Assembly (NCBI GenBank): GCA_020630215.1
Contig: JAHDBT010000040.1
Span: forward strand, 1 to 18,590
Length of the DNA: 18,590 nt
DNA from: Bacteroidota bacterium
Lineage (GTDB): Bacteria; Bacteroidota; Bacteroidia; Chitinophagales; UBA2359
Reading direction: 5' to 3'
A program made the position numbers and the translations under genes. The notes beneath the pieces are model-generated. The model did not search any database. It saw only the letters and a list, made by a program, of their open reading frames with translations, and was not told the origin of the DNA. Below are positions 1 to 18,590 of this stretch, one piece after another. Within the stretch, counting starts at the first letter, position 1. Each line of letters begins with the position of its first letter.

Positions 1-119
1 TCATACCAAACTTCTATTAGTTTGGCGTTTACCAAAGCTTGTAGCTGCATATCTAATTTTTGCAGCAGGGCTTTGTCTGTTCGAGCGTAAGCAATAAATA
101 CTTTTGCAGGGGGTATCAT
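1..119 (-). CDS. TIR-domain protein, N-terminal 39 codons only (5' partial, continues beyond the window start)
   Basis: Reverse complement of 1-119 opens with ATG (plus-strand cat at 117-119) and reads MIPPAKVFIAYARTDKALLQKLDMQLQALVNAKLIEVWYD. This has the FI(S/A)YxRxD ... VWxD signature that opens bacterial TIR (TIR_2-type) domains. The frame stays open to the window edge. It is absent from the ORF track only because it is truncated. Confidence 0.45.
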   Translation of the reverse strand, partial: MIPPAKVFIAYARTDKALLQKLDMQLQALVNAKLIEVWY

Positions 120-285
120 TCTTTTAGTACTTTTTTAATGCCGAATATACGTATTGTTTTTTTGTTTGTGGTAAGAATAAGTCAACATTTACTTTTTTAG
201 GAGGGGTTTTGTTCTTGCTAGTTGCACTAGCAAGCCGATATATTAAAAAAAACCCCAAACAATTAGCAACAGCAATATCTATAAC

Positions 286-450
286 TAGCATTATTTCCAA
301 TACAATTGGAAACAACAGTGGGGTAACAGCACCTAATAATTTCCAGTGCAACTGGAAACAACAAACAACTACTGCTGCCAGCATTTCTAGTACAACTGGA
401 AACAATAGTTACAACTACTGCTGCCAGCGTTTCCAGTGCAACTGGAAACA
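286..450. repeat. Tandem array of about 3.5 units of 44-46 bp. Each unit is a 7-bp-stem hairpin TTCCAGT-nCA-ACTGGAA followed by AACAA and, in two units, ACAACTACTGCTGCCAGC.
   Basis: Hairpin cores: ttccaatacaattggaa 286-302, ttccagtgcaactggaa 332-348, ttctagtacaactggaa 376-392 (one stem mismatch), ttccagtgcaactggaa 422-438. Spacing is 46, 44, 46 bp. acaactactgctgccagc is repeated at 356-373 and 401-418. The array lies between the divergent TIR gene and mfd, and ends about 50 bp before the mfd start codon. Confidence 0.75.
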
Positions 451-496
451 ACACAAATTGCAAAACGTTTACAAATTCCGTAACTTTGCTCCTCGC

Positions 497-3400
497 ATGA
501 TGGAACTAAAAAATATCCTACAATTTTACAAAAACGATACTCGTACACAGCAAATCGTATCTAGTAGCCAAATTATGGCGGAGGCACGCATTTTCCTTAA
601 AGGATTGCAAGGTTCCTTGGATGCATTTGTGGCAGCGGCGGTGTATCAATCGGCACCCAAAACGCATATTTTTATTATTGACAATAAGGAGGATGCGGCC
701 TATTTTCAAAATGATTTGAAAAATTTGTTGGAGAAAAAATCGGTCCTGTTTTTTCCTGATTCGTTTAAAAAGCCAGGCTTTTTTGACGACATCAATAAAA
801 GCAATGTGCTGCTGCGTACCGAAACGGCTACGAGGCTTATTCATAGTCATACAACGGGCGAGTTGTTGGTGACTTATCCAGAGGCTTTTTTTGAGAAGAT
901 TGTGAATACTAAAATCCTTAATAAAAATACGATTCACATAAAAAGGGAAGAGGCCCTAGATGTAAATTTTATTGTGGAGGTGCTAGTAGAATATGGTTTT
1001 GAACGAACGGATTTTGTGTATGAACCTGGGCAGTTTTCGGTGCGAGGGGGTATTGTTGATATTTACTCTTTTGGCAACGAACTTCCTTATCGAGTAGAGC
1101 TGTTTGGCGATGAGGTGGAGTCGATTCGAGTATTTGATCCTTTAACGCAATTATCGGAAAAGAAGATAGCGCAGGTAACTATTGTGCCGAATATACAAAC
1201 GCAATTTAGCAGCACCGAAAAAACAAGTCTGTTTAATTTACTGCCCAAAAACACCACTATTTGGGTAAAGGATGTAAAGGCTTTGCTGGAAATTAATCAA
1301 GGTTGCTACGAAAAAGCTTTGCGCCTTGTAGAAAACTTAAAGCAACAAAATCTGCTAGACGAAAATGCTGTTTTTGGTGATGGTACGCCCGATACGTTTA
1401 TCGACTCGAAAAGCTTGTTAGCCGATATGCAGAAATTTTCAATTATCGAGTTTGGCTACAAGCAATATTTTGATAAAGCAACCGTGTTTCCTTATAACTC
1501 AACTTTGCAACCTCGCTTTAATAAAGATTTTACGCTCCTCATTAAAGACTTAAAAAAACGGGAAGCAGAAGGTTGTAAAAATTATATTTTTGCGGGCAAT
1601 CCGAGGCAGGTAAATCGGTTTCGACATATTTTTGAGGATATGGAAGCCAATGTAAAATACGAGGCTTTAACCAACTCTATACACCAGGGTTTTATTGATG
1701 AAGATTTGGGCATTACCTGCTATACCGACCACCAAATTTTTGGGCGGTTTTATAAATACAATATTAAACGTGGCTACTCTAAAGATAAGGCCATTACCAT
1801 CCGCATGTTAAAAAGCCTTCATCCTGGCGATTTTGTTACGCACATCGATCATGGTGTGGGGAAATATGCAGGGCTGGAAAAAATTAATGTGAACGGTAAA
1901 GCGCAGGAGGTGATACGCATTGTGTATCGAGATAATGATATTTTGTTTGTCAATATCAACTCCTTGCACAAGGTATCTAAATATGTTGGCAAGGAAGGTA
2001 AGGCACCTCGTTTAAATAAAATTGGTTCGGAAGCGTGGCAAAATTTAAAGCGCAAAGCCAAAGGCAAAATTAAGGATATTGCCGAAGACCTTATTAAGCT
2101 GTATGCTAAACGAAAAGCAAGTAAAGGTTTTGCTTATTCGCCCGATAGTTATTTGCAAACGGAAATTGAAGCGTCGTTTATTTATGAGGATACGCCCGAC
2201 CAATTAAAGGCTACCATAGCGGTAAAGGAAGATATGGAAGCACCACATCCGATGGACAGATTGGTTTGTGGGGATGTGGGTTTTGGCAAAACAGAAATTG
2301 CACTTCGAGCAGCTACTAAGGCGGTGGCCGATAGCAAGCAGGTGGCCATTTTGGTGCCAACTACTATACTAGCTCTTCAGCATTACGAAACGTTTAAAGA
2401 ACGCCTTAAAGATTTTCCTTGTGAAGTAGATTTTTTAAATCGTTTTAAAACGGCTAAACAAAAAACGGAAACGCTAAAGCTTTTAAAGGAAGGAAAAATT
2501 GACATCCTTATAGGCACTCATGCTTTGCTAGGAAAAAAAGTGGTGTTTAAGGAATTGGGCTTACTGGTAATTGACGAGGAACAAAAATTTGGCGTTGCAG
2601 CAAAAGAAAAACTTCGGAACTTAAAGGTTAATGTGGATACGCTTACCCTCACCGCAACCCCTATACCTCGCACCTTGCAATTTTCGTTGATGAGTGCTAG
2701 GGATTTATCGGTGATGAACACGCCGCCGCCTAACCGACAACCCGTACAAACAGAGCTGATTGCCTTTGATGACGCTAAAATTAGGGATGCGGTTACCTAT
2801 GAAGTTTACCGTGGCGGACAGGTATTTTTTATTCATAACCGAGTAAAAGACCTTATAGAAATTACCGCCATGATTAAACGCCTTTGCCCCGATATTGATA
2901 TAGGGATGGCACACGGACAATTAGACAACAAAACCCTAGAAGAACGCATGATGAAGTTCATAAAAGGGAAGTACGATGTGCTAGTTTGCACCAATATTGT
3001 AGAGTCGGGTTTGGATGTGAGTAATGCCAATACCATTATTATTAACAATGCCCACCATTTTGGTTTAAGCGATTTGCACCAGCTTAGAGGACGGGTAGGA
3101 CGGTCTAACAGAAAAGCGTTTTGTTACCTCATTACCCCACCCATTTACACCCTGCCCGACGATTCTCGTAAACGCCTAAAAGCCATTGAGCAGTTTTCCG
3201 ATTTAGGCAGCGGTTTTCAAATTGCGATGCGTGATTTAGACATTAGGGGTTCGGGCAATATTTTAGGAGGCGAACAAAGTGGCTTTATCAGCGATATTGG
3301 TTTTGATATGTACCAAAAAATCTTGGACGAAGCCATGCAGGAACTTAAAGAAACGGAATTTAAGGACTTGTTTAAAGGACAAATTATTAGTGAGCAAAAG

Positions 3401-3883
3401 TTTGTGCGGGATTGCCAACTCGACACCGATTTAGAATTGCATATACCTGATGAATATGTAAACAGCATTAACGAACGCCTAGGTCTTTACACCGAATTAG
3501 ACAACATTGAAACAGAAGAAAAACTCCAAAAATTTAAAACCGATTTGCTCGATCGATTTGGCACCTTACCCAAACCTGTAGTAGAATTGTTTTACGCTGT
3601 GCGCCTACGGTGGGTCGCTAAAAAATTAGGTTTCGAGCGCATTATTTTTAAGCATAATAAATTGCGGTGTTACTTTGTTGCCAATCAAACTTCTCCTTAT
3701 TACCAATCGGCTTTGTTTACTGGCGTTTTAAAATATCCGCAGCAGCATCCTACAAAAGCCCACTTTAAACAAACGGATAAAAACTTTTTGTTGGTAATGG
3801 AAAATGTTAAAACCATGAAAGCGGCTAGAGAGGTATTGTTAGAAATTGAAGCTTTTGCTGGTAGTATGACTAGTGTGGTTTAG
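497..3883 (+). CDS. mfd: Transcription-repair coupling factor Mfd (TRCF), 1128 aa
   Basis: SF2 helicase motifs are diagnostic of Mfd: LVCGDVGFGKTEIALRAA (motif I), LLVIDEEQKFGV (motif II), TLTATPIPRTL (motif III), QLRGRVGRS (motif VI), plus a C-terminal TRCF-like region. The length from ATG 497/500 (MMELKNILQFYKND) is typical. The track ORF from 209 is an artefact: the upstream repeat array simply has no in-frame stop. Confidence 0.95.
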   Translation: MMELKNILQFYKNDTRTQQIVSSSQIMAEARIFLKGLQGSLDAFVAAAVYQSAPKTHIFIIDNKEDAAYFQNDLKNLLEKKSVLFFPDSFKKPGFFDDINKSNVLLRTETATRLIHSHTTGELLVTYPEAFFEKIVNTKILNKNTIHIKREEALDVNFIVEVLVEYGFERTDFVYEPGQFSVRGGIVDIYSFGNELPYRVELFGDEVESIRVFDPLTQLSEKKIAQVTIVPNIQTQFSSTEKTSLFNLLPKNTTIWVKDVKALLEINQGCYEKALRLVENLKQQNLLDENAVFGDGTPDTFIDSKSLLADMQKFSIIEFGYKQYFDKATVFPYNSTLQPRFNKDFTLLIKDLKKREAEGCKNYIFAGNPRQVNRFRHIFEDMEANVKYEALTNSIHQGFIDEDLGITCYTDHQIFGRFYKYNIKRGYSKDKAITIRMLKSLHPGDFVTHIDHGVGKYAGLEKINVNGKAQEVIRIVYRDNDILFVNINSLHKVSKYVGKEGKAPRLNKIGSEAWQNLKRKAKGKIKDIAEDLIKLYAKRKASKGFAYSPDSYLQTEIEASFIYEDTPDQLKATIAVKEDMEAPHPMDRLVCGDVGFGKTEIALRAATKAVADSKQVAILVPTTILALQHYETFKERLKDFPCEVDFLNRFKTAKQKTETLKLLKEGKIDILIGTHALLGKKVVFKELGLLVIDEEQKFGVAAKEKLRNLKVNVDTLTLTATPIPRTLQFSLMSARDLSVMNTPPPNRQPVQTELIAFDDAKIRDAVTYEVYRGGQVFFIHNRVKDLIEITAMIKRLCPDIDIGMAHGQLDNKTLEERMMKFIKGKYDVLVCTNIVESGLDVSNANTIIINNAHHFGLSDLHQLRGRVGRSNRKAFCYLITPPIYTLPDDSRKRLKAIEQFSDLGSGFQIAMRDLDIRGSGNILGGEQSGFISDIGFDMYQKILDEAMQELKETEFKDLFKGQIISEQKFVRDCQLDTDLELHIPDEYVNSINERLGLYTELDNIETEEKLQKFKTDLLDRFGTLPKPVVELFYAVRLRWVAKKLGFERIIFKHNKLRCYFVANQTSPYYQSALFTGVLKYPQQHPTKAHFKQTDKNFLLVMENVKTMKAAREVLLEIEAFAGSMTSVV

Positions 3884-4365
3884 GTGGTTTGCTAGACCTA
3901 TATCAAAGTACTAGGTAACGAAAATCGGAGTAAAGTCCTCTCTTATTTGTTGCTTAAAAACAGGATAAATTAAAGCCGAAAATCTTTTATCCTTCCTTAT
4001 TACGTCTTTCCTTTCCTCCATAAAATTAGCATTTCTCAAAAATTATTTGTATATTGGTATAGCAAGTTTATCAATCCTATCCCAGCATTGCTTGCACAAG
4101 GTAATTTTTACTAAGAAAAGAAAACCACCATGGTTTTAAAACGTCCGCTTAAATATCCGCTACTAGCACACTAAGCATTCCATCCTTGCTTAGTCCAATA
4201 CCCCTGTGCATGGTTCACAGCCCATAATCCCTAATATTCCATTTTTCTTTTTCCCTTATACTATCCCATATTTCTTGTTCTAGTTTCCCCACAAATCCTC
4301 ATTTAATTGCATATAATTAAATAAAAATTATACAAGATAATATTTCATCATTAAATCTACTCGTT

Positions 4366-4830
4366 ATGAATGAGAATTTACATTTATCAAACCAGCCCCA
4401 TCAACTTGTAACGATACGTGCCGTCAACCAAGGACTTGTATTTGGCGTAGCAGCAGCACATTTTATGTTGCTTTACTTTTTTATTCTCTTGCTTTTTAAC
4501 ATCAACACTCTACCTTGGCATATTGTGGGCAAAATAGTTGTATTGTTAGGCGTTATGTACTACGCTTATGCTAGTTACAAAGAAAACCGCAAAGAAATGA
4601 GCCTAAAAAGTGGTATTAAATTGGGCTTGTCTACGGCATTCGCCGCCGCTGCAACTTTAGTTTTTTTCGAGTTAATTGTACACCTTGTTTTTGGTTTTAA
4701 TTTAGCTCCCGAAACTACTTTTGCACAGGGTTTACCTACCTATGCTATGTTTGGTTTACTAGCACTAGAGTTAATGGCTTATGGCGGCTTAATTGCTATT
4801 TTGTTTACATTATATTATCGAGGAAAATAA
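4366..4830 (+). CDS. Small integral membrane protein with 4 predicted TM helices. A DUF4199-like Bacteroidota family is possible but unverified.
   Basis: The 154-aa ORF has four hydrophobic stretches of 19-22 residues: LVFGVAAAHFMLLYFFILLLF, IVGKIVVLLGVMYYAYASY, LGLSTAFAAAATLVFFELIVHLVF, FGLLALELMAYGGLIAILFTLYY. The N-terminus is hydrophilic. A long upstream intergenic region precedes it. Confidence 0.7.
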   Translation: MNENLHLSNQPHQLVTIRAVNQGLVFGVAAAHFMLLYFFILLLFNINTLPWHIVGKIVVLLGVMYYAYASYKENRKEMSLKSGIKLGLSTAFAAAATLVFFELIVHLVFGFNLAPETTFAQGLPTYAMFGLLALELMAYGGLIAILFTLYYRGK

Positions 4831-4952
4831 ATTGACTTATTAAGTAACCCAAGCTAAATATTCTGGTAATTCATAGCCATCTTCTTCCGCTATTTTTTTT
4901 GAAAAAATCTTGTCTATAAATTTTACTAGGATAATTACCTCGTGTCACTTAA

Positions 4953-5006
4953 ATGAAGAACAGCACAACAACCGACAACGATATTAATGAAGTCGTTTTA
5001 AGGTGA
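4953..5006 (+). CDS. 17-codon Thr-rich mini-ORF (MKNSTTTDNDINEVVLR). Its stop codon lies inside the 5' arm of the terminator hairpin.
   Basis: ATG at 4953, TGA at 5004-5006. The Thr run and the position immediately before a strong hairpin resemble a leader-peptide arrangement. No homology could be assessed. Confidence 0.15.
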   Translation: MKNSTTTDNDINEVVLR

Positions 5007-5054
5007 TAACGAATACAAGGAAATTTGTGGATGTTATCACCTTTTTTATTTTTG
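5000..5054 (+). terminator. Rho-independent terminator, plus strand
   Basis: Perfect 11-bp stem aaggtgataac (5000-5010) / gttatcacctt (5033-5043), 22-nt loop, followed by ttttatttttg (5044-5054). Confidence 0.6.
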
Positions 5055-5143
5055 CTTCTACTGACAAAATAATATCTTCGATTAACCATTCTTAGGGGCT
5101 ACAACTGCTGTTTGGAAGTTTTTGAAAACACGATACATAGTAA

Positions 5144-5422
5144 GTGCAAAAATTTTTCTTTAAAATCAGGCATTTATGCTCCGTCCCTAAACCTTACAAA
5201 TTGTACCTCAATCCTAGCACAAATAATAATTTGGTAAACTTAATAATAGAAAATGGGAAAAGTATGACGATGCAGCTTTTTGATATATCTGGACGAATAC
5301 TAAACCAGCAAAAAATCACACAAAACACACAAATAGATTTAAACAGCTACAGACAAGGCATTTACTTCCTTCGGCTTGAAATTGATGGCATTACACATAA
5401 GGAAAAAATGATAAGATTTTAG
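5144..5422 (+). pseudogene. Stand-alone T9SS C-terminal sorting domain (CTD) with no cargo domain: probable remnant of a T9SS substrate gene
   Basis: The 92-aa ORF ends ...YLNPSTNNNLVNLIIENGKSMTMQLFDISGRILNQQKITQNTQIDLNSYRQGIYFLRLEIDGITHKEKMIRF. That is the canonical Por-secretion CTD pattern (NP(S/A)T, LYD(L/I)SGR, GxYFxRL, K-I-hydrophobic end). The frame is closed by TAG/TAA immediately upstream (5138-5143). It opens only with GTG, and the CTD homology begins before the first in-frame ATG. No upstream domain is encoded. Confidence 0.5.
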
Positions 5423-5571
5423 GCGATTGTCTATAACAAATAACTAGTAATATAAAGATAACACCTCTCGTTTTCACAGGATTAAGTGCTTGATTTACAA
5501 TTTATTAGTCGCTTAAATGCATATTGATTAATTGTTATATTTAGTGGCATTGTAATTGTTGCAAATTGCTT

Positions 5572-7530
5572 ATGTTCGGGTATATTTCTAGAAACATTTA
5601 CTATAAGTATTTAATACCGTTGTTATTACTCATGGCTATGGCGGTACTTTTAGGCTTTATTGCTATTTCGATATTGGTAGCTAATAATATTGAAAATACG
5701 GGTATTGCGTTAAAGGAGGGCGAAGTTATGCGTATGTCTAAAGAGATACTCGTTAAACATCAACATGCCATCCAAACGCACAATGATGCTTTTGTGCAAA
5801 ACATTGAAAACACCAAATACAGCCTTAAAGCATTTACTAATTATTATGCCTTCAAATCGCTCCGTATTGCCAAGATGAGGACTTATGCAGACCAAACTGT
5901 ACGATACAATAATCAGCTACTAGAAATAGCGTTGTTTGATAAAAAAGGCAAGGAAGTTTTTAGCCATTGTTTATCGGAAAAACCTTTTGCTGCTGATTTA
6001 AAAGATTGTAGCCCACAGTATTTAATGGAGCAACTCCCTCCCAAAACGGCTTATATTTCTAAGGTGTTTTTTGATAAAACACAGCAACGTAGTTACCTGT
6101 ATATTGGTTATCTTATTAACCATATTAACGGGAAAAACCAATTTAGTTTGCTAGCCAAAGTAGCCCTAGATAATATTACCGAAACCATTGCCAACAAAAC
6201 GGTTAATCAACAAGGACGTATGTTTTTAGTGGATTATGAGCAGCAAATTTTGTTTGAAAATCCTAGTACCGAAAAAGCCTATCGCTACCAAAACCTCCCT
6301 GTAGATGTAAAAGCCAATATCATTCAGTATCCAGATACAACTATTTGGAATAAAGCATATTTATTATCTACGGCAACCAATCAATATGGATGGACAACGG
6401 TTTATTATACGCCTCATGCTTTGGCTTATCAAGCTATTAAAGAACGGGTAAGTAGCCTTTCGGAAATGTTTGGTACTACTCGCCAAAACATTTTACTTTT
6501 TTCGGTACTCGCTATTTTGTTAATTGTTTCCTTCGCTACTTTTGCAGGTGTTAAAGTTGCCAAGTCTATTACCAATCCTATTTTAAAATTGATACATGCA
6601 ACTAGGGATGTTGCTAGAGGAAATTTTCAGGTAACTATTCAGCGAGAAACACAAGATGAAGTTGGCGAATTAGCAGAATCGTTTACCAATATGACTTGGG
6701 CCATCCAAAAATACCAAGAGGAATTACTAGAACGTACTCGCTTAATTGAAATACAAGCGCAACAACTTACTGCCTCTAATGAAGACCTCGAACGTTATGC
6801 ACATACTGTTTCGCACGATTTAAAAGAACCGCTGCGGATGGTAAATGGTTATGTGAAATTAATGCACAAAAAATTGGAGCATCAATTAGATTCTGAGACA
6901 AAGGAATACATGGACTTTGCAATGGATGGCACACAACGAATGTCGAGAATTATTAATGACTTACTCGCTTATGCTCGCTTTGAGGAAAAATCTAAAAGGC
7001 AAAAATTTGAAGCCGTTGACCTAAACGATATTATCGCCATTGTAAAAAAAGACTTGCTGTTTTTAACCAAAGAACACGAAGCACAAATAGGCATTATTCC
7101 CGATAAACTGCCTGTAATAAAAGGCAAATTTACCCAAATACATCAGTTGTTTCAAAATGTAATTGCCAATGCCATTAAATACCGAAGAGCTGCCAATCCA
7201 ATTATTAAAATAGATGCCATTTTAAAGGACAACACCTGCGAAATAATTATTATTGACAATGGGCGAGGCATTGCAAAAGCAGATATTCCTAAAGTGTTTA
7301 TGCCCTTTAAACGCCTAGTAGCTAGGCAAGAGGTAGAAGGCAGTGGTATTGGTTTGGCTACGGTTAAAAAAATTATGGATCATCATAATGGCAACATCAA
7401 AATTGAATCAGAAGTAGGCATAGGCACTACTTTTTATTTTACTTTTGAAGCGGCAACTAAACTTCCTACGCCTCCTAGCAAGGTTAATAAAAAGGAAAAA
7501 AAAACAAACACTATTCTTAGGAAGGAATAA
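5572..7530 (+). CDS. Two-TM sensor histidine kinase with a periplasmic sensor domain, HAMP, HisKA and HATPase_c. No response regulator is encoded in the window.
   Basis: TM1 is LIPLLLLMAMAVLLGFIAISILVA, followed by about 270 aa of extracytoplasmic region. TM2 is LLFSVLAILLIVSFATFAGV. The HAMP-like region is ILKLIHATRDVARGNFQ...VGELAESFTNMTWAI. The H-box is HTVSHDLKEPLRMV, the N-box IANAIKY, the G1 box IIIDNGRGI and the G2 box GSGIGLATVKKIMDHH. There is an alternative TTG start at 5566. Confidence 0.9.
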   Translation: MFGYISRNIYYKYLIPLLLLMAMAVLLGFIAISILVANNIENTGIALKEGEVMRMSKEILVKHQHAIQTHNDAFVQNIENTKYSLKAFTNYYAFKSLRIAKMRTYADQTVRYNNQLLEIALFDKKGKEVFSHCLSEKPFAADLKDCSPQYLMEQLPPKTAYISKVFFDKTQQRSYLYIGYLINHINGKNQFSLLAKVALDNITETIANKTVNQQGRMFLVDYEQQILFENPSTEKAYRYQNLPVDVKANIIQYPDTTIWNKAYLLSTATNQYGWTTVYYTPHALAYQAIKERVSSLSEMFGTTRQNILLFSVLAILLIVSFATFAGVKVAKSITNPILKLIHATRDVARGNFQVTIQRETQDEVGELAESFTNMTWAIQKYQEELLERTRLIEIQAQQLTASNEDLERYAHTVSHDLKEPLRMVNGYVKLMHKKLEHQLDSETKEYMDFAMDGTQRMSRIINDLLAYARFEEKSKRQKFEAVDLNDIIAIVKKDLLFLTKEHEAQIGIIPDKLPVIKGKFTQIHQLFQNVIANAIKYRRAANPIIKIDAILKDNTCEIIIIDNGRGIAKADIPKVFMPFKRLVARQEVEGSGIGLATVKKIMDHHNGNIKIESEVGIGTTFYFTFEAATKLPTPPSKVNKKEKKTNTILRKE

Positions 7531-7599
7531 AACAAAGCTTTAAATATCCTCTTTTTTTAGTATCTTGTTAAATCATTAAAAAGTTACTAAAATTACCCT

Positions 7600-9339
7600 A
7601 TGTATTCCTTCAGCAATCAACTCGTACAAGCCCAAGCTCCTCCTCGAACACCTCATTTTCATATACTCCCACACTATAATATTCAACCCTATAATCCCAG
7701 TATTTCCTACAATGCCCAACTGGTAGTGCCTACAGGATACGATGCCGCATTTATTTATCGGCAACAACTAAGAGATGTATTTGAACCAGGTCAACATCAT
7801 TTAAATGAAGCTACGCTTCCTCAACTTGCGAAGAGCCAAGAATGGCATATTGAACGACCTAAAACTTTTCAATCCGATCTTATTTTTATTAATACTAAGC
7901 CCATTACTTTCCAATGGGCTGTTACAGCTCCAGTGCTCTGTTATTATCCATCTGCATCTACTAAACCTCACCAAAGCCATTCCGAAGAAGCGACCTTTAT
8001 TTATGTAGGCGGCCAATACCAGTTTCAAATTGAAAACATTGCCACTTTTATAAAACAAACCGAGCTTAATTTTCGCCTGCATACATCTGACGAAATAGCA
8101 CAAACAATTGGTGATACGGTGCATCATGCTGCTCAAAACACTACCCAAACTTATGCCTTTGCCGCCGAAAATTTACTAGCAGATAATAGCCATTTCAAAC
8201 AACAAGTTACCCAGCAACTCCTTTCCTTATTTACCGAATATGGAATGCGCTTAAACCATTTTTCCGTTGATGATATTCGTTGGCGCAGTAAATATATAGA
8301 TGTTAATTTTCCTTATATTGATACTGCTAACCAAACCCTTAATTGTTGGAAATGCAAAGCTAAACTGCCCCGTATCCAAAATAGAAAATACTTTAGCTTT
8401 AAAGAGTGTAATCATTGCGAACAGTATTACCGCCTTAACGAACGCCAACTTTACCTAGATAAACAGGGAACTTGGCAGCCTGTTGCAAAAGATAATTACG
8501 ATACAGGTACACAGGTTAATTCCCTCCATCATTTTCACCTTAACAATTGTAAGGAATGCAATTTGGCAACCCTCATTCCTCCAGCAAAAACCCAGAGCAC
8601 TTGTAGCTATTGTGACAAACCTCAACTAATAGCAACAGTAAATAGCATTGATGAAAAAATTAGTCCTACGCATATTGTGCCCTTTAAAATAGATAAAGAC
8701 CGTGCGGCACTCACTTTTTTATATTGGTTAGACGAACAAAAAAATCTGCCTAATAAAGTCATTCATTACGCCAAAGAAAACTATACGATTAAAGGCATTT
8801 TTGTTCCTTGCATTATGGCTAATATACGTAGCTACACTTATTTTAAAGGCAAAAAAGGAATTCCTCAATTTCCCGAAAAGAAAAACAGCATCGTGGCTTG
8901 GTATAATCGGGAGGGCATAACTCATCTATCTTTTAATAAACAAAAAACTTTTGCGAGTCAGCTTATACCCAAGCATCAACTAGATTTATTAGCCGATTTT
9001 TTAAATATAGATTTAGTCGCTTTTAATAGTACTCACCTACAACATAAAGCTGTAGAAACCTACGAAACAACACTGCGAATACCACTTAAAGATATGCTTC
9101 AAAATATTGACGTTTTAATAACAACCGCTATACAGAAAAAAATAGGCAGCAAACACCAAGAAATAACCGAAACTTTCACGACTTTTAATAATTCAACCAT
9201 TAAATTTGTATTGGCTCCTGTTTGGATAATCGAATTTGAATACCATACCAAAAGTTTTCAATACCTAATAGGCGGTAACCACGGAAAATTAATTACCACC
9301 AAACAACCCAGCTTAATGGGCTTGTTATTGGGTAAGTGA
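7600..9339 (+). CDS. Uncharacterized 579-aa protein (paralog A). N-terminal SPFH/band-7-like domain, two zinc ribbons (C249/C252/C270/C273 and C317/C320/C335/C338), conserved C-terminal domain of unknown function. No TM segment.
   Basis: Residues about 38-228 follow the prohibitin/stomatin fold pattern. VVPTGYDAAFIYRQQLRDVFEPGQHHL matches the SPFH start VPxGxxxVVxRFGKxxRxLxPGLHF. The domain ends LFTEYGMRLNHFSVDDIRW, matching GIxVxxVxIxDI. Zinc-ribbon motifs are CWKC...CNHC and CKEC...CSYC. Long blocks are identical to paralog B (NYTIKGIFVP, SPTHI, AVETYE, PVWII). Confidence 0.85.
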   Translation: MYSFSNQLVQAQAPPRTPHFHILPHYNIQPYNPSISYNAQLVVPTGYDAAFIYRQQLRDVFEPGQHHLNEATLPQLAKSQEWHIERPKTFQSDLIFINTKPITFQWAVTAPVLCYYPSASTKPHQSHSEEATFIYVGGQYQFQIENIATFIKQTELNFRLHTSDEIAQTIGDTVHHAAQNTTQTYAFAAENLLADNSHFKQQVTQQLLSLFTEYGMRLNHFSVDDIRWRSKYIDVNFPYIDTANQTLNCWKCKAKLPRIQNRKYFSFKECNHCEQYYRLNERQLYLDKQGTWQPVAKDNYDTGTQVNSLHHFHLNNCKECNLATLIPPAKTQSTCSYCDKPQLIATVNSIDEKISPTHIVPFKIDKDRAALTFLYWLDEQKNLPNKVIHYAKENYTIKGIFVPCIMANIRSYTYFKGKKGIPQFPEKKNSIVAWYNREGITHLSFNKQKTFASQLIPKHQLDLLADFLNIDLVAFNSTHLQHKAVETYETTLRIPLKDMLQNIDVLITTAIQKKIGSKHQEITETFTTFNNSTIKFVLAPVWIIEFEYHTKSFQYLIGGNHGKLITTKQPSLMGLLLGK

Positions 9340-9520
9340 AATGAAAAAAATAAAGTCCACCAAGAAATTTAATTATATTTTTCAAGGCAAGGCGTAAAAC
9401 GCAGTCATAGCGGGCTATGACGAGTATTTACAACGCCGCATTGGGAAATAGAATAAATTAAATTGGTGGAGGTTATTTTTTCTCATTCACTAAGTGGTTT
9501 AAGAAGTGATAGAAAAAAAT

Positions 9521-9528
9521 TACCTTTG
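9521..9528 (+). promoter_or_regulatory. Candidate Bacteroidota sigma-A -7 element TACCTTTG (TAnnTTTG consensus) upstream of paralog B
   Basis: Exact match to TAnnTTTG, 78 bp upstream of ATG 9606, in the 266-bp A-B intergenic gap. No clear -33 TTTG partner was found. A second near-match, taccttTT, is at 9583-9590. Confidence 0.25.
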
Positions 9529-9605
9529 CAAAAGATGTCGAAAAAATAAACATCGAAAAATCTGAAAATCCAAAAGTCTAAATACCTTTTAAATAGAATA
9601 TACCT

Positions 9606-11357
9606 ATGGGCTTATTCGATAATGAAATCATAAAACCAGATCTAGAAAATAAATCCAACAATTTATTTTACCTACCTGATTATAAAAACTGGCTTCTCCC
9701 CAACAGCATTAAATACGATGCTAAATTGCAAGTGCCACAAAGTACCGAAGCCATTTTTATTACCAAACAACAACCCGCCGATGTTTTTACGGCTGGCGAA
9801 TACCTCCTCAATTTCGATACGCTTCCTAAGCTATCGGATATTCAGCGATGGTATAATAATGCGCCTAGCTCGTTTAAAGCCAAATTATACTTTGTTGATA
9901 AAAGCACTTTTGAAGTGCAATGGCAAGTTAATTATCCGATGTTGGTATACAAACGAAACAGCAATGCTTCAACGGATAGGATTGTTCGCCTGAATGATCG
10001 GCTAACACACCTACAACTTGCAGGGGTCTACGATTTTCATATTGCAGATACGACTACTTTTGTTCAAAAAATGGGTATGCACCTCGAATCGCTTAAACCG
10101 AGGCTGGTAATGAAAAAATTGGAAAAACTAGGCAATCAAATTATCTTTAACTTTTTAGAACAATACGAATTTACTTCCGAAACGTTGCTAGGAGATAACT
10201 CGCAATTTAATGCCAACATACAAGCAGAAATGAAACGAGTGTTCGCATTGTATGGCATTGAATTAGAACGTTTTGCATTACAAAGCAGTCGTTGTGGAAC
10301 AGGACAGGAAAACCTTGACCTTCCGTTGGTACATCCACAAAATGAGGGTATTTATTGCTGGTCTTGCCAACATGCACTGCTCGACCCTAAAGGCATGAAA
10401 CGCTTTAGTGTAACCGATTGCGATTACTGCGACCAAACCTATCGCTTTGTAGATACTAAAGGTTTTTTTGATAAAAGAGCCGTTTACCAAGCCACACCTA
10501 AAAATGCCAGTTCCGCAGGGCCAGGAGTGAGCAAACTCCAACATTTTAACGCAATGACCTGTCCTAATTGCCGCCGCTTTTCTATCATCCCCCCCGAAAA
10601 AAAGGAAGATCATTGTACGCAATGCAACAATCCGCAATTAATAGATACTTTGTATTCGCTAGGGGCAAAAGCAAGCCCTACGCATATTGCTCCTTTTCAA
10701 AAAAGCAGACGTGATGCCGAGCTTATTTTTTCAGAGTGGCTGAGTAGCGTTACTTTGTTATCGAAAAAAACCCGTAATTACATTAAGGACAATTATACTA
10801 TTAAAGGGATATTTGTGCCTGTCTTAATATACGATTTACAAAGCTACACCTACTTTCATGGTCAACGAGGCATTAGGTATCGACGTGGCGATAACACCTA
10901 TACCGATTGGACTCCTGTAAAAGGACAAGACCATTTGGCCTTTAATAAACAAACTGCTTTTACCAGCAATCAAGTTGCTCCAAAACACCTAAAAGCCCTC
11001 AACGATTTTTTTACTACCGACCTCCTCACTTTTAGCAGCAAGCACATTCAACAGCACGCCGTAGAAACCTACGAAGCTCCTATTGATGCCACGATGAATA
11101 ATGTACTAGGACAATTTACGCCTTATATTGCACGCTCTATTAAAAGAAAAATTGGCGGCGACCGACAACAAATTGATAAATCGTTTACCTCCCTCAACAA
11201 CTCCAAAATTCGTTTTGCCTTAGTACCCGTTTGGATTATTAATTGCGATTATAGCGGCACGCAATACGAGTATGTAATTGGTGGAAGAAAAGGTAAACTC
11301 GTGGCAATTAAACATGAAGTGGAAGTGTTGCGTAAAATTTGGGATTGGTTTAGTTAG
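9606..11357 (+). CDS. Uncharacterized 583-aa protein (paralog B). Same SPFH-like, double zinc ribbon and C-terminal domain architecture as 7600-9339.
   Basis: Colinear with paralog A along its whole length. LQVPQSTEAIFITKQQPADVFTAGEYL aligns with LVVPTGYDAAFIYRQQLRDVFEPGQHHL. Zinc-ribbon cysteines are at 251/254/272/275 and 319/322/337/340, offset by +2 from A. Identical blocks: NYTIKGIFVP, SPTHIAPF, HAVETYE, LVPVWII, IGG.KGKL. Confidence 0.85.
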   Translation: MGLFDNEIIKPDLENKSNNLFYLPDYKNWLLPNSIKYDAKLQVPQSTEAIFITKQQPADVFTAGEYLLNFDTLPKLSDIQRWYNNAPSSFKAKLYFVDKSTFEVQWQVNYPMLVYKRNSNASTDRIVRLNDRLTHLQLAGVYDFHIADTTTFVQKMGMHLESLKPRLVMKKLEKLGNQIIFNFLEQYEFTSETLLGDNSQFNANIQAEMKRVFALYGIELERFALQSSRCGTGQENLDLPLVHPQNEGIYCWSCQHALLDPKGMKRFSVTDCDYCDQTYRFVDTKGFFDKRAVYQATPKNASSAGPGVSKLQHFNAMTCPNCRRFSIIPPEKKEDHCTQCNNPQLIDTLYSLGAKASPTHIAPFQKSRRDAELIFSEWLSSVTLLSKKTRNYIKDNYTIKGIFVPVLIYDLQSYTYFHGQRGIRYRRGDNTYTDWTPVKGQDHLAFNKQTAFTSNQVAPKHLKALNDFFTTDLLTFSSKHIQQHAVETYEAPIDATMNNVLGQFTPYIARSIKRKIGGDRQQIDKSFTSLNNSKIRFALVPVWIINCDYSGTQYEYVIGGRKGKLVAIKHEVEVLRKIWDWFS

Positions 11358-11610
11358 TTTTTTTCTAGTAGCGGGTACATGGTAATTGGTATTTAGACGG
11401 CTACGCTTCGTTGTTTTAATTTATGTTGATATTGTAGTCCCTACCATAGGCTTCTGCACTATTTTGTTTTTCGGTTACTATTTGTAGTCGAAGTGTTAGG
11501 TGAGCTCTTAGCTTTACTCTCAAATCACGATGGTAAGTAATAACATTTTTTGTAGTATTGCCTAGTGATTAAACGAACTAAAGTTGGTTCTACATTATCT
11601 CCCAAAAGGC

Positions 11611-11648
11611 AAAAAAAAGCCCCTTTCAAATTTGTTATTGAAAGGGGC
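11611..11648 (-). terminator. Repeat-borne intrinsic terminator copy 1 (minus strand)
   Basis: Perfect 11-bp stem gcccctttcaa (11619-11629) / ttgaaaggggc (11638-11648). 8-nt A-run 11611-11618 on plus, equal to 8 U on minus. Confidence 0.5.
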
Positions 11649-11772
11649 AAAGTTCCCAAATTACCCAAATGTTCCCGGAGCAAACGGTTGTTTTTTTGTA
11701 ACCGCCAACTATACATTTTGGAGGGTGTTTTTTGGTAAAAATCTACTATTTTTAAAGCTTTATTTTGGGAGG

Positions 11773-11809
11773 AAAAAGCCCCTTTTAAGTTTGCACTAAT
11801 AAAAGGGGC
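11773..11809 (-). terminator. Repeat-borne intrinsic terminator copy 2 (minus strand)
   Basis: Perfect 10-bp stem gcccctttta (11778-11787) / taaaaggggc (11800-11809). A-run 11773-11777. The ninth stem pair is T:A, where copy 3 has C:G. Confidence 0.5.
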
Positions 11810-11930
11810 AGAGTTCCCAAATTACCCAAATGTTCCCGGAGCAAACGGTTGTTTTTTGTAACCGCCAACTATACATTTAAGGTAGTCTTTTGGTAAAAAT
11901 CTACTATTTTCAAAGCTTAACTTTGGGGAG

Positions 11931-11967
11931 AAAAAGCCCCTTTCAAGTTCGCACTAATGAAAGGGGC
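11931..11967 (-). terminator. Repeat-borne intrinsic terminator copy 3 (minus strand)
   Basis: Perfect 10-bp stem gcccctttca (11936-11945) / tgaaaggggc (11958-11967). A-run 11931-11935 on plus, equal to a U-run after the hairpin on minus. Confidence 0.5.
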
Positions 11968-12087
11968 AGGGTTCCCAAATTACCCAAATGTTCCCGGAGC
12001 AAACGGTTGTTTTTTGTAACCGCCAACTATACATTTAAAGGTAGTCTTTTGGTAAAAATTTTGTATTTCAAATTTTAATTTGGGAGG

Positions 12088-12124
12088 AAAAAGCCCCTTT
12101 CAAGTTTGCACTAATAAAAGGGGC
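12088..12124 (-). terminator. Rho-independent terminator of the giant T9SS cargo gene, 48 bp past its stop
   Basis: On the minus strand: gccccuuuua (RC of 12115-12124), 12-nt loop, ugaaaggggc (RC of 12093-12102), then uuuuu (RC of 12088-12092). The stem has one G-U wobble on the minus strand. On the plus strand the same position would be a C-A mismatch. Confidence 0.65.
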
Positions 12125-12171
12125 AAAGTTCCCAAATTACCCAAATGTTCCCGATGCTAACGACTGGTCAA

Positions 12172-15100
12172 TTACTTGTCAACCGCCAACATTACATTAG
12201 AGATGATTTTGTGCTTTGCGTTTAATTGGTAAAAATAAATTCCTGCAGAAAGTTCCCCACGCTTGAACACAACTCTATTTTTACCTTCCACTCCTACTTT
12301 GCTGGTACTGAACACTTTACGACCATCTACAGCAAATACATTAAGGGTGTATTCCGAGGCTTCTTCTAGGGCAAAAAATATCACAGTTTCGTCATTAAAT
12401 GGGTTTGGATAGTTGCTAATCGTCCCTGCATTCAATATATTTTCGGTTGGAGCGTTGGCGTTTTTAAAGCGTACATCGCTAATATTTAATTCAAATGGCA
12501 TACTGCCTGTTTCGCTACTTGCACCGCTAATGGTAAACACAACCGATTGTACATCACTTCGATCAAACATATTTCCTGTTTCGCTTACTAAATCGCCCAA
12601 CCAAATTTCGTGTATGGTTGATGAGGTACTTAATGGCACTTGAATTTTAAATTGTTCATCCCAGTTGTTAATTCCTGCTTTTGCAACGGTTACCGTCATA
12701 ATTTGAGGTCCTTCTACTTCAGCAGTAAATGCTAGCACATTGTAATTGCTTACATCGGCACTTGCGCTACGAGGACGCAGGTTACGCACTACTGATAAAT
12801 AAGAGCCTACCGTACCTGTTAACTCCACATTTCGCTCTACAATCATATCGTCGCTATTGTGGTCGTCGAGGTTGGTGATGTATGGGCTTACTTCATAGCT
12901 GTCAATTTGTGTGCTGCTAGGCGTTTCTGTAAACCAGGTTCCGTCGGCACTGTAAATAACATCTACTTGCGAGTTCACATTGTTTTTTACATTAAAGCCA
13001 ATATCGTATACACTGCCTAAATCTAAAACAACTTCTTCTTGTGCTGCGCCACTTAAAGCAATTACTTCTTCAAATTGTTGGCGTTCTTCTGTTTCGGTTG
13101 TTTTGTAAGTACCTCTTAAAGTTACTTCTGTAGCATTGTTGTTGTTCTGGATATTGAGGTTTAACTTCCCTTTGTTGTAATTCCCTTTGCGTACATACAC
13201 CTCTGGAATAGTTGGTGCATCGTTATTGGCATATACAAGTCCAGTCGTTTCCTCTTTCATCAAGTCCAACACACGTATCATTAAGTCTTCGGCTAAATCT
13301 AAAGTAGAAGACCATACTTGGAAATTAAAGTTAACAGGCAATTCGTCGTAATCTTCTAAGTCCCAACGGTTGTCGATATATAATCCACCATAGCCGCCTG
13401 AGTGTGCGGTAAAGCTGATGCCATATTCTACGGTTCCATCTGGTTGTTCTAGTACGTAGTAAATAAATGGTTGGTATTGGATGTTGATGTGTCCAATGTC
13501 GGTTAAAGTAGCACCGCTAAAACGGTCGCAAATAACTTTAGTGTGTTCGTACACTTGGTCGTAGGTAGACAAAGCTAAGATGGCTCCGTAGCGTTCTTCG
13601 CCCGAGAAATAATCTACTGCAAAAACTTCTTCGGCATTGGTAATATCAATTAAGTCTGCTGGTGTAGAAATGTAGGCCTGCGAATCGTACATGCCTTTTT
13701 CTGGAATAAATTTAATCAAATCAGAAATACCCGATTTTTGGTTGGCTTTAGCTGCCTCCGATTGTATGGTTTGTATGTCTCCTTTGCGTGCTGCTTTTTC
13801 GGTAAACTTTATCAGTTGTTCTTTTTCAATATTTTTAGTATTACTTGTTCTTCTTTGTTGGTATTTTCTTTTAGCAATTTTAGATGCTAAATCACCATTA
13901 CTTTCTAAGCCAGCCGTTTTACCCGAACCCGAACCAAAACATTGCGAGAAGTAAAACTCATCTTCCTTAGAAGTAACCAATACCCCACAAGTTTCGCCAC
14001 TCGATACACAGGTTGCTTGTATCTCAGTTAAGGTTTGCGCTTTAAATAAAGATACATCACATCCTACTAAAACGGTATCAACCTCAAAATCAATGTCCCA
14101 TATCATTGTATCCTGCGTTGGAATGCCATCTGCAAAAAACCAATCTAAGCGAGTAATGCCATCTAACACTTCAATAGTTGGTTCTGTGGTGCTAGGAATG
14201 TATTGTGTAAAGTTACTGCTGCCTTCTATGTAGGCATATCCTTTAGGTAAGGTTAAGTAGTAGTGATCTCTGCTCGAAGTTGGGTCGCCTGTTTCTGGTG
14301 TTTTATTTAACATCATGATGGTAAACTGGCTACGACTGCTAGTATCTTGCGCCATAAGCGGTGCATAAATTTGCTCGTAATCTAAAGCAGCATTTAAGCG
14401 GATAGGCAATGTTGCATCTGCAGCCGAGTACAAAGGTTCTCCACAAGTACCATCGGCATTAGAAATAAATTGTAGCGAACCACCTGAAATAAATCCACAA
14501 GCAGTTGCTAATTTTACACTTACTAAGTACTCGTTGGCAGGACGTTCGGCATAAGGACGTAAACCATTTGCTTCCAAGCCCGCTACAATACCCGAAATGT
14601 CCCAACGGAAAAGACGCTCACTAATTGGCGTAGGTTCTACGTCGTAAACCGTACCCATGTATTCTACTTTTGAGTAGCCTTCAATAATATCTAAGTTAGA
14701 GCCTAATGGTAATAATAAGTCGAAGCTTAAATTTCTAGCAACACCTGGGTCTCTATTAGAAACCGATACCGTATAATCAAACTCCTCACATAAATCGGTG
14801 TAAGTATACGATTTGTTTACAATGGCTGTTTGTACCTCTGGCACAACAGGGTCTAGCATTAATGTTGTTCTAAACACTTGGCAAGGGTTAGCAGCTACCG
14901 AACTAGGATAGGCATCACATCCACCCCAACCTGCAACAATATCAAATTCACGTTGTTGACAAATATTATAGGTGTAGTAAAAACGTAAATCTACATAATC
15001 GTCTGCTTGTCCTAAAAAGCCATACTCCCAAAAATCGTTGTTAAGTGTTAACCAAACGTTATCTGTAATATTGTAAACCGAATCAACGATAATATAGCCA

Positions 15101-18100
15101 CCTGGCGAATCATAGCTTACAAACACATGGTCCGCGTCAGAAAAAGGAGCTTCGTTTCTCAACCTAATATCTACTGTTTCTACCGATTCTACGGCAGCTA
15201 GAATGCTGGTTTGTCCGCCTAAGATCTGGAAGTTAATATCAGGAGGAACTACATCGTAATTAGCGGTTGTAGTACGTTGTATGCCGCTAGGATCGAGAAA
15301 GGTTGTTTCGTAGTCTAAAGTAACATTTCCTATTCCAGCAGTTGCATCACAATTGGCAGAAACTTTAGGTGAAAACTGCAAGCGAATGCCTTCATCTGGT
15401 AAAGGAATACTGCCTCCGTTAATGGTATAAATACTGCTTAAATCGTAGGTTTGTGTATTTCCCGAAGTTGATATAGGCGTGAGCGTTGCGCTTTCTACAA
15501 CGCTGCTAAATCCTCCTACATTACGACGTTGGTAAACGGTTAAGCTTTCCATGGTGTAACCTACAGGAACGGTATAGGTCATTTCGTCTAAGGCTATCAT
15601 TTGTCGATACTCGTAAGGAAACTGGCGGCTGCTGTTGCCGATATTGTTTCCAATATAAAAGTAGTTAAAGTATCTTTCTAAATATTCTGTTCCTAGGTTT
15701 TGCGATTCACAGCCATCTAGGGTATGGTCTAAAGTTCCTAAGTTGGTTACATTGTAACCATAGGCAACCATACGAACAGCATAATTATTACAAACATAAG
15801 GTGTTCCGTTTTCGCTGGTGGTTAAATAATAGTTGGTATCAAATACGGCTACTTTCATTCCCGAAAAAGAACCGTTAACTTTATAGTTGGCTACTACCGA
15901 AATAGAATCGCCATTGGCGTAACTAAAGTCCATAGGAATATCGGTACAAGGTAAAGCAGCTAATTCGTCTACACTAAAATCGTATCGCCACGTACGGGTT
16001 TCGCCCGATGTACTTACGGTAAAAGGCACTTCACTACAAGTATAGGTATTGCCTGTGCTGGCATCGTAAATATTAATAGCTGCATCAAGTCTATCAATAT
16101 AGCTACCAAATAATGGCATATTTACCTCTGCATATCCATAATCGAATGCTTGAGGACTATTCTCATTTGTTACTACTGTTCCTCTAAATTCGCTTGTAAA
16201 TTCGTCTTGTAAAAACAAACGGTCAGTACGCACTTTACTCATATCTAAACTGCCACTTCCATCTGCTTGTCCATTATCGTCGTTGTCTGCTTGTCCAAAA
16301 GTAGTACGAGCAGTAGAGAAAGATAAAAAGCGCATTCCTCCTAAATCACAGCCAGCTCCACATTGAATTCTGATAGGCGTGCTTAATTGGCAATGCAAAG
16401 TGTGCAAATTGCTACTTGTGCAATTATCGCTAGATTCAAAAAAGGTTTGTGCTGTAACATTTTGCCATCCAGAAGAAACACCTCCTAAAGCATTACAACA
16501 AGCAACCACATCAAACAAAATACGATTGTTTACATAGCTTTGTGGGGGAAACTGTAGACTGATAAGTCCGTTGTCATCGTCAATTTCTACAGAAGTTGGT
16601 AGTGTTTTAGTATTGACACCATGAATCATCGCAAAATCGTTGGTACCTGGTAAACACAAACCTAGCGGTATATCAATTTCTACGGCTACATGCCCCGTAC
16701 CATCATCGGTAAAACCTTGCAAGTAGGCATTGGTATAATTAATTTCAAAAGTACCTTCATCACCATCGTCCATATCTAGGGGAGCATCAGGTAAAGAAGC
16801 TGTCCAATGAAAAGCTTCTGCATTAAATTCTAGCATGGGCATCGTAGCAGTTTCAAAATTACACGTACCGCCAAATGTACCTTCGCTTTCCCATACCTCG
16901 AACCATTGTTTGTTATTACATGCAGGATTGGGATTGATTAATACACAACGTTCAAAATCGAAATCTACGTAGAAGGTTTCGCCTGGCTGCATAAAATCGA
17001 TCGTAAAAGCAAATTCGGTGTTGATAATTCCACCACCTGAATAGCAATGAGGGCCACTATAAGCCCCAGTTGCACTATCTAACATGAGTGCTTGGACAGC
17101 TTCGCCTTCTTTTTGTATCGTAAAAGAAGACTCCACAATATAATTGTTATTATAATCTTCCATGTCGTTTAATAGATTGTATTGAATATTGGTAGCTGTT
17201 CCCGTGCCATTGTTGGTGAGGGTAATTCGCCCCTTAGCCATTTCGCTCCAACAGGCGGGTAAGTCTGCTACGCCTAGTGTTGCTACTACCGCAGGAATGC
17301 CTACTGGTGTTTGAATATTGGGAAACAAATCTTCCTGTTCGCAAGTGGCATTGTCGCATCCCCAACGTACAAAAGAGGTAGAGCCTACATTTGGATTGGT
17401 ACAGGCATTTACCATAATTACTTCCTCAATAATTGCTTCATCATTAGGGTAATTATCTAAGTTGCGAAGGAGTTTATTAACTTCATAACTAATCGTATTT
17501 CCATCAATAGCTGGTGTTACTTCGATGCCATCTACTAGTAAACTTACAAAGCTTACGCCTTCTTCCATGGTGCTTTCAAAGGTAAATTTTTCGAGTGCTG
17601 ATAGGATGCCCGTATTGGTAACGCTGTAGCTACGAGAAAAAGATTGCCCTATTAAGCCATTATTTTGCACCATGTTTGTAACGCCTGCAAACTGCACTGA
17701 TGGCTTTTTTACTACGCCAATTAAGTTTTCGCCTACGCCAACATCGCTGTTAGGCACGCCATTAATTTGGTAGTTAGCGGTTAATTGCGAATACAACTCG
17801 CTTTCGCCATTGGCACCACATTTTGCTCGCGCTAAAATTTGCACGGTGCTGCTGCCTTGATAGGCTAAATCGCTAAGGTTAAATACGAGTGCAGAAATAT
17901 CGCTATCATCCACACTAATAATGTTTGCGCTAGGAATATAGCTTACATACTCAATGGTATTAGGCAGGCTATATACTAGGCTAAGGTTAGTTGCCGTAAC
18001 TGGTGTTTCTGGATTTTCTATGGTAATACTTAGTGTATCGGCACTAGCACATTCACTTAAAAAAGTGCTTAGGAAATCGGTTGTTTCGGTAATGGAAAGG

Positions 18101-18201
18101 TTTTGTGCTTGTACATTGTTGGTTGTTGTGGTAGAAGAGCCTATTAAGGTGCATAAAACTAATATGCTTATGCGGAAGGATTGAAGTAACATCTCTTTCA
18201 T
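12172..18201 (-). CDS. Giant (2009 aa) T9SS-secreted cell-surface protein with N-terminal signal peptide and C-terminal Por-secretion sorting domain
   Basis: ATG at 18201 gives MKEMLLQSFRISILVLCTLIGSSTTTTNNVQAQ, a signal peptide. An upstream in-frame TTG at 18237 is an alternative start. The C-terminus NYPNPFNDETVIFFALEEASEYTLNVFAVDGRKVFSTSKV...LSAGIYFYQLNAKHKIISNVMLAVDK is a canonical T9SS CTD. The body is rich in Thr/Ser/Asn/Gly/Tyr with many paired Cys, which suits an adhesin or surface-layer protein. It has a single uninterrupted frame of 6 kb. Confidence 0.9.
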   Translation of the reverse strand: MKEMLLQSFRISILVLCTLIGSSTTTTNNVQAQNLSITETTDFLSTFLSECASADTLSITIENPETPVTATNLSLVYSLPNTIEYVSYIPSANIISVDDSDISALVFNLSDLAYQGSSTVQILARAKCGANGESELYSQLTANYQINGVPNSDVGVGENLIGVVKKPSVQFAGVTNMVQNNGLIGQSFSRSYSVTNTGILSALEKFTFESTMEEGVSFVSLLVDGIEVTPAIDGNTISYEVNKLLRNLDNYPNDEAIIEEVIMVNACTNPNVGSTSFVRWGCDNATCEQEDLFPNIQTPVGIPAVVATLGVADLPACWSEMAKGRITLTNNGTGTATNIQYNLLNDMEDYNNNYIVESSFTIQKEGEAVQALMLDSATGAYSGPHCYSGGGIINTEFAFTIDFMQPGETFYVDFDFERCVLINPNPACNNKQWFEVWESEGTFGGTCNFETATMPMLEFNAEAFHWTASLPDAPLDMDDGDEGTFEINYTNAYLQGFTDDGTGHVAVEIDIPLGLCLPGTNDFAMIHGVNTKTLPTSVEIDDDNGLISLQFPPQSYVNNRILFDVVACCNALGGVSSGWQNVTAQTFFESSDNCTSSNLHTLHCQLSTPIRIQCGAGCDLGGMRFLSFSTARTTFGQADNDDNGQADGSGSLDMSKVRTDRLFLQDEFTSEFRGTVVTNENSPQAFDYGYAEVNMPLFGSYIDRLDAAINIYDASTGNTYTCSEVPFTVSTSGETRTWRYDFSVDELAALPCTDIPMDFSYANGDSISVVANYKVNGSFSGMKVAVFDTNYYLTTSENGTPYVCNNYAVRMVAYGYNVTNLGTLDHTLDGCESQNLGTEYLERYFNYFYIGNNIGNSSRQFPYEYRQMIALDEMTYTVPVGYTMESLTVYQRRNVGGFSSVVESATLTPISTSGNTQTYDLSSIYTINGGSIPLPDEGIRLQFSPKVSANCDATAGIGNVTLDYETTFLDPSGIQRTTTANYDVVPPDINFQILGGQTSILAAVESVETVDIRLRNEAPFSDADHVFVSYDSPGGYIIVDSVYNITDNVWLTLNNDFWEYGFLGQADDYVDLRFYYTYNICQQREFDIVAGWGGCDAYPSSVAANPCQVFRTTLMLDPVVPEVQTAIVNKSYTYTDLCEEFDYTVSVSNRDPGVARNLSFDLLLPLGSNLDIIEGYSKVEYMGTVYDVEPTPISERLFRWDISGIVAGLEANGLRPYAERPANEYLVSVKLATACGFISGGSLQFISNADGTCGEPLYSAADATLPIRLNAALDYEQIYAPLMAQDTSSRSQFTIMMLNKTPETGDPTSSRDHYYLTLPKGYAYIEGSSNFTQYIPSTTEPTIEVLDGITRLDWFFADGIPTQDTMIWDIDFEVDTVLVGCDVSLFKAQTLTEIQATCVSSGETCGVLVTSKEDEFYFSQCFGSGSGKTAGLESNGDLASKIAKRKYQQRRTSNTKNIEKEQLIKFTEKAARKGDIQTIQSEAAKANQKSGISDLIKFIPEKGMYDSQAYISTPADLIDITNAEEVFAVDYFSGEERYGAILALSTYDQVYEHTKVICDRFSGATLTDIGHINIQYQPFIYYVLEQPDGTVEYGISFTAHSGGYGGLYIDNRWDLEDYDELPVNFNFQVWSSTLDLAEDLMIRVLDLMKEETTGLVYANNDAPTIPEVYVRKGNYNKGKLNLNIQNNNNATEVTLRGTYKTTETEERQQFEEVIALSGAAQEEVVLDLGSVYDIGFNVKNNVNSQVDVIYSADGTWFTETPSSTQIDSYEVSPYITNLDDHNSDDMIVERNVELTGTVGSYLSVVRNLRPRSASADVSNYNVLAFTAEVEGPQIMTVTVAKAGINNWDEQFKIQVPLSTSSTIHEIWLGDLVSETGNMFDRSDVQSVVFTISGASSETGSMPFELNISDVRFKNANAPTENILNAGTISNYPNPFNDETVIFFALEEASEYTLNVFAVDGRKVFSTSKVGVEGKNRVVFKRGELSAGIYFYQLNAKHKIISNVMLAVDK

Positions 18202-18386
18202 GATCAATTGTCTTTTTTTTATAAGTTCGCTTATCAATAGATGGTTATACGTACTATTGTAAGTAAAGTTAATGCCAAGCCGCTAAGTTCTTGGTTGTCA
18301 ATTGATTAAAAACTTCTTGTATGTAGGGGAGTTATTTGTTTTGGGAGGGGAGTTTCAAAATGGGAATGAATAGCAATATTTTTTAC

Positions 18387-18425
18387 AAAAAAAAGCTCTA
18401 TCTACACTTAATTTGCAGATAGCGC
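18387..18425 (-). terminator. Rho-independent terminator (minus strand) for the HTH gene at the right edge
   Basis: Imperfect 12-bp hairpin gctctatctaca (18395-18406) / tgcagatagcgc (18414-18425) with 2 mismatches. It is preceded on plus by aaaaaaaa (18387-18394), which is a U-run after the hairpin on the minus strand. It lies 25 bp past the stop of the 18450-18590 ORF. Confidence 0.45.
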
Positions 18426-18449
18426 TTTTGATAGTTGACGATTGTTTTT

Positions 18450-18590
18450 TTATGCTTCAATTAATCCGTGTTTAACCAAAATAGCTTTTACTTTTGCTTC
18501 GCTAATTTCTAGCGCATTGGCGATGAAGGAGATGGAAAAATCTTTTTTAAAGAGTTTGATAACGATGTTTTCTTGTTCTTCCTCTTTGCC
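18450..18590 (-). CDS. C-terminal 46 codons of a small helix-turn-helix DNA-binding protein (3' partial, gene starts beyond the window end)
   Basis: Minus-strand translation gives ...GKEEEQENIVIKLFKKDFSISFIANALEISEAKVKAILVKHGLIEA*. The stretch SISFIANALEISEAKVKAIL is a classic HTH pattern, resembling sigma-70 region-4 or transposase HTH. Stop TAA is at 18450-18452. The frame is open to the window edge. Confidence 0.45.
   Translation of the reverse strand, partial: GKEEEQENIVIKLFKKDFSISFIANALEISEAKVKAILVKHGLIEA

What the first reader, a model, noticed from the sequence alone, without database searches (positions are those of the whole stretch)
7600..11357. Tandem paralog pair: soluble SPFH-like domain fused to two zinc ribbons and an unplaceable C-terminal domain
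Two adjacent same-strand genes of 579 and 583 aa are colinear end to end. In each:
- Residues about 40-230 follow the SPFH/band-7 pattern. Canonical SPFH proteins have an N-terminal TM anchor. These do not, and are predicted soluble.
- The SPFH-like region is followed by two CxxC-n17-CxxC zinc ribbons. All 8 Cys sit at equivalent positions in A and B (A: 249/252/270/273 and 317/320/335/338; B: 251/254/272/275 and 319/322/337/340).
- The C-terminal roughly 220 aa are shared. Identical blocks (SPTHI.PF, NYTIKGIFVP, H.AVETYE, .PVWII....Y......Y.IGG..GKL) sit within otherwise roughly 30-35% identity. That pattern suggests purifying selection on a functional core.

I know of no described family that combines SPFH, a double zinc ribbon and this C-terminal domain. 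SPFH scaffolds usually oligomerise, so an A/B hetero-oligomer is plausible. Paralog A alone has a Pro/His-rich N-terminal tail. Sitting between a T9SS cargo locus and an orphan histidine kinase, this is the best candidate in the window for an undescribed module.
Basis: partly seen in the sequence, partly recalled or inferred. Interest (0 to 1): 0.8.

Follow-up and report, generated by a model that had tools for sequence, protein, structure and literature searches.

The report
Fused SPFH–SamG-like stress-scaffold gene pair
Two neighbouring genes each join, in one protein, two parts that other bacteria make as separate neighbouring proteins (an SPFH scaffold like Bacillus YdjI/SamI and its zinc-ribbon membrane partner YdjG/SamG), so this is a rare fused, anchor-less variant of a known module, not a new one.

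Summary
ORFs 7600-9339 (579 aa) and 9606-11357 (583 aa) are colinear paralogs (35% identity, E 6e-128). Both have an N-terminal SPFH domain (Pfam PF13421 Band_7_1, E about 1e-20), eight cysteines at the stated positions, and no transmembrane segment.

The "unplaceable" C-terminal domain and the two zinc ribbons together form a homolog of a large family of roughly 350-380 aa tail-anchored proteins. That family includes B. subtilis YdjG/SamG (hhalign probability 100, E 7e-42). It has been described in the literature as two zinc ribbons, a YpeB-related domain and a TM segment. The SPFH half belongs to the YdjI/SamI family.

In 56 of 66 informative metagenomic loci, and in annotated Vibrio, Tsukamurella and Desulfatibacillum replicons, a Band_7_1 SPFH gene lies just upstream of the YdjG-like gene. 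That is the same order as the domains here.

So A and B are tandem copies of one gene fusion of two known operon partners. Both lack the C-terminal membrane anchor present in 118 of 120 stand-alone relatives. I found no other fusion, and both proteins are singletons among about 15 billion sequences. Verdict: a new variant of a known kind, of moderate interest.

The parts
7600..9339 (+). Gene A (579 aa): fusion of a SamI/YdjI-like SPFH domain and a SamG/YdjG-like unit, with no TM
   Evidence: ORF. Pfam hits. Family alignments. An identical protein is encoded on a separately assembled Logan contig, L001.
7681..8277 (+). A, SPFH domain (residues 28-226)
   Evidence: PF13421 Band_7_1: E 7.1e-21, 75.2 bits, profile positions 4-193 of 211. 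It scores 71.7 bits against an HMM built from SPFH partners of stand-alone YdjG-like genes.
8344..8418 (+). A, zinc ribbon 1 (C249, C252, C270, C273)
   Evidence: Positions confirmed. The columns are conserved in the YdjG-like family.
8548..8613 (+). A, zinc ribbon 2 (C317, C320, C335, C338)
   Evidence: Positions confirmed. All four Cys columns are invariant in 122 sequences.
8653..9303 (+). A, YdjG-type C-terminal domain (about residues 352-568), YpeB/PepSY-like
   Evidence: Profile search. Alignments. hhalign against YdjG.
9304..9336 (+). A, truncated tail ...KQPSLMGLLLGK, where relatives have a TM helix
   Evidence: Only a 7-residue hydrophobic stub is left, and no hydrophobic continuation exists in any frame after the stop.
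9606..11357 (+). Gene B (583 aa): paralog of A with the same fused architecture
9702..10283 (+). B, SPFH domain (residues 33-226)
   Evidence: PF13421: E 2.6e-20, 73.4 bits. BLASTP against YdjI gives E 3e-6.
10356..10430 (+). B, zinc ribbon 1 (C251, C254, C272, C275)
10560..10625 (+). B, zinc ribbon 2 (C319, C322, C337, C340)
   Evidence: BLASTP against YdjG starts at this ribbon.
10665..11315 (+). B, YdjG-type C-terminal domain (about residues 354-570)
11316..11354 (+). B, C-terminal amphipathic helix (…HEVEVLRKIWDWFS) in place of the family's TM helix
   Evidence: AF2 predicts a helix at the C-terminus. The hydrophobic moment is 0.74, in the top 0.5% of 11-mers in A and B.
11335..11385 (+). 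+1-frame reading KFGIGLVSFFLVAGTW* overlapping the end of B: a possible remnant of the tail anchor, or an indel in the AAAATTTGGG run
   Evidence: Off-frame stretches like this occur near about 3.8% of sites per frame, so this is only suggestive.
5566..7530 (+). Context: membrane histidine kinase (HAMP-HisKA-HATPase_c) ending 69 bp upstream of A on the same strand
   Evidence: No terminator-like site on the + strand before A.

Best explanation
Shown. Each gene encodes a single-chain fusion of two proteins that are normally separate and encoded side by side.
- The N-terminal half is a TM-less SPFH scaffold of the Band_7_1 / YdjI (SamI) type.
- The C-terminal half is a YdjG (SamG)-type protein: two zinc ribbons followed by a YpeB/PepSY-like alpha+beta domain.
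- The fusion junction is the same in A and B, and they share 19 derived residues at positions that are otherwise conserved in the family. This points to one fusion event followed by a tandem duplication that has since diverged to 35% identity.
- Both copies lack the C-terminal transmembrane tail anchor that nearly all stand-alone relatives carry.

Inferred.
- The fusion hard-wires a contact that in other bacteria forms between two polypeptides: the SamG-like partner docking the soluble SPFH protein under the cytoplasmic membrane.
- Like other SPFH proteins, A and B probably assemble into an oligomer, possibly mixed A/B, on the cytoplasmic side.
- Without a TM helix, any membrane contact would be peripheral and reversible. 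It could go through B's amphipathic Trp-rich C-terminal helix or through another membrane protein, for which the kinase just upstream is the obvious candidate.
- The likely role is envelope or membrane stress sensing or scaffolding, by analogy with SamGHI in B. subtilis.
For: - SPFH half: PF13421 at 75 and 73 bits against a cut-off of 24.
- C-terminal half: a profile of residues 240 to the end of A and B finds 1982 proteins (E<=1e-3) among 1.84 billion representatives. After A and B themselves, nearly all of the 148 other listed hits are 300-420 aa and cover both ribbons and the domain; a few are longer.
- Alignments show the shared motifs and conserved Cys.
- YdjG taken from a Bacillus pspA-ydjGHI locus matches the family profile with hhalign probability 100, E 7e-42. 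It matches B directly at E 2e-13.
- Gene neighbourhood: in 80 metagenomic loci of stand-alone members, a Band_7_1-type SPFH gene lies upstream on the same strand in 56 of the 66 loci with enough flank. 46 of these are directly adjacent. The same pair is annotated in Desulfatibacillum, Phaeobacter, Vibrio with a 3-bp gap and Tsukamurella.
- TM loss: 118 of 120 stand-alone members have a C-terminal hydrophobic helix. A and B have none.
- B. subtilis experiments: YdjG and YdjH are required for membrane recruitment of soluble YdjI and of PspA (PMC8581546). SamI restrains SamGH signalling (bioRxiv 10.64898/2026.02.06.704340).
- B's tail is amphipathic.
Against: - No PspA or TPM/YdjH-like gene is in the window, so the Bacillus four-gene system is not reproduced here.
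- A and B are very divergent members. They keep only 45 and 44 of the 104 columns that are at least 90% conserved in stand-alone relatives. Their function may therefore have shifted.
- Published two-hybrid data show YdjG-YdjH and YdjH-YdjI contacts, but no direct YdjG-YdjI contact is reported there. The direct contact is inferred here from the fusion and from adjacency.
- Oligomerisation, membrane association and the link to the kinase are untested.
- B's true C-terminus is uncertain, because a one-base indel would restore a hydrophobic tail.
Confidence: 0.6

Rival explanations
1. The genes encode ordinary tail-anchored membrane proteins, and the missing TM helix is an assembly or sequencing error. 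Alternatively it is a very recent frameshift at the 3' ends, at least for B.
For: In B, the +1 frame starting at the AAAATTTGGG run reads RKFGIGLVSFFLVAGTW*. This hydrophobic stretch sits within about two residues of where relatives start their TM helix. Its 15-residue hydropathy mean is 1.81.
Against: - A shows no hydrophobic continuation in any frame after its stop.
- A's sequence is reproduced exactly on a separately assembled Logan contig.
- Off-frame hydrophobic stretches near a given site are not rare in this AT-rich DNA, at about 3.8% per frame.
- The stretch has only 15-16 hydrophobic residues, and its 19-residue mean is 1.53, below 1.6.
- B's in-frame tail is itself a well-formed amphipathic helix.
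Confidence: 0.12
2. The pair is decaying: a fused, anchor-less relic of an SPFH/YdjG-like operon that no longer functions.
For: Loss of the anchor. Loss of more than half of the family's highly conserved residues. Both proteins are singletons in a collection of about 15 billion proteins. A neighbouring gene fragment (an ORF at 5144-5422 that is only a T9SS sorting domain) shows some local gene decay.
Against: - Both ORFs are intact over about 580 codons despite having diverged to 35% identity. Unconstrained sequence would not stay open that long.
- All eight Cys and 24 family-invariant columns are kept in both copies.
- Identity is highest (42%) in the C-terminal domain, with long identical blocks.
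- 19 derived residues are shared by both copies, which suggests a new constraint rather than drift.
Confidence: 0.08
3. The fusion proteins have been re-purposed as cytoplasmic accessory or scaffold subunits of the upstream histidine kinase. They would form a three-gene signalling unit unrelated to PspA-type membrane repair.
For: - The kinase (HAMP-HisKA-HATPase_c) ends 69 bp before A on the same strand, with no terminator-like site between them.
- In Desulfatibacillum, a kinase and a sigma-54 response regulator lie directly upstream of the SPFH/YdjG-like pair.
- SamI is proposed to restrain signalling by its membrane partners.
- From my own knowledge, not checked here: B. subtilis flotillins support the sensor kinase KinC.
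Against: A kinase is not a recurrent neighbour in the 80 metagenomic loci. The recurrent extra neighbours there are XpaC-like, TelA and DUF2927 genes. There is no response regulator in the window. Adjacency in one genome is weak evidence.
Confidence: 0.15
4. One reading: an undescribed module whose C-terminal domain belongs to no known family.
For: No Pfam, NCBIfam or PADLOC model covers the C-terminal 240 aa. No solved structure matches by sequence.
Against: The region belongs to a family with thousands of members. That family includes the experimentally studied YdjG/SamG, and its domain content has been published.
Confidence: 0.03

Closest known systems
B. subtilis YdjI/SamI (SPFH, Pfam PF13421 Band_7_1; COG4260-type soluble SPFH proteins)
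   Same: Same Pfam family. No TM anchor. Similar N-terminal start motif. BLASTP of B against YdjI gives E 3e-6. Functionally tied to a YdjG-type partner.
   Different: YdjI ends in a low-complexity linker and its own single zinc ribbon. The common SPFH partners in other phyla end in a GYF_2 domain. In A and B that tail is replaced by a whole YdjG-like protein. A and B score only about 70-75 bits, against 230-340 bits for YdjI and the usual partners.
B. subtilis YdjG/SamG and the 'TFIIB-type zinc finger domain-containing protein' family (often mis-named 'primosomal protein N'')
   Same: Two zinc ribbons with the same Cys columns. The same roughly 220-aa domain, with shared P-F, W, G-x-x-P, E-x-Y, IGG-x-Q and L-x-P-x-W motifs. 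hhalign probability 100.
   Different: Stand-alone members are 340-400 aa and end in a TM helix in 118 of 120 cases. A and B lack that helix and carry an SPFH domain in front. They have also lost near-invariant motifs such as PYWTYD, FDD, FKH and NGQTG.
pspA-ydjGHI (pspA-samGHI) envelope-stress operon of Bacillus
   Same: It contains both halves of the fusion as separate genes. Experiments there show that the SPFH protein depends on YdjG and YdjH to reach the membrane (PMC8581546).
   Different: No pspA and no TPM-domain ydjH are detectable in the window. The gene order in Bacillus is G-H-I, whereas the domain order here (SPFH first) matches the two-gene SPFH then YdjG-like operons of other phyla.
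Membrane-anchored SPFH proteins (HflK/C, flotillins FloA/FloT, stomatin, prohibitin)
   Same: SPFH fold family. A and B would be expected to oligomerise as scaffolds, as these proteins do.
   Different: These proteins bind the membrane on their own through an N-terminal TM helix or hairpin. A and B have none. PF01145 matches A and B only weakly.
YpeB / PepSY-type domains (PDB 5boi, 7abw, 2gu3)
   Different: About 10% identity over only 71-101 aligned residues. There is no sequence-level relationship, and Foldseek finds nothing significant.

Membership tests
SPFH / Band_7_1 (PF13421) | Profile match above Pfam's gathering score over most of the domain | tested here: met
   A scores 75.2 bits and B 73.4 bits against a cut-off of 24, covering profile positions 4-193 and 9-191 of 211.
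SPFH / Band_7_1 (PF13421) | Prohibitin-like fold of the N-terminal half | tested here: inconclusive
   The only full-length model was made without an alignment and failed (mean pLDDT 30). The fold is inferred from the profile match only.
SPFH / Band_7_1 (PF13421) | No intrinsic membrane anchor (as in YdjI) | tested here: met
   The hydropathy maximum is 1.03 in A and 0.88 in B. YdjI is described as soluble in PMC8581546.
YdjG/SamG-like family | Two N-terminal CxxC...CxxC zinc ribbons in conserved columns | tested here: met
   Six Cys columns are invariant and two are at least 90% conserved in 122 sequences that include A and B. Zinc binding itself was not tested.
YdjG/SamG-like family | The family's roughly 220-aa alpha+beta domain after the ribbons | tested here: met
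   Profile hits. hhalign against YdjG gives probability 100, E 7e-42. BLASTP gives E 2e-13. Confident AF2 model.
YdjG/SamG-like family | C-terminal transmembrane tail anchor | tested here: not met
   Present in 118 of 120 stand-alone members and absent in A and B. B has a possible off-frame remnant.
YdjG/SamG-like family | Genetic linkage to a Band_7_1 SPFH gene | tested here: met
   Present in 56 of 66 informative loci. Here the linkage is a covalent fusion.
PspA-SamGHI (pspA-ydjGHI) system | Adjacent pspA (ESCRT-III-like) gene | tested here: not met
   phmmer with Bacillus PspA finds nothing in the window ORFs at E<=1. The rest of the genome is not available.
PspA-SamGHI (pspA-ydjGHI) system | TPM-domain membrane protein YdjH/SamH | tested here: not met
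   phmmer with YdjH finds nothing in the window. Pfam scans of the neighbouring genes show no TPM domain.
Canonical membrane-anchored SPFH proteins (HflK/C, flotillin, stomatin) | N-terminal TM helix or membrane hairpin | tested here: not met
   No hydrophobic segment anywhere in A or B.
Known anti-phage defence systems | Match to a PADLOC model | tested here: not met
   Only a 10-bit hit at E 0.08 for B, and none for A.

The most novel reading that the evidence does not exclude
The fusion is a natural 'Rosetta stone'. It would show that Band_7_1 SPFH proteins bind the cytoplasmic domain of SamG-type partners directly, one to one. In this lineage the pair would have become an anchor-less A/B hetero-oligomeric SPFH assembly. 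That assembly would reach the membrane only conditionally, through B's amphipathic C-terminal helix or through the upstream sensor kinase. It would be a reversible, PspA-independent version of an SPFH stress scaffold.
Probability: 0.25. Interest if true: 0.5.

Novelty: new variant of a known kind. Interest (0 to 1): 0.38.

Why it matters
SamG, SamH and SamI are only now being worked out in B. subtilis, and how the soluble SPFH protein is docked is still open. Published two-hybrid data link YdjI to YdjH rather than to YdjG.

Two results here argue for a direct SPFH-to-SamG contact and for a core module that needs neither PspA nor SamH:
- a covalent SPFH::SamG-like fusion;
- the two genes are adjacent, in the same order, in most loci sampled. 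They include Pseudomonadota, Desulfobacterota and Actinomycetota genomes.

The anchor-less, duplicated form also offers a naturally soluble version of the complex that could be easier to purify and solve. It does not reveal a new kind of system.

Tried and rejected
- Word-index protein searches with A alone and with the A+B profile returned only A itself.
- A metagenome scan and a viral scan with the A+B alignment found no relatives. The patterns the tool chose were poor.
- B and the 154-aa neighbour are not in the gene-position index, so neither the source genome nor an independent check of B's 3' end could be obtained.
- A single-sequence AlphaFold run of full-length B was useless (mean pLDDT 30) and cost one of the two jobs. 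No full-length or A+B model could therefore be made.
- The afdb50 Foldseek library was unavailable. Foldseek against the PDB gave nothing significant. Its faint hits to beta-pore-forming toxins (E at least 0.04, TM about 0.1) probably reflect the long beta-hairpin in the model and were rejected.
- PADLOC and NCBIfam gave nothing. The weak matches to coronavirus ORF3a/viroporin (E 0.01-0.1) fall on the Cys-rich linker and were rejected as chance.
- Rfam found nothing in the window.
- I considered that ribbon 1 might come from the SPFH protein's own C-terminal ribbon, as in YdjI. I rejected this because both ribbons align with ribbons 1 and 2 of stand-alone YdjG-like proteins.
- I considered a conserved kinase linkage. 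It is not supported by neighbour clustering in the 80 loci.

Full report
**1. The observation**

The window has two same-strand ORFs at 7600..9339 (579 aa, A) and 9606..11357 (583 aa, B). They align end to end at 35% identity over 571 residues with five gaps, E 6e-128.

The first unit is CxxC-n17-CxxC. The second is CxxC-n14-CxxC, not n17.

Identity is 28% in the first 235 residues, 32% in the ribbon region and 42% in the last 234 residues.

Neither protein has a hydrophobic segment that could span a membrane. The best 19-residue Kyte-Doolittle means are 1.03 and 0.88.

A's 'Pro/His-rich tail' lies in a stretch that aligns without gaps to B's N-terminus. Its start resembles that of YdjI. It is a compositional quirk, not an extra segment.

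**2. The N-terminal half**

Both proteins match Pfam PF13421 (Band_7_1) at 75 and 73 bits against a gathering score of 24, over about 190 of 211 profile positions. PF01145 matches more weakly.

PF13421 is the subfamily of B. subtilis YdjI/SamI. That protein is soluble and has to be recruited to the membrane by other proteins (PMC8581546). A TM-less SPFH is therefore expected for this subfamily, not an anomaly.

**3. The C-terminal half**

Pfam, NCBIfam, PADLOC and a PDB sequence search give nothing for the last 240 residues.

A profile of residues 240 to the end of A and B was searched against 1.84 billion cluster representatives. It found 1982 proteins at E<=1e-3 and 614 at E<=1e-10.
- Apart from A and B (689 and 683 bits), the best hits score at most 118 bits.
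- Most are 300-420 aa, with a few longer.
- They match from the first or second ribbon through to the end of the domain.

Alignment shows shared motifs, and in the stand-alone proteins a C-terminal hydrophobic helix. A second search with that alignment returned 2509 members. Sources name them 'TFIIB-type zinc finger domain-containing protein' or, wrongly, 'primosomal protein N''.

I retrieved a Bacillus pspA-ydjGHI locus with the published ydjG primer sequence.
- YdjG matches the family profile with hhalign probability 100, E 7e-42.
- YdjG matches B directly: B 319-583 against YdjG 56-320, E 2e-13.

Six of the eight Cys columns are invariant and two are at least 90% conserved in 122 sequences.

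**4. The two halves are normally neighbouring genes**
- In Desulfatibacillum, a Band_7_1+GYF_2 gene sits directly upstream of the YdjG-like gene.
- In Phaeobacter, it is one gene away.
- A metagenome scan returned 80 loci of stand-alone members. An SPFH HMM built from five seeds finds an SPFH gene upstream on the same strand in 56 of the 66 loci with enough upstream sequence. 46 of these are immediately adjacent (gaps of 15-371 bp), 10 loci lack it, and 14 are too short to judge. These 80 loci are the best matches to one query, so they are a biased sample.
- tblastn of B against plasmids and chromids gives colinear two-piece matches over adjacent 'SPFH domain-containing protein' and 'hypothetical protein' genes in Vibrio coralliilyticus (3-bp gap), Tsukamurella and Paracoccus.

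The gene order, SPFH then YdjG-like, is the domain order in A and B.

No ORF in the 80 loci matches both HMMs. None of the seven long hits that I scanned with Pfam (475-603 aa) has an SPFH domain. A and B are singleton clusters among about 15 billion proteins. As far as I could search, the fusion is unique.

**5. What is special here**
- Fusion: the junction is the same in both copies, so there was one fusion event before the duplication.
- Anchor loss: 118 of 120 stand-alone members have a C-terminal TM helix and A and B do not. A ends in a 7-residue hydrophobic stub, with nothing hydrophobic after the stop in any frame. B ends in an amphipathic, Trp-rich helix: AF2 predicts a helix, and the hydrophobic moment is 0.74, in the top 0.5% of 11-mers in A and B.
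- Divergence: A and B keep only 45 and 44 of the 104 columns that are at least 90% conserved in relatives, but share 19 derived residues.
- Caveat: a +1 reading from an AAAATTTGGG run near B's end gives KFGIGLVSFFLVAGTW*, at the position of the family's TM helix. Such off-frame stretches occur near about 3.8% of sites per frame. I could not check this against an independent assembly.

**6. Context**

The genes in the window, in order:
- Mfd (209-3883);
- an unassigned 154-aa ORF;
- a 92-aa ORF that is only a T9SS sorting domain;
- a HAMP-HisKA-HATPase_c kinase (5566-7530) ending 69 bp before A;
- A, then B;
- a 158-nt tandem repeat array;
- a convergent 2021-aa T9SS cargo gene.

GC content is even, at 33-42%. 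No PspA or TPM/YdjH homolog is found in the window or in the 80 loci, using phmmer with the Bacillus proteins.

In eight of the metagenomic loci, XpaC-like, TelA and DUF2927 genes precede the pair. This fits an envelope or toxic-ion stress setting. A kinase is not a recurrent neighbour in the 80 metagenomic loci.

**7. Mechanism**

Shown: domain identities, the fusion, the anchor loss and the duplication.

Inferred, partly from B. subtilis work (YdjG/YdjH needed to bring YdjI and PspA to the membrane; SamI restraining SamGH signalling):
- the fusion fixes a direct SPFH-to-SamG-type contact;
- A and B form an SPFH-type oligomer on the cytoplasmic side;
- membrane contact is peripheral, through B's amphipathic helix or through a partner such as the upstream kinase;
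- the role lies in membrane or envelope stress sensing or scaffolding.

I put about 0.9 on the identity part and about 0.4 on the mechanistic part.

**8. Verdict**

The 'unplaceable domain' and 'undescribed module' claims are not supported. This is a rare, duplicated, anchor-less fusion of two known operon partners: a new variant of a known kind. Its main value is as Rosetta-stone evidence for how SamI-type SPFH proteins meet SamG-type partners, and as a possibly soluble form of that complex. Interest is moderate (0.38).

Noticed in passing
window 11614-12212: Tandem array of about 3.4-4 copies of a 158-nt unit (89% matches). It lies in the convergent gap between B and the 2021-aa T9SS cargo gene. 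Each unit carries a GCCCCTTT...AAAGGGGC hairpin that looks like a terminator on the minus strand. The last copy overlaps the 3' end of the cargo ORF. No Rfam match.
   Followed up: partly
window 5144-5422 (+): A 92-aa ORF that consists only of a T9SS C-terminal sorting domain (Por_Secre_tail, E 3e-10). It looks like a detached fragment of a cargo gene. The preceding 154-aa ORF (4366-4830) has no family match.
   Followed up: no
window 11335-11385 (+1 frame relative to B): An off-frame reading KFGIGLVSFFLVAGTW* sits at the place where relatives have their membrane anchor, next to an AAAATTTGGG run. It could be a remnant, a sequencing indel or chance.
   Followed up: partly
L071:1304-5916, L085:2216-3469, L005:1027-5363: In eight metagenomic loci and in Phaeobacter, the SPFH/YdjG-like pair is preceded by XpaC-like (Halogen_Hydrol), TelA and DUF2927 genes on the same strand. 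This suggests a larger stress-related gene cluster in some lineages.
   Followed up: partly
L002:1567-7065: In Desulfatibacillum, a histidine kinase and a sigma-54 response regulator lie directly upstream of the SPFH/YdjG-like pair. This echoes the kinase upstream of A in the window. It is not recurrent in the other loci examined.
   Followed up: partly
L090:1-3015: On the Vibrio coralliilyticus plasmid, the SPFH/YdjG-like pair sits next to a divergently oriented TIR-domain protein gene and two hypothetical genes. The meaning is unknown.
   Followed up: no

Follow-up and report, generated by a model that had tools for sequence, protein, structure and literature searches.

Organisation of the repeat locus

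The 18.6-kb window, the whole stretch of DNA analysed, contains a repeat with a period of ~158 bp that spans positions 11611-12236, directly downstream of a giant minus-strand T9SS cargo gene. The deposited 2009-aa protein was 100% identical to the product of the giant ORF, a match to Por_Secre_tail (the T9SS C-terminal domain, CTD) was located at aa 1943-2010, and the stop codon of the gene, TAA, lies at 12172-12174. The repeat is faced by the 3' end of a convergent SPFH gene; coordinates of all relevant features are collected in Table 1.

TRF applied to the window reported a single tandem array (11614-12153; period 158; 3.4 copies; 89% matches; score 848), and a repeat search returned three sub-blocks, each in four in-register copies 157-163 nt apart. 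An nhmmer profile of the unit produced four matches in the window (E = 1e-35 to 1e-38) and no other full-length match. Marginal plus-strand self-matches were also recorded with this profile on the palindromic hairpins in the window (E = 0.018-0.44). Three of the units are full and one is truncated, with 89% similarity among them; this copy number, and the order of such near-identical units, can only be as good as the metagenome-assembled genome (MAG) from which the contig derives, the one assembly from which the array-bearing locus is known. The four tandem 158-bp units described in an earlier, sequence-only reading were thus recovered as regards both array and period, with the qualification that the fourth, distal, unit is truncated.

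Unit coordinates were read on the minus strand, each unit starting at AATGTA, with U1, U2, U3 and U4 corresponding to copies 4, 3, 2 and 1 of the earlier reading respectively. Each unit comprises the last 8 codons, a hairpin (HP1), a 26-nt G-triplet block that does not vary, and a strong hairpin with a T-run behind it. The end of U1 reads AAT GTA ATG TTG GCG GTT GAC AAG TAA (NVMLAVDK*), whereas those of U2-U4 read AAT GTA TAG TTG GCG GTT ACA AAA (NV*LAVTK), precisely the decayed coding end previously ascribed to copies 1-3. Alignment of the distal flank beyond U4 revealed no similarity to the spacers, the sequence being unrelated; head-to-tail copies of one unit between unique flanks are what a local tandem duplication presents.

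Table 1. Position, strand and character of the features at the locus, numbered from the first letter of the window.
Feature	Position	Strand	Description
SPFH/Band_7_1 gene, convergent	9606..11357	+	3' end faces array across 253 bp
Giant T9SS cargo gene	12172..18237	-	ORF from TTG 2021 aa; deposited protein 2009 aa
ATTTTTACCAA in CDS, YFYQ codons of CTD	12226..12236	-	probable upstream limit of duplicated segment
U1, authentic copy	12036..12198	-	last 8 codons NVMLAVDK*, 3'UTR, terminator, spacer 1
U2, decayed copy	11878..12035	-	NV*LAVTK; nhmmer E = 1.3e-38
U3, decayed copy	11718..11877	-	NV*LAVTK; also an nhmmer match
U4, decayed and truncated copy	11611..11717 (distal edge ~11611)	-	stops at own T8 run, without spacer
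HP1 of U1	12154..12192	-	13-bp hairpin across stop codon, UAA in GUAA loop (RNA fold, pair table)
HP1 of U2	11998..12028	-	3+7 bp, A-rich loop (RNA fold, pair table)
HP1 of U3 / U4	11840-11870 / 11679-11710	-	same hairpin as U2
Invariant 26-nt block CGGGAACATTTGGGTAATTTGGGAAC	12128..12153 (U1), 11971-11996, 11813-11838, 11652-11677	-	0/26 differences in every unit pair
Terminator 1 (predicted)	12088..12124	-	hairpin 12093-12124, 10 bp + 3 bp, GCAA loop, pair 9 U-G, T5; -17.1 kcal/mol
Terminator 2 (predicted)	11931..11967	-	hairpin 11936-11967, pair 9 C-G, GCGA loop, T5; -19.3 kcal/mol
Terminator 3 (predicted)	11773..11809	-	hairpin 11778-11809, pair 9 U-A, T5; -17.0 kcal/mol
Terminator 4 (predicted)	11611..11648	-	hairpin 11619-11648, 11 bp, 8-nt loop, pair 9 C-G, T8; -19.5 kcal/mol

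Derivation of the units from the gene end

The last beta-strand of the giant protein, ISNVML, aligned with ITKIVV of its nearest homologue, and because the CTD end aligns through ISNVML in this way the gene end was taken as the ancestral copy, thereby upholding the proposal that the array reiterates the gene's own 3' end and terminator. At the locus of that homologue (48% identity, GCA_020631245.1) there is only one, plain, terminator and the repeat is absent, as it is from the locus of the next homologue (33%).

The 11-mer ATTTTTACCAA was present in all three spacers, matching CDS 12236-12226 and colinear with the CDS copy, and a YFYQ-type copy could be read in frame across the passage from U2 to U3 as DFYQKTTLNV*LAVTK; in local alignments of the 11-mer, 33-56 of 3000 shuffles were as good (p about 0.01-0.02). 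The units are probably decayed copies of ~20 terminal codons plus the 3'UTR, YFYQ codons included, and the ~100 bp per unit previously regarded as downstream sequence probably includes further decayed coding sequence. The ~29 nt following each T-run exhibited no detectable homology to either the CDS or the distal flank, so that a duplication of the gene end explains only part of the history of the array.

Predicted terminators

Stems of the form GCCCCUUU...AAAGGGGC occur in all four units, each with 10-11 uninterrupted base pairs followed on the minus strand by U5-U8, whereas on the plus strand the hairpins are followed by AAAG, AGAG or AGGG plus TTCCC, without a U-run. Calculated energies ranged from -17.0 to -19.5 kcal/mol as minus-strand RNA versus -11.6 to -17.6 as plus-strand RNA, and unit fold z-scores from -2.6 to -3.6 versus -1.9 to -2.65 respectively; the z-score for folding of the whole array was -4.4. 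These four hairpins were the only strong terminator-like sites in the window. Hairpin 1 begins 47 nt past the TAA of the T9SS gene and hairpins 2-4 follow pseudo-ends, so that both marks of an intrinsic terminator, a stem-loop with a U-run and a position just downstream of a co-oriented stop codon, were found. The earlier claim that the hairpins are terminator-like on the minus strand only was borne out by these data (T5-T8 runs at -17 to -19.5 kcal/mol on that strand, no U-run on the other). On this structural evidence, the array probably acts as a chain of predicted terminators, and a fail-safe multi-terminator appears the most plausible of the roles offered by the sequence-only reading.

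Stem variation and uneven divergence

Stem pair 9 was U-G in U1, C-G in U2, U-A in U3 and C-G in U4, the other nine pairs being invariant; the pair table therefore reproduced the states previously given for copies 2 (U:A), 3 (C:G) and 4 (wobble). As in the earlier reading, the stems vary only in ways compatible with pairing, but the loops and the 3-nt linker vary freely. The covariation was not significant: two pairs were changed on both sides among four copies, and 62 of 500 shuffles reached the same level. The U-G pair of the authentic copy, moreover, stands between C-G and U-A, one substitution from either, and template-switch mutation perfects imperfect palindromes at the DNA level without any selection (PMC7202029; PMC8794818). 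Since such correction of imperfect inverted repeats during replication would yield the same pattern, and 62 of 500 shuffles match the observed level, the deduction that the compensatory changes imply selection on RNA structure could not be sustained.

These considerations bear directly on the possibility that the array is a neutral minisatellite that adds nothing to the function of the original terminator, in which module identity would be maintained by concerted evolution (by short-tract gene conversion or unequal exchange) and the stem changes generated by quasipalindrome template switching. This explanation, which is judged somewhat unlikely but has to be taken seriously, accommodates the chance level of covariation, and also the occurrence of an imperfect T/G pair in the authentic hairpin together with both 'corrected' versions, T-A and C-G, in the copies, as template switching predicts (PMC7202029; PMC8794818). 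The units are related in a mosaic fashion, with the hairpin of U1 closest to that of U3, the 3' part of the spacer common to spacers 1 and 2 and the 5' part common to spacers 2 and 3, which points to recombination among units; no homologue was found in any other genome searched, and the promoter scan yielded none for the downstream units.

Set against this is the distribution of differences along the unit. The block CGGGAACATTTGGGTAATTTGGGAAC was 100% identical in four of four units, confirming that a conserved block is common to them all, and for a 22-mer from it the window yielded 4 occurrences where 0 were expected. Among U2-U4 the module from AATGTA to GGGAAC contained 0/65 substitutions, whereas the spacers differed at 9-12 of 51-53 positions (17-23%) and the hairpin at 1-5 of 30-32; module versus spacer divergence gave Fisher p = 8e-4 for U2 vs U3 and 2e-3 for U3 vs U4, and for U1 vs U2 the 0/26 differences in the block gave p = 0.008. 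This uneven divergence, which had escaped the earlier reading, is the strongest sign of constraint at the locus and a better one than covariation. To account for it, gene conversion would have to have begun and ended at the same points (AAATGT ... GGGAAC) in all three decayed copies; U1 also has the 26-nt block unchanged, although the 21-27 nt immediately upstream are ~48% different; and, with adjacent spacers diverging by 17-23%, none of the 10 pairs of the terminator stem was broken in any of the 4 copies. Nevertheless, efficient termination at terminator 1 would leave the copies beyond it barely transcribed and purifying selection at the RNA level weak there, in which case short-tract gene conversion or a role at the DNA level would better explain the invariant module.

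The conserved module as a possible RNA

A second hairpin, HP1, extends across the stop codon and does not figure in the earlier reading. Between U1 and U2-U4 the HP1 region differed at 10/21 aligned positions, with a 6-nt indel nearby, and the hairpin is nevertheless kept in two sequence versions: one pair is swapped from U-A to A-U and two pairs pass from G-U/U-G to G-C/U-A, while two end pairs are broken in U2-U4.

The units might accordingly be tandem sRNA genes or an amplified 3'UTR-derived sRNA, each specifying a ~100-nt RNA (HP1, GGG-rich block, terminator) whose GGG-rich block would serve as a seed or protein-binding site, the RNAs arising by processing of mRNA or read-through transcripts or from weak unit-internal promoters. 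In architecture the unit is typical of an sRNA, with a hairpin at the 5' end, a conserved stretch left unpaired and an intrinsic terminator; conservation peaks in the unpaired block (0/26 differences among the four copies), HP1 persists in both its versions, and tandem sRNA arrays are known, e.g. NsiR1 with 12 copies, each with its own promoter (PMC4030482). Judged against NsiR1, however, a terminator and a conserved fold were found in each repeat, but not an own promoter, wider conservation or significant covariation. A consensus scan identified no consistent in-register site of either the Bacteroidota or the sigma-70 type for the downstream units: no Bacteroidota-type promoter (TAnnTTTG, TTTG at -33) lies in register ahead of the module, and a sigma-70-like TTACCA-N18-TATAGT would initiate inside HP1 and is not listed for U4. 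Rfam, a check that the earlier reading had proposed, returned 0 matches at gathering thresholds over the window (the best sub-threshold matches, attributed to chance, scored <=24 bits against thresholds of >=54), no target complementarity was found in the window, and no relative carrying the element was found; an sRNA array is regarded as improbable.

A related and equally doubtful proposal is that the invariant 67-nt module (helix, HP1 and GGGAAC-AUUUGGGUA-AUUUGGGAAC) represents an undescribed regulatory RNA domain of a Chitinophagales lineage, born in the 3'UTR and amplified to four, the array then serving as an sRNA in multiple copies or as a protein sponge, its dosage governed by terminator read-through.

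Small ORFs in the units were rejected as candidates, their frames and lengths differing between units and an extra A in U4 shifting the frame. No tRNA or tmRNA was found in the units.

Searches for further copies and mobile elements

No unit copy or half-copy was present elsewhere in the 18.6-kb window (~7 intergenic regions), and an exact search with the block 22-mer returned 0 matches in 185,579 GTDB species genomes and 0 in JGI metagenomes. The degenerate block pattern GGGAACNTTTGGGNNNTTTGGGAAC produced no viral matches; its three metagenome matches were all unrelated GGGAACCTTT microsatellites. A synteny search via the neighbouring SPFH gene found no relatives, a search of 5.8 billion proteins returned nothing beyond the SPFH protein and a paralogue encoded in the same window, and the nearest Mfd relatives (68-73% identity) displayed no synteny. 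The nhmmer unit profile applied to ten loci detected no homologous unit, only unrelated GGGAAC microsatellites in three of them. The host is a Chitinophagales-like MAG without close relatives, and the repeat, found only in the source genome, appears private to its lineage.

These results gave no support to a repeat family dispersed through the genome, a possibility entertained in the earlier reading; the array would then be a local cluster of a REP/BIME-like, STAR-like or MITE element that happened to adjoin the gene and supplied its last codons. The combination of conserved motif, variable spacer and hairpin does resemble the 3'UTR clusters of STAR and BIME (10.1101/2023.05.16.541063), and the search of the source genome covered the 18.6-kb window. 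However, no further copy emerged there, in GTDB or in JGI, and the unit holds decayed codons of this gene's own CTD, whose end is ancestral. Neither the terminal inverted repeats nor the target-site duplications expected of a MITE were found around the unit, the only inverted repeats being the internal hairpins, and no transposase family, REP-associated Y1 included, was recognised among the six large ORFs of the window; a dispersed repeat is therefore considered highly improbable.

An element acting at the DNA level seems just as remote. In one version, protein would bind at four phased sites, each a GTTCCC-N13-GTTCCC motif with a CCCAAAT doublet, at intervals of 158 bp (~15 helical turns); in the other, the array would be a recombination substrate for swapping or truncating the CTD end, with phase variation of secretion as the outcome. 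For cassette exchange, one of the roles offered by the earlier reading, the analysis yielded evidence neither for nor against. The block is invariant in sequence and not merely in structure, and exchange at ATTTTTACCAA between gene and spacer would be expected to fuse the gene to an NV* pseudo-end with loss of the last CTD beta-strand; but the motif does not recur elsewhere in the window, e.g. at promoters, no recombinase or regulator is adjacent, and such an exchange would be a one-way deletion.

Other repeat classes were rejected outright. A diversity-generating retroelement VR/TR pair was dismissed: the six large ORFs contain no RT domain, only ~27-70 nt of CDS are repeated, and the differences, among them T->A, G->A and C->T changes as well as indels, are not adenine-specific. 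Integron attC sites, CRISPR and att-site remnants were rejected on anatomy, with no integrase in the large ORFs and a period too short for cassettes.

Proposed history and role

The preferred reading, held with no more than even confidence, is of a lineage-private tandem amplification of the 3' end, 3'UTR and terminator of the T9SS cargo gene, forming a four-fold terminator with a constrained module. Slippage or unequal exchange is the most likely origin of a head-to-tail duplication of a ~170-bp segment that would have extended from the YFYQ codons of the CTD to ~30 nt beyond the terminator. In the first extra copy the frame would then have been lost, by acquisition of a stop codon, deletion of 14-15 nt and the rewriting of 21-27 nt around the old stop; re-duplication of this decayed copy would have left the intact gene end with three pseudo-ends behind it, two full and one truncated.

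RNA polymerase leaving the giant gene would consequently meet four successive hairpin-plus-U-run terminators ~158 nt apart. Any benefit of four over one would lie in the capture by the next of a polymerase that had passed the last, antisense transcription thereby being kept out of the SPFH gene ~250 bp away. Before each predicted terminator lies a putative constrained module of ~67 nt, in which a helix AAAUGU/ACAUUU would form around HP1 and be followed by the single-stranded GGG-rich block; the module would most likely operate as 3'UTR RNA, whether by influencing stability, by binding protein or as an sRNA-like domain.

If the array truly is a four-fold terminator, it offers a clear natural example of building insulation between convergent genes by simple duplication of a gene's own end, the dead codons recording the event. 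If the module is a functional RNA, it would represent a small-RNA family born from a 3'UTR when a gene end was tandemly duplicated, in a phylum about whose RNA biology little is known. The wider significance is limited, this being a single private locus in one metagenome-assembled genome with no relatives found.

Comparison with known systems

The REP/BIME elements of enterobacteria are palindromic units clustered at 3' ends between convergent genes, where they can stabilise mRNA or attenuate transcription. The array shares this clustering of palindromic units, but whereas BIMEs exist as hundreds of dispersed copies in alternating orientation, its units are all direct, confined to a single locus and of gene-derived sequence. 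Small repeats are reviewed in PMC3184786.

Quasipalindrome template switching accounts for U-G, C-G and U-A at one stem position without selection on RNA (PMC7202029; PMC8794818); it is, however, a mutational mechanism and not a functional class, and leaves the invariant unpaired block unexplained. The NsiR1 locus of heterocystous cyanobacteria, like the present array, consists of direct repeats each ended by a terminator, and its repeats encode a short structured RNA (PMC4030482); every NsiR1 copy has a mapped promoter and the NsiR1 array is conserved across a whole clade (PMC4030482), neither of which was found for the units described here.

Spacer-repeat arrays of STAR, the Staphylococcus aureus repeat, have expanded the vigR 3'UTR (10.1101/2023.05.16.541063), and in both cases a 3'UTR is lengthened by head-to-tail repeats combining a conserved motif with a poorly conserved part that keeps an RNA stem-loop. 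STAR is nevertheless dispersed, at ~100 copies per genome, and exhibits significant covariation (10.1101/2023.05.16.541063). The present array, by contrast, is a single-locus repeat from adjacent coding sequence, with covariation that is not significant and no other copies found.

Tandem intrinsic terminators occur at the ends of strongly expressed operons, e.g. rrnB T1-T2. The predicted terminators of the array differ from these in being paralogous duplicates of a gene end, one repeat unit apart and accompanied by dead codons. Like rrnB T1-T2, however, they form a series of hairpin-plus-U-run terminators on one strand downstream of one gene, an arrangement from which lower read-through would be expected.

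Structure of the array at the end of the giant gene

Tandem Repeats Finder detected a single long-period array in the window (period 158, 3.4 copies, 89% matches, score 848), and a repeat search resolved three sub-blocks, each present in four in-register copies 157-163 nt apart. With the unit start set at AATGTA on the minus strand, four units were delineated: U1, the authentic end of the giant T9SS cargo gene, and U2-U4, decayed copies of that end. Since U4 ends with its T-run and the sequence past it is unrelated to the repeat, the array consists of three full units and one truncated unit. Counted from its TTG start codon, the giant gene ORF encodes 2021 aa, against 2009 aa in the deposited protein, and Por_Secre_tail, the C-terminal sorting domain of T9SS cargo, spans aa 1943-2010. 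The sequence statements made in the sequence-only reading were all correct, including the invariant block and the states of the ninth pair of the terminator stem (U-G in U1, C-G in U2 and U-A in U3); U4, the copy left undescribed there, has C-G at this pair.

Features of the window (forward-strand coordinates) and of the repeat unit (parts A-G, in minus-strand order)
Feature	Position or length	Strand	Detail
Long-period array	11614-12153
Giant gene ORF	12172-18237	minus	3' end at the array
CDS 11-mer	12236-12226	minus	YFYQ codons, sorting domain
U1	12198-12036	minus	coding end NVMLAVDK* (authentic)
U2	12035-11878	minus	coding end NV*LAVTK
U3	11877-11718	minus	coding end NV*LAVTK
U4	11717-~11611	minus	coding end NV*LAVTK
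Part A	18 nt	minus	last codons, AATGTA(AT/TA)GTTGGCGGTT
Part B	21-27 nt	minus	loop and 3' arm of the first hairpin (HP1), pairing with some of A
Part C	26-nt block	minus	CGGGAACATTTGGGTAATTTGGGAAC
Part D	3-nt linker	minus	variable
Part E	hairpin	minus	GCCCCUUU...AAAGGGGC
Part F	U5-U8 run	minus
Part G	spacer, ~51 nt	minus
Block complements	12036-12087, 11878-11930, 11718-11772		first ~12 nt of these spacers
Inverted 9-mer	11599-11607	plus	past the fourth terminator
Hairpin-bearing repeat	205-460	plus	between mfd and the minus-strand gene starting near 118
46-nt tandem repeat	339-453		2.6 copies, 85% (Tandem Repeats Finder)
SPFH/Band_7_1 genes	7600-9339 and 9606-11357	plus	579 and 583 aa
154-aa ORF	4366-4830	plus

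All units share one predicted fold, in which AAAUGU and the ACAUUU of the block form a helix around HP1, the remainder of the block is unpaired and the terminator follows; these features reappear in the whole-array fold (z = -4.4). In U1, HP1 is predicted as a 13-bp stem with the UAA stop codon inside a GUAA loop. In U1-U3 the terminator hairpin consists of 10 bp, a further 3 bp on the inner side and a GCAA/GCGA loop; in U4 it has 11 bp and an 8-nt loop.

The first three U-runs are followed by 6-9-nt complements of the 3' half of the block (UCCCAAAUU, CCCCAAAG and UCCCAAAAU), so that a larger stem could form around terminators 1-3 in read-through RNA or in DNA; in the centroid fold these terminators are nested in larger imperfect inverted repeats with outer stems of 9, 4 and 6 bp. 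Past the fourth terminator the same 9-mer is found inverted (CTCCCAAAA).

Origin of the unit

The gene end is the original copy of the repeat. The final beta-strand of the giant protein, ISNVML, aligns with the ITKIVV that ends its nearest homologue (48% identity overall), the locus of which has a single ordinary terminator and lacks the repeat. The spacers hold an 11-mer, ATTTTTACCAA, that is identical to and colinear with one in the coding sequence, and in the spacer between U2 and U3 its reading frame is that of the pseudo-end (DFYQKTTLNV*LAVTK); the CDS/spacer local-alignment score was matched by 33-56 of 3000 shuffles. Given this colinearity, the start of the duplicated segment probably lay about 20 codons ahead of the stop, 14-15 nt being later lost from the copies. 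No match to either the coding sequence or the distal flank was found for the ~29 nt located 3' of each U-run.

Uneven divergence and the covariation test

Comparison of U2, U3 and U4 among themselves revealed no substitutions and one A-run length change in the 65 nt of A-C, the module preceding the terminator (Fisher p = 8e-4 for U2 vs U3 and 2e-3 for U3 vs U4), as against 1-2 differences per 3 in the linker, 1-5 per 30-32 in the hairpin and 9-12 per 51-53 in the spacers. The block was identical (0/26 differences) in every unit pair (Fisher p = 0.008 for U1 vs U2), and the adjoining region B exhibited 10/21 differences plus a 6-nt indel between U1 and U2-U4. Across the ten terminator pairs, no stem-breaking change was present in any of the four copies. 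Such very uneven divergence along the unit is a sign of constraint, albeit weaker evidence than the covariation proof claimed previously. Either purifying selection has acted on the module and stems, or gene conversion over short tracts that share the same boundaries has homogenised them; the units are related in a mosaic fashion, which shows that some recombination between them must have occurred.

The sequence-only reading had held that compensatory stem changes imply selection on RNA structure. When covariation was scored on a 22-pair structure (HP1 plus terminator stem) with the four-unit alignment and 500 shuffles, pairing cells amounted to 93% vs 90% in shuffles, a value equalled by 10 of the 500. 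Both sides had changed in two pairs, a U-A/A-U pair of HP1 and terminator pair 9, a count equalled by 62/500 shuffles and thus not significant, and two end pairs of HP1 were broken in U2-U4. The wobble pair of the authentic copy is one mutation away from each of the other two states, and at the DNA level the palindrome is imperfect in that copy and perfect in the others, a change that quasipalindrome template-switch mutation brings about without selection (PMC7202029; PMC8794818). Because the covariation was not significant, a wobble intermediate exists and template switching suffices, that central inference was not established; the wider interpretation was partly supported, with the covariation proof rejected.

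Strand, termination and candidate function

The hairpins are terminator-like on the minus strand only, where a U-run comes next, with energies of -17.0 to -19.5 kcal/mol as minus-strand RNA vs -11.6 to -17.6 as plus-strand RNA, and they constitute the strongest terminator-like sites of the 18.6 kb window. The 3' end of the convergent SPFH gene lies 253 bp past the last terminator. The most economical mechanism would be one in which the four predicted terminators act in series for the giant gene and thereby shield the SPFH gene from antisense transcription, each terminator being preceded by a putatively constrained 3'UTR module.

A less likely alternative is that the array represents an amplified 3'UTR-derived sRNA: scanning the units for Bacteroidota-type (TTTG / TAnnTTTG) or sigma-70-type promoters in register before the module gave no consistent site. 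Searches of the units yielded no small ORF conserved across them, no tRNA and no matching Rfam family.

Distribution

A 22-mer of the block had no matches among 185,579 species (one genome each) and the JGI metagenomes. A degenerate block pattern matched only unrelated GGGAACCTTT microsatellites, and no viral sequences; in the unrelated metagenome contigs retrieved with it (L003, 3535-3678; L004, 212-345; L005, 10569-11069), the matching stretches are long microsatellite-like arrays of GGGAACC(T)TT(G), retrieved only because they fit the pattern. Mfd placed the host among Chitinophagales-like Bacteroidota, the nearest relative being 73% identical. Loci retrieved from relatives displayed no synteny with the window, nor did they contain a homologous unit when searched with an nhmmer profile built from the unit, which matched only the GGGAAC microsatellite loci obtained through the degenerate pattern. 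That the unit belongs to a family dispersed within the source genome alone is improbable, no second copy being present in the window and the gene-derived codons within the unit speaking for a local origin.

Other features of the window

A second hairpin-bearing repeat contains five stem-loops (CTTGCTAGTTGCACTAGCAAG, TTTCCAATACAATTGGAAA, TTTCCAGTGCAACTGGAAA twice and TTTCTAGTACAACTGGAAA), three of which form a 46-nt tandem repeat. Its stems exhibit seemingly compensatory differences (CCAAT/ATTGG vs CCAGT/ACTGG), and on either strand its folding is far stronger than that of shuffled sequence (z = -5.2 and -5.8). Tandem duplication of hairpin-containing sequence may be a habit of the source genome. 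The mfd ORF as deposited runs for 1224 aa, starting with the TTG at 209; its homologues (1116-1170 aa) all align from M98, an ATG near 500. The deposited ORF is probably over-extended at 209-499, and with a start near 500 these hairpins would fall in the 5' intergenic region, outside the protein.

The two SPFH/Band_7_1 genes are tandem paralogues (35% identical) with the SPFH domain confined to the first ~230 aa of each product. Neither had a further homologue at E<=0.001 in a collection of 5.8 billion proteins, the array-adjoining protein recovering only itself and its paralogue. The 154-aa ORF matched no Pfam family at E<=0.01.

Comparison with known systems

On the defining tests for each class, the array was neither a MITE nor a DGR, and corresponded to no Rfam family; with respect to dispersed repeat families, no unit copy occurred elsewhere in the window, in GTDB species genomes or in JGI metagenomes. 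Its resemblance to NsiR1-type tandem sRNA arrays (PMC4030482) is looser, and unit-specific promoters were not demonstrable. The array is similar in layout to the STAR arrays in vigR (10.1101/2023.05.16.541063), a bacterial 3'UTR repeat expansion, and in its predicted working it resembles tandem intrinsic terminators. It is best filed as a private new example of a known event, the tandem duplication of a gene end together with its terminator.
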